Below are positions 1 to 53,659 of a stretch of DNA of 53,659 nucleotides, piece by piece (within the stretch, counting starts at the first letter, position 1; each line of letters opens with the position of its first letter). A program made the translations under genes and the position numbers. The notes beneath the pieces are model-generated. The model searched no databases, was not told where the DNA came from, and was given only the letters and a program-made list of their open reading frames with translations. The stretch lies in contig DAIMZM010000003.1 of the NCBI GenBank assembly GCA_036733985.1, positions 1 to 53,659 of the forward strand. The letters run 5' to 3'. Source of the stretch: Bacillota bacterium. GTDB lineage: Bacteria > Bacillota > Dehalobacteriia > UBA4068.

Positions 1-881
1 TTCTTTCTCGGGAAACGCTGCAGGAAATCGCTGGCGATCTCGTCCATGGTGCACCAACGGACGCCTTCATGGCTGTTGATATGTTCGATCAAGCGTTCAT
101 GGGCCAGGATACACTGGGGCCGGCCGCTGACGTCCGGATGGATGGTCATGGGGAAGACGGCATAATCATATTCCCGGTAGTAGTAATCAAACTGATCCTG
201 CCACATGCCGAAAATATCCCGGGGATTGGCAAAGCCGTAGCTGTTGGGGCTCTTCTTCACAAACATCATGGGCGGCAAATCATCCAGATACCAGTTGGCG
301 GGGATTTCCACCAGATCCGTCTCCTCACCGCGGACCAGCGGTTTCATCCAATCTTTGGCAGCGGCGGAATAATTGATCTTGGTCCAGGAATCGCCCACCC
401 GCACATAATAAGGGTGCAGGTCGTTGTGCATCAGGCTGTGGTCGTATTTAATGCCGTGCTTGACCAGCAGCTCATTGGTCACATTGGAAAACTCCCACCA
501 GGGCGCCACATAACCGGTGGGGCTATAGCCGGTCAGCTCCTTAATCAGGTCGATACAGTAGACCAGGACGTCTTCTTCCTGTTTGGGTGTCATGGCAATG
601 GGATTCTCATGGGAATAGCCATGGAGCCCCACCTCATGGCCGGCGTCCACAATCATTTTCATCTGTTCCGGGAAAGTCTCGATGGAGTGGCCGGGGGCAA
701 AAAAGGTGGTCTTGAGACCATACTTTTTAAACAGCTTCAGCAGCCGGGGAATGCCCACTTCGCCGGCAAACAAGCCTCTGGAAATGTCATCCGGGGAATC
801 CTCGCCCGAATAAGAGCCCAGCCAACCGGCCACCGCGTCGATATCAACGCCATAACCAACTAAAATTTCTTTCTTAGCCAT
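1..881 (-). CDS. polysaccharide deacetylase family protein (PuuE/allantoinase-like divergent deacetylase); 3' end runs off the window
   Basis: My minus-strand translation from ATG 881..879 (RBS GGAGGATG upstream) reads [62 protein letters not shown]. This matches NodB-fold deacetylase motifs. The track ORF 69..863(+) is its antisense shadow. Confidence 0.75.
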
Positions 882-918
882 GATACATCCTCCTTAATTT
901 TTTATTTTCCGGAGCGGC

Positions 919-3747
919 TTACCACCAGGTGCGGGCATAAGGGCTCCAGTCGATAATCTCCGCCTCGCCGTAGGCGTGATCAGCGCTGCTGATGGCGGCC
1001 GCCAATTTAGCCGCGTCCACCGGCAGCGTGGTGATGCGCACGCCCACCGCATCGTAAATCGCGTTCAGAATGGCCGGCGCCGCCGGGTTTAAGGCCATCT
1101 CGCCGAAGCCCTTGGCGCCGAAGGGACCAAAGGGATGCACTTCCTCAATATAGATGGAGCGGATATCCGGCGTATCCGTGAACTTGGGCAGGCCCAAATC
1201 CTTGTATTCCTTGATTTGGTTGTAGCCGTCCTTGACCGGGAAATCCTCGCTCAAGGCATAGCCCATGCCCATAACCGCGCTGCCGATGATCTGCCCCCGG
1301 ACCAGCCCGGGATTGATGGCGCGGCCGCAATCGTCGGCGGCATACATCCTGAGCACCTTCACCTGGCCGGTCTGCTCGTCAACCTCCACGATAGCCGCCT
1401 GCAAGGCGAAGCAGTAAGCCACCTGGAAGCGGTGATCCAGCATATTTTTATCAATATTGTCCGCCTGCTCCTGGGGGGGGAAGCAGACGCCGGCCACATA
1501 GTAATACGCCTCCTCCAGAGTTTCGCCATCCGCTGCCAGGGTCTGCCCGATCTCGGCATAGCTCTTGCGGAACGTCCCCTCCTGGCGGACGTCATAGACC
1601 CCTTCCATGTCCATATCCAAATAGTTGGCAATCTGGCCGAAACGGTCCGCCGCATAGTTCAGTAGCTTTTCCTTATACTTGATGCACAGGGTCAGAACCG
1701 CGTTGCCCGAGCAATAGGTCATCCGGGAAGCGCTGGTGCTGCCTTTGGCATAAGGCGAATGATCGTCGTCCACCGGCCCGATGTCCACCCGGTTATAACT
1801 GACGCCCAGGGTTTCCGCGGCGATTTGACAAACCACCGTATCATGGCCCTGGCCCAGCTCTACCGCGCCGGTATGCAAGAGGAAGCGCCCCTCCGGCGTC
1901 AGGCTGATTTTAGCGCCGGCGCCGTCCTCAAAGCCGCAGCCAAAGCCCATGTTTTTAAACCCGCCGGCCACGCCCACGCCGATTTTTTTACCAGGACCGG
2001 AAGGGGCGGGGATGCCGTCGGCTTTCAGCTGGCGTTCCACCTCGTCGATGGCCTGGTGAAAACCGCAGCCGTATTCGATGATCTGGCCCACGGAATTCTG
2101 TTTTCCGATATCCAGGCCGTTGACACGCCGTATTTCAAAGGGGGAGAGCCCGCAGGCCTCGGCCAAACGGTCCATCAGCGTTTCCACGATGACCGCCACC
2201 TGGGTGCTGCCATAACCCCGGAAGCACTCCGCCACCACTTTATTGGTGAACACCGCCGTGGAATCAAAATCCAGATGGGGCACTTCGTAAGGCCCGGTGC
2301 CCATGGCGGCGGTACAGGTGGCCAGGAAATCGCCTAAAGCGGAATAGGCACCGGTATCGGTGACGGTTTTCGCCTTGATGCCCAGCAGCCTGCCGTCCTT
2401 GGTGGCGCCCAATTTATAGTGAAAATCAATGGCATGCCGTTTCGTGGTCAGATTATTGACTTCCTCCCGGGTCAGGATCACCCGCACCGGGCGCTTGGTG
2501 TGGTAAGTGCCCAAGGCGGCGAAGATATGGCAGACCTGGTTTTCCCGCTTGCCGAAGGAACCGCCGCTGGGCCGGGTAATCAGGCGGATCTGGCTTTCGT
2601 CGATTTGCAGCGCATTGCAGATATTATGCCGCATATGGCTGGGATTCTGCCCGGGGCCGGAAACCACCAGCCGCCCCTGGGCATCGTATTCGGCCAGGGC
2701 CACATCCGGCTCCAGGCTGCCATGCTCCACGGTCTGGGTGCGCACATCCTGTTCCAGGATGATATCGGCCTTAGCTAGGGCCCGTTCCACATTGCCCTTG
2801 CGGACCTTTTTATTATAATAGGCATTGGGATACTGGTCATGGACCCGGCAGGAATTGGGGTCAAGACCTTCCTGCTGGTTGCGGATGACCGGCAGCACTT
2901 CATAATCCACCTTGATATACTGCATGGCCGCATAGGCCTGCTCGCCGGTTTCCGCGTAGACAACGGCCAGGGGCTCGCCGATAAAGCGGGCCTTCTCGCC
3001 TGCCAGCACCTGCTGGGGATATTCCTCCTGGGAGAATTCATTGGTGCCCGGGATATCCTGGGCAGTGGCGATAAAGACCACGCCCGGCTGCTTTAAGGCT
3101 TCGCTTTTATCAATGGACAAAATTTTGGCATGGGGGTATTCGGTAAACTTCAGGCGGCCCTCCAGGGGCTGATCCAGCTTGAAGTCATCGGTGAATAAGG
3201 CCGCGCCGGTGACCCGCTCCACGCCATGTTTGGTCACGGGGCTGTCGCCCACCCAGCCCTTGGTATCATACAGATCCACGCTGGTCTTGCCGTCCAGGAT
3301 TTCAATGGCCAGGCGGACCGCTTCCAGCACCTGCACATAGCCGGTGCAGCGGCAGATATTGAAGCGCAGGGCATGCTTGATCTCCTCATCCGTGGGATGG
3401 GGGTTGGCGTCCAGCAGGGCTTTGGCCGCCATAATAATACCGGGCGTACAAAAGCCGCATTGATAAGCGTGCTTCTTCAAAAAAGCCTGCTGCAGGGGAT
3501 GCAGCTCCCCGTCCTGAGCCAGCCCTTCGATGGTCTGCACCTCCGCGCCGGCCAGGGTTTTCATTTTCCGGGCGCAGGAACGCACCGCCTTACCGTTGAC
3601 AATAACGGTGCAGGTGCCGCATTGGCCCCGGCTGCAGCCGTCTTTGGTGCCGATCAGGCCCAGGTCATCCCTTAAGTAGCGTAACAGGCTCTGATCCGGG
3701 TTCTGGGCGCTGACGTCCTTTCCGTTTACTTTAAGCTCTATAGACAT
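919..3747 (-). CDS. Mop-type aldehyde oxidoreductase / xanthine dehydrogenase family molybdoenzyme (fused 2x[2Fe-2S] and molybdopterin-binding domains, no FAD domain)
   Basis: Track ORF 919..3867. I take the start at ATG 3747 (MSIELKVNGK..), which has the RBS GGGAGAG. The N-terminus has the plant-type ferredoxin CSRGQCGTCTV and a second cluster CGFCTPG..CRCTGY. A ~750 aa MoCo domain follows, giving the architecture of D. gigas MOP. Confidence 0.9.
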   Translation of the reverse strand: MSIELKVNGKDVSAQNPDQSLLRYLRDDLGLIGTKDGCSRGQCGTCTVIVNGKAVRSCARKMKTLAGAEVQTIEGLAQDGELHPLQQAFLKKHAYQCGFCTPGIIMAAKALLDANPHPTDEEIKHALRFNICRCTGYVQVLEAVRLAIEILDGKTSVDLYDTKGWVGDSPVTKHGVERVTGAALFTDDFKLDQPLEGRLKFTEYPHAKILSIDKSEALKQPGVVFIATAQDIPGTNEFSQEEYPQQVLAGEKARFIGEPLAVVYAETGEQAYAAMQYIKVDYEVLPVIRNQQEGLDPNSCRVHDQYPNAYYNKKVRKGNVERALAKADIILEQDVRTQTVEHGSLEPDVALAEYDAQGRLVVSGPGQNPSHMRHNICNALQIDESQIRLITRPSGGSFGKRENQVCHIFAALGTYHTKRPVRVILTREEVNNLTTKRHAIDFHYKLGATKDGRLLGIKAKTVTDTGAYSALGDFLATCTAAMGTGPYEVPHLDFDSTAVFTNKVVAECFRGYGSTQVAVIVETLMDRLAEACGLSPFEIRRVNGLDIGKQNSVGQIIEYGCGFHQAIDEVERQLKADGIPAPSGPGKKIGVGVAGGFKNMGFGCGFEDGAGAKISLTPEGRFLLHTGAVELGQGHDTVVCQIAAETLGVSYNRVDIGPVDDDHSPYAKGSTSASRMTYCSGNAVLTLCIKYKEKLLNYAADRFGQIANYLDMDMEGVYDVRQEGTFRKSYAEIGQTLAADGETLEEAYYYVAGVCFPPQEQADNIDKNMLDHRFQVAYCFALQAAIVEVDEQTGQVKVLRMYAADDCGRAINPGLVRGQIIGSAVMGMGYALSEDFPVKDGYNQIKEYKDLGLPKFTDTPDIRSIYIEEVHPFGPFGAKGFGEMALNPAAPAILNAIYDAVGVRITTLPVDAAKLAAAISSADHAYGEAEIIDWSPYARTWW

Positions 3748-3938
3748 TTTTTTCTCTCCCTTTTGCGCGTTAATGCAGGTTTTAGCGCCATCAGCGCAAC
3801 GGTCTGAATCAATAAGCGGACTGCCTGTGCCGGAGCGGCGCGGGGACGGCAGGGAGGTCGCCCCCATCCCCGCGCCATCCTAGCGCAAGGTAGGTTGGTC
3901 CGGGCCCGGGTAAACCGGGCCGGAACAAATTAAGAACA

Positions 3939-4085
3939 TTAGCGTGCTTTCGGCTGCTCCTTGTCCTCCTTTGAGGAGAGGAACCCTTTTTTGACGATAT
4001 TGACTGTCAGAAAGACGCAGGAAGCGATCAGGTAGATGTAGCAGAACCAAAGGATACCGCTGAAAAGGCCTTGCTCGACCATCAT
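3939..4085 (-). CDS. 48-aa small membrane protein directly downstream of the symporter (putative symporter small accessory subunit)
   Basis: Below the track cutoff. The sequence AAAGGAGGAATGTTGTT-ATGATG gives MMVEQGLFSGILWFCYIYLIASCVFLTVNIVKKGFLSSKEDKEQPKAR: one hydrophobic helix and a basic tail. It has a strong RBS and starts 34 nt after the symporter stop. Confidence 0.55.
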   Translation of the reverse strand: MMVEQGLFSGILWFCYIYLIASCVFLTVNIVKKGFLSSKEDKEQPKAR

Positions 4086-4118
4086 AACAACATTCCTCCT
4101 TTAAAATTCACCCCGTGT

Positions 4119-5615
4119 TTACATACTGAGTTTGGCTGCCCGGTCCGCGGCCCCTTCCGCTTCCAAAGCCTTGATATTGTTCAGCCGCATGCCCTCATAG
4201 TCGAAATTATCCGGCTTGAACAGGGAAATGACCACGCAGAGCAAGGCGGACAGCGCATAGCAGGTCACATAAGTGATCCACAGCGGCAGATCGGTGAGGA
4301 ACATCATGTATAACGCCACCGCCAGGGTAAACACCGTGGCCACATTGGCCGCCACCTTGGTGGTTTTCTTCCAGTAAAGCCCGAAGACAATGGAGAAGAA
4401 GGGGGTGGGGATGAACACGCCGCAGGACAGCATGAAATCCAGCAGGGAGACTTTTTGCAGCGCCACCACGCAGCCCACCACCAGCACGCCCATGACCACG
4501 GACAGCCAGCGCAGCATTTTCAGGCTGGGCTTTTTGCCGCTGTACTGTTCATAGAAATCGCTGGCCAGCAAAGCGGTGAAGCCGCCCAGGTAAGACGTGC
4601 CGGTGGAATAGATGGCGAACAGCAAGGCTACCGCCAGCCAAATGGATGCGCCGGAAGGCAGCAGCTGCCTGACCACAGCCGGGAACACGTCGGTGCCCAC
4701 CGCCAGCTTGCCGGTCATACCCAGCGCAATGCCGCAGAGGCCGATGGAAGAGCTGACCAAGGCCATGGGCATCCAGCTCCAGCCGCCGAACAGCATGGCT
4801 TTGGTCACGCCTTTAGGCTCCACGGCATAAGCCCGCTGCCAGGCATAATTGCTCATGGTGGCGATCACGCCCCAGCCGCCGAAGGTCAGCAGGAAATAGT
4901 TGATCACACCGTCGGCCCGGAACAGATTGAGCCAGTTGCCCTGCTCGTGGACCACGGCCTGCTCGCTGACCATCTGGAAGATATTGCCTACGCCGCCCAT
5001 CTTGGCGTAAATCATGGGCACCATGATCACCAGGATCAGCACCACAATAAAATACTGGATAAAACCGGTGACCAGGGAGGACCACATCCCCGCCACCAGG
5101 TAATAACCCACGAACACCGCGCCGATCACCAGGGCCGCCGCGGTATAGCTCATGCCGAACATGCCGCTGAACAGCGAAGCGCCGCCGATGACCTGGAACA
5201 TGGTGAAGACAAACATGATGTACAGGGCCACCAGGCAGAAAATAATATGGGTGCTGGAGCCGAAGCGGGTCTTGACCCAGGAGCCGATGGTGGTGCCGTT
5301 AGGCGCCAGGTATCTGGTACGGTGGGCGATCACGGCAAAAATGGTGAAACTCAGCGGCGTGGGCAAGGCGTACATCCACATGCCGCCGATGCCCCAGTTG
5401 AACACGCCCTCCGCCGAAGCCAGCAGGGAGCCGGCCCACAGCTCGGTGGCGGCGATGGAGGACGCCACCAGGGGCCAGGGCACGCCGCGGCTGGCCACCA
5501 AAAAGCTGGAGCTGTCCAGTTTAACCTTCTTATAAACGACGTAAGAAATAAGGAACATTAATATAGCGGTAAAAATGAAAATCATCCATCCCCAGGATAC
5601 AGGTAATGCCGACAT
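4119..5615 (-). CDS. sodium:solute symporter (SSS/SSF family) permease
   Basis: Track ORF 4119..5633. The preferred start is ATG 5615 (MSALPVSWGW..) because GGAGG lies 7 nt upstream. The product is a polytopic, ~13-TM hydrophobic protein typical of the SSF family. Confidence 0.85.
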   Translation of the reverse strand: MSALPVSWGWMIFIFTAILMFLISYVVYKKVKLDSSSFLVASRGVPWPLVASSIAATELWAGSLLASAEGVFNWGIGGMWMYALPTPLSFTIFAVIAHRTRYLAPNGTTIGSWVKTRFGSSTHIIFCLVALYIMFVFTMFQVIGGASLFSGMFGMSYTAAALVIGAVFVGYYLVAGMWSSLVTGFIQYFIVVLILVIMVPMIYAKMGGVGNIFQMVSEQAVVHEQGNWLNLFRADGVINYFLLTFGGWGVIATMSNYAWQRAYAVEPKGVTKAMLFGGWSWMPMALVSSSIGLCGIALGMTGKLAVGTDVFPAVVRQLLPSGASIWLAVALLFAIYSTGTSYLGGFTALLASDFYEQYSGKKPSLKMLRWLSVVMGVLVVGCVVALQKVSLLDFMLSCGVFIPTPFFSIVFGLYWKKTTKVAANVATVFTLAVALYMMFLTDLPLWITYVTCYALSALLCVVISLFKPDNFDYEGMRLNNIKALEAEGAADRAAKLSM

Positions 5616-5805
5616 TGCTTTACCTCCTAACATGCTGCTTTTTCATAGAAATCCTCATGGCGACTGTTACGATACGGGCTAAACCTCTGGTATGTAATTT
5701 TCAAGATGCCGCCGGAACAGCGGTCCGGCAAAAGCGCTTTTACACCTCCTCTCCACCGTCCTGATCTTTTAGCCTTGCCCAGGCCCCGCAAACAGGCCTT
5801 CCGGC

Positions 5806-6615
5806 TTATTCGCGGTAATAGTCGGCGATCACATTGCGCTTCAGGTCTTTCAGATAGGGAACCGCCTCCCGTTGTTCCTGGATACGGTCCAAGTCCACCT
5901 CGGCAATAATGACTTCATCCCCCTCGGTCCGGGCCGCTGCCAGCAGCTCGCCCTTGGGGCCGACAATCCGGCTGGAGGCGCAGAACTCCGTCTCATTCTT
6001 TTCTGTGCCCGCCCGGTTGCAAGCAACGATATAATTGCCGTTTTCCAAGGCCCTGGCCCGGGAGGCCACATCCCAGGCATAATAACGGGCTTTGCCAAAA
6101 GCTGACGGATACACAATGATATCGGCTCCATTCAGCGCCAGAATACGGGCGTTTTCCGGAAAGCCCACCTCATAGCAGACCTGCATGCCGATCTTACATA
6201 AGCCGATATCAAAAACAGCGTCATACTGGCCGTCGCCTTTGCTGAAACGGGCATTTTCCCGGTCCCAAAGCGCTGATTTGCGATAAAAGCCGATCACGCC
6301 CTCGGGGCCGACTAAAACAGCGGTGTCGTAAAGCAGTCCTTCATACGCCTCGATGATGGCGCCTGCCAGGAAGATGCCCAGCTTGCGGCAGAGCGCCGCC
6401 ATCCGCTCCGTGGTGGGGCCGGGAATCGTGGTGGCCAGCTCCCGGTCGGACGCTTCCACCCGGTAACCGGTATCAAACAGCTCCGGGATCACGATCAGGG
6501 CCGCCCCCGCTTCAGCGGCCTGATGGATCATTTGCTCCGCTTTGGCCAAATTATGTTCCACATCGCCGGTAAGACAAATCATTTGAATTGCGGCAACCTT
6601 AAATTTTTTACTCAT
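5806..6615 (-). CDS. carbon-nitrogen hydrolase (nitrilase superfamily) amidase
   Basis: MSKKFKVAAIQM.., with Glu (PELFDTGY), Lys (YRKSALW) and Cys (MQVCYEVGFPE) in the E-K-C catalytic triad context. The ATG at 6615 is preferred over the TTG at 6621. Confidence 0.85.
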   Translation of the reverse strand: MSKKFKVAAIQMICLTGDVEHNLAKAEQMIHQAAEAGAALIVIPELFDTGYRVEASDRELATTIPGPTTERMAALCRKLGIFLAGAIIEAYEGLLYDTAVLVGPEGVIGFYRKSALWDRENARFSKGDGQYDAVFDIGLCKIGMQVCYEVGFPENARILALNGADIIVYPSAFGKARYYAWDVASRARALENGNYIVACNRAGTEKNETEFCASSRIVGPKGELLAAARTEGDEVIIAEVDLDRIQEQREAVPYLKDLKRNVIADYYRE

Positions 6616-6656
6616 GTCCAACCCCCGCTCCTGTTTTCGTCACATCCAATTAATAA

Positions 6657-6671
6657 GCAATTCCCGTGCCA
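6657..6671 (-). promoter_or_regulatory. sigma-54 (-24/-12) promoter for the hydrolase-symporter-Mop operon
   Basis: The minus strand reads TGGCACGGGAATTGC, a perfect match to TGGCAC-N5-TTGC. It lies ~40 nt upstream of ATG 6615 and downstream of a sigma-54 activator gene. Confidence 0.85.
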
Positions 6672-6735
6672 AACATCAGGAAATCAGGAAAAAAGCAAAA
6701 ATTTATTTTTTCATCAATTAATTTGCCCGCTCCAG

Positions 6736-6757
6736 GCCATTTATGCATAAAAATGGC
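6736..6757. promoter_or_regulatory. candidate enhancer (UAS) palindrome for the sigma-54 activator
   Basis: GCCATTT-ATGCATAA-AAATGGC has 7-bp perfect inverted arms and lies 65-100 nt upstream of the -24/-12 element. Related TGCATAA/ATGCG motifs recur at 6853-6892. Confidence 0.35.
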
Positions 6758-6784
6758 GATAAAAAGCGCCCCGGCTTTTGACGG

Positions 6785-6821
6785 CAAAAAAATAGATAAG
6801 CGCTGAAAACAGCACTTATCT
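6785..6821 (-). terminator. intrinsic terminator after the sigma-54 activator gene
   Basis: The minus strand reads AGATAAGTGCTG-TTTT-CAGCGCTTATCT followed by ATTTTTTT. Confidence 0.75.
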
Positions 6822-6918
6822 ATTCTCGTCTGCGGATAAAAAACGCCTGGCCTTATGCGTTTTATCATAAAAGCCATGCGTTTTTGCATAATCAGGGATC
6901 CCGTTTCCGGCGGCCAGG

Positions 6919-8640
6919 TTACCGCATATTTTTCATTTTACGGCTGATGGTGCTCTGATCAACGCCCAGGATTTCAGCAATCTTGGTGGCGGTGGGATAC
7001 TTTTCCAGGGCCAGGGCGATCAACTGCTGTTCCACACTGTTCACCGCTTCCCGCAGCGGCATGATGCGATTGATGATAATGCCGTTGCCCTGGTCTTTGG
7101 CCAGGATATGCACGGGCAGGTCGGCAACGGTGATCGTGTCTTTGTCGGAAAGGACAACCAGCCGCTCGACAATGTTCTGCAATTCACGGATATTCCCCGG
7201 CCAGTGGTATTCCATAAAGCGCTGGATCACATCGGCCTCCAGTATTTTGTTCTTGCCGTATTGCTTATTATAGCGGTTGATAAAAAACATGGTCAGCGGC
7301 AGAATATCGTCCGGCCGCTCCCTGAGCGCCGGCACATGGATGGGCACCACGTTCAAGCGGTAATAGAGGTCTTCCCGGAACCGGCCGCTGCGCATCTCCG
7401 TTTCCAGATCCCGGTTGCAGGCGGCGATGATCCGCACGTCCACCTGGATGACCTTGGTGCCGCCTACCCGGATCAGCGTGCCTTCCTGCAGGATCCGCAG
7501 CAGTTTGACCTGCATATTCAGGGGGATCTCCGAAATCTCGTCCAGGAACAGCGTGCCGCGGTGGGCCAGCTCGAACAGGCCCTGTTTGCCTTCTTTGCTG
7601 GCGCCGGTGAAAGCGCCCCTTTCATAGCCGAACAGTTCGGATTCCAGCAGCGTTTCCGGAATGGCGCCGCAGTTGATCTTAATGTACTGCCTGTCCTTGC
7701 GCGGGCTGTTGGCATGGATAAAGGCGGCCAGCACTTCCTTGCCCACGCCGGATTCGCCGGTGATCAGGACCGTGGAATCCACATCGCTGACCTTCAGCGC
7801 CATATGGGCCACATTGGCCATGGCCTGGCTGGTATAAATAAATTTATTCTGCTCCATATTGCGGGCGCGCAATTCGTCCAGTTCATGCTTGTAGGCGTCC
7901 AGCAGCAGCTTGATGCTGTCCAGCTCCACCTTCATGCTTTGTTCCGAGGTGATGTCCCGGGAAAGGTTGATGACCTGGACGATCTCCCCCTGCTTATTGG
8001 TAAAGGGCGTGCCGATCACCATCAGCTTCCGGCCGGTCTTCGTCACCTGGATACACTGGACCCGCTGCTTGGTTTCCAGGACCAAGCGGGTGATAGAGGG
8101 CCGGTACACCCCCTCCTCCTCCAGATCCTGCACCCGGCGGCCGATCATCTTGTCCGCCGTCATCCCCCATAATTCCTCGCAGGCGGCGCTGACCTTCTGG
8201 GTGATGCCGCCGCCGTCCGAGGCATAAATCACATCATAATTGGAATTAAAAATCGCCCGGATATCATTGTTCAGGTCATCGTAAGAACCGCCCCAGACCG
8301 GATCCGCCGGCGACTGGTAGGCGTCGGCAGGGATGGTCAGCTGCATGGCGCCCAGCAGGGTACCCTGATCCCAGATCCCGCTCTGCAGGCAGAAATTATC
8401 GCCGTCCCGGAACATCAGGCGGGTTTTGGTATGTACATTCAGCATTTTGGGCAAGGTATGTTCCGGCCAGACCGACTGGATATCCTGATGCAGCAAATCC
8501 GCCTTTTCATAGCCGGTTTCTTCAATAAACGGATCGTTTACATAAGAAATCCGCGCGCCCCGGTCAATAATGATCAAACGGCCCGGTAAACTATCCAGGA
8601 TATTCTGCAGAAAAGAAGACTTATCGCGGAGCAGGTTCAT
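6919..8640 (-). CDS. sigma-54-dependent transcriptional activator (PAS sensor domains, AAA+ domain, Fis-type HTH)
   Basis: Walker A GESGVGKE, sigma-54 contact loop GAFTGA (ERGAFTGASKEG), C-terminal HTH KIAEILGVDQSTISRKMK. The ATG at 8640 (RBS GGGGTGA) is preferred over the GTG at 8652. Confidence 0.9.
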   Translation of the reverse strand: MNLLRDKSSFLQNILDSLPGRLIIIDRGARISYVNDPFIEETGYEKADLLHQDIQSVWPEHTLPKMLNVHTKTRLMFRDGDNFCLQSGIWDQGTLLGAMQLTIPADAYQSPADPVWGGSYDDLNNDIRAIFNSNYDVIYASDGGGITQKVSAACEELWGMTADKMIGRRVQDLEEEGVYRPSITRLVLETKQRVQCIQVTKTGRKLMVIGTPFTNKQGEIVQVINLSRDITSEQSMKVELDSIKLLLDAYKHELDELRARNMEQNKFIYTSQAMANVAHMALKVSDVDSTVLITGESGVGKEVLAAFIHANSPRKDRQYIKINCGAIPETLLESELFGYERGAFTGASKEGKQGLFELAHRGTLFLDEISEIPLNMQVKLLRILQEGTLIRVGGTKVIQVDVRIIAACNRDLETEMRSGRFREDLYYRLNVVPIHVPALRERPDDILPLTMFFINRYNKQYGKNKILEADVIQRFMEYHWPGNIRELQNIVERLVVLSDKDTITVADLPVHILAKDQGNGIIINRIMPLREAVNSVEQQLIALALEKYPTATKIAEILGVDQSTISRKMKNMR

Positions 8641-8796
8641 GATTTCGCTCACCCCATTATGCTTAACCTAGCGGCCTGTCAGTAAATTCTAACACAAAGC
8701 AACGGTGGAAACAAGAACCCCCGGGTACGGGGGGCTAATTTATATCGGACGCGCCTCTTGGCCGAATGCCCGGCTTTAGCAAGGCCGGGCCTGCTC

Positions 8797-8825
8797 TTGA
8801 CTTCGCCCCCGGCTTATGCTATATT
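8797..8825 (+). promoter_or_regulatory. sigma-A type promoter for scfA
   Basis: TTGACT, 17 nt spacer, TATATT, ~70 nt upstream of the scfA ATG. Confidence 0.6.
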
Positions 8826-8894
8826 TTTGATATTATGAAAGAAGACTTGAGTCCGCCTGTTTTGGCCGGGCTTCATGAAAACGGAGGAAAACCA

Positions 8895-9041
8895 ATGGAC
8901 CGAATCAAGACCCTGAAAACCCGGGATTTATGTGAAAGCGCGAAGGACGGCGGCTGCGGCGAATGCCAGACCTCCTGCCAATCCGCCTGCAAAACCAGCT
9001 GCGGCGTTGCCAACCAGAAATGCGAGAGCGAAGAAAAATAA
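8895..9041 (+). CDS. scfA: SCIFF (six-cysteines-in-forty-five) ranthipeptide precursor
   Basis: MDRIKTLKTRDLCESAKDGGCGECQTSCQSACKTSCGVANQKCESEEK contains the hallmark GGCGECQTSCQSACKTSC core. GGAGG sits 7 nt before ATG 8895. The longer track ORF from 8766 is not supported. Confidence 0.93.
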   Translation: MDRIKTLKTRDLCESAKDGGCGECQTSCQSACKTSCGVANQKCESEEK

Positions 9042-9058
9042 ACCGGTTCCGCTATGGA

Positions 9059-9085
9059 AATGCCGCCACTGGCGGCATTTTTTTA
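9059..9085 (+). terminator. intra-operon hairpin with U-tract between scfA and scfB (partial terminator/attenuator)
   Basis: AATGCCGCC-ACT-GGCGGCATT followed by TTTTTT. Confidence 0.65.
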
Positions 9086-9109
9086 TGAACGGCTGGGAGA
9101 TAAACGCCA

Positions 9110-10501
9110 ATGATGCATCAATACGCACTGAACGGCTATCATATCGTGCTGGATACCTGCTCCGGCTCCGTACATGCCGTAGACCCGCCGGCCTATGACC
9201 TGATCGCCCTCTACCCGGATAAGACCGAGGCGGAGATCATCGCGATCCTGCTGGACAAATACCAAGGCCAGGCGGATCTGGACGGGGATGAACTCCATGC
9301 CTGCTACCAGCAGGTGGCCGCCCTGGAAAAGGCGGGAAAGCTCTTCACCCCCGACCATTACCAGCCTCTGGCCGGGGAATTCAAGAACCGTTCCCAAGAG
9401 GTGAAGGCTCTCTGCCTGCATGTGGCCCATACCTGCAATCTGAACTGCGCCTACTGCTTTGCCAGCCAGGGCAAATACCAGGGGGAGCGGGCCCTGATGC
9501 CTTTTGACGTGGGCAAACAGGCCCTGGATTTCCTGATCGCCCATTCCGGCAGCCGCCGCAACCTGGAAGTGGATTTCTTCGGCGGCGAGCCCTTGATGAA
9601 CTGGCAGACGGTGAAAGACCTGGTGGCCTATGCCCGCTCCGTGGAGCAGCAAAAAGGCAAGAACTTCCGCTTCACCCTGACCACCAACGGCCTGCTCATC
9701 GACGACGAGGTCATTGATTTTGCCAACCGGGAAATGAGCAACGTGGTGCTGAGCCTGGACGGGCGTCAGGAAGTCCATGACCGGCTGCGCAAGGATTACG
9801 CGGGCCAGGGCAGCTGGCAGCGGATCGTGCCCAAATTCCAGCGGCTGGTTCAGGCCCGGGGGGACAAGGACTATTATATCCGGGGCACCTTTACCCATGC
9901 CAACCCGGATTTCCTGGAGGATATCCTGGCCATGGCCGAGCTGGGCTTCACCCAGCTGAGCATGGAGCCGGTGGTCTGCGCCCCGGAGGACCCGGCGGCC
10001 CTTACCGAAGAAGATTTGCCCATCTTGCTGGAACAATACGAATTGCTGGCCCAAGAAATGCTGCGCCGCCGCCGGGCAGGCCGGCCCCTGAACTTCTACC
10101 ACTATATGATCGACCTTTCCGGCGGCCCCTGCGTTTACAAGCGCATCTCCGGCTGCGGCTCCGGCACGGAATACTTAGCCGTCACCCCCTGGGGCGATCT
10201 TTACCCCTGCCATCAATTCGTGGGGGAGGAAGCCTTTAAGCTGGGAAATATCTGGGAAGGTGTGACCAACGCCGCCCTTCAGGAGCAGTTCCGGGGCTGC
10301 AATGCCTATGCCAGACCGGATTGCGGGGACTGCTGGGCCCGGCTCTACTGCTCCGGCGGCTGCGCCGCCAACGCCTACCATGCCGCCGGCTCGATCCTGG
10401 GCGTTCATGACTACGGCTGCCGCCTGTTCCGCAAGCGCATGGAATGCGCCATTATGCTGAAAGTGGCGGAAGAACTGGAACAGGGTCCGGCCGGCCAATA
10501 A
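9110..10501 (+). CDS. scfB: SCIFF radical SAM maturase (thioether-forming, SPASM domain)
   Basis: Radical SAM CNLNCAYC motif, C-terminal Cys-rich SPASM region (CGSG..CHQ..CGDCWARLYCSGGCAAN), and position immediately after scfA. Confidence 0.9.
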   Translation: MMHQYALNGYHIVLDTCSGSVHAVDPPAYDLIALYPDKTEAEIIAILLDKYQGQADLDGDELHACYQQVAALEKAGKLFTPDHYQPLAGEFKNRSQEVKALCLHVAHTCNLNCAYCFASQGKYQGERALMPFDVGKQALDFLIAHSGSRRNLEVDFFGGEPLMNWQTVKDLVAYARSVEQQKGKNFRFTLTTNGLLIDDEVIDFANREMSNVVLSLDGRQEVHDRLRKDYAGQGSWQRIVPKFQRLVQARGDKDYYIRGTFTHANPDFLEDILAMAELGFTQLSMEPVVCAPEDPAALTEEDLPILLEQYELLAQEMLRRRRAGRPLNFYHYMIDLSGGPCVYKRISGCGSGTEYLAVTPWGDLYPCHQFVGEEAFKLGNIWEGVTNAALQEQFRGCNAYARPDCGDCWARLYCSGGCAANAYHAAGSILGVHDYGCRLFRKRMECAIMLKVAEELEQGPAGQ

Positions 10502-10544
10502 AGGTGGGCCGCCAAAGTCCCGCCCAGCCGATAAGGAGGAAACC

Positions 10545-11918
10545 GTGAACACGCCGATTTGTGATTTTGTCAAGGGCTACAGCCAAGGGGATTTTTCCCG
10601 CCTGCATATGCCGGGCCATAAGGGCCAAGGCCCCCTGGGCTGCGAAGGCCTGGACATCACCGAGATCAGCGGAGCGGATTCCCTGTATCAGGCAAGCGGG
10701 ATCATTGCCGAAAGCGAAGCCAATACCCGGGCCCTGTTCAATTCCGGGGCCACTTTTTTCGCCACAGAGGGCTCCTCCCAATGTATCCGGGCCCTGCTTT
10801 ACCTGGCTGTGCTGGCTCAGGGCCCTGGAGACCGGCCCCCCCTGGTGCTGGCGGGCCGGAACGCCCATCAATCCCTGATCTCAGCCGCGGCCCTGCTGGA
10901 TCTGGAGCTGGCCTGGCTCTGGCCGGAAGCGGCGGATTTCACCCTTTGCGCCTGCCCGATCAGCCGGGCCGGCCTGGAGCAAGCCCTGGCCGGCCTGGAC
11001 AGGCCCCCGGCGGCGGTCTTCCTCACCAGCCCGGATTATCTGGGGGGCCTGCTGGATATCAAGGCTCTGGCCGAAGTCTGCCATAGCCGGGGCATCCCCC
11101 TGCTGGTGGACAATGCCCATGGCGCTTATCTCCATTTCCTGGAGCAGCCGGCCCATCCCCTGGATCTGGGGGCGGACGCCTGCGCGGATTCCGCCCATAA
11201 GACCCTGCCGGTGCTGACCGGCGGCGCTTATCTGCAGATCGGCAACAGCGCGCCGCCTGTTTTTGCCCAGGCAGCCCGGCGGACCCTGGCCCTCTTCGGC
11301 TCCACCAGCCCCTCTTACCTGATCCTCCAATCCCTGGATCAGGCCAATCGCTTTCTGGCTGGGGAAGGCCCGGCGCAAATCCGGCAAACCGCTGCTCAGG
11401 TGGCTGGGCTAAAAAGCCGCCTGGCCCTGGCAGGCTGGGAGATTCTCCCCGGCGAGGCCCTGAAGCTGACCCTCCGGGGCCGACCCCACGGCTATAGCGG
11501 CGGGGCGCTGGCGGAACAGCTGCGCCAGGACCGGGTGGAGGCGGAGTATTGGGATCCGGATCATCTGACCCTGATGTTCAGCACAGGCAACCAAACCTTG
11601 GATTATCAGCGGATCGGGGCGGCCCTGGGCCGATTGCCCAAAAAAGCGCCCCTGGCCCGGCCTTGGCTGGCCCTGCCCCGGCCGGAGCGCTGTCTGAGCC
11701 CCCGGGCAGCCCTGTTCAGCCCGGCGGAAACGGTGGCGGCGGAAGCCGCCGTAGGCCGGGTGCTGGTGGCGCCCAGCACCGGCTGCCCCCCGGCGGTACC
11801 GGTGGCGGTCAGCGGCGAAAGGATCGGGCCGGAAGCCGCGGCCATTTTCCGCTATTATGGCACCGAGCGCCTGGTTGTGCTGAAAGAAAACGGAGAGCGG
11901 ATTTGCGCCCGGGGATAG
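10545..11918 (+). CDS. Orn/Lys/Arg decarboxylase family (fold type I PLP) enzyme
   Basis: N-terminal HMPGHKG motif and PLP-lysine context DSAHKTLPVLTGGAY. GTG start with RBS AAGGAGG. Confidence 0.8.
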   Translation: MNTPICDFVKGYSQGDFSRLHMPGHKGQGPLGCEGLDITEISGADSLYQASGIIAESEANTRALFNSGATFFATEGSSQCIRALLYLAVLAQGPGDRPPLVLAGRNAHQSLISAAALLDLELAWLWPEAADFTLCACPISRAGLEQALAGLDRPPAAVFLTSPDYLGGLLDIKALAEVCHSRGIPLLVDNAHGAYLHFLEQPAHPLDLGADACADSAHKTLPVLTGGAYLQIGNSAPPVFAQAARRTLALFGSTSPSYLILQSLDQANRFLAGEGPAQIRQTAAQVAGLKSRLALAGWEILPGEALKLTLRGRPHGYSGGALAEQLRQDRVEAEYWDPDHLTLMFSTGNQTLDYQRIGAALGRLPKKAPLARPWLALPRPERCLSPRAALFSPAETVAAEAAVGRVLVAPSTGCPPAVPVAVSGERIGPEAAAIFRYYGTERLVVLKENGERICARG

Positions 11919-11982
11919 CCAGGCACTTTCCCGGTTTTTTGCCATAAGCTGAAAGCATAAACAAAACCCGGGAGGAACGCTT

Positions 11983-12621
11983 ATGTCCGAACACTATCCT
12001 TTCAGCAATCCGCCGCTGCCTTATGCTTACGACGCCTTGGAGCCCTATATCGACGCCCGCACCATGATGCTGCACCATGACCGGCATCTGCGGGCTTATA
12101 CGGATAATCTGAACGCGGCCCTGGCAGACCAGCCCCGGCTGCAGACCCTGACCCTGGAAGAATTGCTGGCCATTTATCCGGCCCTGCCCGAACCCCTGGC
12201 CACCCAGATCCGGAACAACGCCGGGGGCGTGTATAATCACCGGCTGTTTTTCAATGGCCTGACCCCGGCGGCCAATGCGGTGGAAAACCATAGCCATCCC
12301 CTTTATGGGGCGATTGGCCGGACTTTCGGCAATACCGGGGATATGCTGCAGTCTCTGGGGGAAGCGGCCATGTCCGTTTTCGGCTCCGGCTATGCCTGGC
12401 TGGTGCTGCTGCCCGACGGCAGCCTGGCCATTACCACCACGGCCAACCAGGATACGCCGCCCTTAGGCCAGATGCTGCCCCTGCTGAACGCGGATGTTTG
12501 GGAGCACGCCTATTATCTCAAGCATTATAACAACCGCTACGCCTACCTGGGCGACGCCATGCATGTGATCAACTGGCCGGAAGTGGAGGCCCGCTATGAC
12601 GCGGGCATGGGCCTGAGCTAA
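11983..12621 (+). CDS. sodA: Fe/Mn superoxide dismutase
   Basis: LPYAYDALEPYIDARTMMLHHDRHLRAY and DVWEHAYYLKHYNNR are metal-ligand motifs. Confidence 0.93.
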   Translation: MSEHYPFSNPPLPYAYDALEPYIDARTMMLHHDRHLRAYTDNLNAALADQPRLQTLTLEELLAIYPALPEPLATQIRNNAGGVYNHRLFFNGLTPAANAVENHSHPLYGAIGRTFGNTGDMLQSLGEAAMSVFGSGYAWLVLLPDGSLAITTTANQDTPPLGQMLPLLNADVWEHAYYLKHYNNRYAYLGDAMHVINWPEVEARYDAGMGLS

Positions 12622-12816
12622 AGCGCCGGAGCCCGCTCCAGCCGGTCTTTTTCCCGGACTGCCGCCATGGCCCCGGCCCGGGAAAGGGGGCCCGCCAGGG
12701 GACAAGCCGGGGGCGTCCGCTTCAGCCGCCCGCCCCCCGGCCGGGGAAAGGAGTGGCGGAATAGTTGGGTTTTCCAGCGGAATGATGCTATACTAAGATC
12801 AACAGAGTGGGCGGAG

Positions 12817-13488
12817 GTGAGGCAAACGGCGTATTATACCTATCTGCTGCGCTGCGGGGACAACAGCCTCTATACCGGCATCACCACGGATCTGGGCCGC
12901 CGCTTCGCCGAACACCAGGGGCAAGGGGGCAAAGGCGCCAAATATACCGCCGCCCGCCGGCCCCTGCGCTTTGAGGCAGCCTGGCAATCAACGGGCCGGG
13001 CCGCGGCCTCCCGGCTGGAACAGAGCCTGAAAGCCCTGAGAAAGCCGGACAAGGAACGGCTGATCCAGGGCCAAATCCCCGCCGGCCTGGATCTTTCGCC
13101 TTATATCAGGATTCATCTTACCGACAATGGAGGGATCGTCATGCTGTTTGTTTGCTATGCCAGATGTACCACCTGCCAAAAGGCCCGGGACTTCCTGGAC
13201 GCCAGGGGCGCGGCCTATGTCTTCCGCGATATTAAAACCGAGCCGCCCAGCGAGGCGGAGCTCCGGGCCTGGCAGCAAAAGAGCGGCCTGCCCCTGAAGC
13301 GTTTCTTCAACACCAGCGGCCTGCAATACAAGGCCCTGGGCCTCTCGAAAAAGCTGCCCAGCCTGACCGGGGACGAGCAGTTTGCCCTGCTGGCTAGCGA
13401 CGGGATGCTGGTCAAGCGCCCGATCCTGGCGGCTGAGGATTTTGTCCTGGTGGGCTTTAAACCGGCGGAGTGGGAAGAAAAACTGTAG
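12817..13488 (+). CDS. GIY-YIG nuclease-family (UPF0213-like) domain reading without a stop into an ArsC/Spx-family thioredoxin-fold domain
   Basis: From GTG 12817: MRQTAYYTYLLRCGDNSLYTGITTDLGRRFAEHQ (GIY-YIG). The frame continues into MLFVCYARCTTCQKARDFL..LVKRPIL (ArsC family). There is no in-frame stop between the two. Confidence 0.55.
   Translation: MRQTAYYTYLLRCGDNSLYTGITTDLGRRFAEHQGQGGKGAKYTAARRPLRFEAAWQSTGRAAASRLEQSLKALRKPDKERLIQGQIPAGLDLSPYIRIHLTDNGGIVMLFVCYARCTTCQKARDFLDARGAAYVFRDIKTEPPSEAELRAWQQKSGLPLKRFFNTSGLQYKALGLSKKLPSLTGDEQFALLASDGMLVKRPILAAEDFVLVGFKPAEWEEKL
13141..13488 (+). CDS. ArsC/Spx/MgsR-family protein (alternative independent start inside the fused ORF)
   Basis: GGAGGGATCGTC-ATG at 13141 is a near-ideal RBS and spacing. 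The 115-aa product is the normal size for this family and has an N-terminal CxxC (CTTC). Confidence 0.7.
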   Translation: MLFVCYARCTTCQKARDFLDARGAAYVFRDIKTEPPSEAELRAWQQKSGLPLKRFFNTSGLQYKALGLSKKLPSLTGDEQFALLASDGMLVKRPILAAEDFVLVGFKPAEWEEKL

Positions 13489-13709
13489 CCCGCCCACGCC
13501 GGACAACCGCCCCCCGCCGCCGCCTCTTGCCCCTGATCAAACCGGTTCTCCGCGGCATAGACAATAGGCATAGGCAATAAAGGGCCTGCTCCCGCACTTC
13601 TCCTGCGGGAGCTTTGCGCTGGCAAAAGCCAAAAGACCGCTGAAACAGGCGCGGCATTTTTAGCGGAGCGCCGCCATATACATGGAGCAGACCAGGAGGT
13701 GATCCCGCT

Positions 13710-13889
13710 ATGGGGCAGTCCTTGCAGTTCTGTTTCCATGATCCGAACCCGGCGGCGATAACCGCCGATTTCCTGCTGCGCCTGCTGGTACAAGCCAACC
13801 AGCCCCGGCTGGAAGCCTTGCTGCGACAGGCGGCGGCAGACCTGACGCCGGCAAGCCCCGCCCCAGGCCGGGACGGGGGCTGCCCATGA
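13710..13889 (+). CDS. 59-aa hypothetical protein, translationally coupled (ATGA) to the recombinase gene; possible recombination directionality factor
   Basis: Below the track cutoff. AGGAGG is upstream. Product MGQSLQFCFHDPNPAAITADFLLRLLVQANQPRLEALLRQAAADLTPASPAPGRDGGCP. Its stop TGA overlaps the recombinase ATG at 13886. Confidence 0.4.
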   Translation: MGQSLQFCFHDPNPAAITADFLLRLLVQANQPRLEALLRQAAADLTPASPAPGRDGGCP

Positions 13890-15413
13890 ACATCGCCGCC
13901 TATTGCCGGGTGTCCACAGATAAGTCCGACCAGCTCAACAGCTTAGAAGCCCAGAAGCGCTTCTTCAGCGACTATACCCGGAAGACCGGCCACACCCTGG
14001 TGCGGCTTTACGCGGACGAGGGGCTTTCCGGCACCCGGACGAAAAACCGCGAGCAATTCCTTTGCCTGATGCGGGACGCGGAAGGGGGCCTCTTCGACCT
14101 GGTGGTGGTGAAGGACATCTCCCGCTTTGCCCGGAACACCGTCGATTTGCTGCAAAGCATCCGCAGGCTGAAAGCCCTGGGGGTGGAAACGCTCTTCCTC
14201 ACCGCCAATATGACCAGCATGGGCAACAGCGAATTCGTGCTGACCATCTTCGGCGCCCTGGCCCAGGAGGAGTCCGCCAATACCAGCAAGCGCATCAAGT
14301 TCGGCAAAAAAATCAATGCGGAGCGGGGCCGGGTGCCGAATTTGGTCTTCGGCTATGACAAAACCCCCGGCGACTATTTCAACCTTACCGTCAACCCGCA
14401 GGAAGCGGCAGTGATCCGCCAGATGTTCCACTGGTATGTGGACGAGGGCTGCGGCGGCGCGAAGATCGCCAACCGCCTGAACCAGCAGGGGATCAAGACC
14501 AAGCGGGGCTGCAGCTGGTCCCAGAACGCGGTCTGCCGCATCCTTACCAATGAACTCTATATCGGCAGGATCATCAACGGCAAGCAGGAGGTGGCGGACT
14601 TCCTCACCGGCCAGCGGGCCGAAAAAGGGGAAGCAGACTGGCTGGTGACGGAACGCCCCGGCCTGGCCATCGTGGACGGGAAGCTCTTCGCCAAGGCCCG
14701 GCAGATAATGGCTGAGCGGGGACAAGCCTTCCAGGCGGCGAAAGAGCGGCAGAGCAATAAGCACCTGTTCTCCACCCTGATCAAGTGCCGGGAATGCGGC
14801 CGGTCCTTCCGCCGCACCGTACGCACTTACAAGCATACCTATGTGCGCTGGGTCTGCTCCGGCCATAACGGCAGAGGCGCGGAAAGCTGCGGGAACGCCG
14901 TCACCGTGGACGAAGACGCGCTGATCGCCGCCCTGAACCGCTATTTCGCCGATATGCTGCGGTCAAAGAAGAACGCCGTCAGCCAGGCGGTGAATGAGTT
15001 CAACCGGGTCTGCCAGGCGAAATGCCGGGACGCGCAGTATGAGAAGGCGCTCCGGGCTAAACTCAGCCGCCTGCAGAAAACCCGGCAGAAGTACATGGAC
15101 ATGTACGCCGACGACCTGATCAGCCGGGAAGCGCTGAACGCCAAGATCGGCGGCAGCAAGCAGGAGGCGGAGCGGCTGGAAAACGAACTGAAGCTGGCCG
15201 CCTGCCATAGCGCCAAAGGCGGGCAGCTGGAAACCCTGATCCGCAGCGCCTTCGCCACCGTTGAAAGCATCGCCGACGCGGGCCAGCTGACCAATGCCCA
15301 GCTGAAGCAGATCATCCAGCGGATCGAGGTGGACAAGGCCGGCCGGGTGGATATCTACCTGCGCCGGCTGGGTGATCCAGGCCTGGATGAAACCGTTCTC
15401 ATTCGCGACGGCC
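13710..15413 (+). mobile_element. visible right-hand end of an intervening element inserted in spoIIID (left boundary not identified in this window)
   Basis: The recombinase stop codon (15419..15421) lies inside the first recognisable spoIIID codons. A GTAC core at 15414..15417 is flanked by partly symmetric arms (CGTTC 15394-98 / GAACG 15432-36). Confidence 0.6.
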
Positions 15414-15421
15414 GTACATAA
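13886..15421 (+). CDS. large serine recombinase (SpoIVCA/TnpX-like: resolvase domain, recombinase domain, zinc ribbon, coiled coil, DUF4368-like tail)
   Basis: MNIAAYCRVSTDKSDQLNSLEAQ (catalytic Ser context), VKDISRFARN, Zn ribbon CRECGRSF..WVCSGH..CGN, and a C-terminal KQIIQRIEVDKAGRVDIYL tail like that of SpoIVCA. Confidence 0.92.
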   Translation: MNIAAYCRVSTDKSDQLNSLEAQKRFFSDYTRKTGHTLVRLYADEGLSGTRTKNREQFLCLMRDAEGGLFDLVVVKDISRFARNTVDLLQSIRRLKALGVETLFLTANMTSMGNSEFVLTIFGALAQEESANTSKRIKFGKKINAERGRVPNLVFGYDKTPGDYFNLTVNPQEAAVIRQMFHWYVDEGCGGAKIANRLNQQGIKTKRGCSWSQNAVCRILTNELYIGRIINGKQEVADFLTGQRAEKGEADWLVTERPGLAIVDGKLFAKARQIMAERGQAFQAAKERQSNKHLFSTLIKCRECGRSFRRTVRTYKHTYVRWVCSGHNGRGAESCGNAVTVDEDALIAALNRYFADMLRSKKNAVSQAVNEFNRVCQAKCRDAQYEKALRAKLSRLQKTRQKYMDMYADDLISREALNAKIGGSKQEAERLENELKLAACHSAKGGQLETLIRSAFATVESIADAGQLTNAQLKQIIQRIEVDKAGRVDIYLRRLGDPGLDETVLIRDGRT

Positions 15422-15575
15422 AGACGTGACCGAACGCCTGCCCCTCCTCAATGAGCTGGTGGCCAACAAGGTGCGGGATATCCTGGATAACAACAAGGCC
15501 GAGCGGCATTTACGGGGCGGGGAGGCAACGAAACGCAAATACTTGAACCTGCGGGAACAGGATATCGACAATTAG
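15408..15575 (+). pseudogene. spoIIID: spoIIID 3' segment (about residues 37 to end of the mother-cell regulator SpoIIID), lacking start codon and N-terminal HTH helices
   Basis: The translation ..TAVHKDVTERLPLLNELVANKVRDILDNNKAERHLRGGEATKRKYLNLREQDIDN aligns with B. subtilis SpoIIID STVHKDLTERLPEINPDLANEVKEILDYHKSIRHLRGGEATKLKY. Upstream in-frame sequence lies within the recombinase gene. Confidence 0.8.
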
Positions 15576-15577
15576 TA

Positions 15578-15609
15578 AAACAGGCAGGGGTGAAATCCCC
15601 TGCCTGTTT
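15578..15609. terminator. bidirectional intrinsic terminator between the spoIIID fragment and the convergent HD gene
   Basis: AAACAGGCAGGGG-TGAAAT-CCCCTGCCTGTTT, a 13-bp perfect stem with A/T runs on both sides. Confidence 0.8.
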
Positions 15610-15618
15610 ATCCGCTGC

Positions 15619-16194
15619 TTATGAGGATTCCTTAGGCCCCAACCCCAGGGCCTGGGTTTCCTTTTGCATGCCCGCGATGGTCAGCGCCATCACCTCCGGG
15701 AGCTCCATGCCTAAAAGGCCGCAGCCTTTCAGGATCACTTCCCGGTCGCATTTGGCGGCGAAGCGCTTGTCCTTGAATTTCTTCAGGGCGCTTTTCACCT
15801 CCAGATCCGTGATGCCGCCGGGGCGCATCAGGGCCGCCGCCATGACGATGCCGGTGAGCTCATCTACGGTATAGAGGCTTTTTTCCAGATTGCTCTTGGG
15901 CTCCACATCGCTGCAGAGGCCAAAGCCATGGGCCAGGATGGCCCGGATATCCGCTTCCTCCACCCCTTCCGGTTCCAGCAGTTCCCGCACATGCTGGCAA
16001 TGTTCCTCCGGATAAGGCTGATAATCCACATCATGCAAATAGCCGATGGCCTGCCAATAGGCCGGGTCTTCGCCAAAATGCCCGGCCATCGCCCCCATGG
16101 CGGCGCTGACCGCCAGAGCATGGAGCAGCAAATGTTCTTCCGTGCAATGCTTGCCCAGGATTTCCCCGGCCCTGGCCAGGGTTAATGAAACCAT
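15619..16194 (-). CDS. HD-domain (HDIG-type) metal-dependent phosphohydrolase
   Basis: H..HALAVS and YLHDVDY motifs. ATG 16194 is preferred (GGAGG 7 nt upstream). Confidence 0.8.
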   Translation of the reverse strand: MVSLTLARAGEILGKHCTEEHLLLHALAVSAAMGAMAGHFGEDPAYWQAIGYLHDVDYQPYPEEHCQHVRELLEPEGVEEADIRAILAHGFGLCSDVEPKSNLEKSLYTVDELTGIVMAAALMRPGGITDLEVKSALKKFKDKRFAAKCDREVILKGCGLLGMELPEVMALTIAGMQKETQALGLGPKESS

Positions 16195-16408
16195 ATCCAT
16201 TCCTCCCTATTGATCCGGTCGCTACCCTGTCCCAGGGCAAATTCCGCTAAAACAACGGATTTATGACTGTTTCTCTATTGTTTCTTCACGGCCCGCCCGG
16301 TTCCTGCCAAGAAATTCCCAGGAACCGGCTGAAAAGCTTTCGCGTCAAAGCAGTAACCCCAGCCGTTTTGCCGCATATAATGTGTCACAACAGGAACGGG
16401 AGGCGGCT

Positions 16409-17056
16409 ATGGCAAGAGGCTGGCAGCATAAACGGCGGAAAAGAAGGCGCGTCTTACTTTTGCTGGCTGCCTTTATTTTGCTGTTTGCCCTTTTTTACAG
16501 CGCCGAGCGGGCCCTTTCCCCGGCGCTGCAAACCGCGGCCATGCAGCGGGCCCATACCCTGGCCATGGCGGCCATGACCGAAGCCATCCGGGATCAGATC
16601 GCCTTAAACCCGGGGGTGGGGGATTATCAGCAATTGATGTATATCGAGCGGGATCTGGAAGGCCGCATCACCCTGATGGTCATGGATACCCAGATGTTGA
16701 ACAGGCTGATCAGCAATGTGGTTCTCGACGCGGAACAGCGCCTGGAGCTTTTGGGCAAGCAGCATCTGACCCTGCCGCTGCTGGCTTTGACCGGCAGCCC
16801 CCTCTTTGCCGGAGCCGGGCCGGATCTGCGCTTCTCCTTCCGCATGAGCAGCGCGCCCCTGCTCACCCTGGAGGATGAATTCACCGAAGCCGGGGTGAAC
16901 CAGACCCGGCACCGCATTTATGTGGAGCTTACCGCGGATCTCCGGGTGGTGGCCCCCTTCTCCCAGGCTGAGGAACGGGTCACCGCCACCGTACTGCTGG
17001 CGGAAGGCATTATCCTGGGCTATACCCCGGATACCTATGTGAACCTGGGCAAATAA
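16409..17056 (+). CDS. yunB: sporulation protein YunB
   Basis: N-terminal basic/TM segment, then a region colinear with YunB (..GSPLFAGAGPDLRFSF..TEAGVNQTRHRIYVEL..VLLAEGIILG). ATG 16409 has the RBS GGGAGG. Confidence 0.75.
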   Translation: MARGWQHKRRKRRRVLLLLAAFILLFALFYSAERALSPALQTAAMQRAHTLAMAAMTEAIRDQIALNPGVGDYQQLMYIERDLEGRITLMVMDTQMLNRLISNVVLDAEQRLELLGKQHLTLPLLALTGSPLFAGAGPDLRFSFRMSSAPLLTLEDEFTEAGVNQTRHRIYVELTADLRVVAPFSQAEERVTATVLLAEGIILGYTPDTYVNLGK

Positions 17057-17095
17057 AAATTCTCTGAATTTCTCGCCTGGGGCACCGGCGAATAT

Positions 17096-17124
17096 TTGCC
17101 AATAAACGAGACATATGATATAAT
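17096..17124 (+). promoter_or_regulatory. sigma-A type promoter for the PBP gene
   Basis: TTGCCA, 17 nt spacer, TATAAT. Confidence 0.55.
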
Positions 17125-17182
17125 GTTCGTTATGGTATGCGCTTTTTTATTTTGACAGCGCTTTAATTCCATGGAGGCTGAT

Positions 17183-20038
17183 ATGACAAACAATCATGAT
17201 CACAACAACCAAAATAGACGGCCCGGCGGGACCCGGCCCTTGGCGGACAAGCCCCTGCCCCGCAAGGGCAGGAAGCGGAAAAAGCATCGCGTTTTCTTAA
17301 GCCTGCTCTTTATCCTGCTGCTCCTCTTGATCCTGGGCGGCCTGGTGGCTGGGGGGTATGTGCTCTCCTTAACCGACGATCTGCCGGATATCACGGCCGA
17401 GGATCTGGTGAACGCCCAGACCAGCTTTGTTTACGACGGCGACGGCACGGAGATCGCCTCCCTCCACGGCGGGGAAAACCGCATCACCGTGGCTTTGTCC
17501 GATATACCGGATTATCTCACCGACGCCCTGATCGCCACGGAGGACGAACGCTTCTACGAGCATAACGGCGTGGATTTCCGCTCTGTGATGCGGGCCGTGG
17601 TGGTGGATGTGGTGGATACCATCAAATATGGGGAGATCACCTTTACCCAGGGCGCCTCCACCCTTACCATGCAGCTGGTGCGGAACGTCATCGACAAAAC
17701 GGAAAAGACCCTGCCCCGGAAAATTAAAGAAGCCCTGCTGGCCCTGGAATTTGAGAAGCATTATGATAAAGACCAGATCCTCTACTACTATATGAACGAG
17801 ATCTATCTGGGCGCCAATATTTACGGCATGGAGGCGGCCTCCGAATACTATTTCGGCAAGCACGTGGGGGAGATCAGCCTTTCCGAAGCCGCCCTGCTGA
17901 TCGGCGTGATCCGTTCCCCCGGTTATTATGATCCCTATACCCAGCCGGAGCGGGCCATCAATGTGCGGAACACCGTGCTGAACCAGCTGATCAGGTACGA
18001 CGGGGAGAAATACGGCGTCATTGCCGAGGCTGCCAAAGCCGACGAGCTGGTGGTCTATGAAGGGGACGAGGATACCGCCAGCTATGATTACCCCTGGTAT
18101 GTGGATTATGTGATTGCCGAAGGCATGGATATCGTGGAAAGCATGGGGCTGGACAGCTCCTATATCTACACCGGCGGCCTGCATATTTACACGGTTTTGG
18201 ATCCCCATGTGCAGCAGGCCCTGGAATCTGTTTACGCTGACGACGAGAATTTCCCGGAAAGCACCACCGGGGATATTGTGGAAAGCGCCATGGCCATTGT
18301 GGAACCGGCCACCGGCCAGATCAAAGGGCTGGTGGGCGGCCGGGTCTATACGGCCCGCCGGGGCTTCAACCGGGCCACGGACCTGATCCGCTCCCCCGGC
18401 TCCACCATCAAGCCCCTGGTGGCTTACGGCCCCGCCGTGGAGCTGGGCTATGGCGCCGGCTATGTGATCGACGACGCGCCGGTGACCTATGGCTCCTGGT
18501 CCCCCAATAACGACGACCGGGCTTTCCAGGGCCGCATCACCATGCGCCGGGCCATCATGGGCTCCCGCAATGTTTGCGCGGTGAAAATGCTGGCCCAGAT
18601 CGGCACGGAAACCGGCTATGAATTCGGCCTGAAGCTGGGCCTGCCCCTGGTGGAGACGGACGCGGGCAATCTTTCCATGACCCTGGGCGGCCTGACCACC
18701 GGCGTGGCGCCCCTGGATATGGCGGCGGCTTTCGCCACCTTTGCCAACCAGGGCGTCTTTACCGAGCCTTACAGCATCGCCTATATCACCGACGCCAAGG
18801 GCGAGGTGATCTATACCGCCAACCCGGCCCTGACCGATGTTTTCGCCCCGGATACCGCCTATATCATGACGGATATGCTGATGTCCGCGGTGAACGGCGG
18901 CACCGGTACCGCCGCCCGCCTCGACGGCTGGCAGGTGGCGGGCAAAACCGGCACCAACGGCCTGCCCTCCGCCCAGGACGACCCGGACTATGCGGGCAAA
19001 ACCGGCACCAAGGACGCCTGGTTCTGCGGCTATACCACAGCGCTCTCCGGCGCGGTCTGGATGGGCTATGACAATAAAAAAGACGGCGACGGCACCCTGC
19101 AATACTTGTCCAACGTTTACGGCGGCACCTATCCGGCCCGGCTGTGGAAGGCGGTCATGGTCCAAGCTCTGGAAAATTATGAGAGCGCAAATTTTTCCAG
19201 GCCGGACGGGGTCGTCAGCTTGAGCGTTGACCTTAAGTCCGGCAAATCCCCCAGCTCGCTGACGCCCGGGGACTATATCGGCTCTGAGCTTTTCCGCTCC
19301 GCCTTTGGCACCCAGGGGGTCAGCGACGTTTGGGAGCAAGTGATGATCTGCGCCGATACCGGCCTGCTGGCCAGCGATTTTTGCCCCAATGTCATCCCCA
19401 AGGTCATGCTCACCTATCCGGAGGGACAAGCCCCCAGCGAGAAGGTGGCGGATTATGCCCTCTATAAGCCCGCCGCGGCCTGCAACGTGCATTTCTCCTA
19501 TTCCACCAGGCTGCAGAGCGTTTATGTCTGCACGGATCCCCGGCATCACGGCCTGCCGGTGATTGCCAATATCCCGGCGGACGGCAGCAGCGGCGGCTGC
19601 CCCTGGGAATATGTGGCGCTGCGCCATTATACCGCCAGCACCATGCCTACCACCTATTGCGATCTGGCGGATCACCAGGTCAGCGGCACCAGCGTGCTGA
19701 ACCCCGGCTCCGACCAGGGCGGCGGCTATGAGGAGGAAGGCGGCAGCTGGGACTATGATTCCGCCGTCACCCCGCCGATGCCGGAAAACCTGCGCCTGGG
19801 CGTCACCGACGCCGGCATTTATGTGGCCTGGGACGGCGACAATAATAAATCCGTCCTCTATGTGCTGGAACGCAGCGGCAACGACGGCAGCGAGGCCCAG
19901 CGCTTCAAGGTCAACGGTCTGGACTATACCGATACCGGCCTGACCAAGGGCGTCACCTACACCTACAAGGCCTATGCCCTGAATGTGGACAGCGAGCAGT
20001 ATTCCTCCTGGTCCGGCACGGTCAGCGTCACCTATTAA
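17183..20038 (+). CDS. class A penicillin-binding protein (glycosyltransferase GT51 plus transpeptidase) with long C-terminal extension ending in an Fn3-like domain
   Basis: GT51 motifs EDERFYEHNGVD and RKIKEALLA; transpeptidase SPGSTIKP, SRN and KTGT. ATG 17183 follows GGAGG. Confidence 0.92.
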   Translation: MTNNHDHNNQNRRPGGTRPLADKPLPRKGRKRKKHRVFLSLLFILLLLLILGGLVAGGYVLSLTDDLPDITAEDLVNAQTSFVYDGDGTEIASLHGGENRITVALSDIPDYLTDALIATEDERFYEHNGVDFRSVMRAVVVDVVDTIKYGEITFTQGASTLTMQLVRNVIDKTEKTLPRKIKEALLALEFEKHYDKDQILYYYMNEIYLGANIYGMEAASEYYFGKHVGEISLSEAALLIGVIRSPGYYDPYTQPERAINVRNTVLNQLIRYDGEKYGVIAEAAKADELVVYEGDEDTASYDYPWYVDYVIAEGMDIVESMGLDSSYIYTGGLHIYTVLDPHVQQALESVYADDENFPESTTGDIVESAMAIVEPATGQIKGLVGGRVYTARRGFNRATDLIRSPGSTIKPLVAYGPAVELGYGAGYVIDDAPVTYGSWSPNNDDRAFQGRITMRRAIMGSRNVCAVKMLAQIGTETGYEFGLKLGLPLVETDAGNLSMTLGGLTTGVAPLDMAAAFATFANQGVFTEPYSIAYITDAKGEVIYTANPALTDVFAPDTAYIMTDMLMSAVNGGTGTAARLDGWQVAGKTGTNGLPSAQDDPDYAGKTGTKDAWFCGYTTALSGAVWMGYDNKKDGDGTLQYLSNVYGGTYPARLWKAVMVQALENYESANFSRPDGVVSLSVDLKSGKSPSSLTPGDYIGSELFRSAFGTQGVSDVWEQVMICADTGLLASDFCPNVIPKVMLTYPEGQAPSEKVADYALYKPAAACNVHFSYSTRLQSVYVCTDPRHHGLPVIANIPADGSSGGCPWEYVALRHYTASTMPTTYCDLADHQVSGTSVLNPGSDQGGGYEEEGGSWDYDSAVTPPMPENLRLGVTDAGIYVAWDGDNNKSVLYVLERSGNDGSEAQRFKVNGLDYTDTGLTKGVTYTYKAYALNVDSEQYSSWSGTVSVTY

Positions 20039-20183
20039 AAGCCAAGGCCAAACCTGAGCAAAAACCAGACCCGGCGTGTCGGCTGCGCCGGGTCTGCGGA
20101 TTGGCCCCCGGGCCGCGCCGGAGCGGGACAAGGGGTCGGCAGACTAAAACAGGCACAAAAAGCAGAGGAGTGTTCAGCGAAAG

Positions 20184-21371
20184 ATGGTCAAAAGAACCTA
20201 TGAGGAGATCAACGCCAAGATCAAAGCCGGCAAGGCCGTGGTGGTCAACGCGGAGGAAGTCATCGGTATTGTTAAGGATCTGGGGGTCAAGGCCGCGGCG
20301 GAAAAGATCGACGTGGTCACTACCGGCACCTTCGGCATCATGTGCAGCAGCGGGGCTTTTCTCAATTTCTGGCATACCAAGCCGAAAATGAAGATGACCC
20401 ATATCTATTTGGACGATGTGCCTGCCTATGGCGGCCTGGCCGCCGCCGACTGCTATCTGGGCGCCACAGAGCTGCCCCTGAACGATCCGGCCAATGCCCA
20501 TCATCCCGGCCATTTCCGCCATGGCGGCGGCCATGTGATCGAAGCCCTGGTGGCTGGGAAAGCGGTGCGGGTCGCTGCCGACGCCTATGGCACGGACTGC
20601 TATCCCCGGCGGAAGCTGGAACAGACCATGACCTTGGCTGATTTCCGGCAAGCCTTCCTCTTCAGCCCCCGGAACTGCTACCAGAATTATAATGTGGCCA
20701 TCAACCTTTCCGACCAAACGGTCTATACTTACATGGGCATCCTGAAGCCCAGGGGGGGCAATATCCACTATTCCAGCGCCGGCCAGCTTTCGCCCCTGCT
20801 GAACGACCCCTATTACCGCACCATCGGCCTGGGCAGCCATATTTTCCTCGGCGGCGGCGAGGGCTTTGTGGCCTGGCCCGGCACCCAGCATGCCCCTAAT
20901 GACCCCCGGAACGCCCAGGGCATCCCCCTGGGTGGCGCAGGCACCCTGGCGGTGATCGGCGATCTGAAACAGATGGACAGCCGCTTTGTCCGGGGGGTCA
21001 GCCTTACCGGCTACGGGGTCTCCCTGCAAATGGGCATCGGCATCCCCATCCCCATCCTAGACGAGGAGACCATGGGCTTCTGCGCGGTTTCGGACGGGGA
21101 TATTGAAGCGCCCCTTTGCGATTATGGCCCGGACGGCTACCCCACCGGCGGGGACTGCGCGGTGGGCCGCCTGAACTATGCCCAGCTGAAAACCGGCGAA
21201 GTGGAATGGCAGGGCCGGAAGATCCGCACCGCTCCGCTGTCCAGCTACAGCGTGGCCCTGGAGATCGCCGATATCCTGAAAGCCTGGATACAGGCGGGGA
21301 AATTCCAGATTCCCCAGCCAACGGCGCTGCTGCCCGGCGACGCCGATTATCAAAGGGAGGGTTGCTGCTGA
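20184..21371 (+). CDS. homocysteine biosynthesis protein (COG1900/DUF39 family)
   Basis: Colinear with the COG1900 family (..VVTTGTFG.MCSSGAF.NF.. and ..YSSAGQLSPL.NDP..). It is followed by its usual NIL-ferredoxin partner. Confidence 0.8.
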   Translation: MVKRTYEEINAKIKAGKAVVVNAEEVIGIVKDLGVKAAAEKIDVVTTGTFGIMCSSGAFLNFWHTKPKMKMTHIYLDDVPAYGGLAAADCYLGATELPLNDPANAHHPGHFRHGGGHVIEALVAGKAVRVAADAYGTDCYPRRKLEQTMTLADFRQAFLFSPRNCYQNYNVAINLSDQTVYTYMGILKPRGGNIHYSSAGQLSPLLNDPYYRTIGLGSHIFLGGGEGFVAWPGTQHAPNDPRNAQGIPLGGAGTLAVIGDLKQMDSRFVRGVSLTGYGVSLQMGIGIPIPILDEETMGFCAVSDGDIEAPLCDYGPDGYPTGGDCAVGRLNYAQLKTGEVEWQGRKIRTAPLSSYSVALEIADILKAWIQAGKFQIPQPTALLPGDADYQREGCC

Positions 21372-21787
21372 TGACAGGACAGGTGACCACCAACATTTTC
21401 CTGGGTTTCAGCGCTGATCGGGTGGAAGAGCCGGTGGTTTACCGCCTGGCTACGGATTACCGGCTGATCCCCAATATCATGAAAGCTTCCATCAGCCCGG
21501 ATAAACAGGGCTATCTGGTGCTAAGCCTCACCGGGGACGCAGCCGATCTGGAGCGGGCCCTGACCTATTTGCGGGAGCTGGGCCTGACCGTGAGCCTGCT
21601 CACCGAGCATGTGTCCTGGGATGAGCAAAGCTGCACCCAGTGCGGCGCTTGCACCGCGGTTTGCCCCACCGGGGCCTTGGCTGTGCGGCGGCCGGACATG
21701 ACGGTCCGCTTTAACGGGGACAAATGCATGGTCTGCCAGATCTGCATCCTGGCCTGCCCGGTAAAGGCGGTGCATTTGGATTTCTGA
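21371..21787 (+). CDS. NIL domain / 2x[4Fe-4S] ferredoxin protein (COG1900 partner)
   Basis: Its ATG overlaps the upstream TGA (TGATG). It has an N-terminal NIL-like domain, then CTQCGACTAVCP and CMVCQICILACP. Confidence 0.8.
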   Translation: MTGQVTTNIFLGFSADRVEEPVVYRLATDYRLIPNIMKASISPDKQGYLVLSLTGDAADLERALTYLRELGLTVSLLTEHVSWDEQSCTQCGACTAVCPTGALAVRRPDMTVRFNGDKCMVCQICILACPVKAVHLDF

Positions 21788-21830
21788 ATCAACGCCCCCC
21801 CGGGCTTACCGGAACCGGGTCAACAACGAT

Positions 21831-22532
21831 TTGGAGCGGCACCGGCTGGTACTGGGCGAAACCGACCTGGCCATCTGGCTGCCGCCACAGGTCTGGGACA
21901 GGGATCTGGCCAAAGGGCTGAACGACGTCCTGATCGACAGCCGGGCCCGGCTGCTGCAGTATATCCGGGATAATCCGGATTTCGCCGCCACCCACCGGCC
22001 CTGGACCGATCCCGGCCCGAAGCCGGGTATTGTCCAACAGATGACTGCCGCCGCCGCCCTGGCCGGCGTGGGCCCCATGGCTGCCGTGGCCGGGGCTTTT
22101 GCCGGCCTGGCCGGGCAGTTCCTGCTCAGCTCCACGGATCAGGTGATCGTGGAAAACGGCGGCGACATTTTTCTGGCAGGCAAGAAAGACCGGGTGGTCA
22201 GCGTTTACGCCGGGGCCGGGAGCCCCTTCACCCGGCATCTGGGCATCCGCCTGGCAGCCGGGCAGCTGCCCTGCGGCGTCTGTACCAGCTCCGGCACGAT
22301 CGGTAAAAGCTTCAGCTATGGCAAGGCCGACGCGGCCCTGATCGTGGCCCCGGACCCGGCCCTGGCCGACGCGGCTGCCAGCGCTGCCGGGAACCTGGTT
22401 AAAGGCCCAGGGGATCTGGCCGCTGCCTGCGACTTTGCCCTGGCCATCCCCGGCGTCGCCGCCGCCCTGATCATCTGCGGCCCGCAAATGGCTGCCGGTG
22501 GGGCGTTGGAGCTGGTGAGCTTGGCGGGGTAA
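21831..22532 (+). CDS. UPF0280 (COG2122, ApbE-like) family protein
   Basis: LGETDL.I, GVGPMAAVAGAFA and ENGGDIF motifs are typical of UPF0280. The TTG start is uncertain. Confidence 0.65.
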   Translation: MERHRLVLGETDLAIWLPPQVWDRDLAKGLNDVLIDSRARLLQYIRDNPDFAATHRPWTDPGPKPGIVQQMTAAAALAGVGPMAAVAGAFAGLAGQFLLSSTDQVIVENGGDIFLAGKKDRVVSVYAGAGSPFTRHLGIRLAAGQLPCGVCTSSGTIGKSFSYGKADAALIVAPDPALADAAASAAGNLVKGPGDLAAACDFALAIPGVAAALIICGPQMAAGGALELVSLAG

Positions 22533-22678
22533 GGACGGCGGCTAGTTACTAGTTATGTTCTGCTTTGGATGATGTATCTGTTTGCTGCTAGTTTAATGGC
22601 TCGCCTGCCCGGCGAGGGGCAAAGGGGCTAGGGGGATTTCGATTTCCCCCCTTTGCCCCTCTGCACTCCCCGCACCCC

Positions 22679-22851
22679 CTTAAAACGACCAAAGGCTCGC
22701 CGCCTTTGGAAACCGCATTCTGCTTTATGATTTGATATGATGCATTTAGCGACGTTTTTATCAAGAAGCGAGAGCCAATTGCAAACTTCATTTTGAATAC
22801 ATTTAAAGTTCTTTTGCTTCTTTTCTTTCAAGAAAAGAAGGGTTTTAAAGG
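22679..22851. repeat. AT-rich inverted hairpin-pair repeat, locus A
   Basis: Right unit ATTTAAAGTTCTTTTG-CTTCTTTTCTT-TC-AAGAAAAGAAG-GGTTTTAAAGG (22801-22851). Left inverted unit with a GC stem: CTTAAAACGA-CCAAAGGC-TCGCC-GCCTTTGG-AAACC (22679-22716). Confidence 0.8.
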
Positions 22852-22923
22852 ATTTTGACCATCGCGTATACAATAAATAAAACAAACCACAGACCCATGA
22901 CTTGACCTTGGAGGGATAAACGT

Positions 22924-23700
22924 ATGTCTGGACATTCCAAATGGGCGAATATCAAACGCAAGAAGGGCGCTAACGACGCGGAGCGGGGCAAAATTTTTAC
23001 CAAGATGGCTAAAGAAATCGCTGTGGCGGTGCGGGCCGGGGGCCCGGACCCGGACGGCAATTTCCGCCTGAAAATGTGCGTACAGAAAGCCAAGAACAAC
23101 AATATGCCCGCGGACAATATCAAGCGCTGCATTGAAAAGGCGGCGGGCCTGGGGGAAAGCGCGGCCATCGAGGAATTTTTCTATGAGGGCTACGGCGCCG
23201 GGGGCGTGGCCATCCTTTGCGAAATGCTGACGGACAACCGCAACCGCTGCGCCAGCGAGATCCGCTACCTGTTCAACCGCAATAACGGCAACCTGGGAGA
23301 AACCGGCTGCGTCAGCTATCTGTTTGAGCGCAAGGGCCAGGTGCTGGTGAGCCTGGCCGGTAAGGACGAGGACGCGCTGATGATGACGGCCCTGGACGCC
23401 GGGGCTGAGGATATGCTGGTAAACCCGGGGGATGAGGACGAGGATATCCCGGCCAGCGCGGAGATCATCACCAACCCCTCGGAGCTGGAGGCGGTGCGCG
23501 GCGCCCTGCTGGAAGCGGGGTATCAGGTGACTGAGGCGGAAATCATCATGCAGCCGGCCAGCACCATTCCCATCACGGACGCGGAAACCGCGGCCAAGCT
23601 GATCAAGCTGGTGGAAGCGCTGGAAGACAATGACGATGTGCGGGCGGTTTACGCCAATTATGATATCAGCGACGAAATTATGGATCAGCTGCCGGAGTAA
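22924..23700 (+). CDS. yebC: YebC/PmpR family DNA-binding transcriptional regulator
   Basis: MSGHSKWANIKRKKGANDAERGKIFTKMAKEI is the canonical N-terminus. Confidence 0.93.
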   Translation: MSGHSKWANIKRKKGANDAERGKIFTKMAKEIAVAVRAGGPDPDGNFRLKMCVQKAKNNNMPADNIKRCIEKAAGLGESAAIEEFFYEGYGAGGVAILCEMLTDNRNRCASEIRYLFNRNNGNLGETGCVSYLFERKGQVLVSLAGKDEDALMMTALDAGAEDMLVNPGDEDEDIPASAEIITNPSELEAVRGALLEAGYQVTEAEIIMQPASTIPITDAETAAKLIKLVEALEDNDDVRAVYANYDISDEIMDQLPE

Positions 23701-23730
23701 GGCCGGCTGCCGTCTTTCCTTTGTGAACAG

Positions 23731-23774
23731 AAAAAACAATGCCCGCGTTGACCAACGCGGGCATTGTATATTTG
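23731..23774. terminator. bidirectional intrinsic terminator
   Basis: AAAAAA-CAATGCCCGCGTTG-ACC-CAACGCGGGCATTG-TATATTT. Confidence 0.8.
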
Positions 23775-23956
23775 CGGAGGACATAAGAGGCTTGACAGCA
23801 GGCGGCAAGCCGTCCATATACTGCGCCAGACAACGAAACCGGGGCAAAGCGGAAGGCCATGGGGGCTTCCCGGCAGCGGCTGTCAGTGAGCGCCGCGAGC
23901 GGTCCGGCCGCAGAGGAAAGCACCCAGGACCGCAACTTGGGCGTAGCGTAGGGACA

Positions 23957-25024
23957 CTACGGCTGTTCGATCACCTTTTCCAGATGGGGCGCGGCCATGG
24001 CCGAAGCCAGGGCCGCGTAATCGCAGCCAAAGCTGAGCCTGGCCCCCACCCGCAGGTCTCCTTCCGCCCCGGTGACGTCGCAGATCAGGCAATTGCTGCT
24101 GCCGCCCAGGATGGTGACGCCGGGAGCCAGGGGCATCAGGCCGCTGATATACAGATCCTGCTTGCCCAAGGCCAGCAAGGCCCGGCGGCGGATCCCTAAA
24201 TCCGGGAAATCCTGATGCCCGCCAAAGCTGTCGCTGCCGCCTTGGCTGCCATAGGGCAGGGAGGGCTTTTCTTTTAATTCGATGATTTCCGCTTCCACCC
24301 GGAAATTGTGGCGCTGATAGCCGGGGATGGCCTGGCCGTGGCAGGGCACATTGCCCAAAAGCCAGCTTTCCCCCATCCGCAGCTCATTGACCCGGCGGGG
24401 CAGGCGGCCTTGGGCCAGCAGCAGATAGCTGCTGCTATTGCCGCCGGAAACGATATCCAGCTCCCGGCCGATCAAGGCTTCCACCCCTTCGGTCAGGCGG
24501 ATCAGCTCCGCCATATTGGCGTCGTCCGGCAGAATTTCCCCATAGCAGGAAAGATTGGCGCCAAGGCCTTTCAGCCGAAGATGGGGCAGGCTTTCCGCCA
24601 GCCGGGCCAGCTCCAGCAATTCCGGCTCCAAACAGCCCTCCCGGAGATCGCCCAGCTCCGCCATGAGCAGCACCTGGTAGATCCGGCCTTTAGCCCCGGC
24701 GGCCCGGTCCAGATCCAGCAGGGCGGCTTCCTCGCTGACCAGGCAGCCGTCGGTAAGCGTCACCAGCTGCGCCAATTCGGAAAGCATGGGCAGGCGGATC
24801 AGCCACTTTTCCCCCGGTACCTGGCGATAGCAGGCGATATCAGCCAGCAGGACGTCGCCGAAATTGGTCACGCCCAGATCCGCCAGGCCCTGGATCAGCC
24901 GGGCCTGGCCGGCCAGGGCCTTGACCACGGCCTGCAGCCGGACGCCCCGGGATTGACAGAGTTCCAGCAGCAGCCTGGCGTTTTCATAGAGGCCTTGGCT
25001 ATTGATGACGATTCTCGGATACAT
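23957..25024 (-). CDS. alanine/ornithine racemase-family PLP enzyme (COG3457-type)
   Basis: The N-terminal PLP-barrel has VVKA (the Lys in ..RLQAVVKALAG..). Overall colinear with predicted amino-acid racemases of the Orr/YhfX type. Confidence 0.7.
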   Translation of the reverse strand: MYPRIVINSQGLYENARLLLELCQSRGVRLQAVVKALAGQARLIQGLADLGVTNFGDVLLADIACYRQVPGEKWLIRLPMLSELAQLVTLTDGCLVSEEAALLDLDRAAGAKGRIYQVLLMAELGDLREGCLEPELLELARLAESLPHLRLKGLGANLSCYGEILPDDANMAELIRLTEGVEALIGRELDIVSGGNSSSYLLLAQGRLPRRVNELRMGESWLLGNVPCHGQAIPGYQRHNFRVEAEIIELKEKPSLPYGSQGGSDSFGGHQDFPDLGIRRRALLALGKQDLYISGLMPLAPGVTILGGSSNCLICDVTGAEGDLRVGARLSFGCDYAALASAMAAPHLEKVIEQP

Positions 25025-25044
25025 AGCATTATTTCCTTTTTATC

Positions 25045-25797
25045 TCATTGCTTTCGGCGAATAAATTCCTTGATCAGCAGGGCGGATTTATCTTCCAGCT
25101 CCACCAGCTCCGGCCGCAGCTCGGCGCTGATATCCAGGCCCTTGGCCTGGGCCGCCGCCTGCAGCAGCCGCGCGGCAAAGCGGGGGTTTTTCACCAGCAG
25201 CGGGCCCAGGGTATTGGTGAAGATCACCTGGCCGCTTCTGGCCCCTTCCGGGCCGCCGCCCAGCTGCACCTGGCCGCTGTTATTGCCCCGGCCATAGGAG
25301 AGGACGCCCAGGGGTTCCTGGCCTTCCAGCAGCTGGGTATCCATGACCTGGATCTGGCTGCCCAGGATCTCCAGGCCATCCGGCAGATTAAAGGCCAGGT
25401 CGTCCCCGTAAACCCGCTCCCGCTCCCGGCAAGTCATCCGCAGCAGGCCTAAGCCGGGGAAGCTGCCCCCATCCAGAAATTGGGTCTGCTGAGCCAGGAT
25501 CGCGCCGCTGTTGGCAACAGCCAGGATGGGCTTGCCCGCGGCCACAAAGGCCTCCAGCTCCGGCCGCTGCTTTTCCAGGGCCTGGACCAGCCGGGGCATG
25601 CAGCGCAGCTCCCCGGCGGTGAAAACCAGCATGTCCCCTTCGGCCAGGTCCGCCGGCTGCTCCGGGGTCTCCTGGCGGCGGATTTCGATTGCCAGGCCTA
25701 AAAAGCCGCCCACCCGGGCCAGGGCCATCAGATTGCCCCGGTCGCCGTGGAGATGCAGCACATCCGGATACATCCAGTTGATGATCAGCTTATCCAT
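25045..25797 (-). CDS. gatD: lipid II isoglutaminyl synthase glutaminase subunit GatD (CobQ-type GATase)
   Basis: MDKLIINWMYPDVLHLHGDRGN.. is the typical GatD start. It lies downstream of murT. Confidence 0.85.
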   Translation of the reverse strand: MDKLIINWMYPDVLHLHGDRGNLMALARVGGFLGLAIEIRRQETPEQPADLAEGDMLVFTAGELRCMPRLVQALEKQRPELEAFVAAGKPILAVANSGAILAQQTQFLDGGSFPGLGLLRMTCRERERVYGDDLAFNLPDGLEILGSQIQVMDTQLLEGQEPLGVLSYGRGNNSGQVQLGGGPEGARSGQVIFTNTLGPLLVKNPRFAARLLQAAAQAKGLDISAELRPELVELEDKSALLIKEFIRRKQ

Positions 25798-25858
25798 TTG
25801 CCTACCTCGTCCATAGTATTGAATCAGTCATACCGGCCCGGTTCCAAGCGTTACCTGC

Positions 25859-27220
25859 CTAAGCCTGCTGTTTTTCCGCGAATTTCTGCAGCTCATAGAA
25901 CTTCTTCAGCCAGGTGATCAGATAAACCCGCTCCGCCGGGTATTTTTGCAGCTCGTCGATAATGGCCTGGTCGTCGTCGCTGGGGATGACGCTGATCCGC
26001 TCCCGGGGCACGCCGGCATAGACTAGGCGGAGGGCTGTGTCATAACCCACCGTATCGGAAAAGCAGATGTAGCGCTGGATATTGGACTGGATCAGCTTAG
26101 CAAAATCACAGTCGTAAGCATAAAAGGTATTGGTATAATGGGGATGGAAATCCACCAGCTCTTCCAGGCCTAAGAGGAAAATCTTCTCCCCCTGGTCGGC
26201 GGCGATATAATCCAAGGCGCTTTGCAGGGTTTCCGGGTTTTCCTGCTTCATGCGGATATAGTGGATGGTTTTGCCCCCGGCCCGGATATCCTCCAGCCTG
26301 CCGCCGATATTGACGAATTCCCCCGCGGCCTTGGCAATGGCCGCAACCGGCAAGCCCAGCTCCTGGGCCAGGGCCAAAGCCGCCGCGTAACAGTAGAGGA
26401 AATAGGGCGCGTCATAGCGGAAAGGCCAGGTTTTGCCGTTCATCTCCGCCAGATGCACCTGGTAATCGATGCTTTCCAGCAGATATTCCGGCGCTTCCTG
26501 GCCGGAAAAACCGCAGCTGCCGCAGGAGAAGGGGCCGATATTGTCAATATTGTAGCAGGCAAAGGCAATGGGCCCGCCGCAAATGGGGCAAGGCAGGGTG
26601 GTGGTATAAAAATCCGGCTTGCTAAAGGATTTCTCATTCACCGCCACGCCGTAAAAGATAGGGTGATCGGTAAAGCGGAGCAGGGAGGCGGTATAAGGCT
26701 CGTCATTATTCAGATAAACATGGGTTTCCGGCCGGATGGCCTGGCGGATCTTGCGGTAAATGATATCCGGCTCCCCATTCCGCTGCACCTGGTCCTTTTG
26801 GATATTGGTGACCAGCAGATGGCCGGGCTGCAGCTCCCGGCTGATGGCTGGCAAAAAGCGCTCATCCGTTTCCATCAGGATATAGTCGCTTTTGATCCGG
26901 CCCCAGCAGTTGGCGTTCCGCATCAGGGTCACAGCCACCCCGGCCAGCAGGTTGGCCCCTTCCAGATTCACCGCCAGGGAAAAGCCGGCTTCCCGCAGCA
27001 TGGCGGCCAGCAGATTGGTGGTGGTGCTTTTGCCATTGGTGCCGGTGACGAAAATGGTGCGGGCCGGCTCCGCGCCGCGGAAATGGCGGATAAAAGCCGG
27101 GTCCAGCTTCAGGGCGATTTTCCCCGGCAGGCTTGTCCCCCGCTCCCGGTCAATGATCCTGATGGCCAGGGCTGCCAGGCGGGCTGCTGCCAAAGCCAGG
27201 AAAAAACGGATTCTACCCAT
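25859..27220 (-). CDS. murT: lipid II isoglutaminyl synthase subunit MurT (Mur ligase family with Cys4 ribbon and DUF1727)
   Basis: VTGTNGKSTT P-loop and the MurT-specific ribbon CPICGG..CGSCGF. Confidence 0.88.
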   Translation of the reverse strand: MGRIRFFLALAAARLAALAIRIIDRERGTSLPGKIALKLDPAFIRHFRGAEPARTIFVTGTNGKSTTTNLLAAMLREAGFSLAVNLEGANLLAGVAVTLMRNANCWGRIKSDYILMETDERFLPAISRELQPGHLLVTNIQKDQVQRNGEPDIIYRKIRQAIRPETHVYLNNDEPYTASLLRFTDHPIFYGVAVNEKSFSKPDFYTTTLPCPICGGPIAFACYNIDNIGPFSCGSCGFSGQEAPEYLLESIDYQVHLAEMNGKTWPFRYDAPYFLYCYAAALALAQELGLPVAAIAKAAGEFVNIGGRLEDIRAGGKTIHYIRMKQENPETLQSALDYIAADQGEKIFLLGLEELVDFHPHYTNTFYAYDCDFAKLIQSNIQRYICFSDTVGYDTALRLVYAGVPRERISVIPSDDDQAIIDELQKYPAERVYLITWLKKFYELQKFAEKQQA

Positions 27221-27379
27221 GAAAGATCCCTCCTGTCAACCTCTCTATTATACGCCGGAACCGGCTTTTTTACAAACACTTTATCCCGGCCCCCGGGATT
27301 TCAGGCCAGACCCCTTGGCCGGCGGCCGGCGGCTGCCGGGCCGGGATTGGCCTTTGACAGAAAAAGTGCAAATTTTTGC

Positions 27380-27408
27380 TTGACAATCGGCCAACATCGG
27401 TATATCAT
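27380..27408 (+). promoter_or_regulatory. candidate sigma-A promoter for rocD
   Basis: TTGACA, 17 nt spacer, TATCAT. Confidence 0.45.
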
Positions 27409-27426
27409 GTATTCATATTCGTTTTT

Positions 27427-27450
27427 TATGTTTATTTATTCATAAACATA
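27427..27450. promoter_or_regulatory. operator-like palindrome between the rocD promoter and RBS
   Basis: TATGTTTAT-TTATTC-ATAAACATA has 9-bp perfect arms in an AT-rich segment containing ATTCAT motifs reminiscent of ARG boxes. Confidence 0.4.
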
Positions 27451-27481
27451 GTCCGGCAGACACCGGGGAAGGAGAAAATAC

Positions 27482-28675
27482 ATGCTAACATCCGCTGAAA
27501 TCATCGCCAAAACCAATCGGCTGGGCGCGCATAATTATCAACCTAAGGACGTTGTTTTCGCCACAGCCCAGGGGGTGGACGTCTATGATCCGGAGGGCAA
27601 GCACTATTATGATATGCTGTCCGCCTATTCCGCCCATAACTTCGGCCATTTGCATCCGGAAATCGTCCAGGCCGCCAAGGAGCAGCTGGATAAAGTGACC
27701 CTGACCAGCCGGGCTTTCCACAATAACCTGCTGGGCGATTGGTATGAGAAGATCTGCGAAGTCACCGGCCAGGAAATGGCCCTGCCTATGAATACCGGCA
27801 CCGAGGCGGTGGAAACCGCCCTGAAAACCGCCCGCTGGTGGGGGAACGCCGTCAAGGGCGTGGAAAACGGCAAGCAGGAAATCATTGTCTGCGAAAACAA
27901 TTTCCACGGCCGCTCCATCACCATCATCAGCTTTTCCACCGACCCCCTGGCCAAGGAGCATTTCGGGCCTTATACCCCCGGCTTCAAAATCATCCCCTTC
28001 GGCGACGCCGCAGCCCTGGAAGCAGCCATCAGCGAAAACACCGTGGCCTTCCTGGTGGAGCCGATCCAAGGCGAGGCCGGCATCATCGTGCCCCCCGCCG
28101 GCTTCCTGAAAAAAGCCAGGGAGATCTGCACCAAGCATCAGGTGCTGCTGATCTGCGACGAGGTGCAAACCGGCTTCGCCCGCACCGGCAAAATGTTCGC
28201 CAGCCAGCTGGAAGAGGTGGAACCGGATATATATATCCTGGGCAAGGCCTTGGGCGGCGGCATCATGCCCATGTCCGGCATTACCGCCAGCCGGGAGATC
28301 CTGGGCCTCTACACCCCCGGCTCCCATGGCTCCACCTTTGGCGGCAATCCCCTGGCCTGCGCCTGCTCCCTGAAGGCCCTGGAAATCCTGGTGCGGGACA
28401 ATTATGCCCAGCAAGCCGCGGAAAAGGGCGCATATTTTATGAATAAGCTCAGGACAATCCAAAACGGCGATATCCTGGATATCCGGGGCAAAGGACTGCT
28501 GATCGGCGTGGAATTCACCGGCCCGGCCTTCGGCTATGTGAAAAAGCTCATCAAAAACGGCGTGCTGGCCAAGGAAACCCATGACCATACCATCCGCTTC
28601 GCCCCGCCCATTATCATCAGCTATGAACAGATCGACGACGCCTGTGAGCGGATCAAAACCGCTTTTCAGGGGTAG
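27482..28675 (+). CDS. rocD: ornithine--oxo-acid aminotransferase
   Basis: GAHNYQP.., AYSA.NFGH, DEVQTGFARTGKMFA. Full-length colinearity with RocD. Confidence 0.9.
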   Translation: MLTSAEIIAKTNRLGAHNYQPKDVVFATAQGVDVYDPEGKHYYDMLSAYSAHNFGHLHPEIVQAAKEQLDKVTLTSRAFHNNLLGDWYEKICEVTGQEMALPMNTGTEAVETALKTARWWGNAVKGVENGKQEIIVCENNFHGRSITIISFSTDPLAKEHFGPYTPGFKIIPFGDAAALEAAISENTVAFLVEPIQGEAGIIVPPAGFLKKAREICTKHQVLLICDEVQTGFARTGKMFASQLEEVEPDIYILGKALGGGIMPMSGITASREILGLYTPGSHGSTFGGNPLACACSLKALEILVRDNYAQQAAEKGAYFMNKLRTIQNGDILDIRGKGLLIGVEFTGPAFGYVKKLIKNGVLAKETHDHTIRFAPPIIISYEQIDDACERIKTAFQG

Positions 28676-28684
28676 GGAAGCCTG

Positions 28685-28797
28685 TTTAAAACCCTTCCTT
28701 TCTTGTTAAGAAAGGAAGCTAAAGAACTTTAAATTAATCAAATTATGATTTATAATAGGCAAAAGCCGGCTAGGTTAAAAGAAGAATTGTTTTAAAG
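28685..28797. repeat. AT-rich inverted hairpin-pair repeat, locus B (right unit is a half-copy)
   Basis: TTTAAAACC-CTTCCTTTCTT-GTT-AAGAAAGGAAG-CTAAAGAACTTTAAAT (28685-28734) and AAAAGAAGAATTGTTTTAAAGG (28776-28797). Confidence 0.75.
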
Positions 28798-28829
28798 GTT
28801 TTAAGCATGAATATAATGGGAGGCGCATT

Positions 28830-29816
28830 ATGGCAATCAATCTTAAAGGCAAAAGCTTTCTATCCGTCATGGATTTCAAACCGGAGGAGATCCGTTATCT
28901 GCTGGATCTTTCCCATGATCTGAAAGCCAAAAAGCGTTCCGGCGTCATCGGCCAGGCGCTGGCGGGCAAGAATATTGTGCTGCTTTTTGAAAAGACCAGC
29001 ACCCGCACGCGCTGCTCCTTTGAGGTGGCGGCCCTGGACGAGGGGGCCCATGTGACCTTCCTGGATTCGAAAAGCTCCCAGATGGGTAAAAAGGAAAGCT
29101 TGGCTGATACGGCCAAGGTGCTGGGAAGGCTCTATGACGGCATCGAATACCGGGGCTATGATCCCCAGGTGCCCATCGATTTGGCCAAATATTCCGGCGT
29201 GCCGGTCTGGAACGGCCTGACCGATGTGGATCATCCCACCCAGGCCCTGGCGGATGTGATGACCATTGAGGAATATGCCGCCAAGCCCCTGAACCAGGTC
29301 AAGCTGGTTTTCTGCGGGGATACCCGGAACAATGTGGCCTATTGCCTGATGTATATCGCGGCCAAGCTGGGTATGCACTATGTGGGCCTGGGGCCCGCGG
29401 AACTGGCGCCTGCCCCGGAAGTGCTGGCGGCCTGCGCCGAAGCTGCCCGGGAAAGCGGCGCTACCATCGAATACGGCGCGGACTTAAGCCTGGCGGAGGG
29501 GGCGGATGTGCTCTATACGGATATCTGGGCCAGTATGGGCGAGGAGGAAAAAATCCCGGAGCGGGTGCGGCTGCTCACCCCTTACCGGGTGGACGGCGGG
29601 CTGCTGGCCAAAACCAATAATCCGGACTGCATCTTCCTCCATTGCCTGCCCAGCTTTCATGATTTTGAAACCGAAATGGCCAAGACGCAGTTGGAAAAGG
29701 GTTATGATATCCGGGAAGTCACCGACGAGGTCTTTCTCAGCCGCCATGGTAAACAGTTCGACCAGGCGGAAAACCGGCTGCATACCATCAAAGCCGTGAT
29801 GGTGGCCACGCTGTAA
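28830..29816 (+). CDS. argF: ornithine carbamoyltransferase
   Basis: STRTRCSFE, HPTQALAD and HCLP motifs. Confidence 0.93.
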   Translation: MAINLKGKSFLSVMDFKPEEIRYLLDLSHDLKAKKRSGVIGQALAGKNIVLLFEKTSTRTRCSFEVAALDEGAHVTFLDSKSSQMGKKESLADTAKVLGRLYDGIEYRGYDPQVPIDLAKYSGVPVWNGLTDVDHPTQALADVMTIEEYAAKPLNQVKLVFCGDTRNNVAYCLMYIAAKLGMHYVGLGPAELAPAPEVLAACAEAARESGATIEYGADLSLAEGADVLYTDIWASMGEEEKIPERVRLLTPYRVDGGLLAKTNNPDCIFLHCLPSFHDFETEMAKTQLEKGYDIREVTDEVFLSRHGKQFDQAENRLHTIKAVMVATL

Positions 29817-29861
29817 ATCGGCTTCCCTCTGCGATTAGGCGATTCTTTTTCATTTTTCGTC

Positions 29862-30008
29862 TTGACTAATCCGGCTGCTGCCATTATAATGGGTCATAAG
29901 ATATGTGAATGTAATGTGAACATATCGCGAACGAAAGGGAATCGTTCTTTTCAGAAGGGGAGAGAGGGAAAAGGGGGCCGGCATTCGCAACCGGCTCCCT
30001 TTTTTTTG
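29862..30008 (+). ncRNA. candidate stand-alone small RNA (about 110 nt) bounded by a consensus promoter and an intrinsic terminator
   Basis: TTGACT-17-TATAAT (29862-29890). Stems GATATGT/ACATATC (29900-29926) and GAACGA/TCGTTC (29929-29947). Purine tract AGAAGGGGAGAGAGGGAAAAGGGGG. Terminator GGGGGCCGG-CATTCGCAA-CCGGCTCCC plus T8 (29972-30008). No credible ORF. Confidence 0.5.
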
Positions 30009-30011
30009 CGG

Positions 30012-30040
30012 TTGACTGGGCAAAAACCGAAGGTTATAAT
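30012..30040 (+). promoter_or_regulatory. sigma-A promoter for prfB
   Basis: TTGACT, 17 nt spacer, TATAAT, immediately after the preceding terminator. Confidence 0.65.
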
Positions 30041-30145
30041 ATAGGGTAGGGCAAGCGGCCGAAACCGGCCCGGCGGCCCGGCGGCTGCTTTCAGCCGGAT
30101 TTCCAGCAACCCATGTTTATTCTGCCTGATTTAAGGGGAAACCAT

Positions 30146-31247
30146 ATGTTGATTGAAGATTTGCGCCCCCAGGTGGCGGAAGGCCTGGAAAAAGTCGAAA
30201 TGCTCCGGAGGTCTCTTTGACATCCAGGCCAAACAGGAGAAAATAGCGGAGCTGGAGCAGAAAACCTTTGCCCCGGATTTCTGGAACGACCGGGAGCAGG
30301 CCCAAACCATGCTCAGCCAGATCAATCACCGCCGGGAGGTGGTGAAAGCCTGGCAAACCGCCTTTGACCAGGGGCAGGACGCGGAAACAGCGATTGAACT
30401 GGCCCTGGAGGACGATAGCTTCATCAGCGAGGCGGAACGGGCCGCCCTGAAATTTTTAAAGACCCTCAATGATTTGGAATTATCCCAGCTGCTCTCCGGC
30501 GATTACGACAGCCATGACGCGGTGCTGACGGTGCATGCGGGCACCGGGGGCCTGGAAGCCCAGGATTGGGCGGAAATGCTGCTCCGGATGTTCCTGCGCT
30601 GGGCTGAGCGGCGGCGCTTCAAGACGGAACTGCTGGACAGCCTCCCCGCTGACGAGGGCGGGGTGAAAAGCGCCACCATCGGCGTTTACGGCCTCAACGC
30701 CTACGGCTACCTGAAAAGCGAGCGGGGCGTGCACCGGCTGGTGCGCATCTCCCCCTATGATTCGGCGGGGCGGCGGCATACCAGCTTTGCCTCGGTGGAT
30801 GTGCTGCCCCAGGTGGCGGATGATAATGAGATCGTCGTGGACAGCGACGATCTGCGCATCGACACCTACCGCAGTTCCGGCAAGGGCGGCCAGCATCTGA
30901 ACAAAACCGACAGCGCGGTGCGCATCACCCATCTCCCCACCGGCATTGTGGTGCAATGCCAGGATGAGCGCAGCCAGTTTTCCAATAAGGACCGGGCCAT
31001 GGCCATGCTCAAAGCCAAGCTGCTGGATCTGAAGCTCCGGGAACGGGAAGCGGAGCTGGCCCAGCTCCGGGGCGAGCAGCAGGAGATCGGCTGGGGCAGC
31101 CAGATCCGCTCCTATGTCTTCCAGCCCTATCGCCTGGTCAAGGATCACCGCACCGGCTATGAAATGGGCAATGCGGACGCGGTGATGGACGGGGATCTGG
31201 ACGGCTTTATCAGTGAATATTTACGGAAATTCGCCCGCCGGGATTAG
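30146..31247 (+). CDS. prfB: peptide chain release factor 2, expressed by programmed +1 frameshift (join 30146..30217, 30219..31247)
   Basis: Frame 0 reads MLIEDLRPQVAEGLEKVEMLRRSL then TGA. The site GGAGG-TCT-CTT-TGA-C (30207-30221) matches the classical RF2 shift site. The +1 frame continues DIQAKQEKIAELE.., has the GGQ motif (SGKGGQHLN), and ends at 31247. Confidence 0.93.
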
Positions 31248-31277
31248 CGGGCGGCAGGCAATGGAGGCCTGGACCAT

Positions 31278-32384
31278 ATGGCGGATCACACTCTTTTTAC
31301 CCTGATCAAACAACTGGCGGCCCTTTTGATCCTGGCCCTGCTGCTGGCCCTGGTTCCAGCCAGGCCCGGCCTGGCCCTGGACAGCCAGCGCCAGATGATG
31401 CTGGTGAACAAAAGCCACGTGCTGGCCGCGGACGATGTCCCCGACGACCTGGTGAAGCTCAGCGACTATCTGCCCGCGGGCAGCAGCGTGAAGATGACCC
31501 GGGCCGCGGCCGAAGCCCTGGGCAAAATGGCAGCCGCCATGAAGGAAGCGGGCATCGACGATGTTTACGGCGCTTCCGGCTACCGCAGCTATGCGGTGCA
31601 GAGCAGCCTCTACCAGCAGAAAACCAGCTATTACCGGAACCTGGGCTATGGCCGGGATCAAGCGGCGGCGCTGGCCGGCACCATCGTGGCGCCTCCGGGA
31701 GCCAGCGAACACCAGACCGGCCTGGCCATCGACCTGGTCTCCTGGGAGAACGGCGGCAGCATGGATGAGGGTTTCGGCAGCACCCAGGCCGGCAAATGGC
31801 TGGCCATCAATTGCTGGCGCTACGGTTTTATCCTGCGCTATGCCGCGGATAAAACCGAGCTCACCGGCTATATCTTCGAGCCCTGGCATTTCCGCTATGT
31901 GGGCCGGGAGCATGCCAAGTATATGACCGAGCATCATCTCTGCCTGGAAGAATATACCCAGCTGATCAAGGAGCGGGGCGCGCTGATCTCCGACGCTGAG
32001 GGTAATAATTACGCCGTCTACTACACGGATCAGCCGGAACAGGCGGATCCGGCCATCAGCCGGCTGTCCCTGGCCTATGCCGGGGATACCGCCGCCTATA
32101 TCGTGACCCTGCACACGGTGGATACGGACTTAAGCGATCTCATCGCCTACTGGGGCAAAGAGCGCATCCAGAAGCTGATGCTCCTTTCCGTGGTGGCCGG
32201 CTATGCCGACTTTTCCCCAGCCCCCGGCGGCCAGCCCCTGCTGACCAAGGAGCTGACCCGGGAAGGCCTGACCCGGCTGATCGAAACTTTCGAACCCCAG
32301 CGGGACCAGGCGCCCGGCCTGGAAGCCGCCCTGGTGCAAGGGGAGCTCAGCCCGGCAATCTGCTATCTGAACCCCCTGGGTTAA
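31278..32384 (+). CDS. membrane-anchored M15B (VanY-type) D-alanyl-D-alanine carboxypeptidase with extra C-terminal domain
   Basis: LVNK.H.L, SGYRSY, SEHQTGLAIDL, EPWHFRYVG. Confidence 0.85.
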   Translation: MADHTLFTLIKQLAALLILALLLALVPARPGLALDSQRQMMLVNKSHVLAADDVPDDLVKLSDYLPAGSSVKMTRAAAEALGKMAAAMKEAGIDDVYGASGYRSYAVQSSLYQQKTSYYRNLGYGRDQAAALAGTIVAPPGASEHQTGLAIDLVSWENGGSMDEGFGSTQAGKWLAINCWRYGFILRYAADKTELTGYIFEPWHFRYVGREHAKYMTEHHLCLEEYTQLIKERGALISDAEGNNYAVYYTDQPEQADPAISRLSLAYAGDTAAYIVTLHTVDTDLSDLIAYWGKERIQKLMLLSVVAGYADFSPAPGGQPLLTKELTREGLTRLIETFEPQRDQAPGLEAALVQGELSPAICYLNPLG

Positions 32385-32400
32385 AAAAAACGCCAGACCA

Positions 32401-32434
32401 AAGCCGGAGAACCAGTGGTTCTCCGGCTTTCTTT
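32401..32434 (+). terminator. intrinsic terminator
   Basis: AAGCCGGAGAACC-AGT-GGTTCTCCGGCTT followed by TCTTT. Confidence 0.75.
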
Positions 32435-32520
32435 AACGATCGCGCTTTGATGCCCCGGTCGGGCCGCCTCATACCTGCCCCGGGCCGGGTCATACCTCCA
32501 TCCGGGCTAAGGAGGCCAGC

Positions 32521-33987
32521 CTATACCTCAATATTGGCGAAAACCCGGTCAAAATAGGCCAGCAGCTCCGGCACCATATCCGGCGTATAAGCGGCGCTGG
32601 TATAAAAGCGGCTGCCGGCCAGGGTGATCAGCCCCTCCGCCGACAGAGCCGCGCCTAGTTCCTCCATGGCCTCTTTCCGGGCAGCGGTTTCCTTGAGCAG
32701 GGAGGGCAGCTTCCAGGGCTTGCTCCAATCCACCACAAAATGCATGGGCGCGGTGGTTTGCAGATGGCAAACCGAGCCTTGGTTATAAGCCACAAAGGGC
32801 AGGCCCCGCTTTGCGATCAGCGCCTTTAAGCCGGCGGTCAGCAGATCCCCCACCAGCCCGGCCTTGGCGCAGGCGTCCGTGGCCTCGATCTCGCAAATCG
32901 TCTGATAACCAGCCACGCAGGTCAGGGGATTGGCCGCCAGGGTGCCGCCTACCAGGGCGGTTTTCACCCGCATATCCGTGAGCCCGGCCCCCAGGAAGCG
33001 CATATATTCATCCTTGCCCCCCAGCCCGCCGGCGCTGGGATAGCCGCCGCCCATCACCTTGCCGAACATGGTCAGATCCGGACTGACGCCAAAATAGCCC
33101 TGGGCGCCTTGGAGGCCCACCCTAAAGCCGGTGACCACCTCGTCGAAAACCAGCAGCGCCCCGTATTTATGGCACAGGGCTTCCACGCCCTTATTAAAAT
33201 CAAAATCCAGAGGCCTGGTGCCGCTTTCCGGCCCCAAAGGCTCGATGAACACCGCCGCCGTGCCGCCGCTGCCCCGGTTCAATTTCAGCTGGCGTTCCAA
33301 ATCATTCAGATCATTGGGGAAAAATTCCCCGGTTTTGCGGAACAGATAGCCCGGCACCCCATTGGCCATCAGGCCCCGGGAATAAGGGGCCCGCAGGCTG
33401 TAGCAAAGCTGGTCGCTCCAGCCATGATAAGCCCCGCCCATCTTCAAAATATGCTTGTGCCGGGTGGCTAAACGGGCCACCCGGATGGCGGCGATGCCTG
33501 CCTCATTGCCGCTGCCCAGCATGCGGAATTTCTGCACCGCCGGCATCAGGCCGCTGATCTTTTCCGCCAGCAAATACTCATATTCATGGAACAGGCCGGT
33601 CACCGGGCCGCAATGGTTCAGCAGCTCAATCACCTTTTCCCGCACCGCGGTTGGGTTGCTGCCCAGCACCGTAGGCCCCCCGGCCTGGAGCAGGTCAAAA
33701 TAGCGGTTGCCGTCCACATCCCAAAGATACGGCCCCTCCGCCTTGTCCATGGCCAGGGGGAAGGGATAATTGAAAGACAGATTATGCTGCACGCCGCCGG
33801 GAATCACCCCCATGGCCGCCTGGTTCAGCGCCTGGGAGCGGCCGCAGCGGGCCTCAAAGTAATCGCTGAGATAATGTTCCAGCGCCTCCCGGCGCAAACG
33901 GGTAATGGGTTTTTTGATCAGCGCGTCCAGCTCCGCCGTGACGGCCCGGGCGTCGGGATAGCTGCTGATGGCATAGTTTCCGCTCAA
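32521..33987 (-). CDS. class III (GSA-aminomutase-like) PLP aminotransferase with about 60-aa N-terminal extension
   Basis: GSGNEA, VFDEVVTGFR and FGKVMGGGYP (PLP Lys) motifs. TTG start 5 nt after GGAGG. Confidence 0.8.
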   Translation of the reverse strand: MSGNYAISSYPDARAVTAELDALIKKPITRLRREALEHYLSDYFEARCGRSQALNQAAMGVIPGGVQHNLSFNYPFPLAMDKAEGPYLWDVDGNRYFDLLQAGGPTVLGSNPTAVREKVIELLNHCGPVTGLFHEYEYLLAEKISGLMPAVQKFRMLGSGNEAGIAAIRVARLATRHKHILKMGGAYHGWSDQLCYSLRAPYSRGLMANGVPGYLFRKTGEFFPNDLNDLERQLKLNRGSGGTAAVFIEPLGPESGTRPLDFDFNKGVEALCHKYGALLVFDEVVTGFRVGLQGAQGYFGVSPDLTMFGKVMGGGYPSAGGLGGKDEYMRFLGAGLTDMRVKTALVGGTLAANPLTCVAGYQTICEIEATDACAKAGLVGDLLTAGLKALIAKRGLPFVAYNQGSVCHLQTTAPMHFVVDWSKPWKLPSLLKETAARKEAMEELGAALSAEGLITLAGSRFYTSAAYTPDMVPELLAYFDRVFANIEV

Positions 33988-34033
33988 ATCCGGCCTCCTG
34001 TTCCTGCTTAGAAATTTTGTTAAAATTATAAAT

Positions 34034-34234
34034 CCAAAACCTTTCTTTTCTTGTAAGAAAAGAAAGAAAAGAACTTTAAATGGCTGTTTGATTGCGGCAG
34101 CTAGTTATACTTAGTATTTAAAATCCTTTAATAAATAAAAGTAATTATTAAAGAAAGTCGCTATGCATAGCGTAAAATCCAACTATAATATAAATTTTCT
34201 TGGTTCTTCTTTTATAAAAGAAGAACGGTTTCCC
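34034..34234. repeat. AT-rich inverted hairpin-pair repeat, locus C
   Basis: CCAAAACC-TTTCTTTTCTT-GT-AAGAAAAGAAA-GAAAAGAACTTTAAAT (34034-34081) and AAATTTTCTTG-GTTCTTCTTTT-ATA-AAAGAAGAAC-GGTTTCCC (34191-34234). Confidence 0.8.
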
Positions 34235-34240
34235 AAGCTT

Positions 34241-34720
34241 TTACGCCTCAACAAAAAACCCGGCCAGGCTGGCGATGAGCTGATCCTGCATGCTGAACAT
34301 GGCCTTTTCCTGGGCCGGACCCAGCTCATGGTCATGACCCAGCAAATGCAGCAGGCCGTGGATAAAGAGGAAGGCCATTTCCCTGGCATAACTATGGCCA
34401 TAGGCCTGGGCCTGGGCTGCCGCCCGCTCTGTGGAGATGACGATATCCCCCAGGAGAACCGGGCCGGGGCCGGGCTGGGGCAGGGCCCCGTCTTCCAGCA
34501 GGGGGAAAGACAGCACATCGGTGGGGGCGTCCTTCCCCCGGTAGCCGGCGTTCAGTTGGCGGATCTCAGCGTCGTTCACCAGCAGCAGGCTGATTTCCGC
34601 CTCTTGGCTGAAACCCGCCGCCGCCAGGGTCTGCCTGGCCGCTGCCCGGAGCAGCCGGCGCAGGGCCGGGTCAGTGGCTTTCGCCTGCCGCTTCCGGCTG
34701 ATGGTTAGGCTGACTGTCAT
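34241..34720 (-). CDS. ybeY: rRNA maturation endoribonuclease YbeY
   Basis: TDVLSFP and HGLLHLLGHDH zinc motif. Start ATG 34720 overlaps the end of the upstream gene. Confidence 0.88.
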   Translation of the reverse strand: MTVSLTISRKRQAKATDPALRRLLRAAARQTLAAAGFSQEAEISLLLVNDAEIRQLNAGYRGKDAPTDVLSFPLLEDGALPQPGPGPVLLGDIVISTERAAAQAQAYGHSYAREMAFLFIHGLLHLLGHDHELGPAQEKAMFSMQDQLIASLAGFFVEA

Positions 34721-36965
34721 GACTGCCGCCGCTCCCTTCGTTTTCCGCCTTATTTTCCGCTTGGTTTTCTGTTTCCCCTGGTAAACCCGGTTCAGCAACC
34801 GCCTTGGTTTCCAAGGCCAGGGTCGGTTCGGGCAATTCCTGTTCCGGGTAAGCGATGCGGCTATGGTTCATGCCGGATAAGACCATCATAAAGCTTTGGC
34901 CGATCAATTCCAGATCCCGGAAGGTCAGGGGGCATTCTTTCAGCTGGCCGTCGGCGATCTTGCTCTTGATCACTTCCTGCACCCGGTTTTCCAGCTGCTG
35001 CTGATCCGGGCTGCTCAGGGACTGCACCGCGGCCTGTACCGAATCGGCCAGCATCACCAGGGCCGCTTCCTTGGTTTGGGGCGGCCGGCCCTTATAGCTG
35101 TAATCCTCCAGCTTCACCTCATCCGGATCCAGGGCCATTTCCCTGGCTTTATGATAGAAATAGGTCAGCACGCTGTTGCCATGGTGCTGCTCCACAATAT
35201 CGATGATTTCCGCGGGGAAGCGCTGCTCTTTCAGCATTTTTATCCCATCCTGCACATGGGAGGTGATGATCATCGCCGACAGGCTGGACTGCAGCTTATC
35301 ATGGGGGTTCTCCCCGCTGCGCTGGTTCTCGATATAAAAATGGGGCCTTTTCAGCTTGCCGATATCATGATAGTAAGAAGAGACCCGTACCAAAAGGGCA
35401 TTGGCGCCAATGGCGTCGGCAGCGGTTTCCGCCAGATTGCCCAGGAGGATGCTGTGGTTATAGGTGCCGGGGGCTTCCATCATCAGCCGTTTCAGCAGCG
35501 GGTGATTGGAATTGGATAATTCCAGCAGCCGCACCACTGTGGTCACGCCAAAGCCGCTTTCCAGATAAGGCAGCAAGCCCATGGCCAAAATGGCGGAAAG
35601 CAGGCCGTTGATCAGGCCGAACAGCAGGCCTAAGGCAATGATGGAATAATTCTGGCTCCAGACCAGGCCCCAGGTGCCGATCACCAGCAGATTGGCGCCG
35701 GTGATATAGAGGCTGGCCCCCACGAACTGGCTGCGCTGGCTCAGATTGGCCGCGGAAAGGATGCCGGTCAGGCCGCCGGCCATGGCTGTCAGGGCAAAGG
35801 CCATCTGCCCATCCATGATAATGCCCACGCAGGCCGAGAGGAACAGGGTGCAGACAATGGCCGTATCCCGGTCCAGCAGCACGGCGATGAGCATGGAGGC
35901 TGAGGCCACCGGCAGCAAATAGCCGATCTGGGCCGCGGCCTCCGGGCCTTCGCCCACGCTGACCAGGGAGATCAGCTTGCTGATCAGCAGCACCACAATG
36001 AGGATCACCGCCAGCAAGAGCATGGAGGAGCGATGCTCGAACACCTTTTTCTGATAGGCCCGCAAATAGAGGTAAAGCAGGCTGAACAGCAAAGCCACCA
36101 GGAACAGCAGGCCGATATAAGGGGCATAGGCGGCGTTTTCACTTTGCAGGCCCAAGGCGGTCAGGGCCTCGATCTGCTCCGGCGTAATGGAAGCGCCCCG
36201 GCTGACCAGCTTCTGGCCGGATTTCACCGTCACCTCCACCGGCGTGACCTGGCTCATGGCCTCGTCAATGGCGGCGGCGGTGGCCATGGAATCAAAGACT
36301 TCATTATAAGCCAGGGTCATATCGGCCAGCAGGCCCTTTAAAAACAATTCCTCATTATCCGTAATGGTGGAGCCGGCAATAGCCGTGGCAATGGCCTGGC
36401 GGGCGTTTTCCACCTCATTCTCAGACACGCCCTGGGCATAGGTATCCTCAATAGCCCCCTTGAAAACAGCGGCCAGGCTGCTCCGGCCAGAGCGGCTCAT
36501 CTCCAGGACAGCCTGGAGCACCTCGTCGCTGTGGGTACCGGGAAGCTCTGTCCGGAGGGTTGCCAAAGCCTCGCCAACAGCCCCGGCCCCTGCCTCCGGA
36601 TCCGCCTCCGCCTCTGCCCGGCGCTCCGCGGCAAGATTGACGGCGGTGAAATAGCTATCCACCATGGCCAGCAGGTTTTCCGCCACCTTGTCGTCAATGA
36701 CCATGATCTGCCCCACTTCCGCGGCAGCGCCGCTCTTGGCCTCATTGGTACGGATGGCACTGGTATAGCTGGTGGTATTACCGCCGTAAAAAATATCTTC
36801 CCCAGCGATTTCCCCGGCGGTCAGGGAGACCCGCTCCGGCAGCAGGCCGATACTGAGGATCAGATAAAAGACTGCCACGCATAAAACCAGATAGACCGGA
36901 CGGGTTTCCTTCCAGCCCAGCTGTTTCAATTTCACCGCCTGGCGGCCGGTTTTTTTAGCGAACAT
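34671..36965 (-). CDS. pgpH: 7TM-HD membrane phosphohydrolase (PgpH/YqfF family, cyclic-di-AMP phosphodiesterase type)
   Basis: Extracellular N-domain, 7 TM helices, HD domain (YYHDIGK, EQHHGNS). Conserved phoH-pgpH-ybeY order. Confidence 0.85.
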   Translation of the reverse strand: MFAKKTGRQAVKLKQLGWKETRPVYLVLCVAVFYLILSIGLLPERVSLTAGEIAGEDIFYGGNTTSYTSAIRTNEAKSGAAAEVGQIMVIDDKVAENLLAMVDSYFTAVNLAAERRAEAEADPEAGAGAVGEALATLRTELPGTHSDEVLQAVLEMSRSGRSSLAAVFKGAIEDTYAQGVSENEVENARQAIATAIAGSTITDNEELFLKGLLADMTLAYNEVFDSMATAAAIDEAMSQVTPVEVTVKSGQKLVSRGASITPEQIEALTALGLQSENAAYAPYIGLLFLVALLFSLLYLYLRAYQKKVFEHRSSMLLLAVILIVVLLISKLISLVSVGEGPEAAAQIGYLLPVASASMLIAVLLDRDTAIVCTLFLSACVGIIMDGQMAFALTAMAGGLTGILSAANLSQRSQFVGASLYITGANLLVIGTWGLVWSQNYSIIALGLLFGLINGLLSAILAMGLLPYLESGFGVTTVVRLLELSNSNHPLLKRLMMEAPGTYNHSILLGNLAETAADAIGANALLVRVSSYYHDIGKLKRPHFYIENQRSGENPHDKLQSSLSAMIITSHVQDGIKMLKEQRFPAEIIDIVEQHHGNSVLTYFYHKAREMALDPDEVKLEDYSYKGRPPQTKEAALVMLADSVQAAVQSLSSPDQQQLENRVQEVIKSKIADGQLKECPLTFRDLELIGQSFMMVLSGMNHSRIAYPEQELPEPTLALETKAVAEPGLPGETENQAENKAENEGSGGSHDSQPNHQPEAAGESH

Positions 36966-36977
36966 AAGCGATCCTTT

Positions 36978-37925
36978 CTACACCCACTTCCGCTCATAAG
37001 CTTCAATGATTTTCTGCACCAGGGGGTGGCGTACCACATCCACTTTGGTCAGATAACAAAAGACCAGCCCCTCAATATCCTTCAGCCTGCGCTCAGCTTC
37101 GATCAGGCCGGAGGTCTGTCCCGGCGGCAAATCGATCTGGGTGATATCCCCGGTGACAATAGCCCGGGAACCCTGGCCCAGGCGGGTCAGGAACATTTTC
37201 ATCTGCTGGGGCGTGGTGTTCTGGGCCTCGTCCAGGATGATAAAGGCGTCGTCCAGGGTGCGGCCCCGCATATAAGCCAAGGGGGCCACCTCGATAATAT
37301 TGCGATCCATAGCCTTTCTGGCCTGTTCCAGGCCCATCGTCTCGTTCAGGGCATCGTAAAGGGGGCGTAAATAGGGGTTGACCTTATCCTGCAGATCCCC
37401 GGGCAGAAAGCCCAGCTTTTCCCCGGCCTCCACAGCCGGCCTGGCCAAAACGATCCGGGACACCTGCCGGGTTTTTAAGGCCATCACCGCCTTGACCACA
37501 GCCAGAAACGTTTTGCCCGTACCTGCCGGGCCAATGGCAAAGACCAGCTCATGGCTGTCGATAGCCTGCAAATACTGCCACTGGCCAAAGCTTTTGGCCT
37601 TGATGGCCCGGCCCCCGGGGGTGGTAAAAACCGTTTTGGTCAGCAAAGCCGTGATATTGGGCTTGTCCTCATCCGCGGCTGACAAAGCATAATTCACCGT
37701 CATGGCGGAAATGGCCACCCCGGCGGCTGCCAGGGAATAAAGATGGCGGAAAACCTGCTCCGCCCGGTTTAAAGCCGCCTCCTCGCCGCTGGCAATGATT
37801 TCCCCGCCCCTGGCCATCAGCTGCAGCCGCAGGCCCTGCTCCACCTGGCGCAAATACTTGTCCTGATAACCGAAAATTTCCGCCGCAACAACATTATCCT
37901 CCAAAATTATCCTGCGTTCTGCCAA
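36978..37925 (-). CDS. phoH: PhoH-family ATPase
   Basis: GPAGTGKTFLAV P-loop and ILDEAQN. TTG start. Confidence 0.88.
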   Translation of the reverse strand: MAERRIILEDNVVAAEIFGYQDKYLRQVEQGLRLQLMARGGEIIASGEEAALNRAEQVFRHLYSLAAAGVAISAMTVNYALSAADEDKPNITALLTKTVFTTPGGRAIKAKSFGQWQYLQAIDSHELVFAIGPAGTGKTFLAVVKAVMALKTRQVSRIVLARPAVEAGEKLGFLPGDLQDKVNPYLRPLYDALNETMGLEQARKAMDRNIIEVAPLAYMRGRTLDDAFIILDEAQNTTPQQMKMFLTRLGQGSRAIVTGDITQIDLPPGQTSGLIEAERRLKDIEGLVFCYLTKVDVVRHPLVQKIIEAYERKWV

Positions 37926-37977
37926 AGATCCTACGCTCCTTTATTCAGTCTCACAGCCTTAAGCGGCCTATTATATT

Positions 37978-38226
37978 GTTAGAACCCTTCTTTTCTTATA
38001 AGATTAAAGAAGCAAAAGAATTTTAACTTTATGCAAAGTCACGGCCTGCTGGGATTGAGCCTCTCCGTTTACTTTAAGATTAAGATTTTAAAACTAAAAA
38101 TTTAAAAAGAATAATAAAGAATGATAATGATATTTAGGAAAGAAAATAAATGGGTTAAAGTGAAAACCGGATACTTTTAAACTTTTCTTGGTTCTTCTTT
38201 TTTTAAAAGAAGAACGGTTTTAAACC
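37978..38226. repeat. AT-rich inverted hairpin-pair repeat, locus D (largest, about 145-nt extremely AT-rich core)
   Basis: GTTAGAACC-CTTCTTTTCTTATAAGATTAAAGAAG-CAAAAGAATTTTAAC (37978-38030) and TTTTAAACTTTTCTTG-GTTCTTCTTTT-TTTA-AAAGAAGAAC-GGTTTTAAAC (38175-38226). The terminal TTTAAA supplies the stop codon of the gene at 38220. Confidence 0.8.
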
Positions 38227-38957
38227 CCGGCAGGATCAGCGCCCTGACTGGGAAAAAAGGGGCATTGCCGATGAAGGCAGTCGGGGTTGCCGCTAAACTG
38301 GCGGCAAAGATAGGGGCGGCCGCTGTCGCCAAAAACGCCTAACGCCGCTTTCGCCACCTGGATGGCGGTAACGGCTTCCCGCTTACAGCAGCGGGCGCCG
38401 CCCCGCTTGCCAATCTCCAGCAGGGCCAGGGCTGTCAATTCATTGGCCCGGCCCCGTTCCGCCAGGGAAAGGGGGGTGGTTTGATGGATGACCGCGTAAG
38501 CGATGCCCAGGCCCACGGCTGCGCCGCAGGCCCCATGGCTGCCGCAGGCGCCCCCGGGAACCGCCTTGCCCCGGGCAATGGCCACCTTGATTGCCAGCCG
38601 GTTTTGCCGGCCCAGGCTATTGCCATAAGCCGCCACCAGCACCGCCGGGACAATGCTATGATATTCCGGCCCATGCATATGCAGCATGGGCAGCGCGAAG
38701 ATTTCCAAAGCCAATTCCAGGGGGTCCGTGGCCCTGCTCTGCCAGCAGATTTGCTCCACCAGGGCCAGGATATCCCGGCGATGGCATTCATCGCAGACAT
38801 AATGGCCATTGGCGCAAAAAACCTGGGCAGATTCGGTTTTGCCGCAATAATAACAGCTGACCTGAAAGGGCTTGTCCGGGCTGTAAATCAGCTCCCCGCC
38901 GCAGACCAGGCAGCCGGAGAGATAGCCGCTGCCCGGGCAGCAAGCATTGTTCGCCAT
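38220..38957 (-). CDS. cysteine-rich hypothetical protein (DUF5714-like; N-terminal Cys/His zinc-ribbon-like motifs)
   Basis: CLVCGG..CYYCGK..CANGHYVCDECH at the N-terminus, GACGSHGACG mid-protein, CCKRE and C..C at the C-terminus. The family assignment is from memory only. Confidence 0.5.
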   Translation of the reverse strand: MANNACCPGSGYLSGCLVCGGELIYSPDKPFQVSCYYCGKTESAQVFCANGHYVCDECHRRDILALVEQICWQSRATDPLELALEIFALPMLHMHGPEYHSIVPAVLVAAYGNSLGRQNRLAIKVAIARGKAVPGGACGSHGACGAAVGLGIAYAVIHQTTPLSLAERGRANELTALALLEIGKRGGARCCKREAVTAIQVAKAALGVFGDSGRPYLCRQFSGNPDCLHRQCPFFPSQGADPAGV

Positions 38958-39040
38958 AGGATTGACGCTCCGCTTTCCATAAAATACCGCAAATGCCTGG
39001 GTCCGGCTTGTCCAGGCTGGGGGCAGCCGCCGGCTGCCGT

Positions 39041-40252
39041 TTAAGGCCCGGAAGCTGCCGCAGGCTGGAAGCCGCCCAGCTCGGTCTGGGCTTCCAGGGT
39101 GACGCTGGCCCGGCGCAGGCTTTCTTCCAGCCGGATATCGTCCACCCGGGTCTCCACGATCCGGGTTACGGCGATATCATATTGGGCAAACAGGGCTTTC
39201 CGGGCATTCAGCTCAGCCCGTTTCCTGGCCAGGGCCTGGGCTTTTTCCGGGCCGTAGACGGTTGTCTTGGCTTCAAGCTCGTGAAATGCGGTGGTTACTA
39301 CTTCGACGGGCAGGCTGAGATTCCTCCACAAGCAGGCGTCGGCCCTGAGCCGTTCCTGGACGAACAGGCCGAAGGGGCTTTCCCCGCCGCCTTGCACCAC
39401 CCAGGTTTGGCCGTTGGCAAAAGTGATCTCACTAGCGGACCAGGCGCTCTTGCCTGTTTTCAGCATACCCGTTTCCTTCAGCGGGCATTCCCCATAGCCG
39501 GAAGCCCAGATACGGGCGGTGACAATGCCGTCCGCCGCCACCGGCTCCGCGCTCAAACCGGAATAGCCGTAAATCAGCACATCGCCTTTCTGCACCGGCT
39601 GGCCGCTGGCCACCGCGGCTGTGCCCCGGCGCACCAGCACGTCGATGATCACCCCGTCGGCCAGGGCCACCACATTGCCCGGGGGCTTCCTGGCTTCCGT
39701 AGGCGTCACATCCACCCGCCGGGCCACCGCCAGCTCCACCCGCTGGCCCCGGACCTTGGCTTCCACATAAAAAAGCTGGGGCATGGCATGGAGCAGATAG
39801 GCCTCCACCTGCTCCACATCTACCCGAAGCCGGGTCACGCCGGGCTTCAGGCCCGCCGCCGCCGCCAAATCCAGCACCTGCTGCAGCTCCTGATCGGAAA
39901 GAGGGCCTTCCCCGGCCACAGTGACTTCCACCACCAGGGTGCTTAAAAAGAGCATCAGCAGCAAGGCCAGGAGCGCGGCCAGGGGCAGCAAGGGCCGCCG
40001 GCGCAGCAAAGCCTGGAAAAAGGGCAGGCCCCGGCGGCGGACAAAGCGCACCCGGCAGCGGCTGTCCCGGGCGGCCCGGCGCAGCAGGGGCAGCTGATCA
40101 TAAGCCAGCCGGGCGCTGCAGCCCCGGCTATCCAGGCAAATATCCGTCAATTCCAGGCCCTGGTTTAAGGCCGCGTCCAGAAAAGCGCCGGCATCGCCCA
40201 AGACCCGGATATCCAGGCTACCCTGGAACAGGCGGAGGGGGTCAGTTTTCAT
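39041..40252 (-). CDS. yqfD: sporulation protein YqfD
   Basis: MKTDPLRLFQGSLDIRVLG.. with one TM helix and a conserved C-terminal domain. Its start overlaps the yqfC stop. Confidence 0.85.
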   Translation of the reverse strand: MKTDPLRLFQGSLDIRVLGDAGAFLDAALNQGLELTDICLDSRGCSARLAYDQLPLLRRAARDSRCRVRFVRRRGLPFFQALLRRRPLLPLAALLALLLMLFLSTLVVEVTVAGEGPLSDQELQQVLDLAAAAGLKPGVTRLRVDVEQVEAYLLHAMPQLFYVEAKVRGQRVELAVARRVDVTPTEARKPPGNVVALADGVIIDVLVRRGTAAVASGQPVQKGDVLIYGYSGLSAEPVAADGIVTARIWASGYGECPLKETGMLKTGKSAWSASEITFANGQTWVVQGGGESPFGLFVQERLRADACLWRNLSLPVEVVTTAFHELEAKTTVYGPEKAQALARKRAELNARKALFAQYDIAVTRIVETRVDDIRLEESLRRASVTLEAQTELGGFQPAAASGP

Positions 40253-40526
40253 GCTTTGCCACCTCCGCCAGCTGCACGTCATCGATGCGGCCCTGGATTT
40301 CCAGGCGTTCCCGGCTCAGGCTCAGCAGGCAGAGGCCCTCCCCCCGCACCCGGGCCCATTCATGCCGGCCCCGGAAAACGATCAGATCCGGCTGATAGAC
40401 CCGGATGCCCTGATGGTTTTCCGCGATCAGCAGGCGGCTGCCGATCAGCTCCAGACGCAAATCATCCCCAGCCACCCCGGCCGGTATCTCCAACAGCTCC
40501 GCCGCCTTCCGCACCCCGCTTTTCAC
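40242..40526 (-). CDS. yqfC: sporulation protein YqfC (YabP family)
   Basis: LEIPAGVAGDDLRLELIG...I.ENH.GI.. follows the YabP/YqfC pattern. GTG start. Confidence 0.85.
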   Translation of the reverse strand: MKSGVRKAAELLEIPAGVAGDDLRLELIGSRLLIAENHQGIRVYQPDLIVFRGRHEWARVRGEGLCLLSLSRERLEIQGRIDDVQLAEVAKHEN

Positions 40527-40623
40527 GCAATCACCTCAGTCTATCTTATGCGAAGAAAAGGGGAAAATGATAAGGCGCCGCTGAAAGCCCGGCATAGTGA
40601 AGGGGCGCGGGGGCTTTCCGGGT

Positions 40624-42216
40624 TTAGGCGTCCTCGTCCTCCGCGCTTAGGAGCCGGTTTAAGTCCTCGGCCCGGACATAGGGCAGCCGCAGCCAGAAGC
40701 GGCAGCCCTGGCCCAGTCCGCTTTCCACGCCGTACTGGGCATGATGCAGCTCCATAATGCCCTTGACGATACTGAGACCCAAGCCGCTGCTGTGGCCGGC
40801 CCGCTCCGGCGCGTCCGCGTGATAGTAGCGGTCCCAGATATGGGGCAGATCCTCAGCGGCAATGCCTGGGCCATGATCAATGACCCAGACCTTCACCAGT
40901 CCTTCACCGGTTTCCTGGCGCACCTGGATCAGCTTATCCGCCCCGGCATGGGTCAGGGCATTGTTCAGGATATTGCCCAGGGCCTGGAGGATGCGGGCCT
41001 CGTCCGCGTTGACAATGACTTCCTGATCGATGGAGAGGCCGATCCGATAGCCTTCCGGCTCCAGCAGGGCATTGTAGCGGTTGACAAAATCCCTGAGGCT
41101 TTCGCTCAAATCAAATTCCGAACAGCTGATCTGCTGGGTGCCGGAGCTGAGCCGGGAATAATCCAGCACATCATTGACCAGGCGGGTCAGGCGCTGGGTT
41201 TCCTGGATGATCACAGCCAGGCTTTCCACCCGGTCTTCCTCCGGGAAATCCCGCATGTATTCCGCATAGCCGCCGATCATGGTCAGGGGCGTGCGCAGAT
41301 CATGGGAAATATTGGCCACAATATCCCGCTGCAGCTTTTCGCTGCGGCCCAGCTCCGCCGCGGCATAGTTCAGGCTGTCCGCCAGCTCGTTGATCTCCCG
41401 GTAGCCGCCGCCGTCGAAATGCTGGGCGAAATTGCCCCCGGCCAAAGCATGGGCAGACCTGGTCAGGCGGCAGATGGGCCGGGACAGGCGGCTGGCAATC
41501 AGGTTGGAGAGGATCAGGGCCAGCAGCACCAGGATGGCGCTGATCCAGACCAGCTGCTGGCGGAGGGTGCTGACCGTGGCGTGCACCGGGCTGATGCTGG
41601 CATTCAGCAGCAGCAAATGGGTCTGGCCATCCGCATCCTGGAACACGGAGGCGTAGACCAGGCTGTCCGGCAGGGTGATGTCCCGGGCTTCCCAGAAACG
41701 GGCGTCCCCGTCCTGACCGCCGGGCAGGGAAAACTGCGCCCGGCTGATGCGCTCGCTGAACACGCCGCCATTATCCCGGGCGGAAAAATAGTAGCTGGCA
41801 ATATTCTCGCTGCCGATATGGTGGATGATGCAATCGCTCAAGACATCCGCGGAGGCGGTGCGGAGGAAGCTGACCTTCCAGCCGTTATCCTGCACATTAT
41901 AGAGGCTGACGCAGATCTGCCGCCGCTGGGCCAGATCCATCACCACCGCCTGCACATCCCCTTGGGTCACGCCCTCCCGGATGGCCAGGGCGGACTGCTT
42001 AATATTCTCGGTTTTCACCCGCTCGTAAAAGTCGTCCAGATAAACCACCTGGAACAGCCAGAGCAGGCAGACCATGGTCAGGGAAAAGGCCAGCAGATAG
42101 AAGAAAATGCGCCAGCGCAGCGGGGTGCCGTGCCAGCGCATGGCCAGGGTGGGCCGGTTGTCCTGCCGGGGTTTAGGAACGCCCGGTTGTTTCTTCCGCT
42201 TCAAAACGGTAACCAA
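40624..42216 (-). CDS. sensor histidine kinase (two TM helices, extracytoplasmic domain, HisKA, HATPase_c)
   Basis: H-box SHDLRTPLT, N-box ILNNALTH, G-box GLGLSIVKG. The start is uncertain (TTG 42216/42204 or ATG 42141). Confidence 0.85.
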   Translation of the reverse strand: MVTVLKRKKQPGVPKPRQDNRPTLAMRWHGTPLRWRIFFYLLAFSLTMVCLLWLFQVVYLDDFYERVKTENIKQSALAIREGVTQGDVQAVVMDLAQRRQICVSLYNVQDNGWKVSFLRTASADVLSDCIIHHIGSENIASYYFSARDNGGVFSERISRAQFSLPGGQDGDARFWEARDITLPDSLVYASVFQDADGQTHLLLLNASISPVHATVSTLRQQLVWISAILVLLALILSNLIASRLSRPICRLTRSAHALAGGNFAQHFDGGGYREINELADSLNYAAAELGRSEKLQRDIVANISHDLRTPLTMIGGYAEYMRDFPEEDRVESLAVIIQETQRLTRLVNDVLDYSRLSSGTQQISCSEFDLSESLRDFVNRYNALLEPEGYRIGLSIDQEVIVNADEARILQALGNILNNALTHAGADKLIQVRQETGEGLVKVWVIDHGPGIAAEDLPHIWDRYYHADAPERAGHSSGLGLSIVKGIMELHHAQYGVESGLGQGCRFWLRLPYVRAEDLNRLLSAEDEDA

Positions 42217-42868
42217 CTCCTCTGATGGTCACAATATAATCCCGGTATGGGCCCAGGGACAGCCGCAGCAGCTTGATATGGGTATCCAGGGTGCGGTCGT
42301 CGCCGAAGAAATCATAACCCCAGACATTGCTGATCAGCTGCTCCCGGGTTAAAGCCAGGCCCCGGTTGCGCACCAGGTAAGTGAGCAGATCATAAACCTT
42401 TGGCGAGAGCTCGGCCCGGACGCCGTCGATATAGACCAGGCGGGCGGGGAAATCAATGGTGAGGCCACCGAAGCTCAGGCGCTCATGGCCGGAATCTAGC
42501 CGGGCGCTGCGGCGGCTGATGATCACATTCACCCGCATCATCAGCTCCCTGGGGGAAAAGGGCTTGACCACATAATCGTCGATGCCCAGCTCAAAGCCGT
42601 GGAGGCGGTCATATTCCTCGCCCCGGGCCGAGAGCATCAGCACCGGCACATCCTTGCTTTTGCGGATTTCCCGGCAGGCGGAGAAGCCGTCCAGGCCCGG
42701 CATCATCACATCCATGATCACGATATCAAAATCCTGCTCCCGGCAGACCGTCACCGCATCCATGCCGTCCGCCGCCTCTTCCACGCTGTAGCCTTCAAAT
42801 TCCGCGTACTTACGGATCAGGGCGCGGATTTTCGCTTCGTCATCCACCACCAGTATCCGCTTACCCAT
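42173..42868 (-). CDS. OmpR-family response regulator
   Basis: ILVVDDE, DVMMPGLDG, C-terminal winged helix ..IVTIRGVGYRFE. ATG 42868 follows GGAGG. Confidence 0.9.
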   Translation of the reverse strand: MGKRILVVDDEAKIRALIRKYAEFEGYSVEEAADGMDAVTVCREQDFDIVIMDVMMPGLDGFSACREIRKSKDVPVLMLSARGEEYDRLHGFELGIDDYVVKPFSPRELMMRVNVIISRRSARLDSGHERLSFGGLTIDFPARLVYIDGVRAELSPKVYDLLTYLVRNRGLALTREQLISNVWGYDFFGDDRTLDTHIKLLRLSLGPYRDYIVTIRGVGYRFEAEETTGRS

Positions 42869-42989
42869 ACTGCCTCCGGACATAAAACCACCTCAATTTC
42901 TGAACAGGCTGTCCCTAAACCGCGGCCGCGCCTGCGCCGGCTTATTTCTGAACAGCCTGCTATCTATTATAACACGCTTTATCTTGGCA

Positions 42990-44459
42990 TTACAAGGCGC
43001 TGGTCACCGTGGGCTCGCTGCCGGAACTGTCCGGGGTCACGCCATACAGGGTGACGCTGACGGCCTGCTGCTCGCCTTTACGGGAAATGATGATGGACAG
43101 GGTATCCCCCACGCTATGGCCCTGAATGATGCTGACCACCTGATCCGCGCTTTCAATGGCGGTATCGTCGATGCTGATGATGCGGTCGCCGGGCTGCAGG
43201 CCCGCGTATTCCGCATTGCCGCCCCCGGTGATCTTCAGGATATAAACCCCCTGCTCTTTTACGCCGTAGCTGTTGGCGGTGCGCTCATCGTCAATATTCA
43301 CCAGGGTGACGCCCAGAGAGACCCGGCTGGTCACATAGCCGTAATTGATCAGGTCGTTGATGATATCCTTGATATCGTTGATCGGGATGGCAAAGCCCAG
43401 GCCCTCCACGCTGATGCCGCCGCTCTTGGCCATCACCAGGCCCACCAGCTCGCCTCTGGCATTGAACAGGCCGCCGCCGCTGTTGCCGCTGTTGATGGCG
43501 GCGTCGGTTTGCAGCAGGTTATAGGTCTGCTCGCCAATGGTGATCTCCCGGTCCAGGGCGCTGACGATGCCCTGGGTGACGGTGCCGCCCAGCTGGCCCA
43601 GGGGATTGCCGATCACCACGGCGGGGGAGCCCACTTCCAGCCGGTCGCTGTTGCCCAAGACCGCCGCGGTCAGGCCTTTGGCGTCGATCTTCAGCACAGC
43701 CACGTCGCTTTCCGCATCCTGCCCCACCACAACGGCTTCATACTGATCGCCGTTCCTGAGGGAGATATTGATGCTCTGAGCGCCCTCGATCACATGATTG
43801 CTGGTGAGGATGTAACCGTCTTCCGAAATGATCACGCCGGAACCGGCAGCCGGGGTCAGGCTCCGGCCAAACCAGCCGTAATCCGTCACCACCTGGGTGA
43901 GGATCTCCACCACGCTGTCGGCAGCCAGATCGGTGACGGCTTTGACATCCACAGCGCCGCTGACGGTTTCCTGATCCGTTTCCACGCTGCGGTAAAGCAC
44001 GGTGCCGCCGGCCTCCTCAAAATACTTCTCAATGCTGGCCTCCAGATCTGCGGTGGCAGCCGTCACCGCCTGGCCGGCCGCATATTGCCCCCCGGCAAAG
44101 CCCACGCCCAAGGCCACCAGAATCAGGACCAGGCAGAGGACGATGGCCGCGGGCCAGGTGACGGCCAGGGGCCGCTGCCAAGGGCCGCCCCGCCGCCGGG
44201 TCAGCACAGAGCTGGGGCCGTCGGCCCAATCCGCCGCCCCGGCATAGCCCGGAGCGGAGCTGGCCACAAAATCCGGCCTTTCGCCATCAGTTGCCGGGGC
44301 AGCCCAGGCTTCAGTTTCTGCAGGCCGGGTTTCCGGATCCGGCCCGGCTGCCGCCTGGTTTAAGCCGGGGGCAGGGTTCTCCCCGGCGGGCGGCGAATCG
44401 GCGGAAAAATCATTTTGGCTTTCCCGCAGATCCTCTTCCTGACGTTCGTCTTCGTTCAT
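42990..44459 (-). CDS. htrA: HtrA/DegP-type S1C serine protease with N-terminal disordered/TM region and C-terminal PDZ
   Basis: TSNHV (His), DVAVLK (Asp), GNSGGGLFN (Ser), and a PDZ with GLQPGDRIISID. Start ATG 44459 (MNEDERQE). Confidence 0.88.
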   Translation of the reverse strand: MNEDERQEEDLRESQNDFSADSPPAGENPAPGLNQAAAGPDPETRPAETEAWAAPATDGERPDFVASSAPGYAGAADWADGPSSVLTRRRGGPWQRPLAVTWPAAIVLCLVLILVALGVGFAGGQYAAGQAVTAATADLEASIEKYFEEAGGTVLYRSVETDQETVSGAVDVKAVTDLAADSVVEILTQVVTDYGWFGRSLTPAAGSGVIISEDGYILTSNHVIEGAQSINISLRNGDQYEAVVVGQDAESDVAVLKIDAKGLTAAVLGNSDRLEVGSPAVVIGNPLGQLGGTVTQGIVSALDREITIGEQTYNLLQTDAAINSGNSGGGLFNARGELVGLVMAKSGGISVEGLGFAIPINDIKDIINDLINYGYVTSRVSLGVTLVNIDDERTANSYGVKEQGVYILKITGGGNAEYAGLQPGDRIISIDDTAIESADQVVSIIQGHSVGDTLSIIISRKGEQQAVSVTLYGVTPDSSGSEPTVTSAL

Positions 44460-44633
44460 TTTGCTTTTGACGCCTCCTTTTATTGCTGCGGCAGGCGAAC
44501 CGCCTGCCGTTCTTTTTCGGTAACGAGGATAGCATAACCGATACAAGTGAAAAATACCTGAACAGGCGTTGACGCCGAACTGAATAGCGAACAAAATGTG
44601 AACGACAAGCTTGAGAAGGCCCTGTTCATATTC

Positions 44634-44662
44634 TTGACAGTTGGTTCAGGCTTTGATAGAAT
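44634..44662 (+). promoter_or_regulatory. sigma-A promoter followed by an approximately 250-nt leader of the CNNM transporter gene
   Basis: TTGACA, 17 nt spacer, TAGAAT. Confidence 0.55.
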
Positions 44663-44696
44663 ATAAACACATGGCTGGCAATTTGTTAAACAAGGC

Positions 44697-44857
44697 AACC
44701 GTTCTTCTTTTGCCAGGGGCAGCGCAGAGACTTGAGCCAAAACCGGTTTACCCTTATTTACCCGCGCAAGCCGCTTTTGCGTTGGTGGATAAAGCGCAAA
44801 TGGGATTGTTTGAGTTCCCGGCCCCGCTGGTCCGGGGAAGGACGGTTTTAAAGTTTT
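44697..44857. repeat. degenerate member of the hairpin-pair repeat family, locus G (half-units only)
   Basis: AACCGTTCTTCTTTT (44697-44711) and GACGGTTTTAAAGTTTT (44841-44857) match the arm and terminal motifs of loci C and D. Confidence 0.5.
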
Positions 44858-44921
44858 AGCGCCATTTCCCCGTTCGGCAATAAAATACCAGGTACGGGAA
44901 CATTAAAGGAGGAGTTATTTC

Positions 44922-46256
44922 TTGGACGACCCCTTAGGGCGACAACTGCTGCTGATTCTCATTTTACTGGGCGTCAACGCTTTTTTTGCCGCGGCGGAAA
45001 TCGCCGTGATCAGCTTGAACGACAACAAAGTGCGGCGGGACGCGGAAGCCGGCGACCCGGCGGCGGCGAAAATGCTCAAGCTGGTAGAAAAACCGGCGCA
45101 ATTTTTATCCACCATCCAGATCGGCATTACCCTGGCCGGCTATCTGAACGCGGCCTTTGCCGCGGACAGCTTTTCCGACCGGCTGGTGAACTGGCTGGTG
45201 CAGGACCTGGGCTGGACCGTCTCCGCCTCTGTCTTAAACACAGCCAGCGTGATCCTGATCACGCTGCTGCTCTCCTATTTCACCCTGGTCCTCGGCGAAC
45301 TGGTGCCCAAAAGGGTGGCCATGGCCAGGTCGGAAAAGGTAGCCAAAATGGCCAGCGGCGTCATTACGGCTTTCGGCGCCGTCTGCAAGCCCTTTGTCTG
45401 GCTGATGAGCGTCAGCACCAACGCGGTGCTGCGCCTCTTAAAAATCAATCCCAATCATAACGACGAAAAAGTCTCCGAAGAGGAGATCCGGCTGATGGTG
45501 GACATCGGCGAGGAAAAAGGCGCCATCGAACCGGAAGAAAAAGCCATGATCGAGAACATCTTCGAGTTCAACAATATCACTGCCGAAGATGTGATGATAC
45601 ACCGCAAAGACATGGTGGTGGTCTGGGCCGACGACAGCCATGAGGAGATCCTAGCCAAAATCATGGACAGCGGCCTGAGCCGCTTCCCGGTCTGCGGCAA
45701 CGATGTGGACGATGTGCTGGGCTTGCTGCGCACCAGGGAATATCTGCTCAATTCCCACAGTCCCCACCCCAAGCCCTTCAAGGACCTGGTGGCCCCCATC
45801 TATTTCGTGCCGGAAACCGTGCCCGCGGACGTGCTGTTCCGGGATATGCAGAGCAAAAAGCTGCACATGGCCATTGTGGTGGACGAGTACGGCGGCACCA
45901 GCGGCCTGGTGACCCTGGAAGACCTGCTGGAAGAGATCGTGGGCAATATCTATGATGAATTTGACCCTGCCGGCGCTGAGCTGATCCAGAAGATCAGCGA
46001 CAGTGAATGGCGGGTCCGGGGTTGTGTCGAGATTGAAAAGCTCGCCGACGACCTGGATATCAAGCTGCCGGAAGACGATGAATTCGATACCCTGGGCGGC
46101 CTGATCTTCAGCAAGCTAAACGAGATCCCCGCTGACGGCGCGAACCCGGAAATAACCGCCTACGGCCTGCATATCCAGGTGGAAGAGCTGATCGACCACC
46201 GGGTGGAATGGGCCAGGATCACCAAGCTGCCCCCGGAGGCGGCAGAAAAGGCCTGA
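44922..46256 (+). CDS. CNNM/CorC/TlyC-family transporter (DUF21, CBS pair, CorC_HlyC domain)
   Basis: N-terminal DUF21 ([13 protein letters not shown]), CBS pair ([10 protein letters not shown].., ..[26 protein letters not shown]), C-terminal transporter-associated domain. TTG start after AAGGAGG. Confidence 0.88.
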
Positions 46257-46302
46257 ACCCACAAAACCTAGCGCATCCTGATAAACATCAATATAGCAAA
46301 AA

Positions 46303-46342
46303 AACAGCGGCCGGTCAAGAAATTGATCCGCCGCTGTTTTTT
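46303..46342 (+). terminator. intrinsic terminator
   Basis: AACAGCGGC, 18-nt loop, GCCGCTGTT, then TTTT. Confidence 0.7.
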
Positions 46343-46363
46343 ATGGCGTTATTTATTATTAAA

Positions 46364-46470
46364 GATAAAACCGTTACTTTCTTGAAAGAAAGTAACGCAA
46401 AGAACTTTCAATTTATTCAAAGTAACTGCTGAGCATGGTTTGGGGTCCCGAAAGAAGAACGGTTTTATAA
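46364..46470. repeat. AT-rich inverted hairpin-pair repeat, locus E (right unit is a half-copy)
   Basis: GATAAAACC-GTTACTTTCTT-GA-AAGAAAGTAAC-GCAAAGAACTTTCAAT (46364-46413) and GAAAGAAGAACGGTTTTATAA (46450-46470). Confidence 0.75.
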
Positions 46471-46561
46471 TCTATTTTTTTTACTTTTTATAATTCTCAT
46501 GTATAAAATCCCGTCCGGTGATTCATAATCATAGCAAATCACTTTATATCAGGTGATAAAC

Positions 46562-46912
46562 ATGGTACAAAGAGGAGAAATCTATTTCGCCGAGCTAAAC
46601 CCGGTACAAGGCTCGGAACAGGGCGGAACCAGGCCGGTGCTGATCATCCAAAACGATGTCGGCAACACTTACAGCCCCACCACCATTGTTCTGGCCATTA
46701 CATCACAGTTGAATAAAGCCCGGCTGCCCACCCATGTGGAGCTCAGCTCCACCGAGAGCGGGCTGCAACGGGACAGCGTGATTCTGGCCGAGCAGGTGCG
46801 CACCATTGACAAAAGCAGGCTGAAGCAAAAGGTGACGGCGCTGCAGAACCCCACCATGCGCCGGATTGAAAACGCCATGGCTGTTTCCATGGGCCTGGGC
46901 GATCTGCGTTAA
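46562..46912 (+). CDS. mazF: MazF/EndoA (PemK family) type II toxin endoribonuclease
   Basis: MVQRGEIYFAELNPVQGSEQGGTRPVLIIQNDVGN..LPTHVEL..RDSVILAEQVRTIDKSRL is near-colinear with B. subtilis EndoA. ATG 46562 follows AGGTGA. Confidence 0.92.
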   Translation: MVQRGEIYFAELNPVQGSEQGGTRPVLIIQNDVGNTYSPTTIVLAITSQLNKARLPTHVELSSTESGLQRDSVILAEQVRTIDKSRLKQKVTALQNPTMRRIENAMAVSMGLGDLR

Positions 46913-46918
46913 CCCGGC

Positions 46919-47428
46919 TCAGCGCTGGCGGCCGGCGGCGCTGTTCATCCGCCGGGCCAGTTCCATCAGGCCTTCCGGGTCGCCGCCGGACTCCATCCGG
47001 CTGATCAGCTCCAAAATGAACTTCTGATTTTCATCGGAAAGCAGTGAACCGTACTGCTGCAGGATCTGCTTCAGATCCTCCACATTACGCACAGCCCCGG
47101 GCGGCGCCATGCCGTCCGGGCCCTGCTGGGGCTGGGGTTGGGCCTGGTTAAAGCCGGGACGGTTCTGGGCTTGGGCTTGAGGCCCCGGCTGCCGCTGCCG
47201 GGGATCCTGCGGCGCTTGGCGGCGGTTTTGCTGCTGCATCGGCGGCCTTTGGCCCGGTTGGGGTCTTGGGCCCGGCCCGGACTGCTGCCGGGGTTGCGGC
47301 CCCTGGGGGCGGCCCTGCTGTTGCTGCATCGGCGGCCTTTGGCCTGGCCTGGGCCCTGGCTGCGGTGCTGGGGCAGGCCGCTGGGACTGCTGTCCCGGCC
47401 CCGGGTTTCGTCCTCTATTATTGAACAT
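46919..47428 (-). CDS. Gln/Pro-rich low-complexity protein with structured C-terminal ~60 aa
   Basis: Good RBS (AAAGGAGGAAAGCCT-ATG). The N-terminal ~110 aa are repeats of the PGQRPPMQQQ/GPQPRQQ type. The C-terminus VEDLKQILQQYGSLLSDENQKFILELISRMESGGDPEGLMELARRMN is non-repetitive. Confidence 0.6.
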   Translation of the reverse strand: MFNNRGRNPGPGQQSQRPAPAPQPGPRPGQRPPMQQQQGRPQGPQPRQQSGPGPRPQPGQRPPMQQQNRRQAPQDPRQRQPGPQAQAQNRPGFNQAQPQPQQGPDGMAPPGAVRNVEDLKQILQQYGSLLSDENQKFILELISRMESGGDPEGLMELARRMNSAAGRQR

Positions 47429-47478
47429 AGGCTTTCCTCCTTTGGTTTTTCGATCAGGCGGGGCAGGCGGGCGCGGCG

Positions 47479-48297
47479 CTAATAGCGGTACCAGCCCGCC
47501 GCCCGCTGCCGGGCGGTTTCATAATCCGGCAGATCCAGCCCGGCCCGGGGGCAAGGGGCCTGGCAATAGGGGCAGGGGGAGACATAGCCGGCGGCTTCCG
47601 CCGGCGCCGGCTCCGCCGCGCCCGGGCAGCTGGCGCCCTCCCCGGCCGGCCCGGGGCCGCCGGGCTGTCCCGCGCCACCCATGCCCCCCAGATTGCCCAG
47701 GCTGGAGAGCATATTCAGCATAGACATCCAATCCATACCGGAAGCGCCGGCAAATCCATTGGTAAAACCATTGGCATTGGCCTGGTCCCCCGCCGCTTCC
47801 GGCCCCCGCTCCGGCGCGGGTTCAGGGGCCGGTTCCGGGATGGGGATATCCTGGAACAAGGCTTCCTGCACCGGCTCCGGTTCAGACTCAGGGAAGACCG
47901 GCTCCGGCTCTGGGGGCTGTGCTTTGCCCGGCTTCCGGTTAGGACGGGGCATCTGGGACATCATCCCGGCCAGATTGGAAAGCTGGGAAAGATCCGGGCC
48001 GCCGCTGCCGCCCAGGCCCTGGAGCATAGACAGCATGGCCAGGGAATTGTTGTTGCCGCCCTGATTACCTGGGTTCGCCGGGCCGCCCAGGCCGCCTAAA
48101 CCGCCCAGGCCGCCTAAGCCGCCTAAGCCGCCTAAACCCCCCAGGGCGGACAGCATGCCCAGAGGATTTCCCCCCCCGCCGCCTAATCCGCCCAGGCCGG
48201 ACAGCATGCCCAGAGGATTTCCCCCCAAGCCGCTTTTTCCGCCCTGGCCGCCTAAGCCGGACAGCATATTCAGCATGTTTCCGTCCAAAATGCCCAT
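47479..48297 (-). CDS. Gly/Leu-rich low-complexity protein with acidic Pro/Glu linker and C-terminal Cys motif
   Basis: MGILDGNMLNMLSGLGG.., (GGL)x7, GNPLGMLSxLGG x3, a PEPEP linker, C-terminal SPCPYCQAPCP. Coding is supported by length, in-frame repeats and its position upstream of the Q/P-rich gene. Function unknown. Confidence 0.55.
   Translation of the reverse strand: MGILDGNMLNMLSGLGGQGGKSGLGGNPLGMLSGLGGLGGGGGNPLGMLSALGGLGGLGGLGGLGGLGGLGGPANPGNQGGNNNSLAMLSMLQGLGGSGGPDLSQLSNLAGMMSQMPRPNRKPGKAQPPEPEPVFPESEPEPVQEALFQDIPIPEPAPEPAPERGPEAAGDQANANGFTNGFAGASGMDWMSMLNMLSSLGNLGGMGGAGQPGGPGPAGEGASCPGAAEPAPAEAAGYVSPCPYCQAPCPRAGLDLPDYETARQRAAGWYRY
48082..48144. repeat. in-frame 9-bp tandem repeat (7 units, GCCGCCYAR) encoding the (GGL)n tract
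   Basis: gccgcccag gccgcctaa accgcccag gccgcctaa gccgcctaa gccgcctaa accccccag. A 28-bp direct repeat GGACAGCATGCCCAGAGGATTTCCCCCC also occurs at 48148-48175 and 48199-48226. Confidence 0.85.
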
Positions 48298-48398
48298 ATT
48301 TACGCCTCCGCATTTTGTACCAGTATATGCGGCCTGCCGCCTGCCGCGCCTGTACCGGAAAAAAATGGCCGGAGAAGACCCAAACAGCCCGGCCCCTC

Positions 48399-48456
48399 TT
48401 GACAGAGAACCGGGGCGATTGTATACTAGATGTACTATTTGACGTAGTACATCTAG
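48399..48456 (+). promoter_or_regulatory. sigma-A promoter with overlapping 12-bp perfect inverted-repeat operator (likely the GntR/YtrA autoregulatory site)
   Basis: TTGACA (48399-48404), 17 nt spacer, TATACT (48422-48427). Operator CTAGATGTACTA-TTTGACG-TAGTACATCTAG (48426-48456). Confidence 0.7.
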
Positions 48457-48497
48457 CCCACCGGAGCGTCAGCCCCGGGGAAAAGGAGGTAAGGGAA

Positions 48498-48917
48498 ATG
48501 TTTGTCATTGACTATAAATCCCGAACCCCTCTCTACCAGCAAATCGTGGAGAATGTGGAGCGGCTGGCCCATGCCGGGCTGCTGCCCCCGGGGGGGCAGC
48601 TCCCCAGCGTGCGGTCATTGGCCATGACCCTCTCCATCAATCCCAACACCATTGCCAAAGCCTATGCGGAGCTGGAAAGCCGGGGCGTGATCTATTCCCG
48701 GACCGGCCGGGGCAGCTTTATGGCGGAAAGCCTGGAGGCCCTGTATCAATCCGGTCAGGCGCAGCTTAAAGCCAGGGGCAGGGAACTTTCCCGGGCCGCC
48801 CGGCGTCTGCACTTTGATAAGGCCGGCTTTCTGGATTTTTGCGGCCAATGCTGGGATGAGGCGGAGAGCGGGAGCCTGGACAAAGAGAGCGGGAAAGAAG
48901 GTGCAAGCCATGATTGA
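48498..48917 (+). CDS. GntR-family (YtrA-subfamily-like) transcriptional regulator
   Basis: PLYQQIVENVERL..GGQLPSVRSLAMTLSINPNTIAKAYAELESRGVIYSRTGRGSFM. Short effector tail. ATG 48498 follows AAGGAGG. Confidence 0.88.
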   Translation: MFVIDYKSRTPLYQQIVENVERLAHAGLLPPGGQLPSVRSLAMTLSINPNTIAKAYAELESRGVIYSRTGRGSFMAESLEALYQSGQAQLKARGRELSRAARRLHFDKAGFLDFCGQCWDEAESGSLDKESGKEGASHD

Positions 48918-49809
48918 ATCAGGGCAGCTGACGAAAAACTTCGGCGCCATCGCCGCGGTGAACAATGTGACCGTCTCCATTGGCCAGGGCCAGGTCTTTG
49001 GCCTATTGGGCACCAACGGCGCGGGCAAAAGCACCATGCTCAGGCTGATCGCCGGCATCCTCAAGCAGGATAGCGGCAGCCTGACCATTGACGGCGGGGC
49101 GGTTTTCGAAGCGCCGGAAACCAAGCAGAAATGCTTCTATATTTCCGATGACCAGTACTTTTTCCCCAATGCTTATCCGGATCAGATCGCTGATTATTAC
49201 GGCGCCCATTATCCCGGCTTCGACCTGCCCGGCTTCCATAAGCTGCTGGACGCCTTTGGCCTGGACCGGCGGCGGAAGATCAACACCTTTTCCAAAGGCA
49301 TGAAGAAACAGCTCTCCATCCTCTGCGGCCTGTCCGCCAATACCCCCTACCTGCTCTGCGACGAGACTTTCGACGGCCTGGACCCGGTGATGCGCCAGGC
49401 GGTGAAAAGCCTTTTCGCCGACGGCATGGAACGCCGGGGCCTGACCCCGGTGATCGCTTCCCACAACCTCCGGGAGCTGGAAGATATCTGCGACCATGTG
49501 GGCCTGCTGCATCAGGGCGGCCTGCTGCTCTCCCGGGATCTGGAGGAAATGAAGCTGAATGTCCATAAAGTCCAGGCGGTTTTCGAAGTCAATCTGATGA
49601 AGGATGATCTTTGGCCCTTGGAAATCATCAGCCTCCGGGATAACGGCCGGCTGCAGACCATGCTGATCCGGGGAGACCGGGAAACCGTGGAGCAAGCGGT
49701 AGGGGCCCACCGCCCTATCTTCATGGAGCTGCTGCCCCTGACCCTGGAAGAAGTGTTTATTTCCGAAACGGAGGTGGCTGGATATGAAATCCGCAACCTG
49801 GCTTTATAA
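48910..49809 (+). CDS. ABC transporter ATP-binding protein
   Basis: Walker A GTNGAGKST, signature FSKGMKKQ, Walker B LLCDETFDGLD. Its ATG overlaps the GntR stop. Confidence 0.9.
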   Translation: MIESGQLTKNFGAIAAVNNVTVSIGQGQVFGLLGTNGAGKSTMLRLIAGILKQDSGSLTIDGGAVFEAPETKQKCFYISDDQYFFPNAYPDQIADYYGAHYPGFDLPGFHKLLDAFGLDRRRKINTFSKGMKKQLSILCGLSANTPYLLCDETFDGLDPVMRQAVKSLFADGMERRGLTPVIASHNLRELEDICDHVGLLHQGGLLLSRDLEEMKLNVHKVQAVFEVNLMKDDLWPLEIISLRDNGRLQTMLIRGDRETVEQAVGAHRPIFMELLPLTLEEVFISETEVAGYEIRNLAL

Positions 49810-51979
49810 TGTCAAAGCGAGTTTGAGGCGGAAAGCCTGGTTCACGGCGCTGGTCACCATCACCCTGCTCTTCGCCCTGACCATCAACGGGGCCATGCAG
49901 GCCCAAAACCTGCTGCGCCGCTTAAGCCTGAGCGAAACCGGCCAGGTGGATTTTTCCCAGCTTTCGCAAATCTTCGGCTATGGCAGCGCCGCCATCAGCG
50001 TGCCCCTTTTAATTGGGGCCTTTGCCGCCGCCCTGATCTTTTTCGGCTACCTGCATCAGGGCAAGCAGGCGGACTTTTATCACAGCCTGCCCATCAGCAG
50101 GACCAAGCTGTTTCTGGCCAATTACCTGGCCGGCATGGCCGCGGTGATCCTGCCCTGGCTCGTCAATGAGCTGGCCGCCATCCTGATCATGGTTGCCCTG
50201 GGCGCCGGTTCTTATCTGGATCCCAGCGTGATCTGCGCCGGCCTGGGCGGGCATCTGCTCTGCTTCCTGGCCATTTATACCCTGACGGCCCTGGCCATGG
50301 TTTTTACCGGCCACCGCCTGGTGGGCGGGCTGCTGGCCCTGGTCTTCCTGGGTTACGCGCCCTTGGCCATCGCGCTTTTCCAATGGCTGGGCACCACCTT
50401 CTATCCCACCTGGTACAGCGACCTGATCAATTGGGGCAGCATCCTGGCCCACAGTTCGCCGGTTGCCCGCTATATCAGCCTGATGCTCAGGGACGCCGCC
50501 TACAGCCTGCTGAGCGTGGGCGATATCTATGCCCTGCTGGGCCTGATCGCCGTCAGCCTGGGCCTTTGCCTATTCTTCTATCAGCGGCGGCCCTCAGAAA
50601 CCGCCGGGCGGGCCCTGGCCTTCCCCTTGAGCCGCATCTTTTTCAAGTATCCCCTGGTGCTCACCGCCATGGCCGGTATGGGCATGGCCCTCTATGAAAT
50701 CGGCAATTTCAGCTGGGGCTGGTATATGATCGGCGTGGCCCTGGGCGGCTTTATCTCAGCCCAGATGCTGGAGATCATCAATGCCTTTGACTTCCGGGCC
50801 ATCCGGGCCAAGCTGCTGCCCCTGGCCGCCTGCCTGATCCTCTTTGCCGGCGGCTCCCTGTTCTGCATCAAGGACGTCACCGGCTACAATACCTATGTGC
50901 CGGATCCGGCGGACGTGGCCCAGGTGGAGATCGTGCTGCCGGATACTGCCATCACCAGCAGCTATACCCTTTACAGCTATACCCTGGATTCCGCGGCCCA
51001 AAGACAGGCTGACCTGCGTTTTCTGGGCGAAAGCCGGGAAGTTCAGCTGAGGCGGGGCCTGGTCGCCACAGAAGCGGGCATTGCCGCCGCTGTGGAGATC
51101 GGCAGGCGGCTGGTGGAGAACACGGCCTCGGAAGAGACAATGGACTGGCAGCGGAACCGTACCTCCGCCTATCTCCGCTATACCCTGAAGGACGGCTCCG
51201 TGCATACCCGCTCTTACCAGGGATCCGGCGTTTATCTGGACGATATCGCCGGGCAATTGGACGCCATCTATGGGGAGGCGCCTTTCCGCCAAGGCCTGTA
51301 TCCGCTGTTTGACTATCAGCCGGAGCAGGTGCTCCTTTCCGGGATCACGGTTTACGAGGACTATAGCGACGGCTATACCCAGCTGCTCGACAATGCCGCC
51401 GCCGCTTTTCAGGATCTGGAACCGCTGCTCGCCGCCTACCAGGAGGAGCTGACCGCCATGACCCCGGCCCTGCTGCGTCAGGAAACCGCCGTCGGCCTGC
51501 TGGAATTCCGGATTTACGCCTCCGCCCCCACCTGGGAGCAGATCGAGAACAACCGCCTCTGCCGGGAATGCAGCTACCCCCTTTACCCCTCCATGACCCG
51601 CACCATCGCGGCTCTGGCCCAATTGGAGAAAGGCGCCATACAGCCGGCAGACTGGCTGCCCAGGTATGAGGAGGCTGAGGAAGGCGTCTATTATACCGGC
51701 ATGAATGACAACCCGGACGACTGGGCGCTGATGGAGAAATACGGCTACGGCAGCTATCCGGCGGCAGCCACCAAGGAAAGCCCCTGGGGGGAGGCCAACA
51801 TCAAGAGCGAAACCATCACCGACCCGGAACACCTGCGGCAGCTAATCGACGCGACCTATCCCGATACCAGCCAGGGCAATGTTTTCCATACCCGGGATCA
51901 GGATCGCCAGCTGGTGGTCACCTACCGCAACCGCTATGGCGAAGCCTATACCCAGACCCGCTGGTTTGATCTGGAGTAA
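49784..51979 (+). CDS. ABC-2-type multi-pass membrane permease with about 350-aa C-terminal extracytoplasmic domain
   Basis: About 8 hydrophobic helices in the first 370 aa, then a soluble domain. It overlaps the ATPase gene end and has the RBS GGAGGTGG. Confidence 0.75.
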   Translation: MKSATWLYNVKASLRRKAWFTALVTITLLFALTINGAMQAQNLLRRLSLSETGQVDFSQLSQIFGYGSAAISVPLLIGAFAAALIFFGYLHQGKQADFYHSLPISRTKLFLANYLAGMAAVILPWLVNELAAILIMVALGAGSYLDPSVICAGLGGHLLCFLAIYTLTALAMVFTGHRLVGGLLALVFLGYAPLAIALFQWLGTTFYPTWYSDLINWGSILAHSSPVARYISLMLRDAAYSLLSVGDIYALLGLIAVSLGLCLFFYQRRPSETAGRALAFPLSRIFFKYPLVLTAMAGMGMALYEIGNFSWGWYMIGVALGGFISAQMLEIINAFDFRAIRAKLLPLAACLILFAGGSLFCIKDVTGYNTYVPDPADVAQVEIVLPDTAITSSYTLYSYTLDSAAQRQADLRFLGESREVQLRRGLVATEAGIAAAVEIGRRLVENTASEETMDWQRNRTSAYLRYTLKDGSVHTRSYQGSGVYLDDIAGQLDAIYGEAPFRQGLYPLFDYQPEQVLLSGITVYEDYSDGYTQLLDNAAAAFQDLEPLLAAYQEELTAMTPALLRQETAVGLLEFRIYASAPTWEQIENNRLCRECSYPLYPSMTRTIAALAQLEKGAIQPADWLPRYEEAEEGVYYTGMNDNPDDWALMEKYGYGSYPAAATKESPWGEANIKSETITDPEHLRQLIDATYPDTSQGNVFHTRDQDRQLVVTYRNRYGEAYTQTRWFDLE

Positions 51980-51985
51980 GAAGGC

Positions 51986-52137
51986 TTTAAACCCTTTCTT
52001 TTCTTCGAAGAAAAGAAACAAAAGAATTTTAAACTTATACCATGTTACCTTGCAGCTGACACCGGCAACTACCCATTAAAGTTTTCTCGGTTCCTCTTTT
52101 TGAGCTATAGCTCAAAAAGAGGGAACGGTTAAAAAAA
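51986..52137. repeat. AT-rich inverted hairpin-pair repeat, locus F (right unit has the longest stem)
   Basis: TTTAAACCC-TTTCTTTTCTT-CG-AAGAAAAGAAA-CAAAAGAATTTTAAAC (51986-52034) and TTAAAGTTTTCTCG-GTTCCTCTTTTTGAGC-TATA-GCTCAAAAAGAGGGAAC-GGTTAAAAAAA (52076-52137). Confidence 0.8.
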
Positions 52138-52156
52138 TTCAGCCCATACCCAGGAA

Positions 52157-52188
52157 AGCGCCCGCTTATACCGCGGGCGCTGTTTTTT
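52157..52188 (+). terminator. intrinsic terminator
   Basis: AGCGCCCGC-TTATACC-GCGGGCGCT followed by GTTTTTT. Confidence 0.8.
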
Positions 52189-52208
52189 GCCGGCGGATAT
52201 ACCCGGGC

Positions 52209-53354
52209 CTAGACCCGTCGGCTGACCAGGGCTTCCACAGCGTCGGCCAGGGCGTCCAGATGGGCTTTGGTATTATACCAGCCTGGGGAGACCCGGACCG
52301 AGCCTTCTTCAAAGCTGTCCAGGCTGCGGTGGGCCAAAGGCGCGCAATGATAGCCGGAACGCAGGCAAATGCCGGACTGGCTAAGGAAAGCGGCGGTTTC
52401 CGCGGCGGTGTAGCCCCGCAGGTTAAAGGCCAGCACCGGCACGCGGGGCCGGGGCTGTTCCGGCAGATAGAGGATGACGCCGGGCAGGGCCCTGAGCTTC
52501 TCCGCCAGGGGATCCAGCAAACCCATGCTGTAGCGGTAAAGATGATCCACGCCGATCTTTTCCACAAAGTCCAGGGCAGCGCCCCAGCCGGCAATGCCCA
52601 CCGTATTCAGGGAACCGGCTTCCAAATGCTCGGGATAATGGCTGGGCTGGGTTTTCCGCTCGCTTTGGCCGCCGGTGCCGCCGCTGATCAGGGGCGTAAG
52701 GCGCAGGCCCTCCCGCACATAGAGGGCGCCGATGCCGCTGGGGCCGTAGAGAGCCTTATGGCCGGGCAGGGCCAGCAGAGCAATGTCCAAAGCCGCCACA
52801 TCCAAGGGCAGCAGGCCCACGCTTTGGGCCGCGTCCACCAAAAGGGGGATGCCCCGGCTTTTGGCCAGGCCGGCGATCTCCGCCAGGGGCTGCACGCTGC
52901 CGCAGACATTGGAAGCATGGCAAAGCACAATCAGGGCGGTATGGGGCTTGATCAGCCGGGCCACGGACTCCGGGCAAAGATAGCCGGCCTGATCCGCCGG
53001 GGCCCGGCTCAGGGAAATACGGCCGCCGCAGGCCAGGGCATGGAGGGGACGGAACACCGCGTTATGCTCCATGCCGGAATAGATCACATGGTCGCCGGCC
53101 TGCAAAAAGCCGTAGAGGGCCATATTCAGGCTCATGGTGGCCCCGGCGGTAAACACCACCCGTCGGTGATCCGGGGCATTAATCAAAGCAGCCAGCCGTT
53201 GCCGCACCCGGTCCACCATTTCCGCTGTGCGGCAGGTCATCTCATAGCTGCCCCGGCCCGGATTCGCCCCGTAGCACTCCAAGGCTTCCGCCATGGCCCG
53301 GCCCACCTCCGGGGGCTTGGGCCAGGTGCCGGCGGCATTATCCAGAAATATCAT
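52209..53354 (-). CDS. class V aminotransferase-fold enzyme, cysteine desulfurase-like
   Basis: IFLDNAAGTWP, PLP Lys in ALPGHKALYGP, active-site Cys context RSGYHCAP. ATG 53354 is preferred (GAGGGA 6 nt upstream); 53360 is possible. Confidence 0.82.
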   Translation of the reverse strand: MIFLDNAAGTWPKPPEVGRAMAEALECYGANPGRGSYEMTCRTAEMVDRVRQRLAALINAPDHRRVVFTAGATMSLNMALYGFLQAGDHVIYSGMEHNAVFRPLHALACGGRISLSRAPADQAGYLCPESVARLIKPHTALIVLCHASNVCGSVQPLAEIAGLAKSRGIPLLVDAAQSVGLLPLDVAALDIALLALPGHKALYGPSGIGALYVREGLRLTPLISGGTGGQSERKTQPSHYPEHLEAGSLNTVGIAGWGAALDFVEKIGVDHLYRYSMGLLDPLAEKLRALPGVILYLPEQPRPRVPVLAFNLRGYTAAETAAFLSQSGICLRSGYHCAPLAHRSLDSFEEGSVRVSPGWYNTKAHLDALADAVEALVSRRV

Positions 53355-53473
53355 TCTCATCCCTCGTTTCCGCTGCTCATCAACAAGAAAGCCTGCTGCA
53401 TTATATGCAACAGGCTTTGGGGATGACAATGCCAGGCTATCCGGCAAGGGCGGCCGGAACCGCGGCGGGCGGC

Positions 53474-53659
53474 TCAGCGGATTTTCAAGGTGCGCTCGAT
53501 CTCGGAAATGGAGCGGTCCAGCTGGCTGTCGCTTTTGCGGTTAGACTTGATTTTATCGCAGGCATACATGACGGTGGTATGATCCCGGCCGCCGAAATCC
53601 CGGCCGATCTGGGAGGTGGTGGCCCCCACCAGATCCCGGCACATATACATGGCCACCTG
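53474..53659 (-). CDS. dnaA: chromosomal replication initiator DnaA, C-terminal domain IV only (5' part beyond window)
   Basis: ..VAMYMCRDLVGATTSQIGRDFGGRDHTTVMYACDKIK.. matches the DnaA DNA-binding signature (IAMYL.R.L...SL..IG..FGGRDHTTV). Confidence 0.85.
   Translation of the reverse strand, partial: QVAMYMCRDLVGATTSQIGRDFGGRDHTTVMYACDKIKSNRKSDSQLDRSISEIERTLKIR

Follow-up and report, generated by a model that had tools for sequence, protein, structure and literature searches.

A large serine recombinase gene that ends exactly where the remainder of spoIIID begins raises the question whether the gene of this mother-cell regulator is split by an intervening element and restored by recombination, as sigK is by excision of skin, or whether it has been lost. 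The locus lies on a stretch of 53,659 nucleotides from a Bacillota bacterium, which was analysed as a whole and is called the window in the following. L167 is a sister locus that is syntenic with the window on both sides. The junction and the host genes to its right are made up as follows:

13886-15421, plus strand: intact large serine recombinase gene, 511 aa (Pfam; phrog_95 integrase, E 7e-114)
15392-15443, plus strand: attR, with P arm 15392-15415 (ACCGTTCTCATTCGCGACGGCCGT), core ACAT 15416-15419 and B' arm 15420-15443, from 28 attL/attR pairs
15417-15575, plus strand: spoIIID 3' fragment from His38 to the stop codon, recognition-helix end and C-terminal basic region (PF12116)
15580-15610, no strand assigned: GC-rich hairpin with T run, terminator-like by eye, between the convergent spoIIID 3' end and HD gene
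15619-16200, minus strand: HD-domain hydrolase gene, right host flank (Pfam; syntenic in L167 and L168)
16382-17056, plus strand: gene for sporulation protein YunB, right host flank (Pfam; syntenic in L167 and L168)

The frame 13886-15421 has the architecture of a large serine recombinase, with the resolvase catalytic domain (PF00239, E 9e-30), the Recombinase domain (PF07508, 3e-23) and the zinc ribbon (Zn_ribbon_recom, PF13408, 3e-12) all over the Pfam cut-offs. The best NCBIfam matches are CcrB, CcrC and XisF, all far under their cut-offs, and the term SpoIVCA-like, used in the preliminary description, is valid at the level of this domain architecture only. Aligned over its full length with 163 relatives, the protein retains 253 of 278 family-conserved positions; the changes at such positions are mostly conservative, and the N-terminal catalytic motifs AAYCRVSTD and VVVKDISRFARN are unaltered.

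That the product encoded to the right is SpoIIID-like, a point for which alignment had been set as a check, is evident: the frame 15372-15575 matches model positions 34-80 of 82 of the Pfam SpoIIID family (PF12116, E 6e-20) and is 64% identical to residues 35-79 of B. subtilis SpoIIID. A full-length SpoIIID of about 85-95 aa, with N-terminal HTH and basic region, is not encoded; the portion kept 3' of the recombinase, in frame to 15575, amounts to 55%. A hybrid of the L167 5' fragment and the window 3' fragment scores 135 bits with TIGR02844 (cut-off 111.5), and since this is above the equivalog cut-off, the fragment is the genuine 3' end of spoIIID. Between the window and L167 it has many synonymous and two nonsynonymous core changes. 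The codons at the junction are GTA (15414-15416), CAT (15417-15419) and AAA (15420-15422), and, as had been proposed and as is read directly in the sequence, the TAA stop of the recombinase (15419-15421) arises from CAT-AAA. ORF, Pfam domains and the PF12116 match together confirm the 511-aa serine recombinase that ends at what is left of spoIIID. The layout is of the skin type: the ORF of a mother-cell gene is interrupted, and the recombinase sits at the element's edge, adjoining the 3' fragment.

The same junction is widespread in gut Clostridia. In 145 of 154 testable related loci, the recombinase abuts a spoIIID 3' fragment that is broken at the same His38 codon; the recombinases of this family, from Lachnospiraceae and Oscillospiraceae loci, are 68-72% identical to that of the window, and a metagenome scan for closer relatives returned the same cluster only, at about 70% identity. 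The spoIIID 5' fragment is also present in 28 loci, 4.9-11.3 kb upstream and on the same strand, and in-silico excision gives an intact SpoIIID ORF in 27 of these 28, as well as in L167. Together with the shared junction in 145 loci, this bears out the initial view of a skin-like interruption of spoIIID with the recombinase at a hybrid att site. Wherever both halves were seen in a family member, they are direct repeats at a distance of 5-11 kb. Complete elements are held by the cultured Pseudoflavonifractor sp. Marseille-P3106, Schaedlerella arabinosiphila DSM 106076, Blautia species and Acutalibacter intestini. The cargo of the relatives comprises Mob_Pre or MobA/VirD2 relaxases, RepA_N, restriction-modification and AAA_21 genes; a relaxase was found in both relatives tested by Pfam (L024 with Mob_Pre, RepA_N and Cys_rich_VLP; L057 with MobA/VirD2 and MobC). 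Nine relatives reside at sites other than spoIIID, and secondary sites are therefore used. A phage origin was ruled out, the best phage-database match being an unannotated 6.4-kb record at 54% identity and all others being at most 36% identical; phage structural genes were seen neither in the ORFs of six elements that were read nor in ten ORFs tested by Pfam.

From the alignment of the 28 attL/attR pairs, the crossover dinucleotide is predicted to be CA (15417-15418). The pairs share ACAT(A), and the GTAC formerly proposed as att core did not hold. The partly symmetric arms noted at the junction are present (CCGTTC, 15393-15398; GAACG, 15432-15436). The P' arm of attL reads ..GTACATAYGGNNGTRAYAAA..GAACGG, and the 5' side of attL ends in ..GTACAT. 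The reconstructed attP is dyad-symmetric, with two imperfect inverted 24-nt arms around ACAT, and the predicted attB reads ..AGCAARAGYACNGTACAT followed by AAAGAYGT... Family P arm, ACAT core and B' arm are all found in the attR of the window, which has no attL: a search of the window with the attL DNA pattern, three mismatches allowed, gave no hit. A left end of the element in 13489-13709 was considered and rejected; this stretch holds a terminator-like hairpin (by eye) and the promoter of a small ORF but no att site.

Where, then, is the 5' half of the gene? It had been reported missing from the window, and tblastn with the SpoIIID N-termini of B. subtilis and of the closest relatives yielded only noise there, in agreement with the attL search. 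The answer comes from L167, in which the order is 5' fragment with attL, SCIFF, radical-SAM gene, decarboxylase, superoxide dismutase (SOD), small ORF, recombinase and attR with 3' fragment. The corresponding part of the window reads:

6919-8652, minus strand: gene for a sigma-54-dependent activator, host gene left of the former spoIIID 5' end (Pfam Sigma54_activat, PAS, HTH_50)
8730-8743, plus strand: spoIIID ribosome-binding/start stub GGGGGCTAATTTAT, exact 14-nt match to L167, G of the ATG missing
8744-8795, plus strand: deletion scar of 52 nt, against about 170 nt in L167 (codons 1-38, ACAT core, attL P' arm and spacer)
8895-9041, plus strand: SCIFF peptide gene (TIGR03973, 80 bits, cut-off 50)
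9110-10501, plus strand: SCIFF radical-SAM maturase gene (TIGR03974, 739 bits, cut-off 425)
10545-11918, plus strand: Orn/Lys/Arg-decarboxylase-like gene (Pfam, NCBIfam; interior in L167 too)
11983-12621, plus strand: Fe/Mn SOD gene (Pfam, NCBIfam; interior in L167 too)
12667-13488, plus strand: gene for a GIY-YIG and ArsC/Spx-like fusion (Pfam, NCBIfam)

The sigma-54 activator is 91% identical in amino acids to, and syntenic with, the protein encoded beside the spoIIID 5' fragment in L167, where this fragment lies 6.7 kb upstream, between the activator gene and SCIFF. The L167 match of the 14-nt stub sits directly before and extends into the spoIIID ATG, and a similar sequence also precedes the intact spoIIID of locus L178. 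Compared with L167, the site at 8730-8795 lacks codons 1-38 and attL as well as the spoIIID promoter, and about 300 nt of the region upstream are missing. The deletion was located by anchored exact matches and affine-gap alignment against L167, MAFFT not having placed it. The scar sequence is identical in four other assemblies (L181-L184; five with the window). A misassembly was ruled out, since the left scar recurs in these four assemblies and the right junction in six further contigs; between them these represent six other assemblies. The window thus contains what was inside a former spoIIID-intervening element of about 6.7 kb (about 8744-15419), together with its right end. Three options had been left by the preliminary description. 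An element of more than 15 kb that reaches past the window and an inversion instead of an excision are both contradicted by L167, where the syntenic site, 6.7 kb upstream, contains both attL and the 5' fragment; the dead remnant is upheld by the stub-only site and by the loss of promoter, codons 1-38 and attL, which is the same in the four other assemblies. The two halves of spoIIID as direct repeats are not found in the window, from which the 5' half and attL are deleted.

One could still argue that the split gene is functional, with 5' fragment and attL brought elsewhere by inversion or translocation and spoIIID restored by a rearrangement in the mother cell. Recombinase, small ORF with its promoter-like motif, and attR are undamaged, the protein sequence of the 3' fragment is strongly conserved despite many synonymous changes, and nearby sporulation genes are intact. 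We regard this as very unlikely, since the ancestral 5' site is present within the window as a scar with the spoIIID ribosome-binding stub, in five assemblies, relocation would require a copy made before the deletion, and the family has its halves 5-11 kb apart as direct repeats and in no other way.

The 8895-13488 region had been taken for ordinary metabolic DNA outside the element, but according to the synteny with L167 it falls inside the former element. A six-Cys-in-45 peptide adjoins a radical-SAM/SPASM maturase, both over cut-off, and the two constitute a SCIFF ranthipeptide system, which is also located between attL and recombinase in L167 and is found beside spoIIID in no other retrieved locus. 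No relaxase gene is present between 8744 and 15421, where the genes are those for SCIFF, radical-SAM maturase, decarboxylase, SOD and GIY-YIG/ArsC, and the segment does not qualify as an integrative mobilizable element. The right-hand order of ArsC, small ORF, recombinase and 3' fragment is repeated in L001, L082 and L170-L173. Between the window and L167, the dN/dS of the interior decarboxylase and SOD is above that of flanking genes. What seems to be a paralogue of the decarboxylase lies at another place in the same metagenome-assembled genome (left end of L001). The gene order before insertion was sought via the closest intact SpoIIID proteins (P0017, P0003, P0012) and more distant orthologues of the HD protein (P0132, P0128), whose neighbourhoods are not syntenic.

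The apparent paralogue indicates that duplicated segments exist in this genome, and this touches on another reading, in which a second, intact spoIIID elsewhere made the decay at this locus costless and the organism still sporulates. YunB and YqfD are both intact in the window; the sporulation programme is thus not visibly collapsing, which also counts against a remnant. SpoIIID is normally single-copy, and none of the retrieved loci has two spoIIID copies. We therefore consider such a redundant copy unlikely, and take it to be absent.

What could have excised the element? Upstream of the recombinase are two further features:

13654-13691, plus strand: promoter-like element, GCATTTT (13654-13660), 14-nt spacer, CATATACA (13675-13682), then TGGAGCAGA; family-conserved motif
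13710-13889, plus strand: small ORF of 59 aa (..LQFCFHDPNP..TADFLLRLL..), conserved partner of the recombinase

The stop codon of the small ORF overlaps the recombinase start (ATGA). Homologues occur in 127 of 150 related loci, and in 66 of these the homologue immediately precedes the recombinase; searches of Pfam, NCBIfam and PHROG gave no family match. The small ORF is a candidate recombination directionality factor. A homologous two-block motif is present in 80 of 99 distinct family upstream regions, compared with 0.2% of shuffles, and it appears to resemble the sigma-E consensus. The CATATACAT motif that had drawn attention before is part of this conserved element, although at 13675-13683 and not at 13674-13682. 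In the mobile relatives, the recombinase has a sigma-A-like promoter and the small ORF a sigma-E-like one. At the start site of the small-ORF promoter there is a SpoIIID-box-like ATGGACAAAG, which could give negative feedback after rejoining. A GTTGTAACAGAACGA box upstream of the recombinase is a putative SpoIIID-binding site.

Taken together, we think it probable that the locus is a dead remnant: a spoIIID element of about 6.7 kb became resident with host genes and then lost 5' half and attL by deletion, so that the gene can no longer be rejoined in cis. Its origin would lie in a widespread family of integrative mobilizable elements, 5-11 kb long, from gut Clostridia, whose recombinase integrates at the spoIIID His38 codon, within the stretch coding for the recognition helix. 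The element may have become resident in the common ancestor of the window species, L167 and L086, the recombinases of which have the derived residues E56Q, I152L, Y375C and T454A in common. It would have shed its mobilization genes, small ORF and recombinase would have come under tight linkage behind a single sigma-E-like promoter, and host-like genes (SCIFF operon, decarboxylase and SOD) would have been taken on. In the state seen in L167, excision by attL x attR would rejoin spoIIID, presumably triggered by the small ORF acting as directionality factor and expressed in the mother cell from the sigma-E-like promoter. Later deletions in the window species took spoIIID promoter, codons 1-38 and attL. 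An attR without its partner, the recombinase operon, still intact, and a 3' fragment are left, and since this fragment has nothing in cis to be rejoined with, the spoIIID of this locus is a pseudogene. Recombinase, small ORF, attR arms and 3' fragment are free of frameshifts, stops or evident decay. This counts against a remnant and means that the deletion is recent, unless these parts still have a use.

The window recombinase is 70% identical to those of the mobile cluster but only 60% to that of L167. Rates differing twofold, or a separate history, would be needed to account for this, which counts against the explanation that we favour. It has also to be asked whether the recombinase module is kept for a use other than spoIIID, be it recombination at a different site pair or a selfish or regulatory role, in which case the spoIIID fragment would be only the scar of an old target. 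The intact ORF with its mostly conservative changes and the nine relatives at other sites would agree with that, but the dN/dS of the recombinase between window and L167 is 0.47, the highest among ten genes compared, and a second att-like site was not found in the window. Such a use is extremely unlikely in our opinion.

spoIIID had been thought to be an undescribed target, but a split spoIIID with a "skin-like" element is listed once before, in a one-sentence mention for Ruminiclostridium cellulolyticum H10 (Galperin et al. 2022, Table S3). The 5' piece there has 126 nt (42 codons), similar to the 38 codons plus short read-through of the 5' fragments in our family, whereas about 65 kb separate the pieces (3645999..3646124 and 3710868..3711011) and the element is much larger. 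With the skin element of sigK (SpoIVCA in B. subtilis, CD1231 in C. difficile), the relatives and L167 share halves in direct repeat, so that excision would restore the ORF. In C. difficile, CD1231 is constitutive and cell specificity is given by the sigma-E-dependent directionality factor CD1234 (PMC5025042), an arrangement mirrored by the sigma-A-like recombinase promoter and the sigma-E-like small-ORF promoter of the mobile relatives. In contrast to skin, the target is spoIIID, which is upstream of sigK, the family consists of mobilizable elements of 5-11 kb that are not prophage-like, its excision is an in-silico prediction, and in the window attL and 5' half are deleted. Since spoIVCA of B. 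subtilis needs SpoIIID and CD1234 is SpoIIID-dependent, the control logic of skin cannot apply to a spoIIID element. If excision is developmental, a simpler circuit with sigma-E alone is therefore predicted. The gin element in gerE of B. cereus ATCC 10987 is a non-prophage gene-intervening element (PMC5595907). Like the spoIIID family, it is a small non-phage element with a serine recombinase that interrupts the gene of a small mother-cell transcription factor; host class and target are different, and the spoIIID family has relaxases, defence and restriction-modification cargo and a distribution over two families of Clostridia. Tn4451 and Tn4453 are clostridial integrative mobilizable elements with the serine recombinase TnpX and a Mob/Pre relaxase. 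From general knowledge, they resemble L024 as small elements with large serine recombinase, Mob_Pre-type relaxase and cargo; to our knowledge, Tn4451 is not known for near-exclusive targeting of a sporulation gene. The fdxN element of Anabaena heterocysts also has a large serine recombinase, XisF, and is excised during development in cells that are terminally differentiated. One of the best NCBIfam matches is to XisF (E 5e-30), but with 105 bits against a cut-off of 375 the window recombinase is not an XisF orthologue, and phylum and target differ too.

As a tentative overall picture, to which we give somewhat less than even chances, a broad-host-range family would reside at spoIIID His38 and leave it in the mother cell through a small directionality factor under sigma-E control; it would have been domesticated with SCIFF in one Oscillospiraceae lineage, and SpoIIID would have been lost in the species described here. 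If this is true, synthesis of SpoIIID, the earliest mother-cell regulatory step below sigma-E, hinges on a DNA rearrangement in hundreds of species, and, if excision is developmental, this rearrangement is earlier in the cascade than that of skin. In many spore-formers, annotation pipelines will call spoIIID absent or a pseudogene, and sporulation predictions made from genomes are biased as a result. Sporulation controls transmission and persistence of gut Clostridia, and SpoIIID is near the top of the mother-cell cascade. On the tentative picture, the loss of the 5' half in the window species would be a recent and irreversible loss of SpoIIID, and probably of efficient sporulation. The window would be the far end of a trajectory from mobile element to resident with host genes to orphaned remnant with an irreversibly broken regulator, and this trajectory would be a concrete route to the loss of sporulation.

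The frame 15372-15575, which overlaps the end of the recombinase ORF, gives a Pfam SpoIIID match confined to model positions 34-80 of 82 (6e-20) and is 64% identical to residues 35-79 of SpoIIID from Bacillus subtilis.

13886-15421, forward strand: large serine recombinase ORF, 511 aa (ORF list and sequence)

With its Resolvase (9e-30), Recombinase (3e-23) and Zn_ribbon_recom (3e-12) domains (Pfam), this ORF is a large serine recombinase. Its stop codon TAA (15419-15421) is indeed built from spoIIID codons, as claimed in the preliminary description: the His codon CAT (15417-15419) supplies the T, and the Lys codon AAA (15420-15422) its first two A. ORFs, domains and alignment thus confirm that a split spoIIID adjoins the recombinase, and the hybrid site at the 3′ half (attR, 15392-15443) agrees with the att pattern of the family described below. 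The 5′ fragment had been reported as missing from the window, which comprises the entire source contig, and searches of these 53.6 kb with the N-termini of B. subtilis SpoIIID and of the closest relatives likewise revealed no SpoIIID N-terminal coding sequence.

The fate of this half became apparent from L167, a 48-kb metagenome contig of a sister species that encodes the closest orthologue (85% identity) of the neighbouring HD protein and shares synteny with the window to the left and right. In spoIIID orientation, its order is:

left: CN-hydrolase, sigma-54 activator, then spoIIID 5′ fragment (MQDYIRERVLSVGNYILESRATVRQTATIFGVSKSTVH/TAVINRNG..) with a family-type attL, GTACAT/ACGGCGGTGATAAACAGGAACGG
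interior: SCIFF (a ranthipeptide), its radical-SAM maturase, decarboxylase, YgjP-like gene, SOD
interior, right end: small ORF (70 aa), recombinase (523 aa)
right: attR with spoIIID 3′ fragment, then HD, YunB, PBP, HcyBio

The window has the same order except at two points: a GIY-YIG/ArsC gene replaces the YgjP-like gene, and the 5′ fragment is absent. Window positions 8730-8743 (GGGGGCTAATTTAT) equal the ribosome-binding site of L167 spoIIID plus the first two bases of its ATG, and the SCIFF promoter is kept from 8796 on; 52 nt separate this stub from the promoter, compared to about 170 nt in L167. Upstream of the stub the window is about 300 nt shorter than L167 and lacks a promoter-like sequence common to L167 and the intact spoIIID of locus L178. 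Since the scar is base-for-base identical in four other assemblies (GCA_964607365.1, ERZ724081, ERZ724083 and ERZ724086) and the right-hand junction was seen again in six contigs, the deletion of the 5′ part of spoIIID is genuine and, within the assemblies sampled, fixed. The element once covered about 8744-15419, and rejoining of spoIIID in cis is impossible. The preliminary description had offered an element of more than 15 kb reaching past the window, an inversion or a dead remnant. Synteny with L167 speaks for the remnant and against both an element extending past the window and an inversion: the junction is a true skin-type split-gene junction, but in this genome it is orphaned, since its partner end, once located 6.7 kb upstream and thus within the window, has been deleted.

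With the recombinase as query against one genome per species and metagenome contigs, 160 loci were retrieved, whose recombinases are 68-72% identical to that of the window. Hosts named in genome records include Lachnospiraceae (Blautia, Schaedlerella, Acetatifactor, Faecalimonas), Oscillospiraceae and relatives (Pseudoflavonifractor, Acutalibacter, Intestinimonas, Agathobaculum), Christensenella and others. Six contigs stop short of the informative region; in 145 of the remaining 154 loci the recombinase runs directly into a spoIIID 3′ fragment, always with the same first residue. The other nine (L019, L029, L061, L098, L112, L134, L147, L157 and L165) have non-spoIIID junctions, which may represent secondary sites or, for some of the loci, junctions resembling attP. 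A 5′ fragment was found in 28 loci, on the same strand and 4.9-11.3 kb upstream, encoding residues 1-38 (..SKSTVH) followed by a few read-through codons. Joining the halves in silico at the His codon gave a complete SpoIIID ORF in 27 of these and in L167; for the one left, L140, the pattern match failed. From the alignment of attL (..AGCAARAGTACGGTACAT/ATGGTAGTAACAAAATAGAACGGT) and attR (ACCGTTCTAATTnnTnACAACCATACAT/AAAGATGTnACnGAGCG), the element site attP can be reconstructed as two 24-nt imperfect inverted arms around ACAT, whose centre of symmetry predicts CA, inside the His codon, as crossover dinucleotide. In some relatives (L010, L140, L020 and others) the TAA stop is lost, the His codon being CAC or the junction otherwise altered, and the recombinase ORF extends into spoIIID sequence, reaching 552 aa in L010 and L140.

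Recombinases of this mobile cluster share a mean identity of 84% across bacterial families, which indicates horizontal spread. The elements carry relaxases (Mob_Pre or MobA/VirD2 with MobC), RepA_N and Cys_rich_VLP, as well as variable cargo (an XcyI-type restriction-modification pair, AAA_21 ATPase pairs, hydrolases). No phage structural genes were present in the six elements whose ORFs were read, and no recombinase in the phage database is closer than 54% to that of the window. The mobile relatives are, from their sequences, best described as small integrative mobilizable elements. The 54% match, MT838016.1, is an unannotated 6.4-kb (6398 bp) "Bacteriophage sp." record from human faeces and possibly reflects virome capture of a small circular element belonging to a related family. 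It should be mentioned that the species with the intact spoIIID P0017 (loci L083-L085, 17637-19157) has a different large serine recombinase of 506 aa; it adjoins an apparently truncated polysaccharide deacetylase gene, which may be another interrupted gene.

An ORF of 50-70 aa (KLNYRFHNPN..TADYLLK..) occurs together with the recombinase in 127 of 150 loci, in 66 of them immediately upstream of it, and has no family match in Pfam, NCBIfam or PHROG. At a fixed distance upstream of its conserved LNY, a two-block motif, (G/T)ACTATTT, 13-14 nt, CATAGAcATGGACAAAG, is found in 80 of 99 distinct sequences compared to 0.2% of shuffles, with close versions in L167 and in L086, another close relative. 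The window has both:

13654-13691: two-block motif, GCATTTT-N14-CATATACA-TGGAGCAGA
13710-13889: small ORF homologue, 59 aa

The CATATACAT motif noted before is present, but at 13675-13683, one base off from 13674-13682. The B. subtilis consensus sequences are kmATATT-N14-CATACAhT for sigma-E promoters and WWRRACARNY for the SpoIIID box; the two-block motif resembles the former and its ATGGACAAAG part fits the latter. We infer that the promoter of the small ORF may depend on sigma-E and that the ORF is a candidate directionality factor. However, a horizontally spreading element must also excise in vegetative cells, which a purely sigma-E-driven factor leaves unexplained. In the mobile relatives (L003-L051 and others) the recombinase has a separate, sigma-A-like promoter, TTTACA-N17-TATAAT and then GTTGTAACAGAACGA, some 40-90 nt ahead of its start. 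The GTTGTAACAGAACGA box is similar both to the att P′ arm (GTAACA..GAACGG) and to the SpoIIID box KRTAACARK of Clostridioides difficile, which may point to autoregulation of the recombinase or to its control by SpoIIID.

The recombinases of the window, L167 and L086 share the derived residues E56Q, I152L, Y375C and T454A at positions with 97% or higher conservation among the mobile recombinases, and all three loci lack the separate sigma-A promoter, which fits one old, vertically inherited insertion. Small ORF and recombinase gene either overlap or are separated by 17 nt in the window and L167. The window recombinase is, however, 70% identical to the mobile cluster and only 60% to that of L167, so that either the L167/L086 branch evolved faster or the history was more complex. 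Comparison of the window with L167 gives a similar dS for all genes (0.42-0.78; 1.56 for the small ORF, 58 codons). dN/dS amounts to 0.12-0.23 in flanking genes, to 0.27-0.42 in interior genes, on which constraint may be weaker, and to 0.47 in the recombinase. In both, a bona fide SCIFF gene with its maturase (window 8895-10501) lies inside the former intervening element, and SCIFF is near spoIIID in no other retrieved locus. Excision in L167 would put the SCIFF operon on the excised circle. At 12667-13488, between SOD and the small ORF, the window encodes a GIY-YIG nuclease domain fused to an ArsC/Spx-like domain; this fusion is absent from L167, whose YgjP-like gene sits between decarboxylase and SOD. 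From about 11172 rightwards, locus L001 (GCA_964607365.1, contig 51) and the window differ by two mismatches (99.97% identity), but the left 1.5 kb of L001 (1-1465, against window 9600-11100) is unrelated. There it has a 319-aa ORF, putatively FemAB-like, and a different N-terminal half of the decarboxylase. A contig of the same MAG thus has, in a different setting, a further decarboxylase gene of partial identity, which hints at a paralogue elsewhere in the genome or a chimeric contig.

In the remnant, the recombinase retains 253 of 278 family-conserved positions, with mostly conservative changes (K to R, I to V or L), and the spoIIID 3′ fragment differs from that of L167 by many synonymous, only two nonsynonymous core changes and a short tail difference. 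Because yunB (16382-17056) and yqfD (39041-40282) are intact, the sporulation genes show no visible decay even though spoIIID is broken. Together, these features speak for a loss that is recent compared with the divergence from L167, or else for a putative second spoIIID or some other role of the recombinase.

Known gene-intervening elements excised in the mother cell by large serine recombinases include skin (sigK), SPbeta (spsM), vfbin, vrin, gin (gerE) and yin (yabG), and the window copy is a degenerate member of this otherwise well-known kind. In C. difficile skin, the recombinase CD1231 is constitutive and sigma-E-dependent CD1234 limits excision to the mother cell (PMC5025042); the sigma-A-like recombinase promoter and the small ORF with a sigma-E-like promoter of the mobile relatives parallel this layout. 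The preliminary description was not aware of spoIIID as a described target, but a skin-like element is already stated to interrupt spoIIID of Ruminiclostridium cellulolyticum, where the two listed pieces measure 126 and 144 nt and are separated by about 65 kb (Galperin et al., bioRxiv 10.1101/2022.02.25.481979); the 126-nt piece agrees with the break point found here. No further paper on spoIIID interruption was found in the literature library searched. What appears undescribed is the breadth of spoIIID splitting (hundreds of loci), the mobilizable-element character of the family, the conserved small ORF with its promoter, and a resident lineage with host-like cargo and its decay in the window species. 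The main lead is at the level of the family, and it is directly testable in cultured gut Clostridia.

Follow-up and report, generated by a model that had tools for sequence, protein, structure and literature searches.

What are the sharply AT-rich islands that interrupt a GC-rich bacterial contig? The window, that is the whole stretch of 53,659 nucleotides analysed here, has a GC content of 59%. An earlier note had singled out seven islands in it and had read them as one family of hairpin units in inverted pairs, similar to BIME, REPIN or MITE repeats. The islands are real and correctly placed, being the deepest GC dips of the window (0.25–0.47 per 200 nt).

Units and elements in the window

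The conserved boxes of the units occurred far more often than expected by chance. With up to three mismatches, TTTAAAGTTCTTTTG had seven matches in the window (0.71 expected), and with up to two mismatches, GAACGGTTTTAAA had eight (0.53 expected). None of 100 shuffled sequences reached either count. A covariance model (CM) was built from a seed that combined five units of the window with eleven taken from other genomes. It recovered the five seed units and matched four non-seed units with E values from 1e-4 to 1e-9 (28689-28733 and 37982-38027 on the minus strand, 38176-38220 and 52075-52131 on the plus strand). Nine complete hairpin units were recognized in this way, at six of the seven loci. 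The remaining units were truncated or decayed, and the rest of the window, including its other AT-rich intergenic regions, gave no convincing match to the model. The features of the loci are the following.

Locus 1, 22680..22709, no strand: GC-rich hairpin on the left, CCAAAGGC/GCCTTTGG, flanked by TTAAAAC; no CM match
Locus 1, 22802..22849, plus strand: complete unit TTTAAAGTTCTTTTG / CTTCTTTTCTT-tc-AAGAAAAGAAG / GGTTTTAAA; CM 71 bits, E 7e-12
Locus 2, 28685..28733, minus strand: complete unit, 9 nt past the argD stop codon; CM 57.4 bits, non-seed
Locus 2, 28775..28796, plus strand: right unit truncated at its 5' end, TTAAAAG / AAGAATTGTTTTAAA, pyrimidine arm deleted; sequence reading, match to box GAATTGTTTTAAA
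Locus 3, 34034..34080, minus strand: complete left unit; CM 66.8 bits
Locus 3, 34081..34187, no strand: AT-rich spacer without credible ORF; ORF inspection
Locus 3, 34188..34234, plus strand: complete right unit at 9 nt past the stop codon of ybeY; CM 52.7 bits
Locus 4, 37978..38027, minus strand: left unit upstream of phoH, its stem made irregular by a 2-nt insertion; CM 49 bits, non-seed
Locus 4, 38028..38175, no strand: AT-rich spacer of 148 nt without credible ORF; ORF inspection
Locus 4, 38176..38226, plus strand: complete right unit, its outer GGTTTTAAA holding the TAA stop of the DUF5714 gene; CM 49.2 bits, non-seed
Locus 5, 44697..44714, minus strand: left remnant AACC GTTCTTCTTTT GCC, purine arm lost; sequence reading
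Locus 5, 44829..44853, plus strand: right remnant GGTCC...GGAAGGAC GGTTTTAAAG, in the 5' UTR of the CNNM gene; match to box GGACGGTTTTAAA
Locus 6, 46364..46411, minus strand: left unit, complete, following the GC-rich CNNM terminator; CM 58.7 bits
Locus 6, 46450..46470, plus strand: right unit truncated at its 5' end, GAAAGAAGAAC GGTTTTATAA; sequence reading, box match
Locus 7, 51986..52033, minus strand: complete left unit, 6 nt past the DUF6449 stop codon; CM 65.1 bits
Locus 7, 52075..52135, plus strand: right unit with an extended stem of 16-17 bp, GTTCCTCTTTTTGAGC / GCTCAAAAAGAGGGAAC; CM 34.4 bits, non-seed

A unit consists of a 15-nt box, TTTAAAGTTCTTTTG, followed by an A/T-rich hairpin of 10–12 bp. 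Two inverted units, with the boxes inward and the hairpins outward, form an element with a poorly conserved spacer in between. The elements in the window measured 107–250 nt, and no credible ORF was found inside them (spacers of loci 3 and 4). The inverted units of an element form ends of ~41–50 nt that resemble terminal inverted repeats (TIRs). In the window lineage the element ends are flanked by TTTAAA, a palindrome, so that a TA or TTAA duplication would be hidden. At locus 4 this sequence had been said to provide the stop codon of the adjacent gene, and the TAA of the DUF5714 gene (38220-38222) indeed lies inside GGTTTTAAA.

Two units in inverted orientation had been claimed for each locus. 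Complete pairs are present only at loci 3, 4 and 7, and loci 1, 2, 5 and 6 have solo units and remnants like those also found in the Oscillospiraceae MAG ABMPRH_156_1. Neither do all loci lie between transcription units, as had been proposed: locus 2 splits argD from argF, probably inside an operon, and locus 5 sits downstream of a conserved promoter, within a 5' UTR. The unit of locus 1 (22802..22849) is found ~70 nt upstream of yebC, and the majority unit of ABMPRH_156_1 has exactly the same 39-nt core. The left hairpin of this locus is probably not a family unit. It is terminator-like on the minus strand and gave a weak, sub-threshold Rfam match to Clostridiales-2 (24 bits). The stem of the right unit at locus 7 was also found as an inverted repeat, and a similar stem variant is present in the MAG RGIG3155.

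The arm pairs quoted in the earlier note proved complementary in every case when the sequence was read again, and the covariation of the stems survived in a larger alignment. Among 112 distinct units, 99.3% of the cells in the stem alignment were paired and seven of the ten stem pairs had changes on both sides, values that were reached by none of 500 shuffles. The positions of box and stem were 88–100% conserved, except for the first stem pair, which alternates between C-G and G-C (CG 59, GC 46, UA 3). Local stems paired perfectly also in elements with differing left and right arms. The hairpin sequence is free to change provided that pairing stays.

Copies in other genomes and turnover at orthologous sites

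The search for more copies, which the earlier note had suggested, returned hundreds of them in other genomes, among them 98 stretches that match the exact pattern. By the covariance model, ABMPRH_156_1 alone had 146 units in 409,958 bp, mostly as uniform doublets, plus singlets and tandem arrays. There were 19 adjacent pairs in minus-plus order, with spacers of 26–39 nt, and no close pairs in plus-minus order in the 410 kb. The 20 complete elements of this MAG were 102–133 nt long, mostly 114–116 nt. From left to right they have a unit with five T and a 12-bp stem, a CTGCGC...TAGAAYCAG spacer, and a unit with four T and an 11-bp stem. This left/right asymmetry is consistent, indicating that the elements are copies of one master. 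Their pairwise identity had a mean of 72% and a maximum of 92%. No two full-length copies were identical, so nothing points to very recent transposition. Tandem arrays were found at four loci (L083, L030, L073 and L067), with three to four elements each in the first two, and nested insertions of elements were found as well.

The family was also present in ~20 other Clostridia genomes, and the sampled carrier loci spanned a GC content from 0.29 to 0.61. Gemmiger formicilis ATCC 27749 has at least one copy. The 39-nt core was identical between genomes whose genes are only ~68% identical in DNA. No units were found in 80 PhoH loci of other Firmicutes (~640 kb), and relatives with a PhoH 64–76% identical had no copy around phoH. 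With zero units in these 80 loci, an ancient element conserved at orthologous sites was rejected for most relatives.

The closest relative (L188) is syntenic with the window genome, its ArgF being 86% identical. The earlier note had suggested looking for presence/absence polymorphism, and of six comparable sites in this relative two were empty, two had intact copies and two had decayed copies; between empty and filled sites the flanking sequences have diverged too far to place exact boundaries, leaving insertion and precise deletion indistinguishable. The argD-argF spacer measures 154 nt in the window genome vs 39 nt in the relative, which lacks the whole 113-nt element of locus 2. The CNNM-mazF site (locus 6) is likewise filled in the window genome and empty in L188. 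Both genomes carry an element at loci 3 and 4. At locus 5 both share a decayed copy, the left unit being truncated identically and the right remnant being better preserved in L188 (CM 16 bits). Locus 7 is intact in the window genome and a remnant in the relative.

Orthologous units were 80–82% identical, and their spacers were at the shuffle baseline. For locus 3, the right unit was 81% identical to its orthologue, with a compensatory change from T-A to C-G, and the spacer reached an identity of 0.47 against a shuffled baseline of 0.52. For locus 4, the orthologue of the left unit had a perfect stem, and the spacers were not alignable (identity 0.49, baseline 0.50). Compensatory differences were found at orthologous copies. 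The elements appear to be gained and lost whole in intergenic DNA; they decay to singlets and remnants, and amplify locally as tandem arrays.

Genomic context and the search for a mobilising enzyme

All units were located between ORFs, with the hairpins 0–17 nt past stop codons and 7–34 nt ahead of start codons. The elements occupy the interval from stop codon to ribosome-binding site, which implies that they are co-transcribed. The outer end pointed toward a gene start for 59 units and toward a gene end for 52. Rfam 15 gave no match to a curated RNA family at gathering thresholds, and at E values up to 5 nothing overlapped the units except hairpin-only chance matches at 52067-52186. The neighbours are unrelated housekeeping genes, which ruled out a gene-specific cis-regulatory RNA.

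Units at gene ends and starts could be ordinary transcription signals, that is (bidirectional) intrinsic terminators or a portable cassette of promoter and 5' leader, a reading to which we give hardly any credence. One unit (34067-34040) passed a loose terminator scan, the inner TTTAAA of locus 2 forms a promoter-like site together with a TATAAT 17 nt downstream, and a TAGAAY hexamer precedes many ABMPRH_156_1 units. However, the stems are A/T-rich and have no U-tract in either orientation in ABMPRH_156_1, the units of the window have at most four U, and the region has 23 terminator-like sites vs 23.5 in shuffles. Further, loci 6 and 7 adjoin separate canonical GC-rich terminators, and loci 5 and 2 lie in a 5' UTR and a probable operon, respectively. 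The intrinsic terminator was rejected on these grounds. The promoter/leader candidate, derived from the pattern 'TAGAAYCAG-TTTAAAG...hairpin-AGAAA-RBS-ATG' in ABMPRH_156_1, was rejected because of the 59:52 orientation, because the TAGAAY side had no bias toward gene starts (21:15 starts vs ends, 12:10 for the other side), and because no -35 box was found at a workable spacing. The copies are thus not the ordinary terminators that the earlier note had set against its own reading, and the other roles that it had offered (bidirectional terminator/insulator module, regulator site, small RNA) are unsupported.

No transposase or RAYT gene was found in the window, in line with the earlier note, which had seen none near the loci. 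The DUF5714 neighbour of the locus 4 element was rejected as a transposase, being a Cys-rich protein instead. The ORFs between distant unit pairs were ordinary genes, with no transposase and no insertion sequence (IS) with matching ends among them. In 410 kb of ABMPRH_156_1 there was no long multicopy repeat, and in the Hadza MAGs the multi-copy flank extended over 100–340 nt only. A tblastn search of 1.5 Mb of loci with IS200 TnpA and E. coli RAYT queries found nothing, a weak test with approximate query sequences. The unit pattern was absent from viral contigs, and BLAST gave no match with plasmids and phages, a search that the low-complexity filter may weaken. No direct repeats, as left by target-site duplication, flanked the 20 complete ABMPRH_156_1 elements. 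No RAYT or other transposase, as sought on the suggestion of the earlier note, could be linked to the family, and for this reason the label "REPIN" stays an analogy. Integron attC sites and PATEs of the IS200/IS605 type were dropped as candidates, since the copies are spread genome-wide in housekeeping operons and the units are strictly inverted, not direct.

Nature of the family and its relation to known repeats

The islands are probably copies of a repeat family that is non-coding, non-autonomous and of the REP/REPIN/BIME kind (MITE in the wide sense). The earlier reading along these lines is supported by the further copies, the covariation, the features that set the units apart from terminators and the presence/absence differences. 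The negative searches for a mobilising enzyme, the lack of identical full-length copies, the strong conservation of the core and the restriction of reported high-copy REP populations to two RAYT groups speak against it. Such elements would depend for their copying on a trans-acting enzyme whose gene lies at another place in the genome and which would read the box by its sequence and the hairpin by its shape. Since no target-site duplication was found, the likeliest candidate would be a HUH/Y1 transposase acting on single-stranded DNA (RAYT/IS200-like). The requirement of this enzyme, and not a terminator or promoter function, would conserve box and stem. The hairpins may secondarily influence mRNA stability or processing.

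Alternatively, the units could be a host-selected RNA or DNA module that is not primarily mobile, with hairpin and box as a binding or processing site for a conserved host protein (e.g., a ribonuclease, an RNA chaperone or a nucleoid protein). They would then stabilise or separate the flanking cistrons, and copies would be kept as useful. A core that is identical across loci of GC 0.29–0.61, where coding DNA is ~68% identical, fits such a module, as do orthologous units conserved like coding sequence (0.80–0.82) next to random spacers, the compensatory stem changes, and hairpins so close to stops and starts that they are co-transcribed. In addition, the whole ABMPRH_156_1 element folds as a long duplex (−44.7 kcal/mol, z = −6.8), a plausible substrate of the RNase III type. 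We nevertheless consider this explanation unlikely, because presence and absence at housekeeping loci differ between close genomes, relatives with a PhoH 64–76% identical have no copy around phoH, several copies have decayed in both lineages, and neither starts over ends nor any gene class is preferred. Tandem arrays and nested insertions are moreover typical of selfish repeats. Host use would also fit a mobile repeat that was co-opted secondarily, and it competes only as the primary explanation.

Quite improbable, in our view, is a classical MITE derived from an IS with a DDE transposase, in which the units would be long TIRs bound as double-stranded DNA and a short or palindromic target (e.g., TA or TTAA) would hide the duplication. 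Small, non-coding elements with inverted ends of ~41–50 nt have the expected look, and the TTTAAA flanks of the window lineage could mask such a duplication. Against this stand the 20 complete ABMPRH_156_1 elements without a flanking direct repeat, the 410 kb with neither an IS bearing matching ends nor a long multicopy repeat, and the plasmid, phage and viral collections without a match. Selection on a hairpin within each arm is also unexpected for TIRs bound as a duplex, and the stems are perfect though the arms differ.

In Proteobacteria, high-copy palindromic families such as REP/REPIN have been studied extensively. The literature on MITE, REP and REPIN sequences in Clostridia, Ruminococcaceae and Firmicutes gave no account of the present family, and no high-copy palindromic family of the REP/REPIN type was found for Oscillospirales. 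The family is previously undescribed, REP/REPIN- or MITE-like, and has dispersed among the intergenic regions of certain gut Clostridia.

The family and REPINs/BIMEs are both extragenic, high-copy, short imperfect palindromes with conserved flanks. Both form inverted doublets with a less conserved spacer and preferred spacings, occur as decaying singlets and tandem clusters, leave no target duplication and keep the complementarity of their hairpins. REP stems are typically GC-rich, whereas those of the family are A/T-rich, polypyrimidine/polypurine stems. REP sequences are usually lineage-specific, in contrast to the family core, which is conserved across genera and across loci of GC 0.29–0.61. 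The conservation of this 39-nt core over such loci exceeds that of typical REPs and could instead mean a host function. The family further differs in that no RAYT was found for it in the window or in 1.5 Mb of loci, and in its hosts, which are Clostridia. REPINs have been described as two inverted REPs with a less conserved spacer, accompanied by decaying singlets and clusters (PMC3337134), and elements of the REPIN/BIME type are also described in PMC2817692. RAYTs are usually single-copy, and only for their groups 2 and 3 have high-copy REP populations been reported, Escherichia and Pseudomonas being the representative genera in that study; group 1 is present in Clostridia and is not tied to high-copy repeats (PMC5581495).

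A more far-reaching idea, which we put forward tentatively and regard as rather doubtful, is that of an old, largely vertical partnership in Oscillospirales between the repeat population and a single-copy protein acting in trans (a domesticated HUH/RAYT-like protein, or an unrelated binder of hairpin plus box). If true, it would explain how a 39-nt A/T-rich core stays identical across loci of GC 0.29–0.61 despite randomised spacers. It would represent the first high-copy REPIN-like system in Clostridia, or an undescribed mechanism of mobilisation or host use. On this idea the elements could, in addition, act at the RNA level at operon junctions.

Other small repeats offer partial parallels. 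ERIC/IRU in Enterobacteria and Correia elements (CREE/NEMIS) in Neisseria are imperfect palindromes of ~100–150 nt in transcribed intergenic regions, numerous in some genomes (hundreds of copies) and scarce in related ones. The locations of ERIC vary between species and its sequence is conserved. ERIC and CREE fold as long RNA hairpins open to ribonuclease processing. Insertion at TA with duplication has been described for them, and their arms do not by themselves form perfect hairpins whose stems covary. By this description the family resembles them as small intergenic palindromes with uneven copy number and long RNA hairpins. It differs in lacking a target duplication, in its covarying hairpin arms, and in having neither sequence similarity to them nor a database match. 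PATEs and IS200/IS605 elements have hairpins near both ends, no target duplication and no usual TIRs, and are recognised by structure plus a short guide. The family shares the hairpins near both ends and the lack of duplication. In IS200/IS605 one strand carries both end hairpins, directly oriented, whereas the family has strictly inverted units, as defined by the asymmetry of box and loop, and no TnpA/TnpB gene was found.

With doublets, arrays, covarying stems and conservation across genera, the family would be a tractable case for finding the mobiliser of a repeat in Firmicutes and for telling selfish from co-opted copies. It accounts for the sharp AT-rich islands, where the annotation of promoters, terminators or sRNAs is inadvisable. 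The covariance model and the consensus can be used to mask or annotate the elements in MAGs of gut Clostridia, in whose assemblies they likely cause contig breaks and the collapse of tandem arrays.

The hairpin units and their setting

The window (G + C content 59%) is ordinary chromosomal DNA from a spore-forming, Clostridium-like bacterium. Its genes are, in order, yebC, alr, murT, argD, argF, prfB, an aminotransferase gene, ybeY, a 7TM-HD protein gene, phoH, DUF5714, yqfD, yabP, a two-component system, htrA, a CNNM/CorC transporter gene, mazF, an ABC transporter, DUF6449 and a cysteine desulfurase gene. The seven AT-rich islands described in the earlier note were the deepest G + C dips of the window (0.25–0.47 per 200 nt).

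Repeat loci of the window and corresponding sites in the closest relative found, a JGI metagenome organism (sample 3300022181)
Locus 1, 22679–22851: AT-rich island
Locus 2, 28685–28797, argD–argF: window, 154-nt spacer with a 113-nt element; relative, 39-nt spacer, empty
Locus 3, 34034–34234, after ybeY: filled in both
Locus 4, 37978–38226, upstream of phoH: filled in both
Locus 5, 44697–44857: window, truncated copy; relative, truncated in the same way
Locus 6, 46364–46470, CNNM–mazF: window, filled; relative, empty, though the downstream sequence aligns
Locus 7, 51986–52137: window, two intact units; relative, remnant

Read directly, the oriented unit ran, as proposed, from TTTAAAGTTCTTTTG through a pyrimidine arm of 10–16 nt, a loop of 2–4 nt and a complementary purine arm to GGTTTTAAA. 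The conserved boxes were far more frequent in the window than by chance, with 7 matches to TTTAAAGTTCTTTTG at up to three mismatches (0.71 expected) and 8 to GAACGGTTTTAAA at up to two (0.53 expected). A covariance model of the unit (R1; 44 positions, 10 pairs), seeded with five window units and eleven from other genomes, recovered nine complete window units with filters off, four of them outside the seed. It gave nothing convincing in the rest of the window, including the remaining AT-rich stretches between genes (6.6, 17.1 and 27.4 kb), and positions 1–22600 held no units.

Each locus had been thought to carry two inverted units. Complete pairs were found only at loci 3, 4 and 7; loci 2 and 6 each had one complete and one truncated unit, and locus 5 two remnants. 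At locus 1, the left hairpin (22646–22723, minus strand) is GC-rich, CCAAAGGC/GCCTTTGG followed by UCGUUUUAAGG, and probably does not belong to the family; it gave a weak, sub-threshold Rfam match to Clostridiales-2 (24.4 bits vs a gathering score of 58.6). The DUF5714 stop codon does lie inside the terminal GGTTTTAAA of locus 4, and no credible ORFs were found inside the elements.

The window was also free of transposases. Its sole recombinase was distant from every unit, a large serine recombinase at 13.9–15.4 kb (13886–15421, plus strand; Resolvase, Recombinase and Zn-ribbon domains). It adjoins a GIY-YIG/ArsC-glutaredoxin fusion ORF (12667–13488, plus strand), and the two may represent an integrated element or a sporulation-type recombinase.

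Comparison with the closest relative

Synteny between the relative and the window extended over about 30 kb (protein identity 86% for ArgF, 81% for CNNM and 74% for cysteine desulfurase), and the relative carried the same repeat family at its own sites. Whole elements at loci 2 and 6 were absent from its orthologous sites, establishing presence/absence polymorphism. Units at shared sites were as conserved (80–82% identity) as the neighbouring coding DNA (72–84%), and spacer identity was 0.47–0.49 vs a shuffled baseline of 0.50–0.52. Three orthologous units had paired compensatory substitutions, T-A to C-G in the right units of loci 3 and 4 and C-G to T-A in the left unit of locus 4. Each of the two genomes has both stem types, so compensation in situ cannot be distinguished here from conversion between copies.

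The Cys-rich DUF5714 gene (38220–38957, minus strand) lies between yqfD and element 4. It was missing from the relative (locus L188), where the yqfD stop is 26 nt from the corresponding right-hand unit; this is a gain or loss of a gene exactly at the element boundary.

Distribution, architecture and folding

A search for the exact pattern in one genome from each of 185,579 species gave 98 stretches, confirming further copies. Some were chance occurrences in coding sequence from unrelated phyla and had no hairpin; with these dropped, all remaining matches were in gut Clostridia. The majority (56) came from one MAG, Oscillospiraceae bacterium ABMPRH_156_1 (ABMPRH), and about 20 other genomes had one to five each, including Gemmiger formicilis, Subdoligranulum, Candidatus Avispirillum and several uncultured Clostridia. 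The G + C content of carrier loci ranged from 0.29 to 0.61. The window genome is distinct from these carriers; the 39-nt core of unit 1 was identical to the majority unit of ABMPRH, despite coding DNA only about 68% identical. The covariance model gave 204 matches in carrier loci and zero in 80 PhoH-containing loci of other Firmicutes (about 640 kb), and the element had no match in viral, plasmid and phage collections.

ABMPRH had 146 units in 410 kb. Neighbouring units in −+ arrangement (hairpins outward, boxes inward) clustered at spacers of 26–39 nt (19 pairs), and no close pairs had the opposite arrangement. Complete elements (20) were 102–133 nt long, mostly 114–116 nt. When aligned, they consisted of a left unit with a 12-bp stem and CAAAAAGAACTTTAAAC, a spacer of roughly CTGCGC..TTGCCAG..CCGGTAGAAYCAG, and a right unit with TTTAAAGTTCTTTTG and an 11-bp stem. 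Pairwise identity averaged 72% (maximum 92%). Since they share this consistent left/right asymmetry, they are copies of one master and not independent palindromes. None of the 20 was flanked by direct repeats. Solo units and remnants were common, tandem arrays reached three to four elements, and other small repeats were nested in spacers and even in one hairpin loop. The window carries this element in a form with a long spacer, and the spacer pieces CCGG-TAG and TTATTCAAAGT are common to the window, ABMPRH and the nearest relative.

Other sequences accompanied the elements. Nested in spacers of ABMPRH loci L003, L027, L030, L038, L044, L058 and L059 was a second hairpin repeat, GGCCCGATGAGGTCATCGGGCC, which is GC-rich and has CTACAG-like flanks. 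A module of roughly 60 nt, cacttgcttttgcgaagcaaaagcttagtggagtccacaccctttcgggtg, replaced the left hairpin in at least five copies (L010, L042, L047, L060 and L098). At L183 (1200–1316), a GC-rich, palindrome-containing insert of about 85 nt between CTTCCTTTCTT and AAGAAAGGAAG is a nested insertion in a hairpin loop. In MAG RGIG3155 (L073, 1500–1565) an element is directly preceded on its upstream side by tandem copies of a heptamer, (CAGTTGA)n.

The covariation first noted between the arms held in a larger alignment (147 units, 112 distinct), with standard pairs in 99.3% of stem cells; the alignment was fitted to the covariance model, which biases it toward pairing, and the raw sequences agreed nonetheless. 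At 7 of the 10 stem pairs both positions varied, with CG in 59, GC in 46 and UA in 3 at the first. All pairing measures were higher than in any of 500 shuffles or any slid control. In most ABMPRH elements each local hairpin is perfect even though the first stem pair is not the same in the left unit as in the right; in the window the two stems are different sequences. What is maintained is therefore the local hairpin. When folded as RNA, the complete ABMPRH element was predicted to be able to form one long duplex (−44.7 kcal/mol, z = −6.8), and the window copies to fold as separate hairpins.

Nature of the repeat

The repeat family is real, and we consider it probably a REPIN/BIME-like non-autonomous repeat (a MITE sensu lato), as the earlier note suggested. 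Its doublets, accompanied by singlets, remnants and tandem arrays, the lack of target duplication, the retention of hairpins, a patchy distribution and the presence or absence of whole elements all match REPINs and REP clusters as characterized in PMC3337134 and PMC2817692. The main alternative, a host-selected RNA or DNA module, seems unlikely: the core is unusually conserved across sampled loci of such different G + C content and orthologous copies are under constraint, as such a module would have it, but the relative has empty sites, copies decay, and there is neither positional nor gene-class preference. Both readings could hold together for a mobile repeat that was co-opted in part.

Ordinary intrinsic terminators, one role considered earlier, were rejected. 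The stems are A/T-rich and have no U-tract, and terminator-like sites were not more frequent than in shuffles. Loci 6 and 7 adjoin separate canonical terminators, and locus 2 is within a probable operon. Upstream of the CNNM/CorC gene is a predicted sigma-70-like promoter (TTGACA-17-TAGAAT) that is conserved in the relative (window ~44634–44662, plus strand; L188 ~9745–9773), and the 5′ UTR that it would produce contains the decayed element 5. A promoter or leader cassette was rejected because ABMPRH units were placed about 1:1 at gene starts (59, hairpin end 7–34 nt before the start codon) and ends (52, 0–17 nt beyond a convergent stop codon), and the TAGAAY side of the spacer faced starts no more often than ends. 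A gene-specific riboswitch-like element was rejected because flanking genes were unrelated to each other, and no known RNA family matched in Rfam.

For a mobile repeat of this kind, a trans-acting enzyme, probably of the HUH/Y1 type, would recognise the box and hairpin. No such gene was found in the window or between unit pairs, and no mobilising enzyme gene recurred as a multicopy repeat in the 410 kb of ABMPRH. A tblastn search of 1.5 Mb for HUH/Y1-type enzymes, with approximate queries, also returned nothing. According to PMC5581495, RAYTs occur in Clostridia as group 1, but high-copy repeats are linked only to groups 2 and 3. The sequence family is apparently new, no prior description having been found in literature searches, and its kind is well known. 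Such families are little studied in the host phylum, and the finding would gain interest if the mobilising or binding protein were a RAYT in Clostridia, or something new.

Two further observations concern the right part of the window. Positions 47201–47400 had a G + C content of 0.755 and an AT skew of −0.755, and the adjoining ORF (47479–48297, minus strand) had no confident domain; its only Pfam match, to a family of repetitive proteins, was weak and below threshold. In the relative (L190, 8522–11152), dnaA is directly upstream of the cysteine desulfurase gene (window counterpart 52209–53659), and rpmH-rnpA-yidC-jag-mnmE-gidA-gidB-parA-parB lie close by, so on its right side the window probably borders the replication origin region.
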